In this document: positions 1 to 64,000 of the stretch, one piece after another
How positions within the stretch are numbered: the stretch's first letter is position 1
How the letters are laid out: each line of letters starts with the position of its first letter
Assembly (NCBI GenBank): GCA_002238425.1
Contig: MPMJ01000007.1
Location: forward strand, 11,826 to 75,825
DNA length: 64,000 bases
Source of the DNA: SAR202 cluster bacterium bin16
Lineage (GTDB): Bacteria > Chloroflexota > Dehalococcoidia > Lucifugimonadales > Australimonadaceae
Direction: 5' to 3'
Made by a program: the position numbers and the translations under genes
The notes under the pieces: model-generated
Told to the model about the DNA's origin: nothing
Database searches by the model: none
The model's input: only the letters and a program-made list of their open reading frames with translations

Positions 1-755
1 TCGCGGGCTCGACCATCGTTCACAGCACCGGGGGCTGGGCCGCGCTGGCGGGCATACTCGTCGTGGGGCCGAGGCTCGGCAAGTTCGGTCGCGACGGCAA
101 GGCGAGGCCGACGCCACCCTCGAACACCATCGCGGTGACGTTGGGCGTGTTCATCCTCTGGCTCGGCTGGTTCGGCTTCAACGGCGGGTCGCAACTCGCG
201 CTGGCGAGCGCTGTGGACGCGGTGGCTATGAGCATCGTGATAGTGAACACGAATCTCGCGGCAGCCGCAGGCGTCATCACGGCCATACTGGTCTCGCGCT
301 GGATTCTCGGACGCATAGACCTCTTCGCCGCGCTGAACGGCGCCATCGCCGGGCTCGTCTCGATCACCGCCGGGCCCGACATCGTCGACCACTACTGGGC
401 GATCATCATCGGGGCGGTCGGCGGACTGATCGTTGTCGCCGGTCTCAAGATGCTGGAGACGGTGAAACTGGACGACGTCGTCGGCGCGGTGCCCGCGCAC
501 CTGTTCGCGGGCATCTGGGGAACGCTCGCCGCCTCCATCGCAGCCGGAGCGCAATTCCACGTGCAACTCATCGGCGTGCTGGCGGTCGGGGCGTTCGTTT
601 TCCCCGTCTCATGGCTGCTCTGGATGGCGTTCAGGGCAACACTGGGCGCGCGCGTGTCGTATAACATCGAACGGCTGGGACAGGACATCGGTGAGTTGGG
701 GATGGAGGCGTACCCTGAGTTCGTGTTGATGCCGGAGCCGCACGACGAGGACTGA
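1..755 (+). CDS. amt: ammonium transporter, C-terminal part (5' end lies outside the window)
   Basis: The frame is open from base 3 (AGSTIVHSTGGWAALAGILVVGPRLGKF...) and is contiguous with listed ORF 63..755. Amt/MEP-type stretches are present: HSTGGWAALAG, WLGWFGFNGGS, DDVVGAVPAHLFAGIWGTL. Confidence 0.9.
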   Translation, partial: AGSTIVHSTGGWAALAGILVVGPRLGKFGRDGKARPTPPSNTIAVTLGVFILWLGWFGFNGGSQLALASAVDAVAMSIVIVNTNLAAAAGVITAILVSRWILGRIDLFAALNGAIAGLVSITAGPDIVDHYWAIIIGAVGGLIVVAGLKMLETVKLDDVVGAVPAHLFAGIWGTLAASIAAGAQFHVQLIGVLAVGAFVFPVSWLLWMAFRATLGARVSYNIERLGQDIGELGMEAYPEFVLMPEPHDED

Positions 756-815
756 CGCACCGGGCGAAGCCACGGACTATACTGCAGCAACACACGGCAA
801 GAGGAGGCGCGACCT

Positions 816-1679
816 ATGCTGGTTGACTTGGTACACACCAAGACGAGCGACGACGTTACCCTGAGCGGCATCGTGCTGGAGCCGGAGCAGCCCCGGACGG
901 ACCTGCTCGTGGACGCGATGGTGATGGTGCACGGCTCCGCCGGCAACTTCTACCTCTCGCCCTCCAACCCGCGCGCCGCGAAACTGCGCGACATGGGCAT
1001 CCCCACCGCGCTCTTCAACACGCGCGGCCACGACGTGGTGGGTGGGCGCGCCGGGAAAGTGCGCACCGGCAACGTCTACGAGTTGCTCTCCGAGACCCAC
1101 CTTGACCTGAAAGCGATGGTCGCATTCATGGTGGAGCGAGGGTACGCTCGCGTGGGCATCTGGGGCAGCAGCCTCGGCGCGGTGCGTGTCGTGCTCGCAC
1201 AGGCGAAGAACCAGGACCCGAACGTCGCAGTCGTCATTTCGCTCGCGCCGCTGCGGTTCTCTCACGAGTACTACTCGGCCTGCGAGATGGGCGAAGAGCA
1301 CCTGCGGAACTACGAGGCCGCGAAGGCGATGGTAGCCGACGGGCGCGGCCACGAGATCATGTTCGTGGACTTCCCCAATCCCGGTGCGTACTTCTCAGCC
1401 GAAGTCTACCTGGACCGCCACTGCTCCGAGCACTACGACATCACGAAGGCGCACACGAGCGAGATCGAGTGCCCGCTGCTCATCCTCACCGGTACGGAGG
1501 AGACGCATCCGCGCATGCGAGACGCAGGCCGCGACATGGCCGCGCTCTGCGAGGGCATGGACAACGTGACGTGGGTGCACCTGGAGGGCGGCGACCACGG
1601 CTGGCACAACAAGGAGGACGACCTCTTCCGCGTCGTGCCGGAGTGGCTGGGGGTTAAGGCGCCAGCCAGCGTGGGGTAG
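816..1679 (+). CDS. alpha/beta-fold hydrolase
   Basis: 287 aa ORF. HG-type oxyanion region (VMVHGSAGNFY), nucleophile elbow G-S-S-L-G, and a C-terminal GGDHGW histidine region. Confidence 0.7.
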   Translation: MLVDLVHTKTSDDVTLSGIVLEPEQPRTDLLVDAMVMVHGSAGNFYLSPSNPRAAKLRDMGIPTALFNTRGHDVVGGRAGKVRTGNVYELLSETHLDLKAMVAFMVERGYARVGIWGSSLGAVRVVLAQAKNQDPNVAVVISLAPLRFSHEYYSACEMGEEHLRNYEAAKAMVADGRGHEIMFVDFPNPGAYFSAEVYLDRHCSEHYDITKAHTSEIECPLLILTGTEETHPRMRDAGRDMAALCEGMDNVTWVHLEGGDHGWHNKEDDLFRVVPEWLGVKAPASVG

Positions 1680-1692
1680 GCGTCACCGGACC

Positions 1693-1977
1693 CTAGCCCC
1701 GAGACGTCAGGAACCTCGATGCTTCCTCCCGGGTTCGAGCATCCGCCCGGGAACTGGCGATGATGGTCAGCGCATCACGGCCACGTCCTGCGCTGATGAT
1801 GCGCCGCGCGCCGCTCACCCGACTCCGGCAGGCTTTGGATGAGTATCCTTCCGCCTCTTCTATCTGCGCTGCAACAGCTTCGTTCGAGAGGGAGGGGTCG
1901 CAGAACTGCCTGAAATAGGTGATGAAGCATCTCCTACCCACCGAGTTCAGGGTCCGCACCAGTTCTTGCTCATTCAT
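1693..1977 (-). CDS. hypothetical small protein
   Basis: ORF 1693..2004. I prefer the internal ATG at 1977 (MNEQELV...) because GGAGG lies about 9 nt upstream. No recognisable family. Confidence 0.4.
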   Translation of the reverse strand: MNEQELVRTLNSVGRRCFITYFRQFCDPSLSNEAVAAQIEEAEGYSSKACRSRVSGARRIISAGRGRDALTIIASSRADARTREEASRFLTSRG

Positions 1978-2033
1978 CGGTTTCTGACCTCCACACCTGC
2001 GCAAGTCGTGAGGATGCTCTATCCTACACGCCG

Positions 2034-2513
2034 ATGACAGCCGACCCCACCCTCTACCGTCAGGCGTGGCGCAGGTTCCCGACCGGCGTCAGCGTCGTGA
2101 CCACGCGCTCGCCCGACGGCGCGCCCTACGCCACGACCGCGAACGCGCTCCTCTCCGTGGCGCTCGACCCGCCACTGCTGTTGCTGAGCGTTGCGACAGG
2201 TGGGAATACGTGCGACTACCTCCGCCGCGAGGGGTGCTTCGGGGTGAACTTCCTGCGCGGGGATCAGGCAGAGGTGGCAGACTTCTACGGTCGAGCCGCA
2301 CCCGAGGAGCGCCGGATATTGCCCGAGGCACACACGACCCACGGGAGCGGCGTCGCACTGCTGGACGAGGCGCTGGTCGGCATGGTCTGCCACATCGAAC
2401 AGGCTGTTGAGGCAGGCGACCACACGCTGTTCGTCGCGGCAGTCGAGCACGTGGAAGTCCGGGAAGGCGGCGCGCTCCTCTTCCACGAAGGGCAGTACGG
2501 CAGCGCAGGGTAG
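2034..2513 (+). CDS. flavin reductase family protein
   Basis: 159 aa. N-terminal YRQAWRRFPTGVSVVTT...TANALLSVALDPPLLLLSV is typical of the flavin reductase-like FMN-binding domain. Confidence 0.8.
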   Translation: MTADPTLYRQAWRRFPTGVSVVTTRSPDGAPYATTANALLSVALDPPLLLLSVATGGNTCDYLRREGCFGVNFLRGDQAEVADFYGRAAPEERRILPEAHTTHGSGVALLDEALVGMVCHIEQAVEAGDHTLFVAAVEHVEVREGGALLFHEGQYGSAG

Positions 2514-2592
2514 GAGTTTCCCAGCCAGCATCGCTTGACGGCAGGGCCTTGCTGTGATTAGCTAAGCTTAGTCCGACCAAGGAGCATTCGGC

Positions 2593-2859
2593 ATGCAGGT
2601 CAACATGCACGAAGCCAAATCCCAACTCTCGCGCCTCGGTGAACTCGCCTGCCAGGGCGAACGCATCATCATCGCCAAGGCAGGCAAGCCTTACCTGGAA
2701 CTGCTCCCCTATGAGGAGAAGAAACGCGAGCCGCGCAAACTGGGTATCTTGAAAGAGCAGGGCTGGCCTGAGCCAAACTGGGACCTGCTCGAGTGGGCAG
2801 ACGAGGAGATCGAGGAGATGTTCTACCAGGACGACCCTGACGATCCGCTCTTCCAATGA
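2593..2859 (+). CDS. vapB: type II antitoxin, Phd/YefM-like (VapB-type partner of the following PIN gene)
   Basis: 88 aa. MHEAKSQLSRLGELACQGERIIIAKAGKPYLELLP motif. There is a 4-nt overlap with the downstream PIN gene. Confidence 0.75.
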   Translation: MQVNMHEAKSQLSRLGELACQGERIIIAKAGKPYLELLPYEEKKREPRKLGILKEQGWPEPNWDLLEWADEEIEEMFYQDDPDDPLFQ

Positions 2860-3239
2860 GGCTGCTACTCGATTCGCACGTACTGCTCTGGTTCTTATGG
2901 CAGAGCCCGCTGCTCGGCGCACGTGCCGCCGCCGCTATTGCTGATCCTGACAACGAAGTCTTCGTCAGCGCTGCGAGCATCTGGGAGATCGCGCTGAAGC
3001 GGGCCAAGTCCTTTTTGGATGCCCCGGAAGGCCTGGCTGGCATGGTGGAACAAGCTGGTTTCACGCCCTTGCCCTTGTCCCTGTTCCACGCGGAGCAGGC
3101 GGCAATGCTGCCTATGCATCACCGCGACCCATTCGACCGGATGCTGATCGCGCAGGCGCAGGCGGAGGGATTGACTCTCGTGACGCGGGACGCCCACATC
3201 CGGCGCTACGGTATTCGCACGATGGCGCCCGGCCAGTAG
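2856..3239 (+). CDS. vapC: PIN-domain ribonuclease toxin VapC
   Basis: 127 aa. LLLDSHVLLW...SAASIWEIALK...DPFDRMLIAQA...LVTRD is the typical PIN acidic-residue pattern. Overlaps the antitoxin stop. Confidence 0.85.
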   Translation: MRLLLDSHVLLWFLWQSPLLGARAAAAIADPDNEVFVSAASIWEIALKRAKSFLDAPEGLAGMVEQAGFTPLPLSLFHAEQAAMLPMHHRDPFDRMLIAQAQAEGLTLVTRDAHIRRYGIRTMAPGQ

Positions 3240-3254
3240 TAGCGGCTTGTCGCG

Positions 3255-4259
3255 CTACATCTCCCAGTACGCGAAGCCCATCCCGCACGGCGACGCGAAG
3301 ACCGGCACGTAGTCCAGTACTACGCCCGCTTTGCCGTCAGCGACACCCGCGGCAGCCACCCAGTTCCGCGTCTCGCCCGTGCCGCTCCCGATGCCCGTGT
3401 ACATCCCCGTCCCGCCGTCGACCCAGCGCGCCGTCTTCGGACCATAGTCCGCCGGAGGTGTGGCGCCCTCCGCATCGAACGCCTCCGCCATCCCCTTTGC
3501 GTCACCCGTGGGGATGTAGGAGAGGATGCGCTCATCGAACTCGGTGTTGAGCCACGAGGTGGGGCTGCCCGGCGTGTGCCACAGTCCGCCCGAGCCGAGG
3601 ACGGCGACGCGGAGGTCCAGCGGCGACGCCTCGATCACCTCCCGCACTGCCCTGCCGAGGCGGTAGCAGCGGTTGGCCGACGGCTGTGGACCGAAGTAGC
3701 AGTTCAGGAAGAACGGGATCATCGGGATGTCGAAGTCCGGGACGATGCGGGTGAAGGGACGCATGAACGCGTGCCCCATGCCGTGCTCTTTGTTCGGCAC
3801 CTCGAAGCTGAACGAGATGTCGAAGTCGCGGTGTGTCAGCCCGACCGCTAGTTCCTGCGCGAGCTGCGGGTTGCTCTGCACCTTCACCCACGTCTCGGGC
3901 GTCTTCTCGCGCCAGCCCCGCTGCTCGCCGGGGATGAAGCCCGTCCGCGCGCTCGTGCGATAGCCCTCGAACTCGTCGCCGACGAAGATGCCGAAGGCGG
4001 GGAAGTTGTCCAGCCCGAAGAGTTCCTGCTGGTCGTCTCCGAAGACGAGGATCACGTCCGGTTTGGCCTCCTCCATCTTCTGGCGCAGCGTCTCGAACGC
4101 ATCCATGCAGCGCTTGTGCTGAGCGGCGTTCTCGTCCTCGGACATGACCGGGTTGTCGGTCAGCGGCGGACGGGCGGCCCGCACCTGGTTCCACAGATGC
4201 GGCTCCATGAAGAGGAAAGGCGAGTGGGAGCAGGCCTCGACGAGCACGATCTCTGCCAT
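3255..4259 (-). CDS. class III extradiol ring-cleavage dioxygenase (LigB family)
   Basis: ORF 3255..4331. The in-frame ATG at 4259 (MAEIVLVEACSHSPF) is preceded by AGGAGG. The longer form would run into tRNA-Ser. LigB-like stretches: ILVFGDDQQE, GMGHAF, VLGSGGLWHTPG. Confidence 0.75.
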   Translation of the reverse strand: MAEIVLVEACSHSPFLFMEPHLWNQVRAARPPLTDNPVMSEDENAAQHKRCMDAFETLRQKMEEAKPDVILVFGDDQQELFGLDNFPAFGIFVGDEFEGYRTSARTGFIPGEQRGWREKTPETWVKVQSNPQLAQELAVGLTHRDFDISFSFEVPNKEHGMGHAFMRPFTRIVPDFDIPMIPFFLNCYFGPQPSANRCYRLGRAVREVIEASPLDLRVAVLGSGGLWHTPGSPTSWLNTEFDERILSYIPTGDAKGMAEAFDAEGATPPADYGPKTARWVDGGTGMYTGIGSGTGETRNWVAAAGVADGKAGVVLDYVPVFASPCGMGFAYWEM

Positions 4260-4335
4260 TGGTGGCCTCCTTGACGCCGCCCTTGCGAGAGACGGCGGGC
4301 GCGATGCGGCTACTTTACTCCACAACAGCACGATG

Positions 4336-4425
4336 TGGCGGAGGGAGTGGGATTCGAACCCACGGTACCGTCGCCGGCACAGCGGTTTTCAAGACCGCCG
4401 CAATCGTCCACTCTGCCATCCCTCC
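4336..4425 (-). tRNA. tRNA-Ser (anticodon UGA)
   Basis: The reverse complement GGAGGGATGGCAGAGTGG...GGTCTTGAAAACC...GTGGGTTCGAATCCCACTCCCTCCGCCA folds as a cloverleaf with a long variable arm. Anticodon loop is CT-TGA-AA and CCA is encoded. Confidence 0.9.
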
Positions 4426-4521
4426 GTGCAGGGTAATGGTAGCACTGCCGGTGCGCTCTACGCCTGCCTTCTCTCTCGTGCGGCTGCTAAACTCCCGCGA
4501 GACTCCTCCCGAGGTTGTGCA

Positions 4522-6615
4522 TTGCCACCTGAACTGTCCGGACGGCTCGACTTCTGGAACATCGGCTACCCGCTGGGGGCGTTCGTCTACCTCACTGCCC
4601 CCATCGCGCTGGCCGCCATCGCCTGGGCGCTCTGGCAGCGCTCGCGCTACTGGCGGCTGGGCAAGCCGAACCCGGACGCCGGGCCGTGGCGGACGCGGCT
4701 CGCGGGAGGGCTGCGCACGCTGCTCATCGACTCCGTGGGACACCGGCGCTTCGTCCGCAGCGAGCGCTACCCCGGCACGATGCACTTCCTCATCTTCTGG
4801 GGCATCGTCATCCTGTTCATCGCGACGTCGCTCGACGCGCTGGAATTCAACTCGGAGCAGTACTTCGGCTGGCATCTCCCAACGCGCGACATCGGGCTGC
4901 AGCTCGAACTGATATGGGACATCGGCGGGGTGATGCTCATCGCGGGCATCGGCCTCGCCGCGTGGCGGCGGTACGTTGTGCGTCCGCCAAGGCTGAACAC
5001 GATGCTGGAGAACAACGTGCTGCTCGCCCTGCTGCTGGCGAGCGCGCTCTCGGGCTTCGTCCTGCAGTCGCTACGCATGGCGGCGACGGAGCTGGAGCCG
5101 ACGAGCGACCTCTACAGCGTAGCGTCGGCGTACTGGTCCCCGTTCTCCTACGTCATCGCGGTGGGCATCCGAGGGGTGGGGTTCACGGTCTACGCGATGG
5201 AGGTCTCACATTTCGTGCTCTGGTGGGCGCACGCGGGGCTGATGTCCGCGACGTTCGTCTACGCGGCGTGGCGGTTCGGGCCGCTCATGCACATCTTCAT
5301 CAGTCCGCTCAACCTCGTGATGCGCTCGTCCGTCATGCGGCCCAAGGGCGCGCTGCGGCCGATGGGCGACCTCGATACGCTGGAGGTGTTCGGCGCGCGG
5401 GAGATTACGCAGCTCACGTCGAAGCAGCTTCTCGACTACGACGCCTGTACGAACTGCGGGCGATGCCAGGACCAGTGCCCCGCGTGGCGCAGCGGGAAGC
5501 CGCTGTCGCCCCGGAAGCTGGTGCAGGACGCGAAGGCCTACATGGAGTCACGCGCGCCGGTGCTGCTGGCGCTGGGGCCGGACGCCGAGCCGCCCCCGCC
5601 GGAAGCCGACCTCGTGCACGGCGCGATATCGACCGACGTGCTCTGGTCGTGCACGACGTGCCGGGCATGCATGGAGGCGTGCCCGGCGTTCGTCGAGCAC
5701 ATCGACTCCATCGTGGACATGCGGCGGTTCCTCACGATGGAGGAGGCCGACGTGCCCGAGGGCGCGATGAACGCGCTCACGTCGATGGAGCAGCGGGGGC
5801 ACCCGTGGCGCGGCACGCAGGCCACCCGCACCGACTGGATGGAGGGCGCGGACGCCGTCGCGATGAGCGACGACCCGGAGCACGACGTGCTGCTGTGGGT
5901 CGGCTGCACGTCGGCGCTGGACGGACGCGGGCAGCAGGTGGCGCGGGCGATGGCGTCGGTGCTGAAGCTGGCGGGGGTCAAGTACCGGGTGCTTGGCAGC
6001 GAGGAGACGTGCACCGGCGACCCCGCACGGCGCATGGGGAACGAGTACCTCTTCCAGATGATGGCGGAGCAGAACATCGAGACGCTGAACGGCTACGAGG
6101 TGCAGCGGATCGTGACGCTCTGCCCGCACTGCTTCAACACGCTGAAGAACGAGTACCCGCAGTTCGGTGGGGAGTTCGAGGTGACGCACTACACCGAGTT
6201 CGTCGCGGGGCTGATACGGGACGGGCGCATCCGGCCTGCGAAGGCGGTGCCGCTATCGGTCGCCTACCACGACTCGTGCTATCTGGGGCGGCACAACGAC
6301 ATCTACGAGGCGCCGCGGGAGATCGCGCGGGCCATCCCCGGCCTGGAGCTCGTGGAGATGGGCGAGGGGCGGTGCCGGGAGCGGGGTTTCTGCTGCGGCG
6401 CGGGCGGCGGGCGCATGTGGATGGAGGAGCAGGGCACACGGGTCAACCACATCCGCACCGACCACTTCCTCGACACGGGCGCGGACGCGGTCGGGGTGTC
6501 GTGCCCGTTCTGCCTCCAGATGATGGAGGAGGGCATCGGCGCGAAGGGGGAGGAGGACAGCAAGTCCGCGAAGGACTTGCTGGAACTGCTCGCGGAGAGC
6601 CTAGAGGGGGCGTAG
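4522..6615 (+). CDS. membrane-anchored Fe-S / CCG-domain oxidoreductase (fusion resembling HdrE/DsrM + HdrC + HdrB/DsrK/HdrD)
   Basis: ORF 4144..6615, but its 5' part overlaps tRNA-Ser and the LigB start. The in-frame TTG at 4522 follows GAGG. The N-terminus has about 6 hydrophobic helices. These are followed by two ferredoxin-type CxxCxxCxxxCP motifs (CTNCGRCQDQCP, CTTCRACMEACP) and two cysteine-rich CCG-type regions (CPHCFNTLKNEY; FCCGAGGG...SCPFCLQMM). The start is uncertain. Confidence 0.75.
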   Translation: MPPELSGRLDFWNIGYPLGAFVYLTAPIALAAIAWALWQRSRYWRLGKPNPDAGPWRTRLAGGLRTLLIDSVGHRRFVRSERYPGTMHFLIFWGIVILFIATSLDALEFNSEQYFGWHLPTRDIGLQLELIWDIGGVMLIAGIGLAAWRRYVVRPPRLNTMLENNVLLALLLASALSGFVLQSLRMAATELEPTSDLYSVASAYWSPFSYVIAVGIRGVGFTVYAMEVSHFVLWWAHAGLMSATFVYAAWRFGPLMHIFISPLNLVMRSSVMRPKGALRPMGDLDTLEVFGAREITQLTSKQLLDYDACTNCGRCQDQCPAWRSGKPLSPRKLVQDAKAYMESRAPVLLALGPDAEPPPPEADLVHGAISTDVLWSCTTCRACMEACPAFVEHIDSIVDMRRFLTMEEADVPEGAMNALTSMEQRGHPWRGTQATRTDWMEGADAVAMSDDPEHDVLLWVGCTSALDGRGQQVARAMASVLKLAGVKYRVLGSEETCTGDPARRMGNEYLFQMMAEQNIETLNGYEVQRIVTLCPHCFNTLKNEYPQFGGEFEVTHYTEFVAGLIRDGRIRPAKAVPLSVAYHDSCYLGRHNDIYEAPREIARAIPGLELVEMGEGRCRERGFCCGAGGGRMWMEEQGTRVNHIRTDHFLDTGADAVGVSCPFCLQMMEEGIGAKGEEDSKSAKDLLELLAESLEGA

Positions 6616-6685
6616 GCCCTCCCGCCCCGCCCCCGTGTGCGCTGCCCGCGCACTCTGGATCCCCGCCGGTGCGGGGATGACGGGG
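6616..6685 (+). repeat. composite double-hairpin repeat, family A, copy 1
   Basis: Hairpins GTGCGC-TGCCC-GCGCAC and ATCCCCGC-CGGT-GCGGGGAT lie in the context ...CACTCTGGAT....GATGACGGGG. The repeat is alignable to 13901..13963 and, inverted, to 50409..50487. It sits immediately after a stop codon. Confidence 0.7.
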
Positions 6686-6704
6686 CTTGCGGCGGGACGT
6701 CGGG

Positions 6705-7538
6705 TTACTCGTCGTCCTCGGGAAGGTCGGGGAGGAGGGCGTCGTCGAAGATGCCGATGCCGGCGCCTACGGCGGCGAGTTCGGGTGAGTCGTCGAGGAG
6801 GGAGAGGGGGACCTCCGGGACGTTGACGGGGGTTGTGTCGGGCGCTTCGACGGATTCAAGCACGGGTAGGACAGGCTCTGCGAGGGGTCTCGGCTGCGCC
6901 GGGAACGAGATCCTGGAGCGCTGGCTCGGGTGCTGGAATGCCTCGCGGAGCACGACGCGCACGGCACCGGAGGCCGTTCCGGAGACGGCGCCGTCGTAGC
7001 GGTTGCCGCCGGACATGAGGCAGAGGAGACGGCCTGCCATGTTGGGGGGGACGAGGCCCAGGCAGTTGCCTTCAGGGTCCATCACGCCGAGGGTTGCGCC
7101 GTTCGCCTCCAGGGTCACGGGCGTACCGGGCGAGGAGTTGCCCGCGCCGGTCGACGCCAGCAGGGTGACATCGGCGCTCTTGCCGTGGTCGGCGATGAAC
7201 ATGCGCGGTTTGAGCGTGCCTCCGTTGCCGTTACCGGAGCGGCGGGCGCGAGCACTGTCCGCCTCGGCCATGAGCCGGTCGACGTTCTTGGTGGCGATGG
7301 GGTTGTCGGGGCTGAACACGAGCGCTCGGCGGAAGGCATCGAGCGCCGCGCCGAACTCACCAAGCTCGGTGAGCGCCTTGCCGAGGCGGTTCATCGCCTC
7401 GACGTTATCGGGCGCGGCTTCCAGGATCTCGCGGTTGAGCCGGGCGGCTTCCGCCCACTCCCCTTCCATCGCCAGGCGCACTGCTGTGCGGGACTGTTCC
7501 TTCAACAACCGGACATGCTCCTCTTCACGGTAGATCAT
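6705..7538 (-). CDS. TPR-repeat protein with C-terminal domain of unknown function and acidic tail
   Basis: ORF 6705..8066. The in-frame ATG at 7538 (MIYREEEH) avoids overlap with the upstream CoA-binding gene. TPR-like helices are present (WAEAARLNREILEAAPDNVEAMNRLGKALTELGEFGAALDAFRRAL). Confidence 0.6.
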   Translation of the reverse strand: MIYREEEHVRLLKEQSRTAVRLAMEGEWAEAARLNREILEAAPDNVEAMNRLGKALTELGEFGAALDAFRRALVFSPDNPIATKNVDRLMAEADSARARRSGNGNGGTLKPRMFIADHGKSADVTLLASTGAGNSSPGTPVTLEANGATLGVMDPEGNCLGLVPPNMAGRLLCLMSGGNRYDGAVSGTASGAVRVVLREAFQHPSQRSRISFPAQPRPLAEPVLPVLESVEAPDTTPVNVPEVPLSLLDDSPELAAVGAGIGIFDDALLPDLPEDDE

Positions 7539-7597
7539 GACGACGTCTCCCGTCGCCAGCGCACGCACCCCCTCTTGTGGCGGCGTCTCTCTGTTGC

Positions 7598-7999
7598 TTA
7601 CGAACCTCTCATCAGGCGGTGTTCGATGGCCATGCACTTGTCCATGACGACACGCAGGCCCGCAGTTTCCGCCTTTGCTCCGGCCTCGCCGTGGGATATC
7701 CCCAGTTGCATCCACACGGCGGAGGCTCCCATGCGGATGGCCCCGTCCACGACGGGCGGCACATCCACCGCTCTCCTGAATATGTCCACCACGTCGACGT
7801 GCTCCGGCACGTCCTCCAATCTTGCGTACGGCTGCTCGCCGAGCACCGGCTCCGTGAGCTTCGAGTTCACGGGGATGATGCGGTAGCCGTGCTCCTGCAT
7901 GTACCTCGCGACCCCGTGCGACGGACGGTCTGGCCTGTCGGACAGGCCGACGACGGCGATGACCTTGCTGTCTCGCAGTATCTGTTCCGCCGTATCCAC
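7598..7999 (-). CDS. CoA-binding domain protein
   Basis: 133 aa. KVIAVVGLSDRPDRPSHGVARYMQEHGYRIIPVN is the typical CoA_binding_2 Rossmann-like N-terminus. Confidence 0.8.
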   Translation of the reverse strand: MDTAEQILRDSKVIAVVGLSDRPDRPSHGVARYMQEHGYRIIPVNSKLTEPVLGEQPYARLEDVPEHVDVVDIFRRAVDVPPVVDGAIRMGASAVWMQLGISHGEAGAKAETAGLRVVMDKCMAIEHRLMRGS

Positions 8000-8121
8000 G
8001 AGCCCGCTTCCCTCCGTACTCCGAAATGTGAGTCGCTAGATTCGTCTTCCGCGCACGCAGCGTCAAGCGTATTTGTGGGGAGATTCCGCGGGTTTTGGGG
8101 TTTCGGCTCTCCGGGCCTCAG

Positions 8122-8154
8122 CCCCATCCCAGCATTCCCCCATAGAGGGGAAGG
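8122..8154 (+). repeat. hairpin repeat, family E (partial copy)
   Basis: CCCCATCC..TTCCCCCATAGAGGGGAAGG is related to 13831..13880 and to the inverted copy at 47611..47660. Confidence 0.5.
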
Positions 8155-8314
8155 GATCGGGCAGGCCGAATGGCTCTCCGGCTGCACTCGGGATGGCACG
8201 TCGTTCACATCGCCATGCCCCGCCGCGAGCGGCTCGCTGAGCAGCACCCCCGGGTTCCGCCTTCGCAGGAACGGACCCCGGGCTCCCGCCTGCGGAGGAA
8301 CGGACGGAGGGCCG

Positions 8315-8887
8315 TCAGGCGACGGGGGTGGTTTCGAGGGCGGGGGTGGGTTTGATGAGGTCGACGAGTTCTATGTCGAAGGTGAGGGCCTCGCCGGCGA
8401 GGGGGTGGTTGGCGTCGAGGGTGACGAAGGTGTCGGTGATGTTGGTGATGACCGGGGAGATGCCGTTGGAGAGCGGGATGGCCATGCCCAGCGAGAGCTG
8501 GCTCAGGATCTCCGGGGGGAACTCCTTGATGGGGACGTCGGCGATGAGTTCGGGGTTGGGTTCGCCGTAGCCTTCGGCAGCTTCCAGGCGCACGGTGACG
8601 CTTTCGCCGACGGCAAGCCCGCGCACGGCGCTGTCGAAGCCGTCGATGAGTTGGCCGCTGCCGATGACGAAGTCGAGCGGGAAGCCGTCGCGGGAGGAGT
8701 CGAACTCGGTGCCGTCGTCGAGGGTGCCTGTGTAGTGCACCATGGCGCGGTCGCCTTCCTCGGCGACGGGGACGGGGGTTGGGGTCGGGGTGGGGGACGC
8801 GCAGGCGACGGCGAGCGTCAGGGCGACGATGAGAAGGACGGCCCCGGAGAGGCCGGGGCAGAGGACGTGGGCGATGCGGGGGTTAAT
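8315..8887 (-). CDS. FKBP-type peptidyl-prolyl cis-trans isomerase (SlyD-like), probably a lipoprotein; canonical ATG at 8743, possible non-canonical start at 8887
   Basis: The listed ORF 8315..8743 has an FKBP core ([39 protein letters not shown]). The same frame stays open upstream and encodes [41 protein letters not shown], which is a signal peptide plus lipobox-like cysteine. That extension contains no ATG, GTG or TTG. Confidence 0.75.
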
Positions 8888-9563
8888 CGGGCACGCCCGG
8901 TCCGGTGATAGCGGAGCGCATGGCGGCGACAGCGTCGGCGACGGTCATGCGGTCATTGTACACGGCGGAGCCCGCCACGATGACGCTCGCGCCTGCGGCG
9001 ACGACACGCGCCACGTTGTCGGGCTTGACGCCGCCGTCGACCTCAAGCTCGGTGGCGAGGCCGCGTTCGTCTATCGCGGCGCGGAGGCGTTCGATCTTCG
9101 GGAGGACGCCCGGGATGAACGATTGCCCACCGAAGCCGGGGTTGACCGACATGACGAGCACGAGGTCGAGCTCCGGCAGGATCTCGGTGAGCGTGGCGTC
9201 GGGCGTCGAGGGGTTGAGCGAGACACCGGCGGTCGCGCCGAGGTCGCGTATCTGGTGGACGGCGCGGTCGAGGTGCGTCACGGCTTCCTGGTGCACGGTG
9301 ATCTTGTCGGCGCCCGCGGCGACGAAGTCGGGGATGAGGCGCTCCGGCTCGACGATCATCAGGTGGACGTCGAGCGGGAGGCTAGTGTGGGGACGTATCG
9401 CCTCGACGACGAGCGGGCCGATGGTGAGGTTCGGGACGAAGCGCCCGTCCATGACGTCGACGTGGATGTAGTCGGCGCCGGCGTCTTCGGTCTCGCGGAC
9501 GACGTCGCCGATGCGGGCGAAGTCGGCAGAGAGGATGGAGGGGGCGAGTTTGACGTCAGCCAT
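8883..9563 (-). CDS. rpe: ribulose-phosphate 3-epimerase
   Basis: 226 aa. [15 protein letters not shown]...[19 protein letters not shown]...[13 protein letters not shown] are hallmark Rpe motifs. Confidence 0.95.
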
Positions 9564-10923
9564 TGGCTCCCTCCAGGCGGGCCTTGGCGGCGGCGAGGGC
9601 TTCGCGAACGCGGGCGGGCGACGCGCCCCCCGGCACGTCGCGCGCCGTCGCGCTCGCGAGTGCGTTCAATTCGCGCACGCCGTCGTCGAATGCGGGGCAG
9701 CGGGCGCGCATGTCGTCGAGCGGGAGCGCGGTCACGGGGACGCCGCGCTCGGCGGCAAGTTCGCAGAGCGCGCTGACGGCGGCGTGGGCCTCGCGGAAGG
9801 GGACGCCCTTGCCGACGAGATAGTCGGCCATGTCGGTCGCGAGCAGGGCGCTGTCCTCGGCGGCCTCGCGCATGCGCTCGGCGTTCACGGTGCAGTCGCT
9901 GAGCATGCCGCGCATGGCGTCGAGGGTCGCTTCGAGGGTGTCGACGGCGTCGAAGAGGCCTTCCTTGTCCTCCTGGAGGTCGCGGTTGTAGGTGAGCGGG
10001 AGGCCCTTGAGGGTGGTGAGCAGGCCGACGAGGCTGCCGTAGACGCGGCCCGTCTTGCCGCGCGCGATCTCCGCGAAGTCCGGGTTGCGCTTCTGGGGCA
10101 TGATGGACGAGCCGGTGACCCACTGGCGCCCGAGCTGCAGGTAGCCGAACTCGTGCGACGTCCAGAGCACGATCTCCTCCGCGAGGCGGGAGCAGTGCAT
10201 CATGCACGTCGCGGCGGCGGCGAGGAACTCGACGGCGTAGTCGCGGTCGGAGACGGCGTCCATCGAGTTCGCGGAGATGCTGTCGAAGCCGAGCTCGCGT
10301 GCGACGGACTCGCGGTCGAGGGGGTACGGGGCGCCGGCGAGCGCGCCGGAGCCGAGCGGGAGGACGTTCACGCGCCTCCGGGCGTCGGCGAGGCGGTCGG
10401 CGTCGCGGTCGAACATCTCGAAGTAGGCGAGCATGTGGTGCGCGAACGGCACGGGCTGCGCGCGCTGGAGGTGGGTGTAGCCGGGAAGGAGGGCGTCCTG
10501 CTCGCGCGCGGCGAGCGACAGCAGCGCGCCCTGCAGGGCGCGCTGCTGCGATGCCGCGCGGTCGATGGCGTCGCGGACGTAGAGGCGGGTGGCGGTCGCG
10601 ACCTGGTCGTTGCGGGAGCGCGCGGTGTGGAGGCGCGCGGCAGGCTCGCCGATGAGCTCGTGGAGACGCGTCTCGATGTTCATGTGGAGGTCTTCGAGCT
10701 CCTCTCGCCAGTTGAACGCGCCGTCCGCGATCTCGCGGCGCACGGCATCGAGTCCCTCGACGATGGCGTTCGCGTCGGCGTCGGCGATGATGCCCTGCCG
10801 GCCGAGCATGCGGGCGTGCGCGACGGAGCCCGCGATGTCGTGCTCGTAGAGTCGGCGGTCGTAACCGACGGAGACGGTATAGCGCGAGGCGGCCTCGAAG
10901 TGGTGGGTCGTGTAGTCGGTCAT
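9556..10923 (-). CDS. argH: argininosuccinate lyase
   Basis: ORF 9556..11202. In-frame ATG at 10923 ([10 protein letters not shown]...). Fumarate-lyase signature [12 protein letters not shown] and the ArgH-type stretch [20 protein letters not shown]. There is an 8-nt overlap with the rpe start. Confidence 0.95.
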
Positions 10924-10954
10924 GGCGTCGCGTCTATTGTACGCGAAGGTCCCG

Positions 10955-11770
10955 CTACGGCTGCTGCGCAGCCTCGGGATGCCGCACGTGGACGAAGTAG
11001 ATAAGGGCGAGGGGGAGGATGAGGTCGACGATGAACAGTGTGAAGGCCAGCCTGTCCTGGAGCAGGACCGTGACCCCTTGCAATTCCCAGACAACGGACA
11101 CCGCGTGCGCAGCCAGTAACCACCCCACGGCCTGCCTCCGGAAGATGATGCCGCGCACGTCAAAGTTACCCAGCAGCCAGGCGAGCAGGAAGCCGAATCC
11201 AAGGACGGAGGCGAATGTCATGGCGAACAAGAGGCCGACTGGAACCACGTCGAAGATCCAGAGGTTCAGTGCTCTGGCAACGACAATCGTCAGGGTGTAC
11301 GCCTTCAAGACGAGGAAGAGGAAGCAGGCATGGGCCAGGCTGAGTCGCGACGCCTGCCGAGCGAACCAGAGCAGCGGAAGCAGCGCCACGACCCCGTGGG
11401 CCAACGACCTTCCGCGCGTCCATAGAGAGACGCCTAGTAGTCCGGAATCCTCGTCATACGGCGCGAAGGCAGCGGCGACCAGCCACACCAGGGCACCGAC
11501 GGCTGCCAGCCAGATTGCATAGCCCCAGACCAGCGTGAAGAACGGGTGCTCCAGGCGGCGTATCCGCGCGTAGAAGACCGCCAGCAGTCCTGCGTGCACA
11601 AGACTTGCTGCCACCCCCTGAGCGTACGAGACGTAGCGGGGGACCACGCGGTCCTCGTCGTACAGGGAAGCGTACAGTGAGAACGCCAGCACGGAGGCTA
11701 TGACGCTCAGGAGAGGAGTCCAGAGCAACAGCCACAGCTCCCATCGGTAGGTGACGAGGAAGCGTGGCAC
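10955..11770 (-). CDS. polytopic membrane protein, unknown family (paralog of the next gene)
   Basis: 271 aa, about 8 hydrophobic helices. Shares the motifs FLVTYRWE, SRLSLAHACF and LLAWLLGNFD with 11772..12827. Confidence 0.55.
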   Translation of the reverse strand: MPRFLVTYRWELWLLLWTPLLSVIASVLAFSLYASLYDEDRVVPRYVSYAQGVAASLVHAGLLAVFYARIRRLEHPFFTLVWGYAIWLAAVGALVWLVAAAFAPYDEDSGLLGVSLWTRGRSLAHGVVALLPLLWFARQASRLSLAHACFLFLVLKAYTLTIVVARALNLWIFDVVPVGLLFAMTFASVLGFGFLLAWLLGNFDVRGIIFRRQAVGWLLAAHAVSVVWELQGVTVLLQDRLAFTLFIVDLILPLALIYFVHVRHPEAAQQP

Positions 11771-11771
11771 G

Positions 11772-12827
11772 TCAGCTCTCCTCGCTCGGCACGGGCTGGC
11801 GCACGCGGACGAGATAGACGGCCCAGAACGTAGCGAGCCACGCGAGGACGATCACCAACAATGCCAGCAGCACTCCTGCGTCATCCGTAAGCTCCAATCC
11901 TTGGATGAGCCACAGGGAGAACAAAACTCCGCCCAGTGCATGCACGCCGAACAGGGCGAGGACTGCGCGCCCTCGGAACACCGGCTCCCACTTGTCGAAG
12001 TTGAACAAAAGCCAGGCTGTGAAGACAGTCATGCCGACAATGAGGGAGTTCACCGCTACGTTCAACGCTGCCAACGCCAGATAGTCCAGCCTCGTTTCCG
12101 GCATTACTCCAGCCGAGGGCTCAAACAGGTAGCGCCAGGGGAAGCTGAAGGCCAGAGCAGCCATGAAGAACGCGTGCGCGAGGCTGAACCGAGACACTTG
12201 GTGGATGAGCCTGAGCAGGAAGAACATTGCCACTGGGCCGGTCAGCAGGAAGCTGAGCAGCATGGCATCCCAAACCGCCGAACCGGATCCCAAATCCAGC
12301 CCGCGCAACTGCATCGTCATGAAGAGGCTGTCCACAACCACTCCGATGACCGCAACCACGAGGAGGAACTGCCACGTCAGGCGCAGGAATTCGCGTCCCA
12401 GACGTCGGACCGCAGGGTAGAGCGCGGCGAGCAGGATGGCCGTGAAGAACTGATCGGGGATACTCCAGTCGGTAAGGCCCAGTACGAGGCCTCTCCATCT
12501 CTCGGAGTCCGGCAAGAGGAAGCGATAGATCAACGCAGAGTAAACGACTCCAGACAGTACAGCCCAGTAGGGGATGGCGACGAGCAGCAGGCTTTCCCAG
12601 CCATACCCCCGGCGGCGCAGGCGCAGGTAGAGCACGCCCATCAGCAGGGCAGGAAGCAGAACAAAGACGCTCCACCACGCGAAGTGATACGCGAGGCCGT
12701 AGAGTTCCAATGGACCGGCCATCCACAGCACCCAATACCCCATGCCTAAGGCAGGCATGACAGCAACCAGCGCTATCTCCCACCGATAGGTGACGATGAA
12801 ATGTCGTGTCCCACCGACCGACCTCAT
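11772..12827 (-). CDS. polytopic membrane protein, unknown family (paralog of the previous gene)
   Basis: 351 aa. Motifs FIVTYRWE, SRFSLAHAFF and FTAWLLFNFD. Its stop is 1 nt from the start of 10955..11770. Confidence 0.55.
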   Translation of the reverse strand: MRSVGGTRHFIVTYRWEIALVAVMPALGMGYWVLWMAGPLELYGLAYHFAWWSVFVLLPALLMGVLYLRLRRRGYGWESLLLVAIPYWAVLSGVVYSALIYRFLLPDSERWRGLVLGLTDWSIPDQFFTAILLAALYPAVRRLGREFLRLTWQFLLVVAVIGVVVDSLFMTMQLRGLDLGSGSAVWDAMLLSFLLTGPVAMFFLLRLIHQVSRFSLAHAFFMAALAFSFPWRYLFEPSAGVMPETRLDYLALAALNVAVNSLIVGMTVFTAWLLFNFDKWEPVFRGRAVLALFGVHALGGVLFSLWLIQGLELTDDAGVLLALLVIVLAWLATFWAVYLVRVRQPVPSEES

Positions 12828-12845
12828 GGGGCGCAGGATACGCGC

Positions 12846-13733
12846 CTAGCCACCCAAGGTGACGCCGAGGCGTTGTTCGAGCGCGGTGAAGCCGTGCGAG
12901 GGGTCCTCCTCGCCAAGGCCGTACTCCTCCACGACGGCGTGCCAGAAGCGGCGGCCCGTCTCGAACAACTGCAGGTCCAGCCCGAACTCGACCGCCAGTT
13001 CGTGCGCGTGGTCGAGGTCCTTCATCGTGAGCCAGGCGGAGCCGTCCTTGCCGAACTCGCGCTTGAGGATGCGCGGGACGTTCCGCTCCCAGGCGCGGCT
13101 CGCGCCCGACGCCGTCCGGATGACGGCGAAGAGCCGTTCGAGGTCCAGCCCGGCCTTGTCGGCCAGCAGGAGTGATTCCATCGCCACGGCGAGGTTCGTC
13201 GCCATGAGGAAGTTGCTCACCACCTTGGTCGCCGCGCCCGAACCGGACGCGCCCATCAGTTCGACGGTGCGGCCCATGGCCTCCATCGCGGGGCGCGCGG
13301 TGGCGAAGGCTTCCTCGTCGCCGCCGCACATGATGGTCATCTCGCCGCGTTCGGCGACGGGGCCGGAGCCGGAGACCGGGGCGTCGATGAACGACGCGCC
13401 GCGCTCGCGGGCGGCGGCAGCGAGGGCGCGCGCGGCGTCCGGGTGGATGGTGCTGTGGTCGACGACGATCAGCCCGGGCTTCGGGCGTTCGAGGACACCG
13501 CCGGGGCCGGTGAGCACCTGCTCCACGACAGCGGTCTCCGGCAGGCAGGTGTGCACCTCGTCGAGCTCCGCGCCCATCGCGGCGAACGACTCGCCGACGG
13601 TCGCCCCCATCGCGGCGAGTTCGTGCACCTTGCCCTGGCTGCGGTTCTGCACTGTCACGTCGAACCCCTTACGGATGAGGTTCTCCACCATGGGGCGTCC
13701 CATGCGGCCTATGCCGATCCATCCGATACGCAT
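12846..13733 (-). CDS. NAD(P)-dependent oxidoreductase, 3-hydroxyisobutyrate / 6-phosphogluconate dehydrogenase-like
   Basis: 295 aa. N-terminal Rossmann IGWIGIGRMGRPMVENL, plus FIDAPVSGS and the GSGAATKVVSN region typical of the HIBADH family. Confidence 0.85.
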   Translation of the reverse strand: MRIGWIGIGRMGRPMVENLIRKGFDVTVQNRSQGKVHELAAMGATVGESFAAMGAELDEVHTCLPETAVVEQVLTGPGGVLERPKPGLIVVDHSTIHPDAARALAAAARERGASFIDAPVSGSGPVAERGEMTIMCGGDEEAFATARPAMEAMGRTVELMGASGSGAATKVVSNFLMATNLAVAMESLLLADKAGLDLERLFAVIRTASGASRAWERNVPRILKREFGKDGSAWLTMKDLDHAHELAVEFGLDLQLFETGRRFWHAVVEEYGLGEEDPSHGFTALEQRLGVTLGG

Positions 13734-13830
13734 CGTGCGTCCTCCTTATTGTCTGTTGTGTGTGGCAGGTGTCGTTCTTGCCGTCACGCAGGGCACCCAC
13801 AAGGGATGCCCCTACACCGGGCAACCACCC

Positions 13831-13880
13831 CACCCTGCCGGGTCACCCCCATCCTAACCTTCCCCAATCGAGGGGGAAGG
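13831..13880 (+). repeat. hairpin repeat, family E, full copy
   Basis: CACCCTGCCGGGTCACCCCCATCCTAACCTTCCCCAATCGAGGGGGAAGG. Nearly the same string occurs inverted at 47611..47660. Confidence 0.7.
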
Positions 13881-13900
13881 AACAGGGCATCGTCCCTTCG

Positions 13901-13963
13901 GCCCCGGCCCCCCGTGTGCCCTCCCGGGCACTCTGGATTCCCGCGTTCGCGGGAATGACGGGG
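13901..13963 (+). repeat. composite double-hairpin repeat, family A, copy 2
   Basis: GTGCCC-TCCC-GGGCAC, then CACTCTGG-ATTCCCGCG-TT-CGCGGGAAT-GACGGGG. Aligns with 6616..6685 and with the inverted copy at 50409..50487. Confidence 0.7.
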
Positions 13964-14010
13964 AGAGTGCCGGGGTGGCGGGGTGAGTACAGAGGTGACG
14001 AAAGTGGTGG

Positions 14011-14889
14011 TCAGAGTGTAATGGCGATGGCTCCGGCGGCGGCGAGGACGATGCCGAGCAGGACGAGCGGGTTGAAGGCTTCTGTCTCGCGGTTGAGAAG
14101 AAAGGCGAAGCCGATGCCGAAGAAGGCCATCGTCTCGGTGAGCGGGGCGACGACGGCGGCATCGGCGGACTCGAGGGCGGCGAAGCGGAGCACCTGCGCC
14201 GTCGTCATGATGGCGGTCACCGCGACGAAGAGTTTGAACGCCGTGCGGTCGACCTCGCGCAGGCCCTGCAGTCGTCCCGGCAGGGCGAGCGACGCGATGA
14301 GGACGACCGCCGCCGCGCCGTGCGCGACGAGCCCGCCGAGCATCGTGAGGCCGGAGTCGTCGAGCGCCCAGCGCAGGAGGACAGTCGAGCCACCGTAGGT
14401 CGCCGCCGCGCTGAGGCCGAAGACGATGCCCCGCGCAATCTGGAGGGAGCCGAGGCGGACGGTCGGGGGCCGCGCGAACGCGACGAGCGGGGCGACGATG
14501 AGCAGGGCGATGCCCATGCCGCGCAGCAGCCCCACCTGCTCGCCCAGCAGCGTTATGCCGAATACCGCGCCGACGAGCGCCGAGAGGACGCGCACCGGTG
14601 CGGTGAGGTTCGCGCCGACCGCCTGGATCGCGAGGAACTGGGAGAAGCGTCCGCCGAGGAAGTTGAGGATGCCGCCGACCGAAAGGACGGCGTATTGCAT
14701 CCCGGTGAAGCCGCCCGCCTGCGCGAGCTGGCCAGAAGCGAGCGCGAGCACCGCGAACAGCGGCACGGAGAGCACGATGGAGATGACTATGCCGTTGTAG
14801 GCCGATGCACGGAGCATGCTCCGCCGGACGACGGCCGTGTTCAGGCCGAGCATCGCGGCGGCGGCAATCGCGAGGAGTGCGCCGCTCAC
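14011..14889 (-). CDS. EamA/DMT-superfamily transporter
   Basis: 292 aa, about 10 TM helices with an internally duplicated architecture. Gly/Ala-rich helices are typical of drug/metabolite transporters. Confidence 0.7.
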   Translation of the reverse strand: MSGALLAIAAAAMLGLNTAVVRRSMLRASAYNGIVISIVLSVPLFAVLALASGQLAQAGGFTGMQYAVLSVGGILNFLGGRFSQFLAIQAVGANLTAPVRVLSALVGAVFGITLLGEQVGLLRGMGIALLIVAPLVAFARPPTVRLGSLQIARGIVFGLSAAATYGGSTVLLRWALDDSGLTMLGGLVAHGAAAVVLIASLALPGRLQGLREVDRTAFKLFVAVTAIMTTAQVLRFAALESADAAVVAPLTETMAFFGIGFAFLLNRETEAFNPLVLLGIVLAAAGAIAITL

Positions 14890-14928
14890 GCGGGGACCTT
14901 GGGGTGATTCACTTGCCGACCGTCGGTG

Positions 14929-15039
14929 TTGTCATATTGAGCGGAGTCCCGCGCTTTAGCGCGCAACATCCTCTCGGGGAAGCGTTGGCGTGTCACGGGC
15001 GTCTCCCGAGAGATTCCTCGGCTACGCTCGGAATGACAA
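14929..15039. mobile_element. MITE-like element, copy 1 (about 111 nt with terminal inverted repeats)
   Basis: The left end is TTGTCATATTGAGCGGAG. The reverse complement of the right end is TTGTCATTCCGAGCGTAG. Internal hairpins are GCGCGC-TTTA-GCGCGC and CCGAG-AGATTC-CTCGG. About 80% is alignable to 39000..39121. Confidence 0.55.
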
Positions 15040-15074
15040 TGACCGGGCTCTTCATTGCGCGTTGGGAGAGCGAC

Positions 15075-16274
15075 CTACTCGGCCTCTCCCTGCACCCGCG
15101 CCTGCGTCCGGACCGGCAGTCCGAAGACGGAGATGAAGCCAACCGACGCCTGGTGGTCGAACGTATCGCCGGCGTCGTAGGTGGCGAGGTCGTGGCGGTA
15201 GAGCGCCTCGGCGCTCTCGCGTCCGGTGACCGTCGCGCTGCCCTTGTGCAGGCGCACGCGCACCGTGCCGTTGACGTGGCGCTGCGTGCTGAGGACGTAG
15301 GCGTCCAGGTCGCGGCGGTGCGCGGTGAACCAGAGGCCGTTGTAGACGATGTCGGCGTACTCCTGCGCCAGCCGCTCCTTGAAGCGGGACTGCTCCTTGG
15401 TGAGGCACATCTGCTCGAGCGCGCGGTGCGCCAGGTGGAGCACCGTCCCGGCAGGGGCCTCGTAGACCTCGCGCGACTTGATGCCGACGAGCCGGTTCTC
15501 GATGTGGTCGATGCGCCCCACGCCGTGCGCGCCCGCGGCCTCGTTCAACAGTTCGATGAGCGCAACGCCGTTCAGCTCCTCGCCGTCGATGGCGACCGGG
15601 ACGCCCTCCGCAAAGCGGATCTCCACGTAACGGGGCTCGTCCGGAGCGGCGGCGACGGAGACCGTCCACGCGTACGCCTCTTCCGGCGGCTCCATCCACG
15701 GGTCTTCGAGGTCGCCGGCCTCGATGCTGCGGCCCCAGAGGTTCTCGTCTGTCGAGTAGGAGCTGCGCTTGTTCAGGTCCAGTTCGATGTCGCGCTCCTT
15801 CGCGTAGGCGATCTCGTCGTCGCGGGTCATGCCCCACTCGCGGGCGGGCGCGACGACCTTGAGCGAGGGCGCGAGCGCCCCGGCGCTGACGTCGAAGCGC
15901 ACCTGGTCGTTCCCCTTGCCGGTGCAGCCGTGAGCGATCCCCAGGGCCTCTTCCTCCTGCGCGATGCGCACGAGGTGCTTGGCGATGAGCGGCCTCCCGA
16001 GGGCGGTCGCGAGCGGGTAGACGCCCTCGTAGATGGCGCCCGCCCTCAGCGCGGGCCAGACGTAGTCGCGCACGAACTCCTCGCGAGCGTCCATGACGTC
16101 GGCGCGGATGGCGCCGATGTCGAGCGCGCGCTGACGCGCGGCTTCCAGGTCCACCTGTCCGCCCAGGTCCATCGTGAGCGTGGCGATGTCTACGCCGTAC
16201 TGCTCCTGCAGCCAGCGGATGGCAACGGAGGTGTCGAGACCCCCGCTGTAAGCGAGAACGATCTTGTCAGCCAT
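15075..16274 (-). CDS. argG: argininosuccinate synthase
   Basis: 399 aa. KIVLAYSGGLDTS ATP-binding motif, followed by GCTGKGNDQVRF. Confidence 0.95.
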   Translation of the reverse strand: MADKIVLAYSGGLDTSVAIRWLQEQYGVDIATLTMDLGGQVDLEAARQRALDIGAIRADVMDAREEFVRDYVWPALRAGAIYEGVYPLATALGRPLIAKHLVRIAQEEEALGIAHGCTGKGNDQVRFDVSAGALAPSLKVVAPAREWGMTRDDEIAYAKERDIELDLNKRSSYSTDENLWGRSIEAGDLEDPWMEPPEEAYAWTVSVAAAPDEPRYVEIRFAEGVPVAIDGEELNGVALIELLNEAAGAHGVGRIDHIENRLVGIKSREVYEAPAGTVLHLAHRALEQMCLTKEQSRFKERLAQEYADIVYNGLWFTAHRRDLDAYVLSTQRHVNGTVRVRLHKGSATVTGRESAEALYRHDLATYDAGDTFDHQASVGFISVFGLPVRTQARVQGEAE

Positions 16275-16311
16275 GGAGAAGCGGTTTCCTTTCCGGTGTC
16301 AGAGTCGCCGT

Positions 16312-17532
16312 CTAAGCGGCCAGTGTTTTCGTGAGTGCGGCGTCGAGTTTCGTGAGGCACTCGTCGACGTCCGCCTCGGTGATGATGAGCGGGGGCATGA
16401 AGCGGATGGCGTTGGGGAGCACGGGGTTGAGCAGCACGCCTTCCGCGTTCGCGTTCGTGACGACGGCGCGCGCGATGGGCTGGTCGAACAGCAGCGCCTG
16501 CAGCAGGCCGACGCCGCGCACGCCCGTCGTCGCCGGAGCGTGCGCAACCGCGAACTCCTCCAGCTTCGCCCGGAGGTAGTCGCCGACGCGAGCCGCGTGG
16601 CCGGGGATGTCGTTCTCCAGCATGTGGCCGAGCGTCGCGCGCCCCGCTGCCGTGGCGAGGACGTTGCCGCCGAACGTGCTGCCGTGGTCGCCTGGCTCCA
16701 GGACGTTGCAGCGCTCCTTGCAGAGGAACGCGCCGACGGGCACGCCGTTGCCAAGCGCCTTGGCGATCGTCATCACGTCAGGCTCGACGCCCGAGTGCTC
16801 GTAGCCCCAGAGATGGCCGAGGCGTCCCATGCCAGTCTGCACCTCGTCGAAGATGAGGAGGAGGTTGTTCTCGTCGCACCACTCGCGCAGGCCTTTCAGG
16901 TAGCCCTCCGTGGGGACGTTCACGCCGCCCTCGCCCTGCACGACCTCGACCATGATCGCGCAAGTCTCGTCGGTCGTGGCCTCGCGGATGGCGTCGAGGT
17001 CGTCGTAGGGGACGTTCGTGAAGCCCTCGGCGAGGGGGAGCCACGCTTCCTGGTAGGCGGGCTGTCCGGTCGCGGCGATCATGCCGAGCGTCCTGCCGTG
17101 GAAGGAGTTGAGCACCGTGATAACGCTCTGCGCGCCGTTGCGGTGGAGCCTGCCGTACTTGCGGGCGAGCTTCACCGCGCCCTCGTTCGCCTCCACTCCG
17201 CTGTTGGCGAAGAAGACCTTGTCCATGCAGCTGTTCTCCACCAGCATCCGGCCCAGTTCCAGTTGCGGCACGGTGTAGTAGAGGTTGGACGTCTGCAGGA
17301 GCGTGCCCACCTGATCGCGCACCGCCTCAGCAACGGCGGGGTGGGAGTGCCCCAGGCCGACGACGGCCAGCCCGGCTACGAAGTCGAGGTATTCGTTGCC
17401 GTCGACGTCCCAGACTCGCGCGCCTTCTCCCCGCTCGATCACGATGGGCTGGCGGTTGAACGTGTGAACGTAGTACTCGGATTCCTGCGCCATCCAGTAT
17501 GCGGAGTCGTGTGCGGTGGAGTCGGTGGTCAT
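16312..17532 (-). CDS. argD: acetylornithine aminotransferase (class III PLP aminotransferase)
   Basis: 406 aa. FANSGVEANEGAVKLARKY and LLIFDEVQTGMGRLG, with PDVMTIAKALGNG containing the PLP lysine. Located within the arg cluster. Confidence 0.9.
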   Translation of the reverse strand: MTTDSTAHDSAYWMAQESEYYVHTFNRQPIVIERGEGARVWDVDGNEYLDFVAGLAVVGLGHSHPAVAEAVRDQVGTLLQTSNLYYTVPQLELGRMLVENSCMDKVFFANSGVEANEGAVKLARKYGRLHRNGAQSVITVLNSFHGRTLGMIAATGQPAYQEAWLPLAEGFTNVPYDDLDAIREATTDETCAIMVEVVQGEGGVNVPTEGYLKGLREWCDENNLLLIFDEVQTGMGRLGHLWGYEHSGVEPDVMTIAKALGNGVPVGAFLCKERCNVLEPGDHGSTFGGNVLATAAGRATLGHMLENDIPGHAARVGDYLRAKLEEFAVAHAPATTGVRGVGLLQALLFDQPIARAVVTNANAEGVLLNPVLPNAIRFMPPLIITEADVDECLTKLDAALTKTLAA

Positions 17533-20447
17533 CGGTTGCTCTCCCCTATGAGGTCTCGCAAGGCTTGCACGGAATCGTCGAGGTCCTGCGCGCCGCCCTG
17601 CATAGATTCTAACGCCTGCGCGATTCCGTCGAGAATACGCAGCAATTCGTCGCGCGATACGCCCTCCACCGGCTCGCCGGTATCCGGGGCCACGGTGATC
17701 TGCGCATCGCCGAGCAGCGCGGCCACGGCCTCGTCCAGCGTCGGCTCCATCACGACCTTCGTGTTCGTGGCGAGGATGACGCGCTTCAGCTCAGGGAAGG
17801 CGAGCGACTCCGCGCGTAGGTAGATAGGCTCCGCGTAGAGCAACGTCTCGCCGATGGGGATAACGAGCAGGTTGCCGCGATACACCTGCGAGCCGGACTG
17901 GTTCCAGAGCGTGAACTGCTCCGAGATGACCGGGTTGTTGTCGATGCGCGCCTCTATCTGGCTGGGGCCGTTGAAGATGCGCTCGCGCGGGAACTCGAAG
18001 ACGATACTCTCGCCGTAGTTGGGCCCGTCCGAGCGCGCCGCCATCCACGCCACGAGGTTCGGCTTGTCCTTGGGCGTGAAAGGCAGGATGAGGACGAACT
18101 CCGTCACGTCCTCGCCCGGCACCTTCATGATGACGTAGTACGGCGTGATGGTGCGGTTGCGCGGACCCAGGGGCCTGCCGTCGTCACCGATGACGTCGGT
18201 CCCGACGACCTCCTGCGCGAACTCCCACTCGTCCTCCTTCAGGAAGAACTCCTTCACGTCCGTCATGTGGTACTGGAGGAACGTGTCCGCCTGGGCGCGC
18301 AGCAACTCCTCCGGATAGCGGATGTGCTCGCGCAGGCCGGGAGGCATCTTCTCGATGGGCGTGAACAGGTCCGGGAAGATGTTGCGGTAGGTCTGGAGCA
18401 CCGGGTCCGGCCCGCCCGTCTCGATGGTGTAGAAGTCCATGGAGCCGTCGAATGCGTCTATCACCACCTTCACGCTGTTGCGGATGTAGTTGAACGGACG
18501 CTCGAATCCGGTGAAGTCGCCGTTGAAGCCCACCCTGCTGCTGTCGATGCGGCGCGAGTAGGGGAAGCGGTCGGTCGTGGTGAACGCGTCCTGTATCCAG
18601 TAGAGATGTCCTTCGTTGATGACGAGGTACGGATCGTCGTCGAGTTCGAGGAACGGCGCGACCTCGCCGACGCGCTCCCTGATATTGCGGCGGTAGAGCA
18701 CCTTGCTCTCCGGTGTGAGTTGGCGGCTGAGAAGGATGTTGACGTCGAGCAATTCCCACGCGAATACTGCGCGTTTGAACAGGCTGCTCAGCGGCACGCC
18801 GCCCTTTCCGTCGTAGCGGTCGATGTACTCAGGTTTCTCGGCCTCCTCTCCGGCAGGACGGTCGAACTGCGGCTCGTTCGTGTTCACGACGATGGCGTCG
18901 TTCGTGATGATGCCGGGCCGTATCTCGGCGGCCACGTCCGGGTCGAGGTTCAGGCGGTCGATGTACTCTTCCTCGTCGATGCCGTACGCCTCGCCGTAGT
19001 AGACGCGCGGCTCTGTGATCTCGAACGCGCCGGTGGGGGGAACGTCCCGCACGATGAAGTCGGGCTGGCCGGACTCGCTGAACGTCGTGGCGGTGCTCAT
19101 CACCGCGCCGTAGCCGTGGGTGTAGATGACGGAGCGGTTGACCCAGTTCTGCGCGGCGGCGTCCAAGCCGCTCTGGAAGAGTTCGCGAGCGCCGAGCAGC
19201 ACCTGCCGGTACTCCCCGTCCACGACGTAGCGGTCCACGTCCACGTCAAGGAACGAGTAGTAGAGGCGCAGGTGCTGCAGCTGGTTGAGCACGGCCTCCA
19301 GTGGGCGCGGGTCCCACAGACGTATGTTGCGGATCGTCTCCGGGCTCTGGGCGATTCCCTCGGCCAGCGTCTCTTCGCGCACGTCGTGCAACCGAGTATC
19401 GACGCGCCCGAGGTCGAAGCCGCGGCGCGTCCACTCGATGTTGCGCTCGATGTAGGGGCGCTCGCGCTGCAACTCGGACGGCGCGACGGCGAGGCGTTGG
19501 GTCAGCGCGGGCCATCCGATCCCCGCGACTATCCCCGCGATGAGCCAGAGCCCGAACGCCGCGAAGATGAGCCGGAGCGACTGCCGCAGGTTCGCCACTC
19601 GGATCGCGTACAGCATGATGCCGGCGGAGATCAGCGCGATGACCGTGAGCACCAGCAGCGCGGGCAGGCGGGCGTTCACGTCGGTGTAGGCCGTGCCGGT
19701 CACCGCTCCTGCGGGCGAGAAGAGCGTCTCGTAGCGGTCGAGGAAGTGCGCGAACGCGATGGTGACCATGAGCCAAGCGCCGGTGAGCGCCAACTGGGTC
19801 CGCGCGCCGGTGCCGATGGCCGGGTTTATCCCGCGCGCGCTGAAGATGAGCATGTAGAGGCCTGTCGTCGTGACGAGGGTGACGAGGGCGAGTCCCATCA
19901 ACCATCCCTGGACGGTGTGCAGCACGGGCAGGACGAACGTGTAGAAGCCCACGTCGTTGTGGAACTGCGGGTCCTCTATGCCGAAGTCCGCGGCGTTCAT
20001 GAACAGCAGGAAGTTGCCGTACTGGTTCGCGAGGCTGGACGCGAACGTGAACGCGATGAAGCCGCCCATCGCGACCGAGCCCACGATGAGCGACAGCCGT
20101 ATCCACTGGATCGTGGTCAGGGAGAACCGGAAGACGCTCTCGCCCCACGCATACCTGAACGCGGCGTAGTAGCTCAGCCAGAGCGCTCCGCCGCTCACCA
20201 CCAGCCCGGCGATGAAGAGCCAGATGCGCGTGAACAGCACCGTGCTGTAGACGCTGCGCAGGCCCAGGTGGGAGAACCAGAGCCAGTTCGTGTACGCCCC
20301 GCGCAGCAGGTCCAGCAGCAGGTAGAGCGCGAACAGGCTCGCGAGCACGACGCCCGCCTGGAAGAAGAGGCTCTCACGGGAGAAGAGCGTCCGGAGCCAC
20401 TCCGGCAGTTCGCCTTCTTCGTAGTCGTCCGGGGGGCGCGTGGTCAT
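17529..20447 (-). CDS. UPF0182-family large membrane protein
   Basis: 972 aa. The N-terminal third has about 7 TM helices (WLWFSHLGLRSVYSTVLFTRIWLF) and is followed by a large soluble domain. This matches my recollection of the UPF0182 architecture. There is a 4-nt ATGA overlap with the argD start. Confidence 0.75.
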   Translation of the reverse strand: MTTRPPDDYEEGELPEWLRTLFSRESLFFQAGVVLASLFALYLLLDLLRGAYTNWLWFSHLGLRSVYSTVLFTRIWLFIAGLVVSGGALWLSYYAAFRYAWGESVFRFSLTTIQWIRLSLIVGSVAMGGFIAFTFASSLANQYGNFLLFMNAADFGIEDPQFHNDVGFYTFVLPVLHTVQGWLMGLALVTLVTTTGLYMLIFSARGINPAIGTGARTQLALTGAWLMVTIAFAHFLDRYETLFSPAGAVTGTAYTDVNARLPALLVLTVIALISAGIMLYAIRVANLRQSLRLIFAAFGLWLIAGIVAGIGWPALTQRLAVAPSELQRERPYIERNIEWTRRGFDLGRVDTRLHDVREETLAEGIAQSPETIRNIRLWDPRPLEAVLNQLQHLRLYYSFLDVDVDRYVVDGEYRQVLLGARELFQSGLDAAAQNWVNRSVIYTHGYGAVMSTATTFSESGQPDFIVRDVPPTGAFEITEPRVYYGEAYGIDEEEYIDRLNLDPDVAAEIRPGIITNDAIVVNTNEPQFDRPAGEEAEKPEYIDRYDGKGGVPLSSLFKRAVFAWELLDVNILLSRQLTPESKVLYRRNIRERVGEVAPFLELDDDPYLVINEGHLYWIQDAFTTTDRFPYSRRIDSSRVGFNGDFTGFERPFNYIRNSVKVVIDAFDGSMDFYTIETGGPDPVLQTYRNIFPDLFTPIEKMPPGLREHIRYPEELLRAQADTFLQYHMTDVKEFFLKEDEWEFAQEVVGTDVIGDDGRPLGPRNRTITPYYVIMKVPGEDVTEFVLILPFTPKDKPNLVAWMAARSDGPNYGESIVFEFPRERIFNGPSQIEARIDNNPVISEQFTLWNQSGSQVYRGNLLVIPIGETLLYAEPIYLRAESLAFPELKRVILATNTKVVMEPTLDEAVAALLGDAQITVAPDTGEPVEGVSRDELLRILDGIAQALESMQGGAQDLDDSVQALRDLIGESNR

Positions 20448-20460
20448 GGCATCCCGCTCT

Positions 20461-21237
20461 TCAGGCGACTGCCGTGCCAGGGAGCGACCCTTCCAACCAG
20501 GAGGGCAGCGCTCCCGCGCTCGTTCCGTTGATGATCCCCGCCTTCACTCCGGCGCGGGCAGCCAGGATGCACGCCTCCAGTTTCGGCAGCATCCCGCCCT
20601 TCACGATGCCGGAGTGCAGGAGATCTTCGCCCGTGTCGAGCGGAACGCGCTTGATGAGGCGTCCGTCCGCATTCAGTATGCCGTCCACGTCCGTCAGGAA
20701 AACGAGGCGCTGCGCGCCCGGCCCGCCCGGGAGCCCGCCCGCCGCCGAGTCCGCGTTCACGTTGAGCAGCTGCCCCGTGTCGTCCGCGCTCGCAGCGATG
20801 GGCGAGACGACCGGCACGTAGCCCGCGTCGGTCAGACGTTCGATGAGCGAGGCGTCGGTCTCCAATTCGCCTGCGACGAACCCCAGGTCCGGGTCGGTGA
20901 CGCGCCCGCACAGCAGTCCGCCGTCCGCGCCGGAGACGCCCACGGCGTTCACGCCGAGGCTGCGCATCTCCGACACGAGTTGCTTGTTGATGAGGCCAGC
21001 GAGCACCGCCGTCGCCACTTCGAGGCTCGGGCCGTCCGTGACGCGCAGGCCGCGCACGAACTCCGCGTGGATGCCCATCTTCCCCATCCAGGAGGTGATG
21101 GCGGGGCCGCCGCCGTGCACGATGACGACGCGCGCGCCCTGCCGTTGCAGTGCGGCCACGTCGGCGAAAGACGTGTCTTCAGAACTCAGCGTGCTGCCGC
21201 CGATCTTGATGAGGATGATGGGGCTGTCTGCTTCCAT
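20461..21237 (-). CDS. argB: acetylglutamate kinase
   Basis: 258 aa. ILIKIGGS, VIVHGGGP, GLRVTD and LNVNADSAAG motifs. Confidence 0.93.
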   Translation of the reverse strand: MEADSPIILIKIGGSTLSSEDTSFADVAALQRQGARVVIVHGGGPAITSWMGKMGIHAEFVRGLRVTDGPSLEVATAVLAGLINKQLVSEMRSLGVNAVGVSGADGGLLCGRVTDPDLGFVAGELETDASLIERLTDAGYVPVVSPIAASADDTGQLLNVNADSAAGGLPGGPGAQRLVFLTDVDGILNADGRLIKRVPLDTGEDLLHSGIVKGGMLPKLEACILAARAGVKAGIINGTSAGALPSWLEGSLPGTAVA

Positions 21238-21268
21238 GAGAGCCCTTCGGGCCGGACGCGGCTCCTGC

Positions 21269-22492
21269 CTACGTGGTGTAGGCGCTGTTGAACACCACGT
21301 ACTCTTCCGTGAGTTCGCAGCCCCATGCGGTCGCTTCGTGCTCGCCCATTCCCAGCGTCACCGTGAGTGCGACCTCTTCCCTGCTCATGATGGCTATGAC
21401 GCTCTCCCGGTGGAACGGGATTGGCGTCCCGCCCTCCATGATCGCGACGTCGTTGATGAAGAAGGAGACCTTGCTCACGTCCAGGTCTGCGCCGCTGTAC
21501 CCCGCGGCGCAGACGACACGTCCCCAGTTGGGGTCGTTGCCGTGTATCGCCGACTTCACCAGCAGGGAGGCGGCGATGGCGCGCGCCGCGAGGCGGGCGT
21601 CTCGCTTGCTCGCCGCGCCCGCCACCCGCACCGAGAAGACCTTGGAGGAGCCCTCAGCGTCCCGCACGAGTTCGCGCGAGAGATGCGAGCAGAGCGCGTA
21701 GAGCGCAGCGCCGAACGCTTCGGCGTCCGGCGAACCTTCGCCTATCTCCGCGTTCCCGGCGCCCCCGTTGGCGAGCAGCAGCACCATGTCGTTCGTGCTG
21801 GTGTCGCCGTCTATCGTCACCATGTTGAACGTGTCGTCGGCGCAGTTGCGGAGCGCCGCGTCCAGGAACGCGCCGTCCACGGCGGCGTCCGTCGTGAGGA
21901 AGGCGAGCATCGTGGCCATGTTCGGGTGGATCATGCCGGAGCCCTTGACGCACCCGCCGATGGTTACCGTTTCCCCGCCGGCGCAGGTGAACGACACCGC
22001 GGCGGACTTGGGCACGCGGTCGGTCGTCATGATGGCGCGGGCGAACGCGGCGCCCCCGTCTCCGTTGACGGTGATGCCGGACATGCCGCCCCTGATGAGC
22101 GCCATCGGCAACTCCACGCCGATAACACCCGTGGTGCCCGCGCCCAGTTCGTCCGCTCCGATGCCCAGGTGGTCCCCGGCGAGTTGCAGGCACTCCCTGA
22201 TGTCCGTCATCCCCTGCTCGCCGACGCCAGCGTTGGCGATGCCGCTGGTCACGAACACGCCGCGCACCTTTCCGGCGTCGACGTTCTGCTTCGTGAGGGT
22301 CACCGACGGCGAGACGAACTTGTTGGTGGTGTAGACGCCCGCCGTTCGGCACGGCAACTCGGAGAGGAGCAGTCCCACGTCCATCTTGTCCGGAGCGTAG
22401 GTCTTGAGGCCGACGTACGAGCCGCCCGCGATGAACCGCTGGGGGCTGGTTACGAGGCCGTCCGCGAGGAACTGGTGAGCGTCGCCGGTCAT
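21269..22492 (-). CDS. argJ: bifunctional glutamate N-acetyltransferase / amino-acid acetyltransferase
   Basis: 407 aa. The autoprocessing region is GMIHPNMATMLAFLTTDA and the C-terminus is ...VVFNSAYTT. Confidence 0.93.
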   Translation of the reverse strand: MTGDAHQFLADGLVTSPQRFIAGGSYVGLKTYAPDKMDVGLLLSELPCRTAGVYTTNKFVSPSVTLTKQNVDAGKVRGVFVTSGIANAGVGEQGMTDIRECLQLAGDHLGIGADELGAGTTGVIGVELPMALIRGGMSGITVNGDGGAAFARAIMTTDRVPKSAAVSFTCAGGETVTIGGCVKGSGMIHPNMATMLAFLTTDAAVDGAFLDAALRNCADDTFNMVTIDGDTSTNDMVLLLANGGAGNAEIGEGSPDAEAFGAALYALCSHLSRELVRDAEGSSKVFSVRVAGAASKRDARLAARAIAASLLVKSAIHGNDPNWGRVVCAAGYSGADLDVSKVSFFINDVAIMEGGTPIPFHRESVIAIMSREEVALTVTLGMGEHEATAWGCELTEEYVVFNSAYTT

Positions 22493-22559
22493 CTCAACCT
22501 CTGCAGAGTTGTCAGGCGCTGGCGCGCCATTATGTGGGTGAGTCTAGCAGATTGACCCC

Positions 22560-22650
22560 CGTCGTTCCTGCCTGCGCAGAGGAACCAGCGCTTTAGCGCG
22601 CCGCAGCCCGCCTCTCCCCTGGGAGAGGCCGACGCGCGATAGCGCAGCAG
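22560..22650. repeat. mosaic of short hairpin repeats (families B, C, F)
   Basis: CGTCGTTCCTGCCTGCGCAGAGGAAC, then GCGCTTTAGCGCGC, then CCTCTCCCCTGGGAGAGG..GCGCGATAGCGC. The same modules recur at 47556.., 50520.., 50567.., 50613.. and 54958... Confidence 0.6.
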
Positions 22651-22717
22651 GTGAGGGTGGAGCAGACAACGTGCCCCAAGCCACCACGGGATAGAATGCC
22701 CGCCGCAGGAGACCGCC

Positions 22718-23002
22718 ATGGCAAAGACCGAGAAGATCATCGTAGCCACCACCCTGACGAAGGAGTACCGGGGCGACGTCTGTGTCGCGCAGATCCCGGA
22801 ATTGGGGCTCACGGGCTACGGCAAGACGATGGATGAGGCAGAGCAGAGCGTGAAGGAGCTGTTCAACAACCTCATCAGCGAGTATCGCCGGCAAGGCGTG
22901 CTCGAAGACAGGTTGACCAACCACTTCAAGGTGTCGTGGTGGCCGGCGGAGCAGTACGACGGGGACCTCGAAGTGGAGGAGACCGCCCCCGGGAAGTATT
23001 GA
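22718..23002 (+). CDS. HicB-like / UPF0150-fold small protein (orphan antitoxin-like)
   Basis: 94 aa. VCVAQIPELGLTGYGKTMDEAEQSVKELFNNLI resembles the HicB N-terminal fold motif (..PE.PG....G.T.EEA..n..EA). No HicA-like neighbour is present. Confidence 0.5.
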   Translation: MAKTEKIIVATTLTKEYRGDVCVAQIPELGLTGYGKTMDEAEQSVKELFNNLISEYRRQGVLEDRLTNHFKVSWWPAEQYDGDLEVEETAPGKY

Positions 23003-23027
23003 GCCCGCCGCCTCCCGGACTGCGTCG

Positions 23028-24369
23028 CTACTCCTCCCGCGGCTCGGCGGCGCGCATCTCCTGCGGCGCCTTGACGTTCCTGAACATGAAGTAGAGCGAC
23101 AGCGTGTACGTCACCTTCACGAGCGCGGAACCGACGAGCGGCGCACTGAGGGCTATCGCCGCGAGTACCCCGGTGGAGAGCGTCGGCCCGATGGTGCCGG
23201 AGATGGAGCGCCCCACGATGTGGATGCTTCCCATCGCCACTCGCTCGTGCGGCTGAACCACGGACATGATGTAGGAGTCCCGCGCGGGCACGTCTATCTG
23301 GTCGAACAGGGACCGGAAGAGCAGCAGCCCCACCGCCAGCCAAGCCCACGGCGAGAACGCTATACAGATGAGCAGCAGTCCCGACGGCAGGTGCAACAGC
23401 GACATGGTGTTGATGAGGCCGATGCGGTTCGCGATCTTCCCCGCCATCCCCAGCGACGCCACGCCGATGATCTGCGCGACGAAGAAGAGCACCCCCAGCG
23501 AGGCAAGGTCCAGCCCGAACCGCTCAACGAACCAGAGCGCCAGCAGGCCGCGCACGATGATGGCGCCCGCAAGCTGGTCCAGGCTGAACAGACCGGAGAG
23601 CGTGAATATCCGGCTGCTGGACGGGAGCCGGACCGGGTTCACCCACTCCCGGCGCCCCTGCTCGGCTTCCACCTTGTCGGAGATCAGCATGAACAGGAGC
23701 GCTATCAACAGTCGCAGTCCCACCATCCCCCACAGCACGATGCGGAAGGATGCAGGCTCGCTCACGCCCTCCAGCGCTTGCAGCGCAACGGGCAGACCCG
23801 CAGCCAGCGCACCCAGCGCACCGGCGCTCGCCGCGGCCACCCGGTAGAGCGCGAAGAGTTCCGTGCGCCGCTGCGGTTCGACCACCCCCGCGATCGCCGC
23901 CTGTTCCAGCGACTGCGTCGGCCCGCCGGTGGCGGCGGGCGCGGGGTGCGGGGCCCCGCGGCGTTCCGCCCCCCCCGGCGACGCCCGCTTGTCCCGGCGC
24001 CGGGGCCGCCCCGACGTTGCCGGCGGCGCCGTTGAACGAGCCGATGAACGCGAACGGCAGCAGCACCGCCGGGTTCGAGGTAACCACCAGCCCCACGCTC
24101 CCAGCCAGCGTGATCAACGAGTAGGAGACCATCAGCTTGCGCCGCCCGACACGCTCGCTGACGAACGTGGAGAGGAACGAGAAGGCCGCCGTGCTCGCGA
24201 ACCCCAGGCTGAAGAACAGCCCCACCAGGAACACGGCCATTCCCAGCTGCTCCCTGAGGTAGACGGCCAGCATCACGGCCAGCAGGCCCTGCGAGAACGT
24301 GTGCAGCGCCCGCGCCGCGATGATGAGCGCGGCGTCCCGCGTGATCCACGCAGGGAGAAGTGCGGTCAT
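23028..24369 (-). pseudogene. MFS transporter interrupted by a frameshift inside a G/C-only tract
   Basis: The N-terminal half is read in ORF 23524..24369, up to ...AFIGSFNGAAGNVG. The C-terminal half is read in ORF 23028..23885 and its upstream open frame (TGGPTQSLEQAAIAGVVEPQRRTELFALY...). The two frames switch within about 23940..24010, which consists of G/C runs. Confidence 0.7.
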
Positions 24370-24378
24370 GTCCGCCCC

Positions 24379-25506
24379 TTACCGGTCGAGCGCGTAGAGC
24401 CTGGCGCAGTTGTCCCAGAGGATGTTGCGCTTCACCTCGTCCGCCAGGTCCTCGTGGCTCAGGAACTCGTTGACGGAATCCGGGAACTCTGAGTCGTGGT
24501 GCGGATAGTCGGACGAGAAGACGATGTTGCTCCCGCCCACGGCGTCGACCGTGTACCGAAGCTCAGCCTCGTCCGCCTCCGTGCCGACGTAGCAGTTGCT
24601 CGCGAAGTATTCGCTCGGCAGGCGCGTCAGGAACGGCGCGTCCCACTCGCGGTAGAGCGAGTAGTCGCGGTCCATCCGCCCGAGCCAGAACGGCACCCAG
24701 CCCGCGTTCGCCTCCAGGTACGCGGCGCGCAGACCGGGGAAGCTCTCGAACACGCCGCCGCAGATCATGCTGATCATCGCCTTCATCATGCCGATGGGAT
24801 GGGAGCAGGCGTGCAGCATGAGCCGGTTGTCGGCGAACTCGGAGCCGTCCTGGTGGTAGACGGAGCCGGTGCCCTCGTGAAATCCCACCGGAACGTTCAG
24901 CTCCTCCAGCGTCGCCCAGAGTTCGGCGTAGTCCGCGCTGTGGAACGTCACGCCGTTCACGAAGTTGGGGCGCATGTAGATGCCCACCGCGCCCAGCTCG
25001 TTCACGGCGCGGCGCGCCTCCCACACCGCTTCCTTCGGATCGTGCTGCGGCACCATCGCTGCGACCTTCATCCGCGCCGGGTCCGTCTGGCAGAAGTCGT
25101 ACAGCCAGTTGTTGTACGCGCGGCAGACGGCCGCCGACAGCGGGCCGTCCACGTCGTCCAGACCGTTCGGGACGTAAAGGCAGACCGTGGGGTACATCAC
25201 CGCCACGTCTATGCCCTCCATGTCCATCGCCTCCAGTTGCGACGGGCCGTCGTAGCCCCGCTCGCGCATCGGGCGGGTAGCGGCGTCGGTGCGGTTCGTC
25301 ATGCCCTGCATGCGGTGGGGGTTGTCCACGTCGCAGGTCGGGAGCCGCTCGCCGTCGAACAGGAACACCCCCACGCGCTTGCCCGGCGCGCGGGAGATGC
25401 GGGGCGCCTGGTCGGCGAACCGCGCGTCGAGGTACTTGTCGAACATGTCCGACGGTTCGACGATGTGCATATCCGAGTCCATGACCTTGTAGCCGTTCTG
25501 CGCCAT
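24379..25506 (-). CDS. amidohydrolase-2 family protein (ACMSD-like metal-dependent hydrolase/decarboxylase)
   Basis: 375 aa. N-terminal VMDSDMHIVEP, an internal FHEGTG, and a C-terminal FSSDYPHHDSEF metal-ligand pattern. Confidence 0.85.
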   Translation of the reverse strand: MAQNGYKVMDSDMHIVEPSDMFDKYLDARFADQAPRISRAPGKRVGVFLFDGERLPTCDVDNPHRMQGMTNRTDAATRPMRERGYDGPSQLEAMDMEGIDVAVMYPTVCLYVPNGLDDVDGPLSAAVCRAYNNWLYDFCQTDPARMKVAAMVPQHDPKEAVWEARRAVNELGAVGIYMRPNFVNGVTFHSADYAELWATLEELNVPVGFHEGTGSVYHQDGSEFADNRLMLHACSHPIGMMKAMISMICGGVFESFPGLRAAYLEANAGWVPFWLGRMDRDYSLYREWDAPFLTRLPSEYFASNCYVGTEADEAELRYTVDAVGGSNIVFSSDYPHHDSEFPDSVNEFLSHEDLADEVKRNILWDNCARLYALDR

Positions 25507-25550
25507 TCCGCGCTCCTCCCTGTTGTTGGTCTGTGTGCGGCAGCCCCGGT

Positions 25551-26798
25551 TTACACGAACCGCGTCCGCTTGCTGCGCGCTTTCTGCGACGTCGGCGCGG
25601 GCAACCGCTCCGACGATACCGTCTCGTACAGCAGCCGCGAGAAGTAGTCGCGGTCGGCCACGTTGATGACCGCCTGCTCGTGCGCCTCTTGCAGCGCCAG
25701 CGGGTAGCCGTGCCCCTTATCCGTCTGCGCGAGCAGTCCCGCGTGCGCCAGCCGGACGCCTTCCTCGTTCGTCCACGAGGGCATCTCCATGCGCGCGATC
25801 TCCTCGCCCACGTTGACGTAGAAGAAGCACACCTGGTGGTCGCCGTAGTGCTCGGTAACGATGCTCGATGCGCTGTGAAAGAGCGCCGAACGCTCCCCCG
25901 GATCAAGCTCGCGCGCGAAGAGCGCCGCGTCCGTTACGCCCCCGACCACGTCGCAGTTGCGCTCGCCGCGTCTTAGTTGTCCGCAGTGGGCGTCGCAGTT
26001 CACCGTCTCGTGCCGGCAGACGTCGCGCGAGATGCGGAGCGCGCTCACCACCTCCGCGCTGCGCGGACGGCTGATGTGGCTCCCCGCTGGCAGGCTCCCC
26101 CCACCCTCGCGGCGCGGCCGGCTGATGGGGCTCGCGATGGCAAGCGTCCGCCGCTGCGACTCCGTGCGCAGCCGGTCCATCGCGAGTGTCAGGCGGCGGT
26201 CCACCAGCTCCTCGCGCACGAAGTCCATGCCGCCGGTCAGCCCCCAGAGCACGAGCGTGCCATCCAGCAGGCCGAGCACCGGCAGTCCCTCCGGCGCGGC
26301 TTCGACCGCATCCGCCAGCGCCTCGATCTCCATGACGGCACGGTGCATCCCGAGCAGCGCGCCCTCGATGTTCGCCTCGCGCACGCCATGCGGGTCGCGC
26401 AGCGCAAGCGACGAGTCGTCGGCGTACAGGTGCGGTTCGCTGCGCAGTTCGGCGTGCGGCACCTCGCCGTAGCGCAGCGTGACATAGCCGATGTTGATGA
26501 GGAAGCAGCGCGCCGCCGCGTGACGGTCGACGTCGACGTGCGAGCCGTCCACCGCAACGACGACGTGGTCGGGCGGCAGCGGCGGCGGTGGGTACGCGCC
26601 ACGGAGCGCACCGTCCAGCCGGGCGGCGAGCCACGTCGCCCTGCCCGATGCGCGACGCTCCTCCGTCTCGTGCGGGTCGGCGGTCGCGAAGTGCGCTGCG
26701 GCGCGCTCGAGCGCTCGCTCGTGCGAGCCCCATTGCTCCCGCATGGAGGGCATCGCCGCGTACAGCTGTCCGGCGGTCTTGGTCAGGTCGAGGGCCAT
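25551..26798 (-). CDS. NurA-domain nuclease-like protein
   Basis: 415 aa. VVVAVDGSHVDV, LLDGTLVLWGL and GYPLALQEAHEQAVI match the NurA catalytic-residue contexts as I recall them. No HerA-like ATPase is adjacent. Confidence 0.65.
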   Translation of the reverse strand: MALDLTKTAGQLYAAMPSMREQWGSHERALERAAAHFATADPHETEERRASGRATWLAARLDGALRGAYPPPPLPPDHVVVAVDGSHVDVDRHAAARCFLINIGYVTLRYGEVPHAELRSEPHLYADDSSLALRDPHGVREANIEGALLGMHRAVMEIEALADAVEAAPEGLPVLGLLDGTLVLWGLTGGMDFVREELVDRRLTLAMDRLRTESQRRTLAIASPISRPRREGGGSLPAGSHISRPRSAEVVSALRISRDVCRHETVNCDAHCGQLRRGERNCDVVGGVTDAALFARELDPGERSALFHSASSIVTEHYGDHQVCFFYVNVGEEIARMEMPSWTNEEGVRLAHAGLLAQTDKGHGYPLALQEAHEQAVINVADRDYFSRLLYETVSSERLPAPTSQKARSKRTRFV

Positions 26799-26912
26799 GG
26801 CGGCTCCGATGGTCTGTCATATCCCGTCCCCGCGCAAGCGGAGAGCGTCCCACTGCCCGTTGCGCCGTCAGGTAGAATCTGAAGCGCAGACCCCTTCGGG
26901 AGGAGGCGGGGC

Positions 26913-27818
26913 ATGACCGACATAGGCCGTCTCATCACAGCGATGGTCACGCCGTTCGACGCGGCGATGGAGATCGACTACGGGCAGGCGCGGCGGCTCG
27001 CGCAGGCGCTCGTGGCGTCCGGCAGCGACGGCCTCGTCGTGACCGGCACGACCGGCGAGAACCCGTCGCTTGCCCACGAGGAGAACCTGCGCCTCTGGAC
27101 CGAGGTCAAAGAGGCGATCGGCGACTCCGCAACCGTCATCGCAGGCTCCGGCACGAACGGCACCGGCGAGACGATCAAGCTGGCGCAGATGGCGGAGGAG
27201 GCGGGCGCGGACGCGCAACTCCTCGTCGTGCCCTACTACAACAAGCCCACGCAGGAGGGGTTGTACCGCCATTTCAAGGCCATCGCGGAGAGCACCTCCC
27301 TGCCCTGTATCCTCTACAACGTGCCGAGCCGCACCATCGTCAACATGACCGCTGAGACGACCCTGCGCCTCGCGCACGACGTCCCGAACATCGTGGGCAC
27401 GAAGGAGGCGTCGGGCGACCTCGCGCAGATCGGGACCATCATCCGCGACGCGCCGGACGGCTTCCGCGTGTGGAGCGGCAACGACAGCGACACGTTCGGG
27501 GTCGTAAGCCTCGGCGGTTGGGGCGTCGTCAGCGTGGCGTCGCACCTCATAGGGCGGCAGATCAAGCGGCTCATCGAGCTCACCGCGGCAGGCGACCTCG
27601 CGGAAGCGGCGGCGGAGCACAAGCGGCAGTTGCCGATGGCGTCCGGCCTCTTCGTCGTCTCCAACCCGATACCGGTCAAGTACTGCCTGAACAAGGCGGG
27701 ATTCAACGTCGGCGGGCTCCGCTTGCCTCTCGTAGAGGCGGACGACAAGACCGCCGCGTTCCTGGACGGGATGCTGGCGAAGTACGAGATCGACCTGCCA
27801 GTGGGCGCAGCAGCGTAA
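26913..27818 (+). CDS. dapA: 4-hydroxy-tetrahydrodipicolinate synthase
   Basis: 301 aa. ITAMVTPF, VVTGTTGE, YYNKPTQEGLYRHFKAIA, ILYNVPSRT and GTKEASGD, the last containing the Schiff-base lysine. Confidence 0.93.
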   Translation: MTDIGRLITAMVTPFDAAMEIDYGQARRLAQALVASGSDGLVVTGTTGENPSLAHEENLRLWTEVKEAIGDSATVIAGSGTNGTGETIKLAQMAEEAGADAQLLVVPYYNKPTQEGLYRHFKAIAESTSLPCILYNVPSRTIVNMTAETTLRLAHDVPNIVGTKEASGDLAQIGTIIRDAPDGFRVWSGNDSDTFGVVSLGGWGVVSVASHLIGRQIKRLIELTAAGDLAEAAAEHKRQLPMASGLFVVSNPIPVKYCLNKAGFNVGGLRLPLVEADDKTAAFLDGMLAKYEIDLPVGAAA

Positions 27819-27822
27819 CCGA

Positions 27823-28122
27823 TCAGGTCTGCGTCAGCAGCCAGAGCCCGATCGCCAGCAGACCGAACACGATAACTCCGCCGGTGAGGCACTCGGAGCC
27901 TCCCGCGCGGCGGAGCGGGTCACGCGCGATGCGCGTCGTCACGGCAGCAACGACCGCTCCGATGATGCCGAGCCAGAAACCCGCGATAGCGCCGTTGAAC
28001 CCGGCGGTCGCGCGGTCGATGTTGGAGTCCGGGCCCCAGGTCAGGGAGACGACCGCTCCGATGCCGATGCCGAGTGGGACGGCCAGCGCCGTCCAGATGA
28101 TGAGCCGTTTCAGGAAAGCCAT
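27823..28122 (-). CDS. small membrane protein, unknown function
   Basis: 99 aa with three hydrophobic Gly/Ala-rich helices. Convergent with dapA. Confidence 0.45.
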   Translation of the reverse strand: MAFLKRLIIWTALAVPLGIGIGAVVSLTWGPDSNIDRATAGFNGAIAGFWLGIIGAVVAAVTTRIARDPLRRAGGSECLTGGVIVFGLLAIGLWLLTQT

Positions 28123-28158
28123 GGCGCTCGCATCATGTCAGGTCGGGACACCAGGATC

Positions 28159-28572
28159 TCAGGGCTCGACACGCCGAACACCTGGGACCCGGTCGAAGTC
28201 CCTGTCGTAGCTGACTATCTCGGTAACCCCCGCCTGTCCCATGTGCGCCACGGCAAGCGCATCCTCGAAATCGAGGAACGGAGAGGTCGCGTATATGTCC
28301 AGGGCCTGGAGGCAGACCCGCTTCTGCGGGAGCCTGACTCCACGGAGGGTCAATATGGGCAGGAGGCGCTCCCGTATCTCCTCGTGCGTCAATCGGTAAG
28401 ACAGACGAGAGGACGAGAGGACGTATGCCGCTTCAGAGACAACGGATTCGCAGGTGAGTAGCTCTTCCTCTCCCTGCTGCACGCGCTGGAAGAGCCGGTA
28501 GCAGTCTGCCGCCTTGGTCTCGTCGTCCCTGGTCAGGAATCGGAGGACGACGTTCGTATCGAGGAACTTCAT
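28159..28572 (-). CDS. vapC: PIN-domain toxin VapC
   Basis: 137 aa. MKFLDTNVVLRFL...SEAAYVL...EDALAVAH...IVSYDRDF. There is a 4-nt overlap with the upstream antitoxin. Confidence 0.85.
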   Translation of the reverse strand: MKFLDTNVVLRFLTRDDETKAADCYRLFQRVQQGEEELLTCESVVSEAAYVLSSSRLSYRLTHEEIRERLLPILTLRGVRLPQKRVCLQALDIYATSPFLDFEDALAVAHMGQAGVTEIVSYDRDFDRVPGVRRVEP

Positions 28573-28835
28573 GACTGGGCGAGTTCCCGCACGGTCTCCT
28601 CAGCCTTGGCTACCTTGGCTTCACGGATGAGCGCCTCGAAGTCCTCTGGTTTCCGGGATGGCTTCACCGAACCGTACGCCGACTCCAGGCTGAACGCGGC
28701 TGGAGCAAGGGATACCTTCCCGTCCTCGATGGCGAACACGACTCGGTCCCGGGGCTTCAGTCCCAACAGCCGCAGCACCTCGGCGGGAACGGTTACCTGG
28801 CTGCGTTGAGTAAGTTTCGTCGTGATCTGTTTCAT
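28569..28835 (-). CDS. vapB: AbrB/MazE/SpoVT-type antitoxin
   Basis: ORF 28569..28868. I prefer the ATG at 28835 (MKQITTKLTQRSQVTVPAEVLRLLGLKPRDRVVF), which gives a SpoVT-AbrB looped-hinge-helix motif. Confidence 0.8.
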   Translation of the reverse strand: MKQITTKLTQRSQVTVPAEVLRLLGLKPRDRVVFAIEDGKVSLAPAAFSLESAYGSVKPSRKPEDFEALIREAKVAKAEETVRELAQS

Positions 28836-28922
28836 CAGAACAGTTCCAATGATTTGCCCATGCATCAATGATATGCCGAATATACAGTGAGTTACAAGTG
28901 TCTCATTGAGCGGTTCACTTCA

Positions 28923-30362
28923 CTAAGCAGCAGCCGACGCAGTCTCGTGCGCCTCTTCCTCGCTCTGGCCGTCGGCGCGTGCTGCCACGTAGGCGCGCTC
29001 GTAGGCGGTTGCGTACGCCCTGGCGTCCTCTTCCGATGCGCCGTCGAGCCTCTGCCCGGCGTATGCGCTGGCGTAGGCATGCGAGCGCTCCTCGTTCCAG
29101 CTCCGCTCCACGGACCAGTCGTAGTACGCGAGGTAGTACTCCCACGCGTAATCGTAGTAGTCGTCGTCGCCGTACGGGGCGTAGTCGAGCAGGAACGCCT
29201 GGTAGGAGCCGCGCATGTAGGCTTCCGCACGCAGAAAGGCGTCCTGCTCAGGGTAACCCCAGTCCATCTTCGCGTGGGCGTAGAGCTCCGCGAAGTCGAA
29301 CGCCACGTTGTTGGCGTCCAGCCACTGGCTGTTGGTGGCGCGAAGCCATCCCAGCACGTATCCATCAGCGTACGCGTCCGCCCACACGTCGTCCCTGTCC
29401 ACGTCCTCGTACTCGTGCGTCCGGTGTGCGTGCTGGTAGCCCAAGAGGTAGGCCGACGCATACTTGATGCGCAGCTGCACGTCCCGCTGGTCCGATGCAC
29501 GGTACGCCCGGGCGATGATGCTGCCCGCGATGTGGGACTCCTCCTCTGAGAAACCGAAGTACCTGTTCCCTGCGTAGAAGAGGGAGTACTGGTGGGCGGC
29601 GAGCCCCACCTCGTCCGTCTGTGCGAACGCCTTGGCGTAGTCCTCCGCGAGCATCCCCTCGTAGGGGCGTCCTCGAAGTCCTGCGAGCGGCCACCACTTG
29701 CCGACGACGCGGAAAGCCTCGTCCGCAATGCCCAGCGCCTCCACCGGCGACGCGCCATCGGCCAGCGCCTCCTGGAACGGTTCTACATACCGCTGCCTCG
29801 CGTAGGCGTCGTAGTCCGCATAGCGGCCCCGGCCCAGCAATATGTCCTCAGCGGTGATCGCGAAGTAGAGGACCCCGCTCGCGAAAGCGACGGCGTACTC
29901 ATCATCGAGCCCCAGCGACTTCCCGTGGACGAACGCCGCCGCGAACCTGGCAGCGTCCTCCCCCTCCAACCCTTCCGTGCTGGCGTACTCCAGGCCCGGA
30001 GCATACGCAGGGGAGTCGGATGGATCGGGAGTAGGGGTCGGGGTGGGCGCCACGGTTGGCGTCGCCGTCGGCCTTCGCGTGGGGGTTGCAGTGGGAGCAG
30101 GTGTGGCGGTGGGCGCTGGAACAGGCGTTGGGGTTGCCGTCGGCGCCGGGGTTGCGGTTGGGGTCGGCGTAGGCGTGGGAGTCGGGAGCGGCGTAGGTGT
30201 AGGGGCAGGCGGGACCGGCGTCGGAGTTGCCGTCGGTGGGGATGTGGGAGCGGGGGTATCTGCCGGTACGGCCGTTGGCGCCGGGTCGGTAGTGCAGCCT
30301 CCAGCGAGTACGCTCACCACGACTGCTCCCGCAGCCAGCAACGAGACTATGCCTTTCTTCAC
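28923..30362 (-). CDS. putative lipoprotein with ~100-aa Pro/Thr linker and Tyr/Ala/Asp/Glu-rich repeat domain, unknown function
   Basis: 479 aa. Signal peptide MKKGIVSLLAAGAVVVSVLAGGC. The (P/T/A) linker is encoded at about 29990..30290. The C-terminal ~350 aa is rich in AY..AY / EE.A..YA motifs. Confidence 0.6.
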   Translation of the reverse strand: MKKGIVSLLAAGAVVVSVLAGGCTTDPAPTAVPADTPAPTSPPTATPTPVPPAPTPTPLPTPTPTPTPTATPAPTATPTPVPAPTATPAPTATPTRRPTATPTVAPTPTPTPDPSDSPAYAPGLEYASTEGLEGEDAARFAAAFVHGKSLGLDDEYAVAFASGVLYFAITAEDILLGRGRYADYDAYARQRYVEPFQEALADGASPVEALGIADEAFRVVGKWWPLAGLRGRPYEGMLAEDYAKAFAQTDEVGLAAHQYSLFYAGNRYFGFSEEESHIAGSIIARAYRASDQRDVQLRIKYASAYLLGYQHAHRTHEYEDVDRDDVWADAYADGYVLGWLRATNSQWLDANNVAFDFAELYAHAKMDWGYPEQDAFLRAEAYMRGSYQAFLLDYAPYGDDDYYDYAWEYYLAYYDWSVERSWNEERSHAYASAYAGQRLDGASEEDARAYATAYERAYVAARADGQSEEEAHETASAAA

Positions 30363-30557
30363 CGCTCACTCCCACTTGTAGATATACGAGAAGAAACTAT
30401 ACACACGGCTGCCGAGCGTTCAGGCGATATTCGTTATCAGTATGCCGGTCGTCTTTGATACTGGCGCCGCAACGGTGCATCCCCTTGTCCCGGTGACGAG
30501 AAACGGCGCTGCGGTCGAGTCGACCGCAGCGCCGTTCTGCCGTATGCCTGCTGTGGA

Positions 30558-32762
30558 CTACCGGCGTCCAAACTCGCGCGGGCGGCGAGGGCCGCGATCG
30601 CGGTCGCCACCCGGACGGCCACCACGGTCACGCGGGCCGCGATCGCTGCTGCGTCCGTTGGAGCGGCTGGCCACGTCCTCGGGTGAGAGGTTCTCGAGCA
30701 CCGCGCGGCGGGAGAGGTTGACCCGTCCCATGCGGTCGATCTCGACGACCATCACTTCGACCTCGTCGCCCATCTTCACTGCAGCCTCGACAGACTCGAC
30801 GCGGGTGGTGTCGAGTTCGCTGATGTGCACCATGCCTTCCTTGCCCGGAAGGATCTCCACGAACGCGCCGAAGTTCATCAGCCGCGTCACGTGACCGGTG
30901 TACCGCTCGCCGACCTCGATCTCCTTCGTGAGCCCTTCGATCATGCGGATGGCGTGCTCCGCAGCGGCCTGGTCCGACGCGCCGATGGTAACGACGCCGT
31001 CGTTCTCCACGTCGACGGACGCGCCGGTGGTCTCGACGATGCTGCGGATCGTCTTGCCGCCGGGGCCGATGAGCGCGCCGATCTTGTCGACGGGGATGCT
31101 CACCCGGGTCATGCGCGGCGCGTTGGGGTTCAGCTCCGTCCTCGGCTCGGCCAGCGTGCCGAGCATGTGGTTGAGGATGAAGGCGCGCCCGTCCTTCGCC
31201 TGCGCGAGCGCCTGCCGGAATATCTCCTGCGTGATGCCGGAGACCTTGATGTCCATCTGCAGGGCAGTGATGCCCTCCTTCGTGCCCGCGACCTTGAAGT
31301 CCATGTCGCCGAAGAAGTCCTCGACGCCCTGGATGTCCGTGAGCACCTGGAAGTTGCCTTCCTCGTCCGTCATCAGACCCATCGCGACGCCGGAGACGGG
31401 CCGCTTGATGGGCACGCCTGCGTCCATCAGCGCCATCGTGCTGCCGCAGACGCTTCCCATGGACGTGCTGCCGTTCGAGCCGAGCGCCTCCGAGACGACG
31501 CGGAACGCGTACGGGAAGTCTGCATCGTCCGGAATGACGGGCGCGAGCGCCCGCTCAGCGAGCGCGCCGTGACCGATCTCCCGGCGTCCGGTGCCCATGC
31601 GGCGGGCCTCGCCGGTGGAGAACGGAGGGAAGTTGTAGTGGTGGATGTAGCGCTTCGTGTCCTCGGGGCTGAGGCCGTCCAGCTTCTGCGTCATGGACAT
31701 CGAGCCGAGCGTCGCCACCGTGAGGATCTGCGTCTCGCCGCGCTGGAAGAGCGCGGAGCCGTGCGTGCGCGGCAGCAGTCCGACCTCGCTGGAGAGCGGG
31801 CGTACCTCGGTGAGTGCACGCCCGTCCGGGCGCTTGCCCTCCTTGATTACCTTGGCGCGCACCGTCTTCTTCAGCACGTCGTCGAACACCTTTGCGACCG
31901 TCTTGGCATCGTACTGCTCGCTAAGCTGCTCGATGGCCTCGCGCTCGGCCTGCTTGATGCCTTCGTTGCGCTCGCCGCGGCCTTCGCCACGGTCGATGAT
32001 GCTCTCGATCGCCGACTTGGCGATGCGCTCGATGCTCGACACCAGCTCAGGGTCGGCCTGTTCGGCGACCACGACATCGACCTTGGCCTTGCCGGCCTCA
32101 GCCACGATCTTGTCCTGGAGGTCGATGACCTTGACGTTGTTCTCCTGGCCGATGCGGAGCGCTTCGAGGACGATCTCCTCGCTCACTTCCTTCGCTCCGG
32201 CCTCGATCATGATGACGGCGTCGCGGCTGCCCGCGATGGTCAGGTCGAGCTTGCCCTCGGCGAGTTGCTCGAAGGTGGGGTTCACGACGAGTTCGCCGTC
32301 AACGTAGCCCATGCGCGTCGCGGCGACGGGCCCGTTGAACGGGATCTGGGAAACAGAGAGCGCGGCGGAGGCGCCGATGATGCCGAGGATGTCCGGCTGG
32401 TTCACGTGGTCGGCGGAGAGAACGGTCGTGATGATCTGCACCTCGTTCCGCATCCCCTTCGGGAAGCGCGGGCGCAGGGGGCGGTCCGTCAGCCGGGCGG
32501 CGAGCGTCGCCTCGGTGGTCGGGCGTCCCTCGCGGCGGAAGAAGCTTCCGGGGATGCGGCCGACGGCGTAGAGGCGCTCTTCGTATTCGATGGTGAGCGG
32601 GAAGAAGTCCAACCCTTCTCGGACGCCTCCCATCACGGCGGTGACGAGCACGACGGCGTCGCCGTACCGCACGACGGCTGAGCCGTGCGCCTGCTGTGCC
32701 AGCTTGCCCGTCTCTATGGAGAGGGTTCGTCCGGCTAGCTCTATCTCATGGTACGTGGGCAT
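30558..32762 (-). CDS. pnp: polyribonucleotide nucleotidyltransferase (PNPase)
   Basis: ORF 30558..32792. ATG at 32762 (MPTYHEIELAGRTL) with AGGAG upstream. Two RNase PH domains plus KH and S1 (GHVTRLMNFGAFVEILPGKEGMVHISEL), and an RG-rich tail. Confidence 0.95.
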   Translation of the reverse strand: MPTYHEIELAGRTLSIETGKLAQQAHGSAVVRYGDAVVLVTAVMGGVREGLDFFPLTIEYEERLYAVGRIPGSFFRREGRPTTEATLAARLTDRPLRPRFPKGMRNEVQIITTVLSADHVNQPDILGIIGASAALSVSQIPFNGPVAATRMGYVDGELVVNPTFEQLAEGKLDLTIAGSRDAVIMIEAGAKEVSEEIVLEALRIGQENNVKVIDLQDKIVAEAGKAKVDVVVAEQADPELVSSIERIAKSAIESIIDRGEGRGERNEGIKQAEREAIEQLSEQYDAKTVAKVFDDVLKKTVRAKVIKEGKRPDGRALTEVRPLSSEVGLLPRTHGSALFQRGETQILTVATLGSMSMTQKLDGLSPEDTKRYIHHYNFPPFSTGEARRMGTGRREIGHGALAERALAPVIPDDADFPYAFRVVSEALGSNGSTSMGSVCGSTMALMDAGVPIKRPVSGVAMGLMTDEEGNFQVLTDIQGVEDFFGDMDFKVAGTKEGITALQMDIKVSGITQEIFRQALAQAKDGRAFILNHMLGTLAEPRTELNPNAPRMTRVSIPVDKIGALIGPGGKTIRSIVETTGASVDVENDGVVTIGASDQAAAEHAIRMIEGLTKEIEVGERYTGHVTRLMNFGAFVEILPGKEGMVHISELDTTRVESVEAAVKMGDEVEVMVVEIDRMGRVNLSRRAVLENLSPEDVASRSNGRSSDRGPRDRGGRPGGDRDRGPRRPREFGRR

Positions 32763-32841
32763 AAGTAACAACTCCTGTTTTTCGCAGGCCATGCGCGGGG
32801 GAAACTCGAAGCGGGGGCAGGAGTGTCAGCTGGCTTATAGA

Positions 32842-32872
32842 GGAACAGCGCCTCTGGCGAAGCGCTGTTTCC
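32842..32872 (-). promoter_or_regulatory. long hairpin in the rpsO-pnp intergenic leader
   Basis: On the minus strand, GGAAACAGCGC-TTCGCCAGAG-GCGCTGTTCC forms a 10-bp stem with one bulged nucleotide. It sits between the rpsO stop (32882) and the pnp start (32762). Confidence 0.55.
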
Positions 32873-32881
32873 GGGGTCGCG

Positions 32882-33148
32882 TTATCTGCGGAGCCCAAGC
32901 CTGCTGATGACCGTCCGGTATCGTCCTACGTCCTCTCTCGCGAGATATCGCAGGAGACGGCGGCGTTGCCCGACCAACTTCAGAAGACCTCTGCGCGTGG
33001 CGTGGTCTTTGTGGTTCCGGCGGAGGTGATCGGTAAGGCCGCGTATACGCTCGGAGAGAAGCGCTACCTGCACTTCCGTAGAGCCGGTGTCTCCCGGCTT
33101 CGCCTGGTACTCTCCGATGATGCGTTGCTTGGTAGCTGTATCCAGCAT
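32882..33148 (-). CDS. rpsO: 30S ribosomal protein S15
   Basis: 88 aa. [51 protein letters not shown]. Confidence 0.95.
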
Positions 33149-33201
33149 GTTCCGTCCCGCGGGACCTAAATCGTCTGTCCGCTCTTCTTTGTTCGCCGTT
33201 C

Positions 33202-33229
33202 AGTATACACCATCCCGCTCAGGTGTGAA
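33202..33229 (-). promoter_or_regulatory. putative sigma-70-type promoter of rpsO
   Basis: The minus strand reads TTCACA, a 16-nt spacer, then TATACT, about 55 nt upstream of the rpsO ATG. Confidence 0.45.
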
Positions 33230-33286
33230 GGGACGCGGTCGCCGGCCATGGCCAACAGCAACGGAACCGGCCCGCACGCGCGCACC

Positions 33287-34624
33287 TCATTGCCTCAAAC
33301 GAGGTCCCTGACCCCTGCCGATGCGGTGGATGGCTACGATGAGGTGGCCGCCGACTACAATGACCATATAGCCGAGGACCCACGCCGCGTGCCACGCGTA
33401 TCCCAGGTTCAAGCGGTCCGGCGCCTGTTCTCGGGAGTGGCCCAACGCTGCGAAGTCGATCTCCCAGGACCGCAGCAAGTTGTGGTCGGGCAGAACGCCC
33501 GGAAGGTCTGGTGACACGAATATCGTGAGAACGGTGATAGTTCCCAGGGCCGTCGCAACCGTCCCGGCTGCCATCGTCGTCGAGAGCAGGAACCGCCGGT
33601 CGCGCTCGCTGAGGCTGAGGGCGGGGTCCCGCAGGATCATCAGCATCGTGAACACGGCTCCGAATGCAGGCAGCAGGATTGCGAGCTGCATGGATACCCA
33701 GATATTCGTGGTGACGAGCACGACTGCGTACACGAAGACCACCGGCGGCAGCGTCACCCAGACTGCCCGCTGAAGGGCATGGCTCCCGCCCCTACCGCTC
33801 GTGTACTGCCACTGCCACAGCCGTTGAAACATCCGCGCGGCGATGGATGCGACCACCAGGTTCACGACAAGGGCCAGCATGTAGGGAAGCTGGGTGCCCG
33901 TGAGGCTCCTGATGGCATAGAAATTGTAATGGTCGGTCCGTATCTGGGCGAACTGCAGCAGGGGAGTTGTCAACAGGAAGAACAGCGAGACCCAGAAGAA
34001 CTCTCTCAGCCCGGCGTCGGGGTCCGGGAACAGGAACCCCTGCGCCAGTACGATTCCCAGGACGAAAGCGATGTACACGAAGGGCATCCAGCCGCCGCCC
34101 ATGCCGAAGTACGACAGGGCATATCCACAACCAACGATGCAGATCCCAAGCGGGAGGCTCCTGAACAACCAGAAACGGAGGGCGGCCCTCGGGGCTGGCG
34201 ATGCGCTTGCGGGCATGGGTTCCCTTACGCCGTCCGGAACACTGGGGGCAGGCACGTCACGCGTTGCCGCGGAGGCAGCCTCGTCTCCATCGTCCCCGGA
34301 GACCCGGCGCAGGGCCGCTTGATAGTCCGGCGCAAGCCCCGCCAGCAGTAGCAGGCCGGCTGTCTCTGCCCGTGAGAGGTTGAGGGCTGCTCCAAAGACC
34401 CTCAGGCGCCGGAGCGTGGGACGAGTACCGCCCGACTCCCACCGCGAAACGGTACCGTGGCTGTACCGCTCAGCGTAGTCGCTGTCCACCGCCGCCATTC
34501 GCGCAAGCAACGCTTCCTGCGTGAGCCCCCTCCGGCCATCGCCGGAAAGGAAGGCTTCCCGGTAGGACCTCATCAAGGCCCCTACCTGGACCGCTCTGGC
34601 GCTCTGCACATCCCGTTCGGGCAT
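33287..34624 (-). CDS. XRE-type helix-turn-helix domain fused to a polytopic membrane domain
   Basis: 445 aa. The N-terminus LTQEALLARMAAVDSDYAERYSHGTVSRWESGGTRPTLRRLRVFGAALNL is Cro/C1-like. It is followed by a Pro/Ala linker and about 9 hydrophobic helices. Confidence 0.6.
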   Translation of the reverse strand: MPERDVQSARAVQVGALMRSYREAFLSGDGRRGLTQEALLARMAAVDSDYAERYSHGTVSRWESGGTRPTLRRLRVFGAALNLSRAETAGLLLLAGLAPDYQAALRRVSGDDGDEAASAATRDVPAPSVPDGVREPMPASASPAPRAALRFWLFRSLPLGICIVGCGYALSYFGMGGGWMPFVYIAFVLGIVLAQGFLFPDPDAGLREFFWVSLFFLLTTPLLQFAQIRTDHYNFYAIRSLTGTQLPYMLALVVNLVVASIAARMFQRLWQWQYTSGRGGSHALQRAVWVTLPPVVFVYAVVLVTTNIWVSMQLAILLPAFGAVFTMLMILRDPALSLSERDRRFLLSTTMAAGTVATALGTITVLTIFVSPDLPGVLPDHNLLRSWEIDFAALGHSREQAPDRLNLGYAWHAAWVLGYMVIVVGGHLIVAIHRIGRGQGPRLRQ

Positions 34625-34830
34625 TTCTACGTATCTCGTATCGCCTACCTCAATTGTCGCACAACATGTGAAGAGAGCGTCAAAAAGTGTCCCTGCACAG
34701 ACTTATCGCGGAGCATCGCCTACTGTCGTTCCCAGGGCCACGGAAGGAACGTGCGGTCGGGATGCGTGGTCCGGCCAGCATCGTCCGGGGACCTCATCGA
34801 GCAGTTGGGGGACAGACAGGAGGTGCACCG

Positions 34831-35649
34831 ATGCGTTACTGGAATCTGCTTGCATGGCGTCGCAGCACGATCGCGCTTTCGATCGTTGCAGCGGTAGCCG
34901 CTCTGGCCGCGTTGCTGGCGCTGTCGCCGCCCTTGGCACGGGGCTCGCCCGCGGGCGTCACCCACCAGAACAGCCCGGCAACCATGGCAGAGTGCCGGGA
35001 GGAGATCGACGCCGGACGCGCGGTGGCCTGCACGGCCAACCGCTTCTCGGTCAAGACCATTCGTCGCAACGGTGAATACCAGATCAACTGGAGCGCATGG
35101 GCCGACCAACAGGACAACATCGACCGCTACACCGTCCAGCGGCTCCGGTTCATGTACCGCTACAACTTCACGCGTGACGGGAACCCCGTTGATCACAGCG
35201 ACTACACCGAGCCCAGCGTGAACAGCTGCTGGCCATGGGGTGTGGAGAGGAACCAGCAGCGCGAGGTGACACGCTACGCCTGGTCCTGCAAGGGGATCAC
35301 CAACGTCCGGGAAGACCCCTCCGGTGAGCCGACGTCTGTGGAGCAACTGGAAGCCTACGGAGATTCCTACACGTCGGAACACTACAGCGGCTCACTACTG
35401 GGGCCGGGACGGAACCACGACGTTCCTGTGCAGGCGTTGGAGATCCCCGGCAACCGGGACGAAGCACACCCGGACAACCCTCAGGGCTGGCGAGACCGGC
35501 TGACGGCGCAGCAGGTGGCGGACGGCACAACTGACCTGCTCGCCAGCGAGGTCGAGATGCACCTCTACCTGACCTACGTCCACTACGATGACGGCAGCAT
35601 CTCGCGGCACTACGACCTAGTGGATGGCGGGGCCTTCGCCGACAGGTGA
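34831..35649 (+). CDS. secreted hypothetical protein
   Basis: ORF 34687..35649. ATG at 34831 is preceded by AGGAGG. Signal peptide MRYWNLLAWRRSTIALSIVAAVAALAALLALSPPLARG. No family recognised. Confidence 0.5.
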   Translation: MRYWNLLAWRRSTIALSIVAAVAALAALLALSPPLARGSPAGVTHQNSPATMAECREEIDAGRAVACTANRFSVKTIRRNGEYQINWSAWADQQDNIDRYTVQRLRFMYRYNFTRDGNPVDHSDYTEPSVNSCWPWGVERNQQREVTRYAWSCKGITNVREDPSGEPTSVEQLEAYGDSYTSEHYSGSLLGPGRNHDVPVQALEIPGNRDEAHPDNPQGWRDRLTAQQVADGTTDLLASEVEMHLYLTYVHYDDGSISRHYDLVDGGAFADR

Positions 35650-35787
35650 TCGACGGCTGAAGGAGAGGACAGGCTGGATTCGGGGCTGCCCTTGGCATGG
35701 CTGAGGGCAGCCCTGTTCCCGTCTCGCCCCGCTGCCGCGCCATAGTATGCTTGCCTCGCGATCGCGATCGGCGAGAGGAGGCCAGCC

Positions 35788-36738
35788 ATGCCGGACCTGC
35801 CGACCCAGGATGAAGTCCTGTCCTACTTCGACTCGCTGAGCAACTGGGGACGGTGGGGCGACGACGACGAGCTCGGCACGATGAACCACATCACGCCGGA
35901 GACGCGCCGCCGCGCGGTGTCGCTCGTGCAGGAGGGCGTCACGGTGTCGTGCGCTCGGACGCTCAGCAACGCCACCGGGCCGGACGTCACGTTCCAGCCT
36001 ATGCACTTCATGATCGAGTCGGGCGAGGGCTACGCCCACGACGAGAAGGCCGGGCCGCCGCGTCCGGCGCAGACCTCCTCGGACTTCATCGCCGTCGCAT
36101 TCCACGGCCACGTCATCACCCACGTCGACAGCCTGTCGCACTTCTTCTTTGGCGGACAGATGTACAACGGCAAACCCTCCAGCCTCGTCTCCACGCGCTA
36201 CGGCGCGCTACGGGAGTCGATCGAGGTGCTGCAGGGCGGCGTGCTCGCCCGTGGCGTGCTGCTCGACATTCCCCGCCTTCGCGGTGTGCCGTGGTTCAAC
36301 CCCGGCGAGGGCATCCTGCGCGAGGACCTCGAAGCAGCCGAAGCCGCCGAGGGCGTCAGCGTCGAGCCGGGCGACGTCCTGCTCGTGCGGACGGGACAAC
36401 TGCGCCGCCGCGCGGAGCTCGGCCCATGGAACATCGCGGCGGAGGGCGGCACCGGCACGCACGCCAACTGTCTCCCCTTCTACCAGGAGCGCTCCGTCGC
36501 CATGCTGGGGTCCGACACCGGCAACAGCCTCATCCATCCGGGCTTCGACCGGCTCACCAATCCGGTGCACCAGGTCGGCATCGTCGCCATGGGCCTCTGG
36601 ATACTCGACAACGCGGACCTGGAGCGGCTCGCGGAGGCCTGCGCGGAACGTGGCCGCTGGGAGTTCATGATCACCATCAACCCGCTCCGCATCGAGGGCG
36701 GCACCGGTTCGCCAGTGAACCCCATCGCGGTGTTCTGA
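35788..36738 (+). CDS. cyclase-family protein (kynurenine formamidase-like fold)
   Basis: 316 aa. AFHGHVITHVDSLSHFF matches the HxGTHxDxPxH-type metal motif of the putative cyclase family. Confidence 0.75.
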   Translation: MPDLPTQDEVLSYFDSLSNWGRWGDDDELGTMNHITPETRRRAVSLVQEGVTVSCARTLSNATGPDVTFQPMHFMIESGEGYAHDEKAGPPRPAQTSSDFIAVAFHGHVITHVDSLSHFFFGGQMYNGKPSSLVSTRYGALRESIEVLQGGVLARGVLLDIPRLRGVPWFNPGEGILREDLEAAEAAEGVSVEPGDVLLVRTGQLRRRAELGPWNIAAEGGTGTHANCLPFYQERSVAMLGSDTGNSLIHPGFDRLTNPVHQVGIVAMGLWILDNADLERLAEACAERGRWEFMITINPLRIEGGTGSPVNPIAVF

Positions 36739-36779
36739 GGTGGTCACTTCCCTGCCTATGCGACCCGCTGAGCATACAT

Positions 36780-36806
36780 CTAGTCATGCGGGAGTTGGAT
36801 GACTAG
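36780..36806 (+). terminator. hairpin after the cyclase gene
   Basis: CTAGTCAT-GCGGGAGTTGG-ATGACTAG, an 8-bp inverted repeat. It lies 40 nt after the stop and at the boundary of the lower-GC islet. Confidence 0.35.
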
Positions 36807-36850
36807 CGAAACCTATCCTCTACGTCAAGTCAATCGAAAGGAAAATCACC

Positions 36851-37621
36851 TTGGGATCAATACTGGGGTACCACTCTCGCATTCACAGCGCGGTCATGGA
36901 CGCAAGCGGGCAGGCGATTGCGCTTTCACTATCCTTGTCGAACTTGGAGGCTGAGCGAAGTCGAGGTGACTTTAAGGAACGACAACAGGCGGCTCTCCCT
37001 CAGTTAGTGCGGGAAGCAGAGTCTCTTAGGCGTGCTATCTATGAATTGCTTGCTGCGCTCCCCTCGGAGGTCAGAGAAGCATCAGAAAAAGGAACCAGCC
37101 TCCTTCGGCACTTAGGTTGGATACAGAAGAGGTTCAATGAGCATTCGCCACTCAGTGCAGCAGGCGACCCAGTTGATATAGTCCGGGTAGACTTGCCGGG
37201 TGTGCTGGCGATATTCAATGATTGGTACTCCCGTCGGTCTCCAATAGATAGCGATCTTCACGAGCGCCTCGCACCATACATAGCAGCAGGACAGCTGAGC
37301 GCTGCAGAAAGAGAATCTTGGATAGTCTTCAAGTCTAGGGTGGTCAGCACTTTCGGGCTTCCAGAAGATGTTGACGGACACCGGCTTGCTGACGCCCTCT
37401 TTGGTCAGCCCGATGTAACTGCCAACCTGCTGTCTAGTCAACAACGGGTGGGATACCTGAATCTGTTCAAGGGCTTATACACTCTCTTTCGAAACCCCGT
37501 CGCCCATAACGACATCCAAGCCAATCCAGAAGAGATTGAGGCAGTCATTGCGCTCCTCAATTCGTTCCTTGCCCAAGTTGAGCGACGTAAAGTAGTACCA
37601 ATGAGACCTAGCCCCTTGTGA
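36851..37621 (+). CDS. protein with C-terminal TIGR02391/Ymh-like domain, on a lower-GC islet
   Basis: 256 aa with a TTG start (the ATG 15 codons downstream is an alternative). C-terminal FKGLYTLFRNPVAHNDIQANPEEIEAVIALLNSFL matches the RNxxAH motif that I recall for the Ymh/TIGR02391 family. Base composition is visibly more AT-rich than the flanks. Confidence 0.55.
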   Translation: MGSILGYHSRIHSAVMDASGQAIALSLSLSNLEAERSRGDFKERQQAALPQLVREAESLRRAIYELLAALPSEVREASEKGTSLLRHLGWIQKRFNEHSPLSAAGDPVDIVRVDLPGVLAIFNDWYSRRSPIDSDLHERLAPYIAAGQLSAAERESWIVFKSRVVSTFGLPEDVDGHRLADALFGQPDVTANLLSSQQRVGYLNLFKGLYTLFRNPVAHNDIQANPEEIEAVIALLNSFLAQVERRKVVPMRPSPL

Positions 37622-37846
37622 CACCAGCCCATTGCCCCCTCGAGGCCCCGCCCGCTACGCTGGTTCCCCTGCAGCAAGCGGGTTCCGACCCGCCTGCCTG
37701 GGAGTAAAATGGCGCGAAATGGCTCATTTTGGCCCACTTTTGAGGACCGGCCACCCCTGTAGCCGCCCCGGCAGGCGTGCACGGGTTTGCCATTCCCGCG
37801 CCGCATCGCTATCTTCCCTATCCATTCCCCGCCAAGAGGAGCACTC

Positions 37847-38938
37847 GTGAAGATCACCAACGTCCAGGCCACCACCCATAACGTGCCGGTGCCCGTCCCG
37901 CTGATGGACGAGCCCGTCATGCGTCCGTTCGTCTTCTGCCAGGTCGACACCGACGCCGGCGTCACCGGCTACGGCATCTCCGGCCCCATCCAGCGGAAGG
38001 CGGTGCGCGAGCACATCAACGCCGAGCTCGGCCCGCTCGTCACCGGCATGGACCCGATGGACACGGAGCGCATCTGGCACCTCTGCTACGTCGAGCACAA
38101 CCCCCGCTCGCAGACCGGCACGTGGTCGAGCGCCGTGAGCGCCATCGACATCGCGCTCTGGGACATCAAGGGCAAGGCGCTCGGCATGCCCGTGTGGCGT
38201 CTGCTCGGCGGCGCACAGCCGGTCGTCCCCGCTTACATCACCTTCGGCCTGCCGGAGTACACGGAGGAGCAACTCGTGCAGGTCGCGCGCGACTTCGTGG
38301 CGCAGGGCGAGGACAAGCTGAAGATGGTGGTGGGCGTTGCCGGCGACCACCAGGCATGGCGCGAGGACTCCGACCGCGTCCACGCTGTGCGAGACGCCAT
38401 CGGCCCCGGCGTGCAGCTCTCTCTGGACGCGAACTACATGTTCCAGTTCAACAACGCCCTGAACCTCGCGAAGGCCGTCGAGGAGTGCAACGTCGAGTGG
38501 TTCGAGGAGCCGGTTTGGGGCAACGACGCCCCGCTGCTGCACGAGTTGCGGATGCGCACGAGCATCCCGCTCTCCGCAGGGCAGAACGAAGGGCACCGCT
38601 TCCGTGCCCGCGAGCTGCTCGTGCACCAGGCGATCGACATCCTCCAGCCGAACGTCGTCTACTGCGGCGGCTACACGGAAGGGATGAAGTTCGCAGCGCT
38701 GGCGCAGGCGTTCAACCTGCCGATAGCCAACGGCGGCGGCTGGCCGCACCACAACATGCAGTTGCAGGCCGCCGTCCCGAACGGCTGGCGCATCGAGTAC
38801 CACTACGTCATGTGGAAATGCGGCGAGATGGTGTTCGACGGCTGCGTCGGCCCGCAGCAGGGCTGGACCACGATGCCTGACACCCCCGGCCTCGGCCTAG
38901 AACCGAAGTGGGACGCCCTCGCCGAATGGCGCGAATAG
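37847..38938 (+). CDS. mandelate racemase / muconate lactonizing enzyme family (enolase superfamily)
   Basis: ORF 37787..38938. GTG at 37847 follows AAGAGGAG. KITNVQATTHNVPV..., AIDIALWDIKGKALGMPVWRLLGG, LDANYMF and WFEEP metal-ligand contexts. Confidence 0.85.
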   Translation: MKITNVQATTHNVPVPVPLMDEPVMRPFVFCQVDTDAGVTGYGISGPIQRKAVREHINAELGPLVTGMDPMDTERIWHLCYVEHNPRSQTGTWSSAVSAIDIALWDIKGKALGMPVWRLLGGAQPVVPAYITFGLPEYTEEQLVQVARDFVAQGEDKLKMVVGVAGDHQAWREDSDRVHAVRDAIGPGVQLSLDANYMFQFNNALNLAKAVEECNVEWFEEPVWGNDAPLLHELRMRTSIPLSAGQNEGHRFRARELLVHQAIDILQPNVVYCGGYTEGMKFAALAQAFNLPIANGGGWPHHNMQLQAAVPNGWRIEYHYVMWKCGEMVFDGCVGPQQGWTTMPDTPGLGLEPKWDALAEWRE

Positions 38939-38941
38939 TCA

Positions 38942-38983
38942 GTCATCCCTCGTAATTCCCGCGAGAGCGGGAATCTCGCAGCC
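38942..38983 (+). repeat. family A hairpin repeat, partial copy
   Basis: ATTCCCGC-GAGA-GCGGGAAT followed by CTCGCAGCC. The same tail follows family B hairpins at 47577..47588 and 50598... Confidence 0.55.
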
Positions 38984-38999
38984 AGGCCCCACCGCGGTA

Positions 39000-39121
39000 T
39001 TGTCATGTTGAGCGGAGCCGGAGGCGGAGTCCGCGCTGTAGCGCGCAACATCCTCTCAGGAGAACGTCGGTTCACGACGGGGCGCCTCCCGAGAGATTTC
39101 TCGGCTCCGCTCGAAAGACAA
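39000..39121. mobile_element. MITE-like element, copy 2
   Basis: The left end is TTGTCATGTTGAGCGGAGCCG. The reverse complement of the right end is TTGTCTTTCGAGCGGAGCCG. It is collinear with 14929..15039 apart from an 11-nt insertion. Confidence 0.55.
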
Positions 39122-39226
39122 TGGTCCGCTCATGGTGAGCCTGTCGAACCACGCGCCTTAAACGGCAGGAGGGCTCAGCCCCATCCGGAGCCGAGCCCTC
39201 CAACGGACCCTCTATCAGGCGCAGGA

Positions 39227-39580
39227 CTAGATCGCTGCGTCTCCCCGCTCACCCGTGCGTACTCGCACGACTTCGCTGACCGGCGAGACGAATATCTTGC
39301 CGTCGCCGATCTCGCCGTCGTCCGGCGTCCGCGCCGCTTCGATGATGGCGGCGATCACCGCCTCCTGCATGTCGTCGGTGACGACCGTACGGACCAGCGT
39401 CTTCGGCACCGATGCACGGCTCGCCATCGTGCCGCCGCGTCCGACGAAGACCTCGACGCCGCGCTGGCGCCCCTCGCCCGTCACGTTGCAGTAGTAGAAG
39501 CCCTGGCATCCCGCGTCCTGCAACGCTTCCGTCACCCGGTGGACACGCTCCGGCCTGACTATCGCTTCAATGCTTATCAT
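39227..39580 (-). CDS. glnK: P-II nitrogen regulatory protein with atypical T-loop
   Basis: ORF 39227..39628, ATG at 39580 (MISIEAIVRPERV...). The C-terminal GDGKIFVSPVSEVVRVRTGERG is canonical P-II. The T-loop reads GEGRQRGVEVFVGRGGTMASRASVPK. It lies immediately downstream of amt. Confidence 0.85.
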   Translation of the reverse strand: MISIEAIVRPERVHRVTEALQDAGCQGFYYCNVTGEGRQRGVEVFVGRGGTMASRASVPKTLVRTVVTDDMQEAVIAAIIEAARTPDDGEIGDGKIFVSPVSEVVRVRTGERGDAAI

Positions 39581-39650
39581 GGCTTGTATCCCCTCTCCTC
39601 GTTCCCTGGGGGTATGCCGCCTCAGCATACCCCCAGGCCGTTCCTCTTTG

Positions 39651-40844
39651 TTAGTCGGCGCCGTCGCTTACGTAGGCGCGCTCACCGTGAGCGGCCACGT
39701 CCAGGCCGGTGCCTTCGTCACGCTCGCTGACGCGCAGGCCGAGGCCCGGGATCAGGTCCAGCACCTTCAGGATGATGAGGGATGCTACGAAGGAGTAGAC
39801 GATCGTGGCGCCCACGCCAACTGCCTGGATACCCAGCTGCTCGACGTTGCCCTCGATCAGTCCCTCGACCCCGGCGAACGCCGAGACCGTGAAGATGCCG
39901 GTCGCCAGCGCGCCCCAGATACCGCCGATACCGTGGACCGCGAACACGTCCAGCGAGTCGTCGATCCCCAGCTTCGGGCGGATGAGCACTGCAAGGTAGC
40001 AGAACACGCCCGCGCCCAGGCCGATGCCCAGAGCGCCCATGACGCCAACCGCGCCCGCGGCGGGGGTGATGGCGACGAGACCGCCGACCGCACCCGTCGC
40101 GACACCGGCCGCGCTCATGCGCTTGTTCTGGATCTGCGACAGGATGCCCCACGTGAGCGCTGCAGTTGCGGCAGCAGTGTTCGTCACGAGGAACGCGTTG
40201 ATGGCGACTCCGTCCGCAGCGAGACCGGAGCCTGCGTTGAACCCGAACCACCCGAACCAGAGGAGCGCAGCGCCGATAACGACGTACGGCACGTTGCCGG
40301 GCTCCAGACCGGGGTCACGCCGCTTGCCAACAACCAGTGCTGCTGCAACCGCGGCCACGGCGGCGTTGATGTGGACGACGGTGCCGCCCGCGAAGTCGAG
40401 CGCACCCAGTTCGAACAGCCAGCCGTTGCCGGCCCACACCCAGTGGGCGATGGGCGCGTAGACCAGCGTTACCCATGCGACCAGGAATACGAGGTAGGTG
40501 GTGAACTTGAACCGCTCTACCATCGCTCCCGTGATCAGGGCCGGTGTGATGATGGCGAACATCATCTGGAACACGGCGAACAGCATGTCGTCGCCGGGCT
40601 CGATACCGGACAGGCCAAGGAGGGAGAGGTCTCCCACGATCGCACTGCCCTCACCGAACGCGACACTGTAGCCCCAGAGGACCCACACGACGCTGACCAC
40701 TGCCATGCTCATGAAACTCAGCATGATGGTGCTGATGACGTTGCGGCTGCGGACTAAGCCTCCGTAGAAGAAGGCAAGCCCTGGCGTCATGAGCAACACC
40801 AGAGCCGATGCGGTCAGCAACCAGGCTATCGAACCACTGTCCAT
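39651..40844 (-). CDS. amt: ammonium transporter
   Basis: 397 aa. LVLLMTPGLAFFYGGL, DFAGGTVVHINAAVAA, WFGWFGFNAGS and DDSLDVFAVHGIGGIWG. Confidence 0.93.
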   Translation of the reverse strand: MDSGSIAWLLTASALVLLMTPGLAFFYGGLVRSRNVISTIMLSFMSMAVVSVVWVLWGYSVAFGEGSAIVGDLSLLGLSGIEPGDDMLFAVFQMMFAIITPALITGAMVERFKFTTYLVFLVAWVTLVYAPIAHWVWAGNGWLFELGALDFAGGTVVHINAAVAAVAAALVVGKRRDPGLEPGNVPYVVIGAALLWFGWFGFNAGSGLAADGVAINAFLVTNTAAATAALTWGILSQIQNKRMSAAGVATGAVGGLVAITPAAGAVGVMGALGIGLGAGVFCYLAVLIRPKLGIDDSLDVFAVHGIGGIWGALATGIFTVSAFAGVEGLIEGNVEQLGIQAVGVGATIVYSFVASLIILKVLDLIPGLGLRVSERDEGTGLDVAAHGERAYVSDGAD

Positions 40845-40913
40845 GGCGGCACCCTCCCTATCAGTGATGAGAACAGTTTGCGGAAGAGATTTTGCGCCGA
40901 TGTTTCTTTCTTA

Positions 40914-40927
40914 TTACAAATCTGTAA
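40914..40927. promoter_or_regulatory. AT-rich inverted repeat upstream of amt-glnK (candidate operator)
   Basis: TTACA-AATC-TGTAA, a perfect 5-4-5 palindrome. It sits about 70-85 nt upstream of the amt ATG, in an unusually AT-rich patch. Confidence 0.35.
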
Positions 40928-41035
40928 CAAAGCTGGGCAACAGCCCGCTGCCGCCCGGTTGGCCGGGTTGGGGCTGCGGATCAGGGTCTCGGGCTGGGCG
41001 CTGCTCCAGCAGGAGGCAGCCTCATCTCCGCCAGA

Positions 41036-41905
41036 CTAGAGGGCTCTCCAGTAGCGCCTTCCCGCCAGCCTTTCGAGCCGGCCGAATCCCGGCGCAGGAA
41101 AGTGCCCGGCCATCAGCACGGATTGATCGCGCTCTATGCGATCGAGCGTTTGCCGACGGCTCGCGACCGCGCGGGCCGGGTCCATGTCGGCGCGTGTGGT
41201 CCACGAGGTCTCGTGGACTTCGAGCGGCATGTGTACCAGGTCCCCGGCGACCAAGGCGCGTTCTCCTTGAGAGGCGATCAGGACCGCCATGTGGCCGGGC
41301 GTGTGTCCTGGGGTGGGCAGCGTGGTTATCGCGCTCGTGACAGCGTGCTCTCCCTCGTACAGGTCCAGTTTGCCTGCTGCCTCCAGCGGCGCGACCTGGC
41401 GTGAGAACGAACCTGACTGGCGCTCCGCGCGCGTCCGGTCCATAGGGCCGGCATTCAAGCCCTCCGTCTCGTGCACGTTCGCCTCCCAGTCAGCCCTCGG
41501 CACCAGGTAACGGGCTCGCGGGAAGGTCGGCGAAGGAGCTGTGGCTCCGTACGTGAGGTTCCACCCGATATGGTCCGGGTGGACGTGCGTCATGAGCACC
41601 GTGTCAACCTCGTCCGGCGTCACGGCGCCAAGCTCGAGCTCGCCCAGGAGGTGCCCACAGTCGGCGTCGAGACCAAGCGGATCAGGCCCCAGTCCAGTGT
41701 CAACGAGGATGGTCTGACCGTCCGAACGCAACACGAACGAGCCCATATTGAGCATCACCCGGCCTGCGGCATTGAGCTCGCCCCGGTACGGTATCCACGC
41801 ATCCGGCGGGACGTTCGGGAAGAACTCGTCGCGGTCTATGAAGAGGGTCCCGTCTGAGACCGCGGTAACTTCGACGGCCCCTATGTTGATCTTCGTCGTG
41901 CTCAA
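41036..41905 (-). CDS. MBL-fold metallo-hydrolase
   Basis: 289 aa. LMTHVHPDHIGW (HxHxDH) plus downstream His/Asp ligands (TPGHTPGH). Confidence 0.85.
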   Translation of the reverse strand: MSTTKINIGAVEVTAVSDGTLFIDRDEFFPNVPPDAWIPYRGELNAAGRVMLNMGSFVLRSDGQTILVDTGLGPDPLGLDADCGHLLGELELGAVTPDEVDTVLMTHVHPDHIGWNLTYGATAPSPTFPRARYLVPRADWEANVHETEGLNAGPMDRTRAERQSGSFSRQVAPLEAAGKLDLYEGEHAVTSAITTLPTPGHTPGHMAVLIASQGERALVAGDLVHMPLEVHETSWTTRADMDPARAVASRRQTLDRIERDQSVLMAGHFPAPGFGRLERLAGRRYWRAL

Positions 41906-42063
41906 GACCTCACCTCGACCTGACGTTGCCCTTCACTTGAATCTACATCACGCAAGGCGTCCGCACACGCCGCATCGGTTGTACCGAAGCTGGGCGGGCG
42001 GCTATGCTGCGCTCCGCCGCAGCGAAGCGCCGCTCCGGCACAGGTTAAGACAGGAGCGATGAG

Positions 42064-43161
42064 ATGAAAGCCGCAGTGCTTTACGAAACGAACACGCCGC
42101 TGGTGATCGAAGATGTGGACATCGATCCGCCGAAAGCGTTCGAGGTGAAGGTGAAGTTGGCCGTCACCGGAGTGTGCCACAGCGACCTCCACTTCATGAC
42201 GGGTCACGCGCCCATCAGGACGCCTGCTGTACTTGGCCATGAGGGCTCGGCCGTTGTGTCGGAGATCGGCGAAGGCGTGACCTCAGTGCAGCCCGGCGAT
42301 CACGTCATCCTCTCGTTCTCCTCCTACTGCGGCCGCTGCGAGTCCTGCCTGTTGGGGCACCGGAACAGCTGCGACGCGCACCAACGCGATTCCGGCAAGA
42401 TGTTCGACGGGACGAGCCGCATCCATATCGGCGGCCAGGACTTGACGCAGATGGTCAAGCTCGGCTGTTTCGGTGAAGAGGCGGTTGTCCCCGAGACCGG
42501 CGTTGTCAAGATAGACCCGTCCATCCCCCTCGAGTCCGCCGCCCTCATCGGTTGCAGCGTCACAACCGGCGTTGGGTCGGCGATCTACGCCGCAGGCGTG
42601 CACCCGGGGAGCACCGTCGCTGTCATCGGTGTCGGCGGCGTGGGCCTGAACATCGTGCAGGGCGCGCGAGTGGCCGGGGCGAGCCGCATCATTGCGGTGG
42701 ACCTGAACGATGCCGCGCTCGAGTTCGCCACCAGGTTCGGAGCTACGCACTCGGTCAACCCCCGGAACGGCGATCCGGTCAAAGCGGTACGCGACCTGAC
42801 TGAAGGTAAGGGAGCAGACTACACGTTTGAGGCCATCGGCTTGCCGGAGACCGTCACAATGGCGTTCGAGGCCGCGCGGAAGCACGGGACCGCGGTTGTC
42901 GCGGGCATATCGCCCTTCGGCGAATCGGCGTCGATCGACCCCGTGATGCTCGTGCGGCAGGAGAAGACGCTGAAGGGCGCCTACTACGGCTCTTCCAAAC
43001 CGCCCCTCGATTTCTACCACATGGTCGAGATGTACGAGACGGGGCAGATCGACATCGACGGCCTGATCACTCGCTCTTACAAGCTGGAACAGGTCAACGA
43101 AGCGTACGAGGAGCTCGCCCGAGGGGCGGTGGGCCGGGGCGTGATCAGGTTCGACGACTAG
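42064..43161 (+). CDS. zinc-dependent alcohol dehydrogenase (MDR family)
   Basis: 365 aa. GVCHSDLH, GHEGSAVV, structural-zinc cysteines CGRCESC..C, and Rossmann VIGVGGVG. Confidence 0.9.
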   Translation: MKAAVLYETNTPLVIEDVDIDPPKAFEVKVKLAVTGVCHSDLHFMTGHAPIRTPAVLGHEGSAVVSEIGEGVTSVQPGDHVILSFSSYCGRCESCLLGHRNSCDAHQRDSGKMFDGTSRIHIGGQDLTQMVKLGCFGEEAVVPETGVVKIDPSIPLESAALIGCSVTTGVGSAIYAAGVHPGSTVAVIGVGGVGLNIVQGARVAGASRIIAVDLNDAALEFATRFGATHSVNPRNGDPVKAVRDLTEGKGADYTFEAIGLPETVTMAFEAARKHGTAVVAGISPFGESASIDPVMLVRQEKTLKGAYYGSSKPPLDFYHMVEMYETGQIDIDGLITRSYKLEQVNEAYEELARGAVGRGVIRFDD

Positions 43162-43283
43162 CGGGCCCATTGGCCCAGGAGCGTCGAGGTCTCCGAACAG
43201 CGCAGAGACGGCTTCAAGGCCGCCCGTGGCCTCGCACCTGAGGAAGCAGGTTCTCGCGTCAGCCGGTCTCTACTTGTGACCGG

Positions 43284-44357
43284 CTAAACCTCGAGACCGT
43301 ACAGGTTGACCGCGTTCTCGCCCATGATCTTGTCGATGACCACGGGATCGACCTCTCCCTCTTCGCGCAGGATGCGCATCGCCTCGATCTCGGACGACTG
43401 GTCCTGGTGCCCGTAGTCCGTGCCTATGACCAGCTGGCTGTCTCCTGCGTAACTGAGCACGTAGGGGAGGTCGTCGTCGTTCTGGCAGGTCACCCAGATG
43501 TTGTTCGCCTTCAGCGGTTCATCGTCGAGCTTGCGCCCGCGAGTCTCGAGCCGCCGTCGCAGGTCGTGGATCACGTACGGGACCCACTGTGACGACGCCT
43601 CGATGATTCCCCATCGGAGCTTCGGGAACCTCTTGACCATCTCGTTGGTGATGAGCATGTGGCAGTCCGCTGCGGCGGGCAGCCGGAACGCCCCGAACGT
43701 CCCGCCGACGCCGTCGCGGGCGTAGTAGTCGGGCAGGTAGACGTTGGAATCGGCTATGTGGACCGCGATCGGCACGTTCAGGCGTTCTGCCTCCGCGTAG
43801 AGGGGGTCGAAGTAGGGGTCGACGATCAGCCGTTCGTCCTCGACAGCGCGCATGGTCACGCCGCACGCTCCGTGTTCGACCGACCAGTGCAGCTGCTTCA
43901 GCGCCTCGTCCATCGTCCAGAGGGGCAGCATGCAGGTCCAGCGAAGACGGCCCTTGCCCTGCTCCCAGATGTCCGCGAGCCAGCGGTTGTAGCTCCTGGA
44001 GAGAGCAACTTCGGACTCGGGCGTATCGCAGAACCTCCGGGTGATGATGGTCGGGTAGAGGATCTGGACGTCGATCCCTAGCTCGTCCATGTGGGCGATC
44101 CGCCCCGGTATATCCTGCATCAACCGCTTCGCTTCGTCCGTCACCATCCTTCGCTCGGCCTGCGCTGATATGCCTCGGGCCGTAAACTCCCCGCGGACGC
44201 GTCCCCGCAGCTTCCCGTCGATGACCCAGTAACGCACCCCGTCGTTATCGGTGAGGATTTGCGGCCGGTACTTCTCCTCCGATGGGTCCATGTACTCCCA
44301 TGTAGCTTCGGCCTCGACCACGTGCGCATCGGCGTCGATCACTGGCATCTTGGACAT
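43284..44357 (-). CDS. amidohydrolase-2 family protein
   Basis: ORF 43284..44372. ATG at 44357 follows GGAGG. MPVIDADAHVVE... and a C-terminal GTDYGHQD metal-ligand pattern. Paralog-like to 24379..25506. Confidence 0.8.
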   Translation of the reverse strand: MSKMPVIDADAHVVEAEATWEYMDPSEEKYRPQILTDNDGVRYWVIDGKLRGRVRGEFTARGISAQAERRMVTDEAKRLMQDIPGRIAHMDELGIDVQILYPTIITRRFCDTPESEVALSRSYNRWLADIWEQGKGRLRWTCMLPLWTMDEALKQLHWSVEHGACGVTMRAVEDERLIVDPYFDPLYAEAERLNVPIAVHIADSNVYLPDYYARDGVGGTFGAFRLPAAADCHMLITNEMVKRFPKLRWGIIEASSQWVPYVIHDLRRRLETRGRKLDDEPLKANNIWVTCQNDDDLPYVLSYAGDSQLVIGTDYGHQDQSSEIEAMRILREEGEVDPVVIDKIMGENAVNLYGLEV

Positions 44358-44393
44358 CCCTCCTCGCTGCAATCCTTTCGCCTCGCGCGCAGT

Positions 44394-45551
44394 TTAGTCC
44401 ATCCCGGCGAGCGGCCGGAAGAACTCCCGCAGCTCGTTGGCCAACAGCTCCGGCTCTTCCCATGCGCCGAAGTGTCCGCCGCTCGGCATCAGCGTGTAGC
44501 GCTGGACGTTGTAGGAGCGCTCGGCCCATTCGCGCGGCGGCTGGCTTGAGTCGCCGGGGAATACCGCGAAGCCGGTGGGAACCTCGACCCGCTCGCCCGG
44601 CCCAAAGCGCACCGGGTCCGCCGCCGACTCCTTGTAGAACCGGACGGACGACGCGATCGTCTCCGTGGCCCAATAGATCGTCGCGTTCGTGAGCAGCTCG
44701 TCCTTGGTGAACCGGGCCTCGACGTCGCCCTTGTTGTCGCTCCACTTCCAGAACTTCTCGACGATCCAGGCCAGCATCCCAACGGGTGAGTCGCTGAGCC
44801 CATAGGCCAGCGTCAACGGCTTCGTACGCTGTTCGTGCGAGTACCCCTGCTCGATGGCTTGCCACCGGTCCCGGTGCTCAACGAGCGCTTCCTCGGCTGG
44901 GCTCAGAGGCGCAGACCCTTCACCGAGATACGGGGCAACGACGGTTGCCGACGACAGGTGGATCCCGCTGACATGATCGGTGTGCGCAAGGCCAAGCTGC
45001 GTGGTGACCGCGGCGCCCCAGTCGCCCCCGTGGGCCACGAACCGGGAGTAGCCAAGTCCCTGCATGAGCTCCGTCCACAGCGCAGCTGTACGCTTGGGGT
45101 TCGTGCCCTTCTGCGACGGCCGGTCGGAGAAGCCATAGCCCGGCAACGACGGAATGACGACGTCGAAAGCGTCGGCAGCGTCGCCGCCATGCGCCGCAGG
45201 GTCGGTGAGCAGAGGGAGAATCTCCAACTCTTCGAGGAATGTGCTAGGCCAGCCATGGGTCAGCACGATCGGCAGGGGATGGGGGCCGTTGCCGCGGACG
45301 TGGATGAAGTGGATGCCCATCCCGCCGACCTCGGCCCGGTAGTTGGGCAGCGAGTTCAGCCGCGCTTCCTGGGCGCGCCAGTCGAACCCCGTGCGCCAGT
45401 ACTCTGCCAGCTCGCGGATGTAGTCGAGGTTGGCCCCGTAGTCCCAGCCTGCCCCATCGACCGTGTCCGGCCACCGGGTCCTGCCGAGCCGCTCACGCAG
45501 ATCGTCGAGGACGTCGTCTGTGACATGGATGGTATAGGGCTGGATATTCAC
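44394..45551 (-). CDS. epoxide hydrolase (EHN N-terminal domain + alpha/beta fold)
   Basis: ORF 44394..45773. The in-frame GTG at 45551 gives VNIQPYTIHVTDDVLDDLRERLGRTRWPD, the typical microsomal-type EH N-terminus. HGWPSTF oxyanion motif and GGDWGA nucleophile motif. Confidence 0.85.
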   Translation of the reverse strand: MNIQPYTIHVTDDVLDDLRERLGRTRWPDTVDGAGWDYGANLDYIRELAEYWRTGFDWRAQEARLNSLPNYRAEVGGMGIHFIHVRGNGPHPLPIVLTHGWPSTFLEELEILPLLTDPAAHGGDAADAFDVVIPSLPGYGFSDRPSQKGTNPKRTAALWTELMQGLGYSRFVAHGGDWGAAVTTQLGLAHTDHVSGIHLSSATVVAPYLGEGSAPLSPAEEALVEHRDRWQAIEQGYSHEQRTKPLTLAYGLSDSPVGMLAWIVEKFWKWSDNKGDVEARFTKDELLTNATIYWATETIASSVRFYKESAADPVRFGPGERVEVPTGFAVFPGDSSQPPREWAERSYNVQRYTLMPSGGHFGAWEEPELLANELREFFRPLAGMD

Positions 45552-45699
45552 AGCCCAGAGCTTATAGCAGGCAGCGTGACCCGGCCAGCCGCCTGGATGA
45601 CCAGGCCGAACTGCAGCTTGAGGGTTCGTGTACTCGTACAGGCTGGTTGGCCTCTGGGCGGGGAAGGTACACTGCCCCGGTTCCCCTTTCAGGCGCGCC

Positions 45700-46608
45700 T
45701 TGCTCAACATATTCCTCACCGTCGTACTGCCCATCTTCATCGTCGCCGGCTCCGGCGCGGCGCTGCAGCGCATGCGGCCCGGGGCGCTGGGCTTGCTGGG
45801 GCCTGCAGCGCTCTACATCTTCGGGCCCGCGCTCGTGCTGAACGGCCTGCTGCGGACGCAGCTGCCCCTGGATGTCTCCCTGCGCATCGTCGCGGCGGCA
45901 GCCGTCACCATGCTCGCGATGGTCGCTGTCGCCTGGGTGGTGTCACGGCTGCTGCGGCACGACAGGACGACGGAGAGCGGCTTCATGCTCGCCGGAGCGT
46001 TCGGCAACTCAGGCAACATGGGTATCCCCATCTCGTTCCTCGCGTTCGGCGAAGACGGACTCTCCGTGGCGATCATGGTGTTCGTGACGCACACCTCCGT
46101 CAATTGGCCCGTCGGCATCTACATCGCCGCGCGCGGACGCGCCAGGGGCTGGGCTCCGCTGCTCCAGTCCCTCAGAGCGCCAACGCTCTACGCCGTCCCC
46201 ATCGCGCTGGTCATACGAGGGTTCGACTGGACGATCCCCACGACGCTCGAGAGGCCGATCACCATGATGGCGGACGCGGCGATCCCCGCCATGCTGCTTG
46301 TGCTGGGCTATCAGCTGGCGCAGGGCATCGAGTTCCGGCAGCCGGGCAGCATGACGACGGTCCTTGCTACGCGGCTGATCGCAGGGGCGATGGTCGGCGC
46401 CGGCGTGACGACGCTGCTCGGCCTCGAAGGCGTCGTCCGCAACACCGTCGTGCTCATCGCCGCGATGCCTGCCGCCGTGTTCGTCTCCATCCTCGCGACC
46501 GAGTACCGCATCGTGCCGCGGTTCGTGGCGAGCTCGGTCATCATCGGCACAGTCGCCAGCCTCGTGACGCTGACCGTGGTTATCGGTCTGCTGCAGCGCT
46601 GGGACTGA
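45700..46608 (+). CDS. AEC (auxin efflux carrier) family transporter
   Basis: ORF 45628..46608. The in-frame TTG at 45700 gives MLNIFLTVVLPIFIVAGSGAAL, the typical family N-terminus. About 10 TM helices. Confidence 0.8.
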   Translation: MLNIFLTVVLPIFIVAGSGAALQRMRPGALGLLGPAALYIFGPALVLNGLLRTQLPLDVSLRIVAAAAVTMLAMVAVAWVVSRLLRHDRTTESGFMLAGAFGNSGNMGIPISFLAFGEDGLSVAIMVFVTHTSVNWPVGIYIAARGRARGWAPLLQSLRAPTLYAVPIALVIRGFDWTIPTTLERPITMMADAAIPAMLLVLGYQLAQGIEFRQPGSMTTVLATRLIAGAMVGAGVTTLLGLEGVVRNTVVLIAAMPAAVFVSILATEYRIVPRFVASSVIIGTVASLVTLTVVIGLLQRWD

Positions 46609-46649
46609 CCTCGTGCGGTACCATGCCATCAACCAACGGAGGCGCGCCC

Positions 46650-47510
46650 ATGAAGATCGGAATCTCCTTCCCTACCCTCGAGTTGCACGACCCTGAAGAG
46701 ATGAAGGCGTTCGCGCAGGGCGCGGAGCAGCTCGGTTTCCACCACATGACGGCGCTCGAGCACACCCTGGGCGTCCGTACGAGTGCCAGCTACACGCCGG
46801 ACGTCCACATCCACGAGCCCATGGTGCTGTTCGCATTCCTCGCCGCGGTTACCCGCACGATCCAGTTCGCGAACTCGATACTCATCCTCCCGCAGCGGCA
46901 GACCGTCGTCGTGGCGCGTCAGGCAGCCGAGATCGACGCGCTCTCCGGAGGACGCATACGCCTCGGCATCGGCCTCGGCAGCAACGAGGAGGAGGCCATC
47001 GGCCTCGGAACTGACTTCCACAACCGAGGGGCCCGCGTCGAGGAGCAGATCGAGGTCATGCGGATGCTGTGGACCCAGGACGTCGTCAACTTCGAGGGGC
47101 GTTGGCACCACATCATCGACGGCGGCCTCACGGTGCTGCCCGTGCAGCGGCCCATCCCCATCTGGATAGGCGGAGGGCACGGAAGGCGTCCACTCGAGCG
47201 TATCGGCCGCCTGGCCGACGGCTGGGTTGCCGGCAGCTCCGCTCAGGGTGACGCCGAAGCGCAACTCGAGACCATCCGCAACGCGTCGGAGGCTGCCGGC
47301 CGCCCGCGCGACGCCGTACAGGTCCAGGGGCGTATGCCGCTCGTGGGAGGCGATGCTGAAGGATGGGCCCTGGCCGCCGAGCGCTGGCGTCAACTCGACG
47401 CCACCCATCTGGCGGTCAACACGAGCCGCGGCGGGTTCACGACGGCCGCCGAGCACCTCGCCCTCGCCGAGCGCTTCATGAACGAGGTGGGCAAGGACCT
47501 CGCGGACTAG
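46650..47510 (+). CDS. LLM-class (luciferase-like) flavin/F420-dependent oxidoreductase
   Basis: The in-frame ATG at 46650 lies inside the giant ORF 44835..47510 and is preceded by ACGGAGG. MKIGISFPT...GFHHMTALEH...LDALSGGRIRLGIGLG...PVQRPIPIWIGG. Confidence 0.85.
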   Translation: MKIGISFPTLELHDPEEMKAFAQGAEQLGFHHMTALEHTLGVRTSASYTPDVHIHEPMVLFAFLAAVTRTIQFANSILILPQRQTVVVARQAAEIDALSGGRIRLGIGLGSNEEEAIGLGTDFHNRGARVEEQIEVMRMLWTQDVVNFEGRWHHIIDGGLTVLPVQRPIPIWIGGGHGRRPLERIGRLADGWVAGSSAQGDAEAQLETIRNASEAAGRPRDAVQVQGRMPLVGGDAEGWALAAERWRQLDATHLAVNTSRGGFTTAAEHLALAERFMNEVGKDLAD

Positions 47511-47555
47511 CCCACCAATACCCTGCAGGGAATACGCTGAATAAGAGAGAGGCCT

Positions 47556-47588
47556 CGTCGTTCCTGCGAAGGCAGGAACCTCGCAGCC
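47556..47588 (+). repeat. hairpin repeat, family B, full copy
   Basis: CGTC-GTTCCTGC-GAAG-GCAGGAAC-CTCGCAGCC. Identical core at 54958..54986 and half copy at 50567..50583. Confidence 0.65.
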
Positions 47589-47610
47589 CTGCCCCGCGCT
47601 CTAGCGCGCC

Positions 47611-47660
47611 CCTTCCCCCTTGATGGGGGAAGGTTAGGATGGGGGTGTACCGCAGGGTTG
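47611..47660 (-). repeat. hairpin repeat, family E, inverted full copy
   Basis: The reverse complement CAACCCTGCGGTACACCCCCATCCTAACCTTCCCCCATCAAGGGGGAAGG aligns with 13831..13880. Confidence 0.7.
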
Positions 47661-47684
47661 CAGTGCAGGCCCGCCAGACGATCC

Positions 47685-48242
47685 CTAGACGGGAGCGGCC
47701 TCCGGCAGCGCCTCGCCGTTGAGCGTGAACACGGACGTCGCTTCCATGTTCTGCACCAGCGACTGCAGCGCGTAGCAACTCGACTCCGCCATGTCGACGA
47801 GACGGCGTATGCGCTCAGGCGGCTCGTCCGACTCCACGTTGACGGTCGTCTCGAGTCCCACAGGACCGCCGACGATGGTGCCCGCGAGCGCGGAGCCGTC
47901 GCGGTAGAAGCGCGTCGTCTGTTGCAACCGCACCTTGCTGTAGGCGATGTGGGTCATCTCGCTCAACCGAGCGAGCTGGGTGAGCAGTCAGAATGCGACG
48001 CCCGCCGAGAAATAGGCGAGCGGGGAAGGCGCCGTATCGTCGCCGCCTATACGGGTCCCTTCGTCGCAGATCATCTCGAACGTGCTGCCTGCGCCGCCGC
48101 CGGAGCGGACGCGGGCCAGCTTGCGCTGGCGTTCGAGCGTCTCCGCCTCGACCTCGATGACGATCTCTCGCCGGACGCCGTCCTGGCGAGCAGCGTTCGG
48201 GACGGACTCTCCCGTTTGGACCTTCCTGACGATCTCTTCCAT
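47685..48242 (-). CDS. OsmC/Ohr-family protein with in-frame TGA at 47988..47990 (candidate selenocysteine)
   Basis: ORFs 47988..48242 and 47685..47966 are in the same frame, separated by one TGA and 7 sense codons. The joined product reads ...FEMICDEGTRIGGDDTAPSPLAYFSAGVAF-[TGA]-LLTQLARLSEM...MAESSCYALQSL. AGGAG precedes the ATG at 48242. Confidence 0.7.
47955..47978 (-). promoter_or_regulatory. SECIS-like hairpin downstream of the in-frame UGA
   Basis: The mRNA reads UGA-CUGCUCACC-CAG-CUCGCUC-GGUU-GAGCGAG-AUG. This gives a perfect 7-bp stem, extendable by 2 bp across a G.A mismatch, with apical loop GGUU. The loop starts at nucleotide 23, counting the U of UGA as 1. Confidence 0.55.
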
Positions 48243-48286
48243 GAGCCGCTCCTTCCGATGAGGTTGCGAGCCGTGCTGAGTGAGAT

Positions 48287-48362
48287 TGGAGGCGACGGGC
48301 GGAATCGAACCGCCGAATAGAGGTTTTGCAGACCTCCGCCTTAACCACTTGGCTACGTCGCC
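48287..48362 (-). tRNA. tRNA-Cys (anticodon GCA)
   Basis: The reverse complement GGCGACGTAGCCAAGTGGTTAAGGCGGAGGTCTGCAAAACCTC...GGCGGTTCGATTCCGCCCGTCGCCTCCA forms a cloverleaf. Anticodon loop is CT-GCA-AA and CCA is encoded. Confidence 0.9.
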
Positions 48363-48508
48363 GTGACGAATCAGGTTAACGAGAAACGCACCTCTCCGTC
48401 AACGATAGCACGGCACCGCTGGGAGTGGCGGGGCGGTTGGTAGAATGTTGATGGGTGTGAGGAGCGCCTGCCCACGCGACGCTGACCGTCCCCCACCCGA
48501 ACACGACC

Positions 48509-49324
48509 ATGCCATTACCAGCCCTGCTCATCCCCCTGGCCATCGCCGGCGGCTCAGCCGTAGCCCAGGCGGCTGCGAAGCTGCGAAGCCACGAGCGGCT
48601 CAACGCGCTGCGCGCCGAGCTGCAGGAGCTGGAATCGCGTCACCGGGACGAGGTACTCGAACAGTACGACCAGCAAGTGCATCTCTGCCACCGGCTGGGT
48701 GTGCCGGAGCCGGAGTACCCGGCTTCCCTCCAGGAGAGTGAGACGCTCCCCGAACCGCCGCCGCTGTGGCGGCGGATCCTCAGACGCCGGAAGCGCACCG
48801 TCGCCGACGGCTCTCCGCACTCCCGGACCAGCATCATCGGACGCCAGGGCGCGGGCTTCGCTGCAGGAACCGTCTGGAAGGTGTGGTCCGCGACGGTCCT
48901 CAACATCGTGCGCCCGATGGGAGCAAAGCTGCTGACCCTCTTCCCCGGTGCGGCTCCGGCGGTCGGAACAACCAGTTCACTGGCGTTCGGCATCAGCTTG
49001 CGGTTCGCGCTGGGCATCGTCAGCGTGGCCGCCTTCATCGTGGGCCCGCTCCTGCTGGCGTTCGCCGTCATCCGGGAAGTCCGGAAAGTGCGGAAGGCCC
49101 GGCACGAACTGGAGACCATCCGGAGGCGGCGGCACAAGGAACTGACCGCTTACACAGCACGCACGCGGCTGCTGCAGCGGAACGTGCGTATGCGGGCGTA
49201 CACCAGTTGCCGGGTCAGGCACCGGGTACGACACGCGAGCGTACACGCTACGCGAAGGCGACGCGGCAGCCGCGCCGCTGCTCGTCCGGGGCGTCCGGCC
49301 TCTACAGCTCCAGCTCAGCGCTGA
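48509..49324 (+). CDS. hypothetical membrane-associated protein
   Basis: 271 aa. Hydrophobic N-terminus, a coiled region (LNALRAELQELESRHRDEVLEQYDQ), and two internal hydrophobic helices. The Arg-rich tail overlaps the convergent Ldh-family gene and may not be genuine. Confidence 0.35.
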   Translation: MPLPALLIPLAIAGGSAVAQAAAKLRSHERLNALRAELQELESRHRDEVLEQYDQQVHLCHRLGVPEPEYPASLQESETLPEPPPLWRRILRRRKRTVADGSPHSRTSIIGRQGAGFAAGTVWKVWSATVLNIVRPMGAKLLTLFPGAAPAVGTTSSLAFGISLRFALGIVSVAAFIVGPLLLAFAVIREVRKVRKARHELETIRRRRHKELTAYTARTRLLQRNVRMRAYTSCRVRHRVRHASVHATRRRRGSRAAARPGRPASTAPAQR

Positions 49325-50354
49325 CGCCGTACTCCTCGGCGAGCCCCTCGAGTTTGCCCCACGTCGCATCCTCCACGAAGATGCCATCCTGCAGGCGGCG
49401 CTGCGTGTTCCGGTGCTCGATCTCGCCGGGGTAGAGGATCTCGTCGAACCCGGCCGCGCGCTTGGACGCCTTCAGGTAGCCCGCGAGCTCAGCAACCTGC
49501 CGCTTGAAGTCGTCCAGCGGACGGAACGCCGCTACGTCGAACACGGCCATGAAGCAGCCGTCGTTGTGGAACCCGCGCGGGTCGTGGCCGAAGCCGAGGC
49601 CTGTCAGCAGGCCGGAGAGTATCTCCACGATGACGGAGAGGCCGTAGCCCTTGTACCCCTCCGAGCCGCCCAGCGGCAGCAGTGCGCCGCCCTGCTCGCG
49701 CATGACATTCGGGTCCGTCACGGGGTTGCCGTTGCTGTCGACGACCCACCCCTCCGGGATGGGCACGCCGCGCGCCGCGGCAAGGTCCACCTTGCCCGCC
49801 GCAACCGCGCTCGTGGCCATGTCTATGAACAACGGCCCTTCCAGGTTACTCGGCACCGCAACGCAGATCGGGTTCGTGCCGAGCCTAGGCTCGCGTCCGC
49901 CGAACGGCGCGACGTTCTTGGTCGTCCTGCCGGAGTCGGCGGTCATCAGGCCTATCATGCCCTCGCGCATTGCCATGAGGGGATAGTCGGCGACACGCCC
50001 AACGTGGCTCTGCCGGTAGACCGTCGCGGCGGCGGAGCCCTGCTGCTTCCCCTTCGCAATCAGGAGGCTCATCGCCTTTTCGGAAACGACGTACCCAAAC
50101 CCCCAGTGCCCGTCCGCCACGAGCGTCGACGGCGTCTCGTTGACGATGTCGAACGGCGCACCTGGGACGATGTGCCCGCGCTTGATGCGGTCGATGTAGG
50201 TCGGTATCTGGATGATGCCGTGGGAGTCGTGCCCCGCGAGGTTCGCGCCGATGACGTGGCGGGCGATGACGCCGGCCTCCTCCCCGCTCGCTCCGGCGCA
50301 CTGGAGCAGGCGGTCGGCGATGGTCTGCAGTCTGTCGTGGGAAACGGTTGGCAT
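49302..50354 (-). CDS. Ldh_2-family (malate/L-lactate/sulfolactate dehydrogenase type 2) oxidoreductase
   Basis: ORF 49302..50615. ATG at 50354 (MPTVSHDRL) follows GGAGGAG. LAGHDSHGI, HWGFGY, YRQSHVGRV and GGSEGYKGYGLS. Confidence 0.85.
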   Translation of the reverse strand: MPTVSHDRLQTIADRLLQCAGASGEEAGVIARHVIGANLAGHDSHGIIQIPTYIDRIKRGHIVPGAPFDIVNETPSTLVADGHWGFGYVVSEKAMSLLIAKGKQQGSAAATVYRQSHVGRVADYPLMAMREGMIGLMTADSGRTTKNVAPFGGREPRLGTNPICVAVPSNLEGPLFIDMATSAVAAGKVDLAAARGVPIPEGWVVDSNGNPVTDPNVMREQGGALLPLGGSEGYKGYGLSVIVEILSGLLTGLGFGHDPRGFHNDGCFMAVFDVAAFRPLDDFKRQVAELAGYLKASKRAAGFDEILYPGEIEHRNTQRRLQDGIFVEDATWGKLEGLAEEYGVSAELEL

Positions 50355-50408
50355 GGCTCCTCCGTGGGTGTGGGCGTGCGGAGCGGATTGTACCGCCAAG
50401 CCGCCCCT

Positions 50409-50487
50409 CCCCGTCATTCCCGCACCGGCGGGAATCCCTGTGCCCGACAGGGCACACGTGCGCGGGCAGCGCACGCGGTGGCGGGGC
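50409..50487 (-). repeat. composite double-hairpin repeat, family A, inverted copy 3 (second hairpin duplicated)
   Basis: CCCCGTC-ATTCCCGC-ACCG-GCGGGAAT-CC, then GTGCCC-GACA-GGGCAC, then GTGCGC-GGGCA-GCGCAC. This is the reverse orientation of copies at 6616 and 13901. Confidence 0.7.
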
Positions 50488-50500
50488 ATGGGAGGGGGAT

Positions 50501-50560
50501 TGTCATGTTGGGCGAAGCGCAGCGCAGTCCGCGCTTTAGCGCGCAACATCCCCTCGGGGC
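50501..50560. mobile_element. MITE-like element, truncated copy 3 (left half only)
   Basis: TTGTCATGTTGGGCGAAGCG...GTCCGCGCTTTAGCGCGCAACATCCCCTCGGGG aligns with the left halves of 14929.. and 39000... The right TIR is absent and is replaced by family B/C/F modules. Confidence 0.45.
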
Positions 50561-50712
50561 TATCCCGTCGTTCCTGCGAAGGCCCGCGCTTCAGCGCGCA
50601 ACCTCGCAGCCTCACCTCTCCCCCTCGGAGAGGTCACGACAGCGCGGCGGGTGAGGGAGGAGGCATGAAGAAGCCCCGGCGGATCGCCGGGGCTTCTCGT
50701 TGAATGCCGGGT

Positions 50713-50799
50713 TGGTGCGCAGGAAGAGATTTGAACTCTTACGGGACTGCTCCCACTGCCCCCTCAAGACAGCGTGTCTACCTATTCCACCACCTGCGC
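50713..50799 (-). tRNA. tRNA-Leu (anticodon GAG)
   Basis: The reverse complement is GCGCAGGTGGTGGAATAGGTAGACACGCTGTCTTGAGGGGGCAG + long variable arm + AAGAGTTCAAATCTCTTCCTGCGCACCA. Anticodon loop is TT-GAG-GG. Confidence 0.88.
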
Positions 50800-50829
50800 C
50801 CGATTTGCTCCGTTTCCGAAGCGGTGATC

Positions 50830-50906
50830 TGGCAGGAGTGGAAGGATTCGAACCCTCGGCCGGCGGTTTTGGAGACCGCTGCTCTACCAGGCTGAGCTAC
50901 ACTCCT
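50830..50906 (-). tRNA. tRNA-Trp (anticodon CCA)
   Basis: The reverse complement AGGAGTGTAGCTCAGCCTGGTAGAGCAGCGGTCTCCAAAACCGCCGGCCGAGGGTTCGAATCCTTCCACTCCTGCCA forms a cloverleaf. Anticodon loop is CT-CCA-AA. Confidence 0.9.
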
Positions 50907-50918
50907 GCGCTACCTCAA

Positions 50919-50948
50919 AGCGTAGCACTCGCCGCCTCTGAGGGTCAA
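50919..50948 (-). promoter_or_regulatory. putative promoter of the tRNA-Trp/tRNA-Leu unit
   Basis: The minus strand reads TTGACC, an 18-nt spacer, then TACGCT. The -10 element ends 12 nt before the mature tRNA-Trp 5' end. Confidence 0.4.
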
Positions 50949-50954
50949 TCGCTC

Positions 50955-51006
50955 GGGGGTGGCGCCCACCCCCTTTAAAGTCAGAGCCCCTCCGCTCTGG
51001 AGGGGC
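50955..51006. terminator. pair of GC-rich hairpins flanking TTTAAAG (bidirectional terminator-like)
   Basis: GGGGGTGG-CGC-CCACCCCC at 50955..50973 and GCCCCTCC-GCTCT-GGAGGGGC at 50986..51006, both with 8-bp stems. On the minus strand the second hairpin is followed by TCTGACTTTAAAG. Confidence 0.5.
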
Positions 51007-51097
51007 CGTTGACGGGCGGTAGGCCTTGCGGGAACTGGATGGCCCGGCAACCCATACCGTCATCAATCACAACGCTACACGACGTATGCCGTATGAG
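50975..51097 (-). ncRNA. candidate small RNA (promoter-to-terminator unit of about 120 nt)
   Basis: It is bounded upstream by TTGACA-N17-TAATGT (51104..51132, minus strand) and downstream by the 50986..51006 hairpin plus a U-containing tail. No convincing ORF is present and no known RNA family was recognised. Confidence 0.3.
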
Positions 51098-51103
51098 CAA
51101 GAG

Positions 51104-51132
51104 ACATTAACGCCTCCACCATGCATTGTCAA
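51104..51132 (-). promoter_or_regulatory. near-consensus sigma-70-type promoter without an obvious downstream gene
   Basis: The minus strand reads TTGACA (51127..51132), a 17-nt spacer, then TAATGT (51104..51109). Confidence 0.45.
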
Positions 51133-51402
51133 TACGTCTCTATTGCGAATCTCCGACCAGAATATCCAGAGAGTTTGCGGCACGCATTTCTTGGTTGGCA
51201 TGCACGAGCATAAGGCGGAGGGAGTCAGCAGTGCCTCGCTGGGTTGTCACCGATCTGCCGCAGGCAACCCGATCAGGAAGACGTAGCGGGGTCCGATGCC
51301 CAGGGGATCCGTCCGTTCCGTGTATGCAGGGTTGCTTTCGGATCGGCGCCTGGCACGGGCTCAGGCGCACCAGGTGTGATTGCTCGATGCGTGAGCGGAG
51401 GG

Positions 51403-52503
51403 TCAGCCGCCACTCGAACTGGTGCGCTGTGCCGCGCGGGGGCGGCTGGTTCGGCCGTTTACTGGTCCGATCCGCCAGACCGTAACGCCACCCTGCGCGT
51501 CGAGGGCGGCAAGCCCGTCCCCGTCAGGCCGCCAGTACAGTTCGGCCACTGAGTCCCCCACATCTTCGGCCCCGATCGGGCTGCCGTTCCCATTTTTCTG
51601 CAGCGACCACACAACCACGGCGCCATCGCGCGCGCCCGATGCCAGGCGCCTCACGCCGGGCGCGAATGTTAAGGTCGTTATGGACTCTTGATGAAACTCC
51701 AGAACGCCGGGCCGCGTGCCTTCTGGCCCCTTTCCCCGGAAGCTCCAAACCGTGACCGCCTCTCCACCACCGGTGGCCAGAAGGGTGCCGGCGCTATCGA
51801 AAGCCAGGGCCGACGGCTTGCCAGGGTATCCTGACATCATGGAGTCCTGTTCCGTGGATCGACGCCAGAAGTGCACCGTGTTGTCCTGGCTACCGCAGAC
51901 CACGATATCCCCGTTCGGGCTCAACACCATCGACACCAGGGACCCCTGCCACTCCATCTTCTGGCGAAGCGAGCCGGTGGAAGGGTTGAAGAACGACACT
52001 CGGCCGTAACAGGCCGTCGCCAGCTCCTTTATGCTCGACCAGGCGATGGCGCTGACGGTGCTGGGGTGATCGTCGGACCGCCAGACCTCCGCTCCGTCCG
52101 CGTCATACGCACAGACCTGCCGGGAGCACGAGGCCGCCAACAATTGGCCGTCCGGCGACCACGATACGTTTTCCACCCAACCGCTGCCGACGTCGATAGA
52201 ACGGGCTACCTGACCCTCGGCGGCGCTCCAGATCAAGACTCGCCCGTCCTGGCCGGCCGTAGCAAAGGCGGTCCCACTCGGGTGGATCGCCATCGCGAGC
52301 ACACCACCTTCATGAACCTCGTGCCGCTCCCAGACGGCCGCGCCGGATCTGCCATCGAAGCCGTACACGCCACCCCCGGCATCGCCGACCACCAGCGCCT
52401 CACCGCCCAGGACCCAACCACCGGCGATAGCGTAGTCGCCGACCGTTGCAGACCAGCCTCGGTCAAGAACGCCCGTTGGGCTGCCGGCCTTTAGACCAGA
52501 CAT
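51403..52503 (-). CDS. WD40/beta-propeller repeat protein
   Basis: ORF 51403..52587. ATG at 52503 (MSGLKAG...). Repeated units end in W-type motifs (GRVLIWSAAEG, NTVHFWRRS, EAVTVWSF, GAVVVWSL, GGVTVWRI). There is a 13-nt overlap with the upstream COG0523 gene. Confidence 0.75.
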   Translation of the reverse strand: MSGLKAGSPTGVLDRGWSATVGDYAIAGGWVLGGEALVVGDAGGGVYGFDGRSGAAVWERHEVHEGGVLAMAIHPSGTAFATAGQDGRVLIWSAAEGQVARSIDVGSGWVENVSWSPDGQLLAASCSRQVCAYDADGAEVWRSDDHPSTVSAIAWSSIKELATACYGRVSFFNPSTGSLRQKMEWQGSLVSMVLSPNGDIVVCGSQDNTVHFWRRSTEQDSMMSGYPGKPSALAFDSAGTLLATGGGEAVTVWSFRGKGPEGTRPGVLEFHQESITTLTFAPGVRRLASGARDGAVVVWSLQKNGNGSPIGAEDVGDSVAELYWRPDGDGLAALDAQGGVTVWRIGPVNGRTSRPRAAQRTSSSGG

Positions 52504-53837
52504 GCTTCGAATTCCTCCCGCATACTCTGTCCATCGAGGTTGCGGCCGATGAAGACGAGCTGATTGCGCCGGGGCGCGTCCCCCCATTCTCGCTCCGGCT
52601 GTCCGTCAAAGAGCATGTGAACCCCCTGGAAAACGAAGCGACGCGAGTCTCCCGCAATACTGATGAAGCCCTTCATGCGGAAGATGTCCACCCCACGCTC
52701 ACTGAGCAGTTTGCTAAGCCAATCGTCGAGCCTTTGGGGATCGCAGTCGCCGTCTCTCTCGATAGAGATCGATCCCACCTCATCGTCGTGCTCGTGCTGA
52801 GCGACCCAGGTCCGGTCGGCCTTGACTGGAACCACCGCTCCATCCGCGTTCCTCAGGTGGAGCTGGAACTCCTCCGCCAGGTGCTGGGCGTAAAGACCAA
52901 ACAGCCCCGGCGTATCGACTTCAAGGAAGAAAGACTTGCTTCCCGGGACATCGAGCCGGAGGTTCACATGCTTGTCGAAGGGAATCTCTCCCCCCGGCTG
53001 AATGATTTCCGCAGGCTCGGCGTACTCCCGGACGCACCACTCCGCACCCTCTCGGAGGGCAGCGTCATCCGTGGCCTGGCCAGACACGACGATCAGCGAC
53101 ATCGCCGGATCGGGTCCTTCGGCAAGCTTGAGTTCGTAGCGGCCGGCATCGAGCGAATAGACCCCCGTCCATTCGAAGGGATACTCCGGCTCGAGGAAGG
53201 TGGGACGACGCTCGAGGACCTCGTTCAGGTTGAAGGCGCCGAGGTCGAGGACAGTGTCGACGGGTACGTTCGCTCGCTCGCTGCGCACGACTCGCGCCAT
53301 TCGGTTCATGCCTCGGAGTCGAGCTTCCAAACTGTCGAGGGCCTCGCCGTTGACGAGGTCCGTCTTGTTGAGGAGGAGAACGTCTGCGAACGCGATTTGC
53401 TCCGTGCTTTCTTTGCTTCGGCCGAGCTGCTGGTTGATGTGGGCCGCATCGACGAGCGTGACGATCCCGTCAAGCGAATACTCCGCACGAAGCTCGTCAT
53501 CCATGAAGAACGTCTGAGCGACCGGCCCGGGATCGGCGAGCCCTGTGGTCTCCACCAGCACATAGTCGAACTTGTCACGGCGCTTATTGAGATTGTTGAG
53601 TACGCGGATCAGGTCTCCGCGCACCGTGCAGCAGATGCAGCCGTTCGACATCTCGAAGACCTCCTCGTCAGCGTTGATGACGAGGGCCTGATCGATGCCG
53701 ACCTCCCCATACTCGTTCTCGATCACGGCGATGCGCTTGCCGTGCTCCTCAGTCAAGATCCGGTTGAGCAGGGTAGTCTTGCCAGAGCCGAGGAAGCCGG
53801 TGAGGATGGTAACGGGTACTCTGCGAGACGTGTTCAT
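52491..53837 (-). CDS. COG0523/CobW-family G3E GTPase (putative metallochaperone) with long inter-domain insertion
   Basis: 448 aa. P-loop GFLGSGKTTLLN, the CxCC metal motif (SNGCICCTV), ETTGLADP, NKTDL, an acidic/His patch HEHDDE, and the CobW_C region (FRMKGFISIAGDSRRFVFQGVH). Confidence 0.88.
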   Translation of the reverse strand: MNTSRRVPVTILTGFLGSGKTTLLNRILTEEHGKRIAVIENEYGEVGIDQALVINADEEVFEMSNGCICCTVRGDLIRVLNNLNKRRDKFDYVLVETTGLADPGPVAQTFFMDDELRAEYSLDGIVTLVDAAHINQQLGRSKESTEQIAFADVLLLNKTDLVNGEALDSLEARLRGMNRMARVVRSERANVPVDTVLDLGAFNLNEVLERRPTFLEPEYPFEWTGVYSLDAGRYELKLAEGPDPAMSLIVVSGQATDDAALREGAEWCVREYAEPAEIIQPGGEIPFDKHVNLRLDVPGSKSFFLEVDTPGLFGLYAQHLAEEFQLHLRNADGAVVPVKADRTWVAQHEHDDEVGSISIERDGDCDPQRLDDWLSKLLSERGVDIFRMKGFISIAGDSRRFVFQGVHMLFDGQPEREWGDAPRRNQLVFIGRNLDGQSMREEFEACLV

Positions 53838-53856
53838 ATAGGGTCCTCCTTTAGAC

Positions 53857-53868
53857 CATATTGATATG
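53857..53868. promoter_or_regulatory. AT-only palindrome in the COG0523 leader (candidate Zur/Fur-type operator)
   Basis: CATAT-TG-ATATG, a perfect 5-2-5 palindrome. It lies between the putative -10 element (53891..53896) and the RBS (about 53843..53848), within the only AT-rich patch of this intergenic region. Confidence 0.35.
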
Positions 53869-53890
53869 AAGTATCGCTATGTAGGAGTGC

Positions 53891-53920
53891 AGGCTACCCC
53901 GCCGGCGGTGCAGCTGTCAA
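53891..53920 (-). promoter_or_regulatory. putative promoter of the COG0523-WD40 operon
   Basis: The minus strand reads TTGACA (53915..53920), an 18-nt spacer, then TAGCCT (53891..53896). Confidence 0.4.
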
Positions 53921-53983
53921 CCATTACGGAAACATCTGCCTCAGGCGCATCCTCTGCTGTTGCCCCATGCCCCATAGCACCGC

Positions 53984-54012
53984 TTGACACTCCCGACGCC
54001 CGCCACTAGCCT
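53984..54012 (+). promoter_or_regulatory. putative promoter of the MaoC-pair operon
   Basis: The plus strand reads TTGACA (53984..53989), a 17-nt spacer, then TAGCCT (54007..54012). It is divergent from the COG0523 promoter, and the C tract starts immediately downstream. Confidence 0.4.
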
Positions 54013-54086
54013 CCCCGCCCCCCCCCGCCCCCCCCCCCCCCCGCCCCCCGCCCCCCCCCCCCCCCCCCGCCACGCGCCCCCCCGCC
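54011..54086 (+). repeat. ~75-nt near-homopolymeric C tract (G tract on the minus strand)
   Basis: Between about 54011 and 54086 the plus strand is almost exclusively C, with isolated G/A interruptions (CCCCGCCCCCCCCCGCCCC...). It ends about 25 nt before the GTG start at 54111. Confidence 0.8.
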
Positions 54087-54110
54087 GATCCCAGCACCGG
54101 AGCAGCAGAC

Positions 54111-54527
54111 GTGTCCATACTCACTCCCGCGATGCAGGCCGCCGTCGGGCACGACGGTGAGTCGCGCACCGCCATCATCGAACGCGGCGCCATTGAGCGC
54201 TTCGCCGCCGCCATCGGCGACGACAACCCCGCCTACCCCGACGTCGCGCCGCCGACCTTCCTGCGCTCCGTCGGCCTCGCCATCCCCACCCTTCCCGACA
54301 GCGAGTCCGTGCCGCGCGTGCTGGACGGCGGCAGTGAGTGGACGTACGGCGAGCCGGTGCGTCCGGGCGACGCCATCACGATCGTCACGCAGATGGAAAC
54401 GCTCATCGAGCGCGAGGGACGCATGGGGTCGATGCTCATCGCCACCTACGTCACCCGCTACACGAACCAGCGCGGCGAACTCGCCGCATCGCAACGCAAC
54501 ACCCTCATAAGGATGCCCGCAGCATGA
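54111..54527 (+). CDS. MaoC-like dehydratase, N-terminal-type hotdog subunit
   Basis: 138 aa with a GTG start. IERGAIERFAAAIGDDNPAY...PPTFL is typical of the FAS1-like/MaoC_dehydrat_N hotdog domain. The stop overlaps the next start (ATGA). Confidence 0.75.
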   Translation: MSILTPAMQAAVGHDGESRTAIIERGAIERFAAAIGDDNPAYPDVAPPTFLRSVGLAIPTLPDSESVPRVLDGGSEWTYGEPVRPGDAITIVTQMETLIEREGRMGSMLIATYVTRYTNQRGELAASQRNTLIRMPAA

Positions 54528-54946
54528 GCACGCAGCCGTACCTGGACGACGCCGCAGTCGGCACGGAACTCCCCGCGCTGGTCAAGGAGCCGACGACCCG
54601 CCAGCTGGTGATGTACGCAGGCGCGTCCGGCGACTTCTACGAGATCCACTACGACAAGGACTTCGCCGCGGAGCAGGGCCTGCCCGGCGTGATCCTGCAC
54701 GGCGCGCTGAAGAGCGCATACCTCGGCCAGCTCGTCACGGACTGGGTGAGGGCGGAGGGGCGGCTGCTGTCGCTCTCGGTCCGCTACCGCGAGATGGACG
54801 TTCCAGGCGATGTGCTTACGTGCAAGGGCACGGTGGTGGAGCGTGACGAGGACGCAGGCTCCGTGCGCTGCGACATCTGGATAGAGAACGGCGCTGGCGT
54901 TCGCACGACCACGGGCGAAGCCGTCGTCGCGCTGCCGTCGCGCTAG
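54524..54946 (+). CDS. MaoC-family (R)-hydratase hotdog subunit
   Basis: The in-frame ATG at 54524 lies within ORF 54338..54946. YAGASGDFYEIHYDKDFAAEQGLPGVILHGAL is the hydratase-2 motif context. Confidence 0.8.
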   Translation: MSTQPYLDDAAVGTELPALVKEPTTRQLVMYAGASGDFYEIHYDKDFAAEQGLPGVILHGALKSAYLGQLVTDWVRAEGRLLSLSVRYREMDVPGDVLTCKGTVVERDEDAGSVRCDIWIENGAGVRTTTGEAVVALPSR

Positions 54947-54957
54947 TCCTTCGTCTA

Positions 54958-54986
54958 CGTCGTTCCTGCGAAGGCAGGAACCTCGC
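54958..54986 (+). repeat. hairpin repeat, family B, full copy
   Basis: CGTC-GTTCCTGC-GAAG-GCAGGAAC-CTCGC, identical in its core to 47556..47588. It lies between convergent genes. Confidence 0.65.
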
Positions 54987-55007
54987 CCGTGAGCAGGGTG
55001 GAGGGAG

Positions 55008-55547
55008 TTACGCCCCGTCCTGCAGGGCCTCCCACTCCTCGCGGGTCAACTCCATCAGGATGAAGTTGTACCCCGCGCGGCGCACAGGCTTCACCTCGCG
55101 GAACCCGCACATCGCGAAGGCGCGCCGGGCGCGGGCGTTCCACTCCAGCGTGTGCAGGTAGAGCCGGCCCATCGCCACGTTCTTGAAGCACTGCGCCACC
55201 AGCAGTTGCACCGCCTCCCGACCGTAGCCCCTGCCCCAGTAGTCCCGGTTCCCGACCAGGATGCCGACCTCGCACTGGCCCTTGATGTTGTCGATGTCGT
55301 ACACCATGCAGTTGCCGATGTGCAGGCCGTCCAGCGTGTCGATGCCGTAGCGGCGCACCCATGGCGTGGGGTACTTCAACTCGTTCGCGTAGTCGCGCAG
55401 GAAGTCCTCCAGCGGCTGCCGGAGTCGCGGCGCGGCGTCGAGTTCGGCGAGCTCCTGGTCGGACCGCCAGCGATGGTCGTCCTCGCCGTCCTCGATGCGC
55501 TTGTCGCGGATCACGACCTTCTGCCCGCGGATGCCGTTCTCGCTCAT
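55008..55547 (-). CDS. GNAT-family N-acetyltransferase
   Basis: 179 aa. The acetyl-CoA pocket is VGNRDYWGRGYGREAVQLL, followed by N.RA...ya.cGF (NARARRAFAMCGFRE). Confidence 0.85.
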   Translation of the reverse strand: MSENGIRGQKVVIRDKRIEDGEDDHRWRSDQELAELDAAPRLRQPLEDFLRDYANELKYPTPWVRRYGIDTLDGLHIGNCMVYDIDNIKGQCEVGILVGNRDYWGRGYGREAVQLLVAQCFKNVAMGRLYLHTLEWNARARRAFAMCGFREVKPVRRAGYNFILMELTREEWEALQDGA

Positions 55548-55990
55548 CGAACGGGCTCCCCTGCGTCCAGCGCCGCCATCGCCCGCTGCAACACCTCGCG
55601 CTCCGATGGGTAGGTCAGCGTGTCGCGGGCTTCCACAGCGGAAACCCAGCGCACGACGTCGAACTCCGGGTCATGGTCGTCGAACGAGCCGCCGCACGGT
55701 CGCATGAGGTAGAAGTACACCCGCTTGTGGATGCGCTCACCGTCGCCGGTGAACCAGTACTCGATGTGCCCAAGCGGAGCCGCTATCTCCACGGACAGCC
55801 CGGTCTCCTCACGCACCTCGCGCAGCGCCGTCTCCTCCAGCGTCTCGCCGCTGTCCGGAGTGCCTTTGGGCAGCGCCCACAGGCCGGTCTTCAGACGGCC
55901 GCACACCGCCACCATCACGTCGCCGCCGTGCTCCTCACAGACCACGCCGCCCGCAGACACAGCCTGCGTAACCCGGGAACCGCCTGCCAT
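55544..55990 (-). CDS. NUDIX hydrolase
   Basis: The in-frame ATG at 55990 lies within ORF 55544..56392. The Nudix box is GTPDSGETLEETALREVREETGL. There is a 4-nt overlap with the GNAT start. Confidence 0.85.
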   Translation of the reverse strand: MAGGSRVTQAVSAGGVVCEEHGGDVMVAVCGRLKTGLWALPKGTPDSGETLEETALREVREETGLSVEIAAPLGHIEYWFTGDGERIHKRVYFYLMRPCGGSFDDHDPEFDVVRWVSAVEARDTLTYPSEREVLQRAMAALDAGEPVR

Positions 55991-55992
55991 GG

Positions 55993-56922
55993 CTACGGCT
56001 CCTGCAACGTGAGCATGGAGAAGTCGCCCTCGTCGGCTTCCAGCACGCGCAGCGCTTCCTGCGCGGCCTCGCTCAGCGTCGAATCGCCCTGCTCCACGTA
56101 GTGCTTGAGCAGTCTGCGCGCCGCCGTGCCGCCGATGCCGCCGACGGCGTGCACTGCCGCGAGCGCCACCTGCGGGTCGTCGTCGTTCGTCAGTTCGTGC
56201 AGGTGGGGCAGCGTCTTCGCATCCGCGAGTTCGCGCGCCGCGTTGGCTGCCTCGAAACGCATCGCGGCGATGTCGCTGCCGAACTCCGCCACGATGACGG
56301 GCAGCCATGCCGGATCGCAGGTGCGCCCCATCGCGTAGACGGCGCTCTGCCGCAGCAGCGGTTCGCCGCTCTGGTAGGCCCACCGGATCCACCCCGGAAC
56401 ATCCGGGTGGCGCATCGGCGCTATCGCCTCCAGCGCTCGGCGGCGCACCGCGGCCTCCTCAGCCTCGTCCTCCACCGCGCCGAGGAGCGCGCTCCGCAAT
56501 ATCGCGACGTCGCGCTCGATCAGCTTCCCCGCCTCGGCCATCTCCGCGAAGTGGCTCAGCGCGCTGGCGGCAGCCGCTCGCGCCTCGTGGGAGTCGTCGG
56601 TCTCGAGCATCGTCGTGAGCGGAGCGATGACAATGCGGTCTACGGTCTCCCACAGTCCGGCAGCGGCGCTCGCGCGCACGGAAGCGTCGTCGTCCTTCAG
56701 CGAGGCACACAGCAGAGCGGTGAACTCCATCTCGATGTTGTCCTCGGCCATGCCCGTCACCGCGCGGATGATCATCAGCCGGCGCGCCGTGGGGATGTCG
56801 CTCCATACCTGGAACAACTCGCGCTGTTCCTCGGGCGCCAGCCCGCTGAGGCGTCCGAGCAGGGACGGCTTCAGTTCGGAGCCCGCGTCGAGCAGTTGGG
56901 GGATGACGTCGCCGAGCGCCAT
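55993..56922 (-). CDS. HEAT-repeat protein
   Basis: 309 aa of Ala/Leu-rich helical repeats containing D..VR..AA.aL-type motifs (DDDASVRASAAAGL, DDSHEARAAAASAL, DDPQVALAAVHAVG). Confidence 0.65.
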   Translation of the reverse strand: MALGDVIPQLLDAGSELKPSLLGRLSGLAPEEQRELFQVWSDIPTARRLMIIRAVTGMAEDNIEMEFTALLCASLKDDDASVRASAAAGLWETVDRIVIAPLTTMLETDDSHEARAAAASALSHFAEMAEAGKLIERDVAILRSALLGAVEDEAEEAAVRRRALEAIAPMRHPDVPGWIRWAYQSGEPLLRQSAVYAMGRTCDPAWLPVIVAEFGSDIAAMRFEAANAARELADAKTLPHLHELTNDDDPQVALAAVHAVGGIGGTAARRLLKHYVEQGDSTLSEAAQEALRVLEADEGDFSMLTLQEP

Positions 56923-56924
56923 GG

Positions 56925-58361
56925 CTAACCCGTGCTGGATACCGAGATCCCACCGACGGCGATGGCGGGAGCGTAGAGGCTTCCCATCCAGCGTCCCTCG
57001 CTCCCCAGCGCCAGCACGTCGTTCAGGGCGCGGTATGCATTGCCGGATATCATCGTGTTCTTCACCCGGCCTACAACACGGCCGTGCTCCACCTTATACC
57101 CCAGCAATATGTTCGCATTGAAGTCTCCGCCCAGCACGTTGCTCTGCCCCGCGCCGAGCAGCCGTTCCACGATGAGCGCCTCTTCCATACCCGCGATGAT
57201 GTCGTCCAGCGCGGCGTCGCCCTCGTCCACGAGCAGCACGCTCGTCGACGGTCCCGGCAGCGAGCCGAGCCCGCGCTCGCCCGCGCCGGGCGGGGCCCCC
57301 CCCCCCACCGCGCGCAGCCCGCCCGTGGCGGCCCCCGGCCGGGAGCCGCCCCCGCGCCCCCCCGCGCCGGTGCTGGCGACCCCCGCCTGTCCCGCCGTCT
57401 GCAGGTCGTAGAAGAACGCCGAAGCAACGCCGGATTCGATGAGCGGCATACGGCGGCTCGCCACGCACTCGTCGTCGGCAGGCCGCGCGCCCGCCACGCC
57501 GGTGAGCGTTGGGTCGTCGGTCAGGCTGAAGCGCTCGTCCACGATGCGCTCGCCGAGCCGTCCTACGAGCGGCGACGTGCCCTGCAGCACGGACTTGCCG
57601 TTCAATCCGGCGAGCAGTGGCGAGAGCAGCACGCTCCGCACCGCCGTCGGCATCAGGATCACGGGCATGGTTTTCGTCTCCGCTGCCGCCGTCTCCTTCG
57701 CCCATTCGAGCTGCCGGATGACGGACGAGACGACGCCGGACGGGTCGTGCAACGCGGCGATGCTGCTCTCGCTGTCCATCGTGAAAAGCATGTCCTCGCC
57801 GCGTATCACCGTGCCCTCGAACCCCAACTGGAAGCGTGAGCGCTCATACGCAACACTCCCGCCCCGGCTGTTCACCAGAGCAAGCGTAGACGTGGACTTG
57901 CCGACGCCACCCTCTATCTGCGCTTCGGTGGAGTAGGCGCGCAGGTCATCGATGGCCCGCTCGCCCAGCGCCACCATCTCTTCGAGGGTCGCCTCCTCCA
58001 CGGATGCGTCATAAGGGCGAACGTCCGGATACGACTGCGCCCCGGGGAACTCGAAGTGCGCCTCGGCACCGAACGGTGCCGTCTCGATGGCCGCATCGAC
58101 CAGTGCCTGCGGTTCGTCCAGGTTCGACGTGGAACTGAAGCCGACGCGACCGTCCTTGATGATGCGGAGCGCCGCGCCCATGGCGTCGTTCGCGTCGACG
58201 CCCTTGATGACGTTCGCCTCGAATCGCACGGGCGTGCTGGACGACGCGGCGTAGAAGACCTCCGCCTCGTCGGCGGAACGGAGCGCCCGCTCCAGTATCT
58301 GCTCCGCCGCAACCCTGGCCTGCTCCGGGGAAACGATGGCTACGCTCCTCCGATGAGACAC
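56925..58361 (-). CDS. pmbA: TldD/PmbA-family metalloprotease subunit (PmbA/TldE-like)
   Basis: ORF 56925..58520. I prefer the in-frame GTG at 58361 (a 22-nt overlap with the tldD end). No ATG, GTG or TTG lies closer to the conserved N-terminus (AEQILERALRSADEAEVF). C-terminal GDFNANILLGYKVEHGRVVG..V. The start is uncertain. Confidence 0.78.
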   Translation of the reverse strand: MSHRRSVAIVSPEQARVAAEQILERALRSADEAEVFYAASSSTPVRFEANVIKGVDANDAMGAALRIIKDGRVGFSSTSNLDEPQALVDAAIETAPFGAEAHFEFPGAQSYPDVRPYDASVEEATLEEMVALGERAIDDLRAYSTEAQIEGGVGKSTSTLALVNSRGGSVAYERSRFQLGFEGTVIRGEDMLFTMDSESSIAALHDPSGVVSSVIRQLEWAKETAAAETKTMPVILMPTAVRSVLLSPLLAGLNGKSVLQGTSPLVGRLGERIVDERFSLTDDPTLTGVAGARPADDECVASRRMPLIESGVASAFFYDLQTAGQAGVASTGAGGRGGGSRPGAATGGLRAVGGGAPPGAGERGLGSLPGPSTSVLLVDEGDAALDDIIAGMEEALIVERLLGAGQSNVLGGDFNANILLGYKVEHGRVVGRVKNTMISGNAYRALNDVLALGSEGRWMGSLYAPAIAVGGISVSSTG

Positions 58362-59716
58362 TGGCGGATGCGGATGTGGGGGCTGCCGTTGGAGACCGGC
58401 AGGGGGCTCTGCCCCGCCTTGCCGCAACCGCCGCCCTCGTTCATCTCCAGGTCGCCCGCGATGGCGTCCAGGTTGTGCAGCGTCGTGAACACGTTGCCGG
58501 AGAGCATCACCGGCCTGCACAGCTCCGCAATCTTGCCGTTGCGGATGCGGTACGCCTCTCCCGCGGAGAAGGTGAACATCTCCATGGAGGTCATGCCGCC
58601 GTACCAGTTCTTCACGTACAACCCGTCCTCGACGTCCGCGAACAGATCGTCGACGCTCGACTCGCCAGGAACGATGAACGTGTTGGTCATGCGCACGATG
58701 GGCGCGAAGCGATAGTTCAGCGCCCGCGCGTTTCCGGTGGGCCGCTCGCCGAGCTTCGCCGCCGTCTCCCGCGAGTGCAGCCGCCCCACGAGCACGCCGT
58801 CGCGGATGAGGTCAGTCTCCTGCCCCTGCACGCCCTCGTCGTCGTAGAGGTAGGAACCGCGCAGCGTGGGACGCGGGATGGTCGCGCCATCCTTCACGTT
58901 CAGGTGCTCGCCACCGAACCGCTTGCCGGGCTTCATCAGCTCCTGCAGGCGCGGCTCTGCGTAGATGTGGTCGGCCTCCGACAGGTGGCCGAACGCCTCG
59001 TGGATGAAGACTCCCGCGAGGATGGGGTCGAGGATCACGGTGTACTCGCCGCCCTTCACCTCCGGCGCGTCCAGCAGCGCAACCGCCTTCTGCGCCGCCT
59101 CGCTCGCGCTCTCCTGCAGGTTCATCACGAACTCGAAGTCGCCCAGGCTGCCGAGGCTGATCCCGTACTGCTGCACGTCCGCCCCGTTCCGAGCCTGCGC
59201 GTTCAGGCGCAGGTTCACGTCGACGCGCTCCTGGTCGATGTACGACCCTTCCGAGTTCGCGTACACCATGCGCCGCCGCGCGTCCGTGTAGCCGACACTG
59301 GCCGACTGCACGCCGGGCGTGCCCATCATGACGTCCGCGTACTCGTCCAGCACCTCTTTCTTCTCAGCGAGCGCCATGGCGCTCGGGTCGCGCCCAAGCA
59401 CGGGCGGAACGTGGTCCACCACCGGGGGCGTCTCCGCGAGTTCAACCCGCTCGCCGCCGATGAGGCGCGCCTGCTCGACCGCCTGCCGCACCTTGTACTC
59501 GAGGCTGTCCAGGTCGTTGAACGACGCGAACCCCCAGCCGCCGCCCGCGAGCGCACGGACGTTACCGCCGATCGCGCTCCCACGTCCAATCTCTTCCAGG
59601 TCGCGGGCCCGGTAGCGGATCGTGGAAGACGACGCCTCCTCGACGTGCACCTCCACATACTGCCCGCCCGCGTCTTTCAACGCGGCTTCGATCCGGTCAC
59701 GGATAGCTTCGTCCAT
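58340..59716 (-). CDS. tldD: TldD-family metalloprotease subunit
   Basis: ORF 58340..60070. ATG at 59716 (MDEAIRDRIEAALKDAGGQYVEVHVEE). The HExxxH region is IHEAFGHLSEADH, and the C-terminus contains GGCGKAGQSPLPVSNGSPHIRI. Confidence 0.88.
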   Translation of the reverse strand: MDEAIRDRIEAALKDAGGQYVEVHVEEASSSTIRYRARDLEEIGRGSAIGGNVRALAGGGWGFASFNDLDSLEYKVRQAVEQARLIGGERVELAETPPVVDHVPPVLGRDPSAMALAEKKEVLDEYADVMMGTPGVQSASVGYTDARRRMVYANSEGSYIDQERVDVNLRLNAQARNGADVQQYGISLGSLGDFEFVMNLQESASEAAQKAVALLDAPEVKGGEYTVILDPILAGVFIHEAFGHLSEADHIYAEPRLQELMKPGKRFGGEHLNVKDGATIPRPTLRGSYLYDDEGVQGQETDLIRDGVLVGRLHSRETAAKLGERPTGNARALNYRFAPIVRMTNTFIVPGESSVDDLFADVEDGLYVKNWYGGMTSMEMFTFSAGEAYRIRNGKIAELCRPVMLSGNVFTTLHNLDAIAGDLEMNEGGGCGKAGQSPLPVSNGSPHIRIRQCLIGGA

Positions 59717-59817
59717 GGTGTTGCCTCGCGCGCGGCGTTCCACGCGTTCGCAGTCTACCGAAGCACGACGGCGGCGGGCAACGCCGCGCACTGCCCCGGA
59801 TCCTCTGCGGGAATGCC

Positions 59818-60180
59818 CTACGACGCCAGGGGAACAGCCTTCGAGCGCCTCATGACGCGGTCGCGGGTAAGTAACGGGACGCCGTGCACGATGCTGGTAG
59901 CAGCGATGATCTCGTCCGCCGGGTCGCCTCTGAAGTCGAGGCGCGTCGACGCCTGTGCGACCGCCAGGTCGATCGGCCACACGTGCACCCGGCTCAGCAC
60001 GCGCATCACTTCCCGGTCGTCCAGGTCCAGACCCACGCGGCCCAGTTGCACGAGTTTGGCCAACTCCCACAGCACGATGGCCGAGATTGACCAGTTGTTC
60101 GAAGCCAGCAGGCGCTGCTCTGCGGGCCGGAGCGAGCCGCTGACAGCAAAGACGAGGATGTGAGTATCGAGATTAAGCAT
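59818..60180 (-). CDS. vapC: PIN-domain toxin VapC
   Basis: ORF 59818..60186. LNLDTHILVFA...SAIVLWELAKL...DPADEIIAATS...LLTRD. Overlaps the antitoxin stop. Confidence 0.8.
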   Translation of the reverse strand: MLNLDTHILVFAVSGSLRPAEQRLLASNNWSISAIVLWELAKLVQLGRVGLDLDDREVMRVLSRVHVWPIDLAVAQASTRLDFRGDPADEIIAATSIVHGVPLLTRDRVMRRSKAVPLAS

Positions 60181-60397
60181 CTGCATCCCAGCGGATGCCG
60201 GTCGTGAAGACGTCGCCCGTTACCTCGATCTTGTGCCGCAGGCTCCCGATGAGGTCGGCGTCCTGGGCGTCCTGGCGGTAAGGGACGACGCGCGCGACAG
60301 GCTTGCCGCGCTTCGTGATGACCAGCCCGTCGAGGTCAAGCTGGTCGAGCAGCGCCAGGCACTGCTCCTTGAACTTCGCTGCTCCCATCGTCTTCAT
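60173..60397 (-). CDS. vapB: Phd/YefM-type antitoxin
   Basis: ORF 60173..60418. ATG at 60397 (MKTMGAAKFKEQCLALLDQLDLDGLVITKRGKPVARVVPY). Confidence 0.7.
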   Translation of the reverse strand: MKTMGAAKFKEQCLALLDQLDLDGLVITKRGKPVARVVPYRQDAQDADLIGSLRHKIEVTGDVFTTGIRWDADA

Positions 60398-60535
60398 GAC
60401 CGCACCTCCTTCCCACACATAGACATTTTATATGACTGGTCGTTGAATGTGTCCACTATGAACTCACTCCTCGCCCAGGATGGTTCAGTCCATCGTAGTG
60501 GCAGCCAGGTTCCGCCCACCCCTCGGCGCCCCCCA

Positions 60536-61804
60536 TCACACGCTCCGTACGCCCTCCGGTACCGCCGTTCCCCGCACGACGCCGATGAGCAGCAGCGCCG
60601 CGGCGAGCACCACGCCGGTCACCGCGAGCGTGCCCGGCGCGCCGAAAGCGTCCACCAGCAGGCCGAACGGCAGGATGGCCATGGTGATGAAGGAGCGCAG
60701 CATGAGGTTGATGCTCATCACGCGCCCGTACAACGCCGGGTCCGTCCGCGTGATGATGAGCGTCTGGTTGATGGTGGTGTAGGCCTGGTGCGCGAAGCCC
60801 GTGCAGAACAGCAGCGCGATGCTGAGCGGGTAGTACGGCGACAGCGCGAACCCGGCGAGCGCCACCCCGAAAGCGATGCCGACGATCATCTGCGGCATGC
60901 CGTTCGCGAGCCGTGAGAACGACGCAACGGTCAGCGAGCCGCAGAACCCGCCGAAACCGATCGCCGCGTACATGAACCCCAGCAGCTCCGGCCCGATCTC
61001 CAGCACTTCCTGGAACACCGGCAGCAGGTGGACGTACGGCATGCCGAGTACCAGCATGAGCAGCAGCATCGCGAACAGCAGCCGAAGGAGCGGCGTCGAC
61101 ATCACGTAGCGGAAACCCAGCAGCAGTTCGCCGCGCATCCCGCGACTACGCTGTTGCTCGGCCCGCCCCGACGGGAACGTGAGCGACATCCCCATCGAGA
61201 CCACGTGGAACACCGCAACCGTCGCGAACGCGATGAGCGGGTCTATCCCCAGCAGGATGCCCACGACGCCCGGCGCGGCGACCTGGTTGACGTTCCGCCC
61301 TGCCGCCTGCAGCGCGACGCCGTTCGGGATCAGCCTCCTCGGCAGCAGCAGCGGCACGTAGGACTGGCGCACCGGCATGTTGAACGGCATCGCCGTCCCG
61401 TGCACGAGGGAGAACAGCACGAGGTGCCAGACCTCCACGATCTCCAGGTACAGCAGCACCACGAACATCAGCGCCATCGCCAGCAGCGCGGTCTGGGAGG
61501 CAAGGAGCACCGCACGCTTGGAGAGCCGGTCCGCCGCCACGCCGCCCAGCGGCGACATGAAGAACATGGGGATGCCCTGCGCAAGCGCAACGACTCCAAC
61601 CCAGAACGCGGACCCCGTCAACTCGTAGGCGAGCCACGGACGCGCAACCTGCGTCATCTGGCCCGCTGCGAACGTGAAGAACGTGCCGCCCCACAGCCGC
61701 CGGTACTGCGCGAACCCCAGTGCGGCGAAGGTGCGCGGGGAACGCGCGGAGCCGCCCTGCTCGCCGTCGGAAGACGCGTCTCCGCGCTCCGGTTGCCGCA
61801 TCAC
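60536..61804 (-). CDS. MFS transporter
   Basis: 422 aa. YRRLWGGTFFTFAAGQMTQVA... and GGVAADRLSKRAVL (the loop 2-3 motif), with 12 predicted helices. The GTG/ATG start abuts the upstream stop codon. Confidence 0.85.
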   Translation of the reverse strand: MMRQPERGDASSDGEQGGSARSPRTFAALGFAQYRRLWGGTFFTFAAGQMTQVARPWLAYELTGSAFWVGVVALAQGIPMFFMSPLGGVAADRLSKRAVLLASQTALLAMALMFVVLLYLEIVEVWHLVLFSLVHGTAMPFNMPVRQSYVPLLLPRRLIPNGVALQAAGRNVNQVAAPGVVGILLGIDPLIAFATVAVFHVVSMGMSLTFPSGRAEQQRSRGMRGELLLGFRYVMSTPLLRLLFAMLLLMLVLGMPYVHLLPVFQEVLEIGPELLGFMYAAIGFGGFCGSLTVASFSRLANGMPQMIVGIAFGVALAGFALSPYYPLSIALLFCTGFAHQAYTTINQTLIITRTDPALYGRVMSINLMLRSFITMAILPFGLLVDAFGAPGTLAVTGVVLAAALLLIGVVRGTAVPEGVRSV

Positions 61805-64000
61805 TAAGAGTGCAGCGCCCGGTAGACCTTCTCCGCCGTGACGGGAAGGTCGCGCACGCGAACGCCCACGGCGTCAGCGACGGCGTTCGCTATCGCGGGC
61901 GCGGCCTGCGAGTTGGACTGCTCGCCGATGCCCTTGACCTGGTACGGCCCCCATCCGCCGCCCTGCTCCTCGTCCAGGAGCACAGTGCGCAACTCGGGCA
62001 GATCGGCCGCCGTCGGGATCTTGTAGTCCGCGAACGAGGCCGTGGTGACGCGACCGTCCTCCACCGCCAGCTCCTCCTGCAGCCCGAACCCGATGCCCTG
62101 CACCACCCCGCCGTTGACCTGTCCCTGGTGGCCGATCGGGTTGAGTATCTTGCCGGTGTCGTGCGCCGTCGTGATCGTGAGCAGCTTCACCTGCCCCGTC
62201 TCGCGGTCGACCGCCACCTCGGCGACCTGCGCCGTGAACGCGGTGTACGGATTGCGGGCCGTGTCCTGCACGTCGCCGAGCCCCACGATGGGCGCGCCGG
62301 TGCGTTCCGCCAGCGACGCCCACTCGGTGCTCTCGCCGGTGTCGGTCCGCCGCAGCGCCGGGCCGTCCACTTCCAGCGACTCCTCGGGCCATCCGAGGAT
62401 GTCCGCCGCCAGCTTGAACAGCTCGCCCTTCGCTGCCTGCGCCGCATTCCACACCGCCGCGCTCGCCATCCGCGTCACTCGCGCGCCGCCGATGCCGGAG
62501 TCGAACGACGTGCTCGCCGTGTCCCACACCGCGACGCGCACCCGCTCGATCGGCATGCGCAGTTCGTCCGCGACGATCTGCTGCATGACGGTGTAGGAGC
62601 CCGTGCCCTGCTCGAACACGGACGTATTGACCGTGACCGACCCGTCCGGGTGCAGCGTGACGCCCGCATGCGTCTCGCCACCGGCCTGCACGCGCTCGCC
62701 GATAGCGATGCCCTTGCCGTAAGCGAAACGCTCGTCCGATGGCCTGGGTTCCGCGTAGCCCGCGGCGTCCAGCGCAGCGTTCAGCGTCTCGATGGAGCGC
62801 ACCTGCTCGAACACGGTGCCGAGCGAGTCCTCCTCGCCTTCGACAACGAGGTTCTTGCGACGAAGTTCCGCCGGGTCCATCCCCAGCGCCGCCGCGAGGC
62901 AGTCGATCTGCGACTCCGCCGCGAACATCGCCTGCGGCTCGCCAGGGCCGCGCATGTACCCGCACGGGACGTTGTTCGTGTACACCTGGTGCTCGATGAT
63001 GCGCGTGTTCGCAGCCCGGTACGGCCCTGCCGCCGCGCTCGCGCCGCCGAGGTGTCCGCCCGGCTTGAACCCCGCGTACGCGCCGCTGTCGTACTCCACC
63101 AGCGCCTCGTGCGCGACGATGACCCCGTCGCGTGTCGCGCCCGTGCGCACCGTGATGCGGGAAGCGTGGCGCGGGTTCGCCGACGTGAGGTCCTCCGAGT
63201 AGTCGAAGACGATCTTCACCGGCCTGCCGGTGCGCGTGGAAAGCATCCATGCGGCGGGGATCGCCATCGCGGAGCCCTTGCCGCCGAAGTCACCGCCGAT
63301 GGTGACCGGGTTGAACACCACCTCGGAGGCGTCCAGCCCGATGGCCATCGCGACCATACGCTTGCCCGGGTGCGGCGACTTGTTCCCGGCCCAGACGTCC
63401 ACCTTGCCGGAAGGATGCGCCTGCACGAGGCAGGTGTGCGGCTCCAGGTACGCCTGGTGCTGGCGCGGCGTCGTGAACGTGTTCTCAACGATGACGTCCG
63501 CCTCCGCCATGCCCGCGTCCACGTCGCCCTTCGCCCACTCCCATACGGTGTAGACGTTGGTCGGCTCCGTGAGCTCTTTCGGGTAGCCCTTCACCTGCAT
63601 CATGTCCTCGTGCACGAGCGGCGCGCCTTCGGCCTTCGCCTCGTCCATCGTCAGGACGGCGGGCAACTCCTCGTACTCGACCTCGATGAGGTCGAGCGCA
63701 CGTTGCGCGATGTCCTCGTCGTCCGCTGCCACGGCAGCGACCTGCTCGCCGATGAAGCGCACGACTCCCTGCGCGAGCACCGGGATGTCCAGCACCGCCC
63801 GTCCGTGCCGCGCGCCTTCGTGGATGTCAGCGCCGGTTACGACGGCGTGCACGCCCGGCACCTGTGCTGCGGCAGACGTGTCTATCGAAACGATGCGGGC
63901 GTGGGGGAACGGCGAGCGCAGCGTCTTCCCGAAGAGCGCTCCGTCCAGCTGTACGTCGGCGGTGTAGTTGGCGCGGCCTGTCGTCTTGTCGACGCCATCG
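61804..64000 (-). CDS. xanthine dehydrogenase / aldehyde oxidase family molybdopterin-binding large subunit (5' end outside the window)
   Basis: The ORF frame stays open to base 64000 (DGVDKTTGRANYTADVQLDGALFGKTLRSPFPHARIVSIDTSAAAQVPGVHAV). Contains GGDFGGKG, YMRGPGEPQ, GGARVTR and GIGEQS motifs. Confidence 0.88.
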   Translation of the reverse strand, partial: DGVDKTTGRANYTADVQLDGALFGKTLRSPFPHARIVSIDTSAAAQVPGVHAVVTGADIHEGARHGRAVLDIPVLAQGVVRFIGEQVAAVAADDEDIAQRALDLIEVEYEELPAVLTMDEAKAEGAPLVHEDMMQVKGYPKELTEPTNVYTVWEWAKGDVDAGMAEADVIVENTFTTPRQHQAYLEPHTCLVQAHPSGKVDVWAGNKSPHPGKRMVAMAIGLDASEVVFNPVTIGGDFGGKGSAMAIPAAWMLSTRTGRPVKIVFDYSEDLTSANPRHASRITVRTGATRDGVIVAHEALVEYDSGAYAGFKPGGHLGGASAAAGPYRAANTRIIEHQVYTNNVPCGYMRGPGEPQAMFAAESQIDCLAAALGMDPAELRRKNLVVEGEEDSLGTVFEQVRSIETLNAALDAAGYAEPRPSDERFAYGKGIAIGERVQAGGETHAGVTLHPDGSVTVNTSVFEQGTGSYTVMQQIVADELRMPIERVRVAVWDTASTSFDSGIGGARVTRMASAAVWNAAQAAKGELFKLAADILGWPEESLEVDGPALRRTDTGESTEWASLAERTGAPIVGLGDVQDTARNPYTAFTAQVAEVAVDRETGQVKLLTITTAHDTGKILNPIGHQGQVNGGVVQGIGFGLQEELAVEDGRVTTASFADYKIPTAADLPELRTVLLDEEQGGGWGPYQVKGIGEQSNSQAAPAIANAVADAVGVRVRDLPVTAEKVYRALHS

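Follow-up and report, generated by a model that had tools for sequence, protein, structure and literature searches.

An OsmC-related gene with an in-frame TGA from a high-GC Dehalococcoidia lineage very probably encodes a selenoprotein and carries a predicted bacterial SECIS hairpin

On the minus strand of the 64-kb window, i.e. the whole stretch of DNA analysed here, two open reading frames lie in one and the same frame and are parted by a single TGA. The first opens with an ATG at 48242..48240 and codes for 84 amino acids up to the TGA at 47990..47988; about 100 further codons lead to the terminal TAG at 47687..47685. This layout had been noticed in a first-pass annotation made from the sequence, which did not state the strand and which proposed that the two frames form one gene for an OsmC-family selenoprotein. 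The start codon was placed at this ATG because homologs from different phyla share the N-terminal sequence MEEIV(R/K)K, and it is preceded by a Shine-Dalgarno-like element (Table 1). The gene is intact: GC1/GC2/GC3 values are 0.69/0.49/0.80 upstream of the TGA and 0.65/0.46/0.89 downstream of it, a pattern of coding type on both sides in a window with a G+C content of 66.5%. In GenBank, the gene appears as two adjacent "hypothetical proteins", MCY4448960.1 (locus tag OXE02_09000) and MCY4448961.1, which are exactly its 84-aa and 90-aa fragments; the same split annotation is found on 22 contigs, and joined versions with W or X at residue 85 are absent from the protein collection.

The gene is flanked upstream by a tRNA-Cys(GCA) gene, and this neighbourhood is found in 14 of 14 orthologous loci from Dehalococcoidia. 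No promoter-like site was found between the two genes, which are probably carried on one transcript. Downstream of the stop codon, a GC-rich hairpin (z = -2.9 for the 96-nt region) is the probable end of this transcript, lacking a U-tract, a function proposed from the sequence; the terminator scan made no call at this position, because no T run is present.

Table 1. Coordinates of the features at the OsmC-like locus, in window positions
Feature	Position	Strand	Description and basis
Predicted OsmC-like selenoprotein CDS	47685..48242	minus	185 codons + TAG stop, predicted Sec = codon 85; translation, family matches
Shine-Dalgarno-like GGAAGGAG	48256..48249	minus	ATG 6 nt downstream; read from sequence
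tRNA-Cys(GCA)	48287..48362	minus	44 nt upstream of ATG; ARAGORN, Rfam 69 bits
TGC, Cys59 in CDEG	48066..48068	minus	third Cys; present in most of subfamily; absent from canonical OsmC/Ohr
In-frame TGA, predicted Sec85	47988..47990	minus	first (peroxidatic) Cys column of OsmC/Ohr; U-L-L-T
Predicted bacterial SECIS hairpin	47958..47975	minus	7-bp CUCGCUC/GAGCGAG, loop GGUU 47968..47965; 12 nt after UGA
TGC, Cys156	47775..47777	minus	second (resolving) Cys column of OsmC/Ohr; invariant in alignments
9-bp GC-rich hairpin CCUUCCCCC-AUCAA-GGGGGAAGG	47611..47633	minus	52 nt after stop, between convergent genes; probable transcript end

A TGA with a coding-like GC pattern on both sides occurs only once in the 64-kb window, and it is the one of the OsmC-like gene; thus, the scan for TGA codons flanked by coding-like frames revealed no second selenoprotein gene in this stretch. 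Another TGA hit, at 53689, was discarded since the GC1 values of 0.32-0.41 around it are not those of a coding frame. The 51 coding-like ORFs of the window end with TGA in 15 cases, with TAG in 27 and with TAA in 9. A reassigned genetic code is excluded, because TGA is an ordinary stop for 15 of these 51 ORFs. The earlier claim of such an ordinary use is upheld by these counts; the example then chosen, the TGA at 54525..54527, ends one of several overlapping ORFs.

For the family searches, the two halves were joined, with Cys substituted for the TGA. The resulting 185-residue product matches the NCBIfam model NF041052, "OsmC-related (seleno)protein", with 164.5 bits, well over the cut-off of 95, its residues 29-176 corresponding to positions 2-144 of the 144 in the profile; the Pfam OsmC domain (PF02566) is recognized with 44.5 bits, the gathering score being 27.5. 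A profile built from the protein and five database homologs was compared with the structure database and retrieved the OsmC-like protein 3cje as top match (E = 1e-16), while Thermotoga OsmC, Ta0195 and Vibrio cholerae Ohr scored more weakly. In all these alignments the TGA column coincides with the first conserved Cys, that of 3cje, 1vla, 2onf and of the Ohr 3eer (AACF), and Cys156 with the second. Also the second conserved Cys, which the first-pass annotation had pointed out downstream of the TGA, finds its place: C156 is aligned with a Cys of 3cje and with the Cys in the VCPYS sequence of 3eer. The same annotation had positioned the TGA on the first conserved Cys through an alignment by eye with E. 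coli OsmC. Its register agrees with the profiles of 3cje and 3eer, but direct support from E. coli OsmC itself is missing, as hhalign of that protein with the family profile gives a probability of 0.5% and a different register; for this reason the assignment of the Cys columns rests on 3cje and Ohr. The residues U85-L-L-T88 fit the UxxT motif published for OsmC-like selenoproteins (PMC1088965, PMC9312934, PMC13188914). The third cysteine, Cys59, is invariant in one of the alignments (A1); three of the homologous loci (L023, L033 and L045) have A, S or G instead.

The closest relative of solved structure is 3cje (Jann_2040 from Jannaschia sp. CCS1), in which both catalytic Cys columns can be aligned. 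It differs from the window protein in having Cys instead of the predicted Sec and TDEG instead of CDEG, thus a T at the position of Cys59, and in starting without the N-terminal extension, which is about 28 residues long; 3cje, too, is a protein of uncharacterised function. An AF2 model of a Cys-containing homolog (P0001, 49% identical) has a pLDDT of 77.6, and its top 39 Foldseek matches in the PDB are all OsmC/Ohr proteins, the first being again 3cje; in this model the residues matching U85 and C156 are found in the long helices 84-106 and 152-167. The same fold, with a two-Cys architecture on two long helices, characterizes the Ohr/OsmC thiol peroxidases (3eer and E. coli OsmC, 1qwi). However, the similarity of the window protein to Ohr is marginal (E = 0.013), and that to E. 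coli OsmC is not significant; its subfamily differs from Ohr/OsmC in being COG1765/YhfA-like (PMC9312934), with a peroxidase activity that is predicted. No characterised member of this subfamily was found in the literature consulted.

Homologous loci were collected by scanning one genome per species, which gave a set of 45. The codon found at the Sec85 column is TGA in 24 of them and TGT or TGC in the other 21, so that Sec and Cys forms are paired within one family. At least five lineages contribute TGA forms; these comprise 14 orthologs from Dehalococcoidia, with 77-97% identity, and loci from further Dehalococcoidia, Thermomicrobiales, Chloroflexia, Acidobacteriota, Binatia with related lineages, and Rubrobacteraceae. 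The TGT/TGC forms belong mostly to Proteobacteria (Alpha- and Gammaproteobacteria), with Planctomycetes in addition. The homologs are full-length and colinear, and the context AF-[U/C]-L(L/M)T(Q/H) is conserved around the variable column. In nearly all TGA loci, the frame after the TGA stays open for about 100 codons and its sequence is conserved; the exception is L031, where the frame ends 54 codons after the TGA. Selection acts on both halves of the gene. For the 100 codons downstream of the TGA, comparison with the 14 close orthologs gives dN/dS values of 0.05-0.29, and this part is under purifying selection. The first-pass annotation had suggested examining whether orthologs carry Cys or TGA at this column and are full length, and had indicated homologs that genuinely end at the TGA, with an unconserved downstream part, as evidence against its proposal; both the alternation of the codons and the conservation of the downstream half speak in favour of it.

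The mRNA following the UGA forms a conserved hairpin, with the perfect 7-bp stem and the GGUU loop starting at nt 23 from the U of the UGA that had been described in the first-pass annotation; it is located at 47975..47958, and the loop occupies nt 23-26. Two outer pairs lengthen it to 47955..47978. Folded by itself, the hairpin reaches -10.7 kcal/mol (z = -3.97), an energy that none of 200 dinucleotide shuffles equalled; with the outer pairs the energy is -13.1 kcal/mol. Among synonymous recodings, this last value was reached by 17 of 5000 when codon usage was weighted and by 7 of 5000 when it was uniform; since so few reach it, the hairpin is not a by-product of the peptide sequence. The fold of 66 nt including the flanks is not significant against dinucleotide shuffles (z = -0.65), indicating that the signal is that of a local hairpin.

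The structure accompanies the TGA. All 16 unique TGA sequences have an energy of -8.2 kcal/mol or lower in nt 11-42, with a mean of -11.3, whereas the same 32 nt of ten Cys sequences give a mean of -4.6 (Mann-Whitney p = 5e-5, phylogeny being ignored). Each TGA form has its hairpin, with GGU or GU at a constant distance, and none of the Cys forms has one. The stems found elsewhere, such as UUUCCCG-GUU-CGGGAAA, CUCGUGCA-GGU-UGCACGGG and AUUUCCC-GGUACG-GGGAAAU, differ between lineages and are still complementary. In the eight sequences outside the clade of the window, 100% of the cells pair, as compared to at most 64% in slid controls, and 5 of the 7 hairpin pairs change on both sides. Within the clade, there is only one compensatory pair, from C-G to U-A in one locus (L017), and the sole common synonymous change is in the loop, from GGUU to GGCU. 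The stem registers are i+j = 49 in the clade of the window and 50 elsewhere; a single structure imposed on all 15 sequences pairs at 80%, and the cleaner test is therefore the one made with the eight sequences of the second register. A MAFFT alignment of the trimmed hairpins was discarded, as it placed gaps inside the stems. G24 is invariant in 15 of 15 unique TGA sequences. As judged from these sequence comparisons, the hairpin is conserved with compensatory changes, in a covariation that comes from few independent lineages.

The published model of the bacterial SECIS includes a loop of 3-9 nt, an upper stem of 4-16 bp, an MFE of -7.5 kcal/mol or lower, a G at loop position 1 or 2, with G or U as the usual next nucleotide, and a distance of 16-37 nt from the UGA (PMC13188914). 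The hairpin described here has a GGUU loop of 4 nt on a stem of 7 bp, the loop nucleotides being G23 G24 U25 U26; between the UGA and the loop there are 19 nt (nt 4-22), and the energy is below the limit of the model both for the hairpin alone and with the outer pairs. Rfam searches, with gathering and with permissive thresholds, reported no SECIS family, the tRNA being the only hit near the gene. In E. coli fdhF, the SECIS hairpin is also found immediately 3' of the UGA and inside the coding sequence, and in both cases GGU opens a 4-nt apical loop. The first-pass annotation had described the two loops as being at essentially the same distance from the UGA. They are indeed near, with an offset of 1 nt, as GGUC occupies nt 22-25 in the folded sequence of E. 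coli K-12. Unlike the fdhF stem, which contains a bulged U, the 7-bp helix in the window is perfect, and the two elements have no similarity in primary sequence.

Different explanations of the interrupted frame can be weighed against these data. The TGA could derive from an ancestral TGC or TGT in a dead gene, or be a base-call error in a mis-sequenced one, and public gene callers do end one protein there and annotate a second fragment. This is exceedingly improbable: the identical 84-aa N-terminal fragment is found on 22 separate contigs, the structured hairpin accompanies the TGA only, and both a sequencing error and a decaying pseudogene are ruled out because the TGA column, the open frame and the low dN/dS values are conserved across loci. 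It is very improbable, too, that the TGA is a genuine stop between two small proteins, one of 84 aa and one of about 90 aa re-initiated at the ATG at 47957, with the hairpin serving translational coupling or mRNA stability. Such an ATG is present 31 nt after the TGA, but it is missing from the TGA forms of other lineages, where GKI replaces SEM, and it is not preceded by a ribosome-binding site, because its position is inside the 3' arm of the hairpin or just after it. The OsmC fold needs both halves, and a split at the TGA would cut the first catalytic helix in two; moreover, the Cys homologs are single chains. Of the 113 entries that match the C-terminal half in a protein catalogue of 1.84 billion representatives, 81 are short orphans as long as this half itself, which would agree with a separate small protein, although they are products of gene callers and not evidence of expression; one of the best 14 of the 113 matches is full length. 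Several of the fragments start with MLTQ, directly after the TGA, and for this reason the fragment starts are regarded as artefacts of the callers.

Two other possibilities concern the residue inserted and the role of the neighbouring tRNA. The UGA might be recoded, with the same hairpin, to a residue different from Sec, for instance to Cys by a tRNA(Sec)-like tRNA charged with Cys or to Trp by near-cognate read-through. Indeed, no selA, selB or selD was found when the corresponding E. coli proteins were used as tblastn queries (E <= 0.01) against the 64-kb window and the flanks of 46 related loci, nor was a tRNA-Sec detected in these regions, and two JGI proteins (P0002 and P0003) carry W at the Sec85 column. 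However, the DNA of one such locus (L046) reads TGA at this column, and its gene "does not translate to query" under table 11; therefore, the W is an artefact of a gene caller applying an alternative code and derives from the TGA codon itself. Also the use of TGA as a normal stop in the window, the fit of the hairpin to a SelB-type SECIS model, the curation of the family as selenoprotein and the known abundance of Sec in the class make this recoding very improbable. A slim chance is left to a clade-specific arrangement, in which the gene is coupled to the expression of the cysteine tRNA or the UGA is decoded in a non-canonical way, for instance as Cys through the SelB/SECIS path, because the Sec machinery was not seen in the searched regions, the tRNA-Cys is only 44 nt upstream and no promoter-like site separates the two. 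The upstream tRNA is a standard tRNA-Cys and cannot read UGA.

The locus is thus very probably one gene (48242..47685) for a Sec-decoding protein of 185 residues, belonging to the OsmC/Ohr superfamily and to the OsmC-like selenoprotein family NF041052. The proposal of the first-pass annotation is supported by the match to this family, by the alternation of TGA and Cys codons, by purifying selection, by a hairpin restricted to the TGA forms and by its agreement with all four SECIS constraints. In such a protein, the UGA at codon 85 would be read as selenocysteine, and the hairpin 12 nt downstream, with GGUU in its apical loop, would act as a bacterial SECIS. To judge from the sequence features of the hairpin, it may bind SelB and recruit the SelB-GTP-Sec-tRNA(Sec) complex to the ribosome, so that selenium would be inserted and the UGA decoded instead of terminating translation. 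By homology with Ohr/OsmC, Sec85 would be the peroxidatic residue, placed in the first long helix. The chemistry may be predicted by analogy with the same enzymes: Sec85 would attack a hydroperoxide, generating a selenenic acid, which Cys156 of the second helix could resolve to a selenenylsulfide; this would then be reduced by a thiol reductant.

The gene is a member of a family known since 2005 and curated by NCBI. OsmC-like selenoproteins with the UxxT motif were described by Zhang, Fomenko and Gladyshev (2005) in the Sargasso Sea metagenome (PMC1088965), in accordance with what the first-pass annotation had stated about marine metagenome surveys, and they are listed in reviews of 2022 and 2026 (PMC9312934, PMC13188914). 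The window gene shares with this family the domain, the motif, the presence of Sec/Cys homolog pairs and a SECIS-like hairpin after the UGA with a G in a small apical loop. Nothing essential differs; what is specific to the gene is its lineage, its genomic context next to a tRNA-Cys and its split public annotation. Thus, current knowledge of selenoproteins and of OsmC is unchanged by it, and its main value is for annotation hygiene. The predominance of short orphan fragments among the catalogue representatives suggests that the Sec form of the OsmC-like family is common and routinely mis-called by gene callers. The locus also adds a clean example of a SECIS supported by covariation from high-GC Chloroflexota.

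The clade of the gene is a lineage of high-GC Dehalococcoidia (Chloroflexota) known from MAGs. Dehalococcoidia are documented as selenoprotein-rich (PMC13326102), and two MAGs of this class, with 49 and 46 selenoproteins, rank within the top ten bacteria of BSepDB by selenoprotein number. The OsmC-like gene is a further indication that a Dehalococcoidia lineage uses selenium in the defence against oxidative stress. Some of the close relatives of this lineage bear bin names in the style of those used for sponges.

In the window, the ATG of the selenoprotein gene lies 44 nt downstream of the 3' end of a tRNA-Cys(GCA) gene, and no promoter-like site is present in the spacer between them; therefore, judging from the sequence, the two genes are likely co-transcribed. 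The neighbourhood is kept in all the 14 orthologous loci from Dehalococcoidia (L001-L014), where the tRNA is found at about 2880..2956, while the sequence of the spacer varies among these loci despite the kept adjacency. The placement of a Cys tRNA ahead of a gene with Sec in the place of Cys is probably a coincidence. A second group of tRNA genes, the tRNA-Trp/tRNA-Leu pair, is syntenic with the block of tRNA-Cys and selenoprotein gene in most Dehalococcoidia relatives.

Features surrounding the selenoprotein gene (window positions)
Feature	Position	Strand	Remarks
ORF of 891 aa	44835..47510	+	mechanically listed
Mem_trans gene	45628..46608		
Luciferase-like gene	end 47510	+	last ~290 codons of the 891-aa ORF
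Hairpin	47611..47633		from folding; 9 bp, GC-rich, CCUUCCCCC-AUCAA-GGGGGAAGG
tRNA-Cys(GCA) gene	48287..48362	-	standard, CCA encoded; same strand as selenoprotein gene
tRNA-Trp(CCA) and tRNA-Leu(GAG) genes	50713..50906	-	upstream of Ldh_2-family gene

On the opposite side, a hairpin sits between the selenoprotein gene and a convergent luciferase-like gene; it has no U-tract, was not called by the terminator scan, and may mark where transcripts from both directions end. The 891-aa ORF was rejected as a full-length gene, being a high-GC artefact that overlaps the Mem_trans gene in a different frame; only its last codons represent a real gene, whose product, on the basis of Pfam marks on syntenic contigs, is predicted to be a luciferase-like monooxygenase.

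Sec-type homologs of the selenoprotein are often mis-called. In the JGI calls of two of them (P0002 and P0003; homologous locus L046, 253..828) the Sec-TGA is rendered as W, apparently following the choice of an alternative genetic code for short contigs, and the full-length proteins thus resemble Trp variants. Among the catalogue representatives matching the C-terminal half (P0036-P0148), 81 out of 113 are fragments of 58-123 aa, several of which begin with MLTQ, directly after the TGA. Among the close relatives of the family, the split Sec forms seem to be more numerous than the full-length Cys forms.

Only one TGA-type homolog, from a Rubrobacteraceae MAG (L031), is not colinear to the end: similarity is lost from about codon 55 past the TGA and the frame ends prematurely, 54 codons after it, for which a frameshift or an assembly error may be responsible. 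One contig of a Pseudomonadota MAG (L024) carries two Cys-type paralogs of the family, in frames 0 and 2 and about 2.5 kb apart.

As for stop codons, TAG is the commonest in the window (27 of all the 51 coding-like ORFs), followed by TGA (15) and TAA (9); the G+C content is 66.5%, and a preference for TAG is unusual in a high-GC bacterium.
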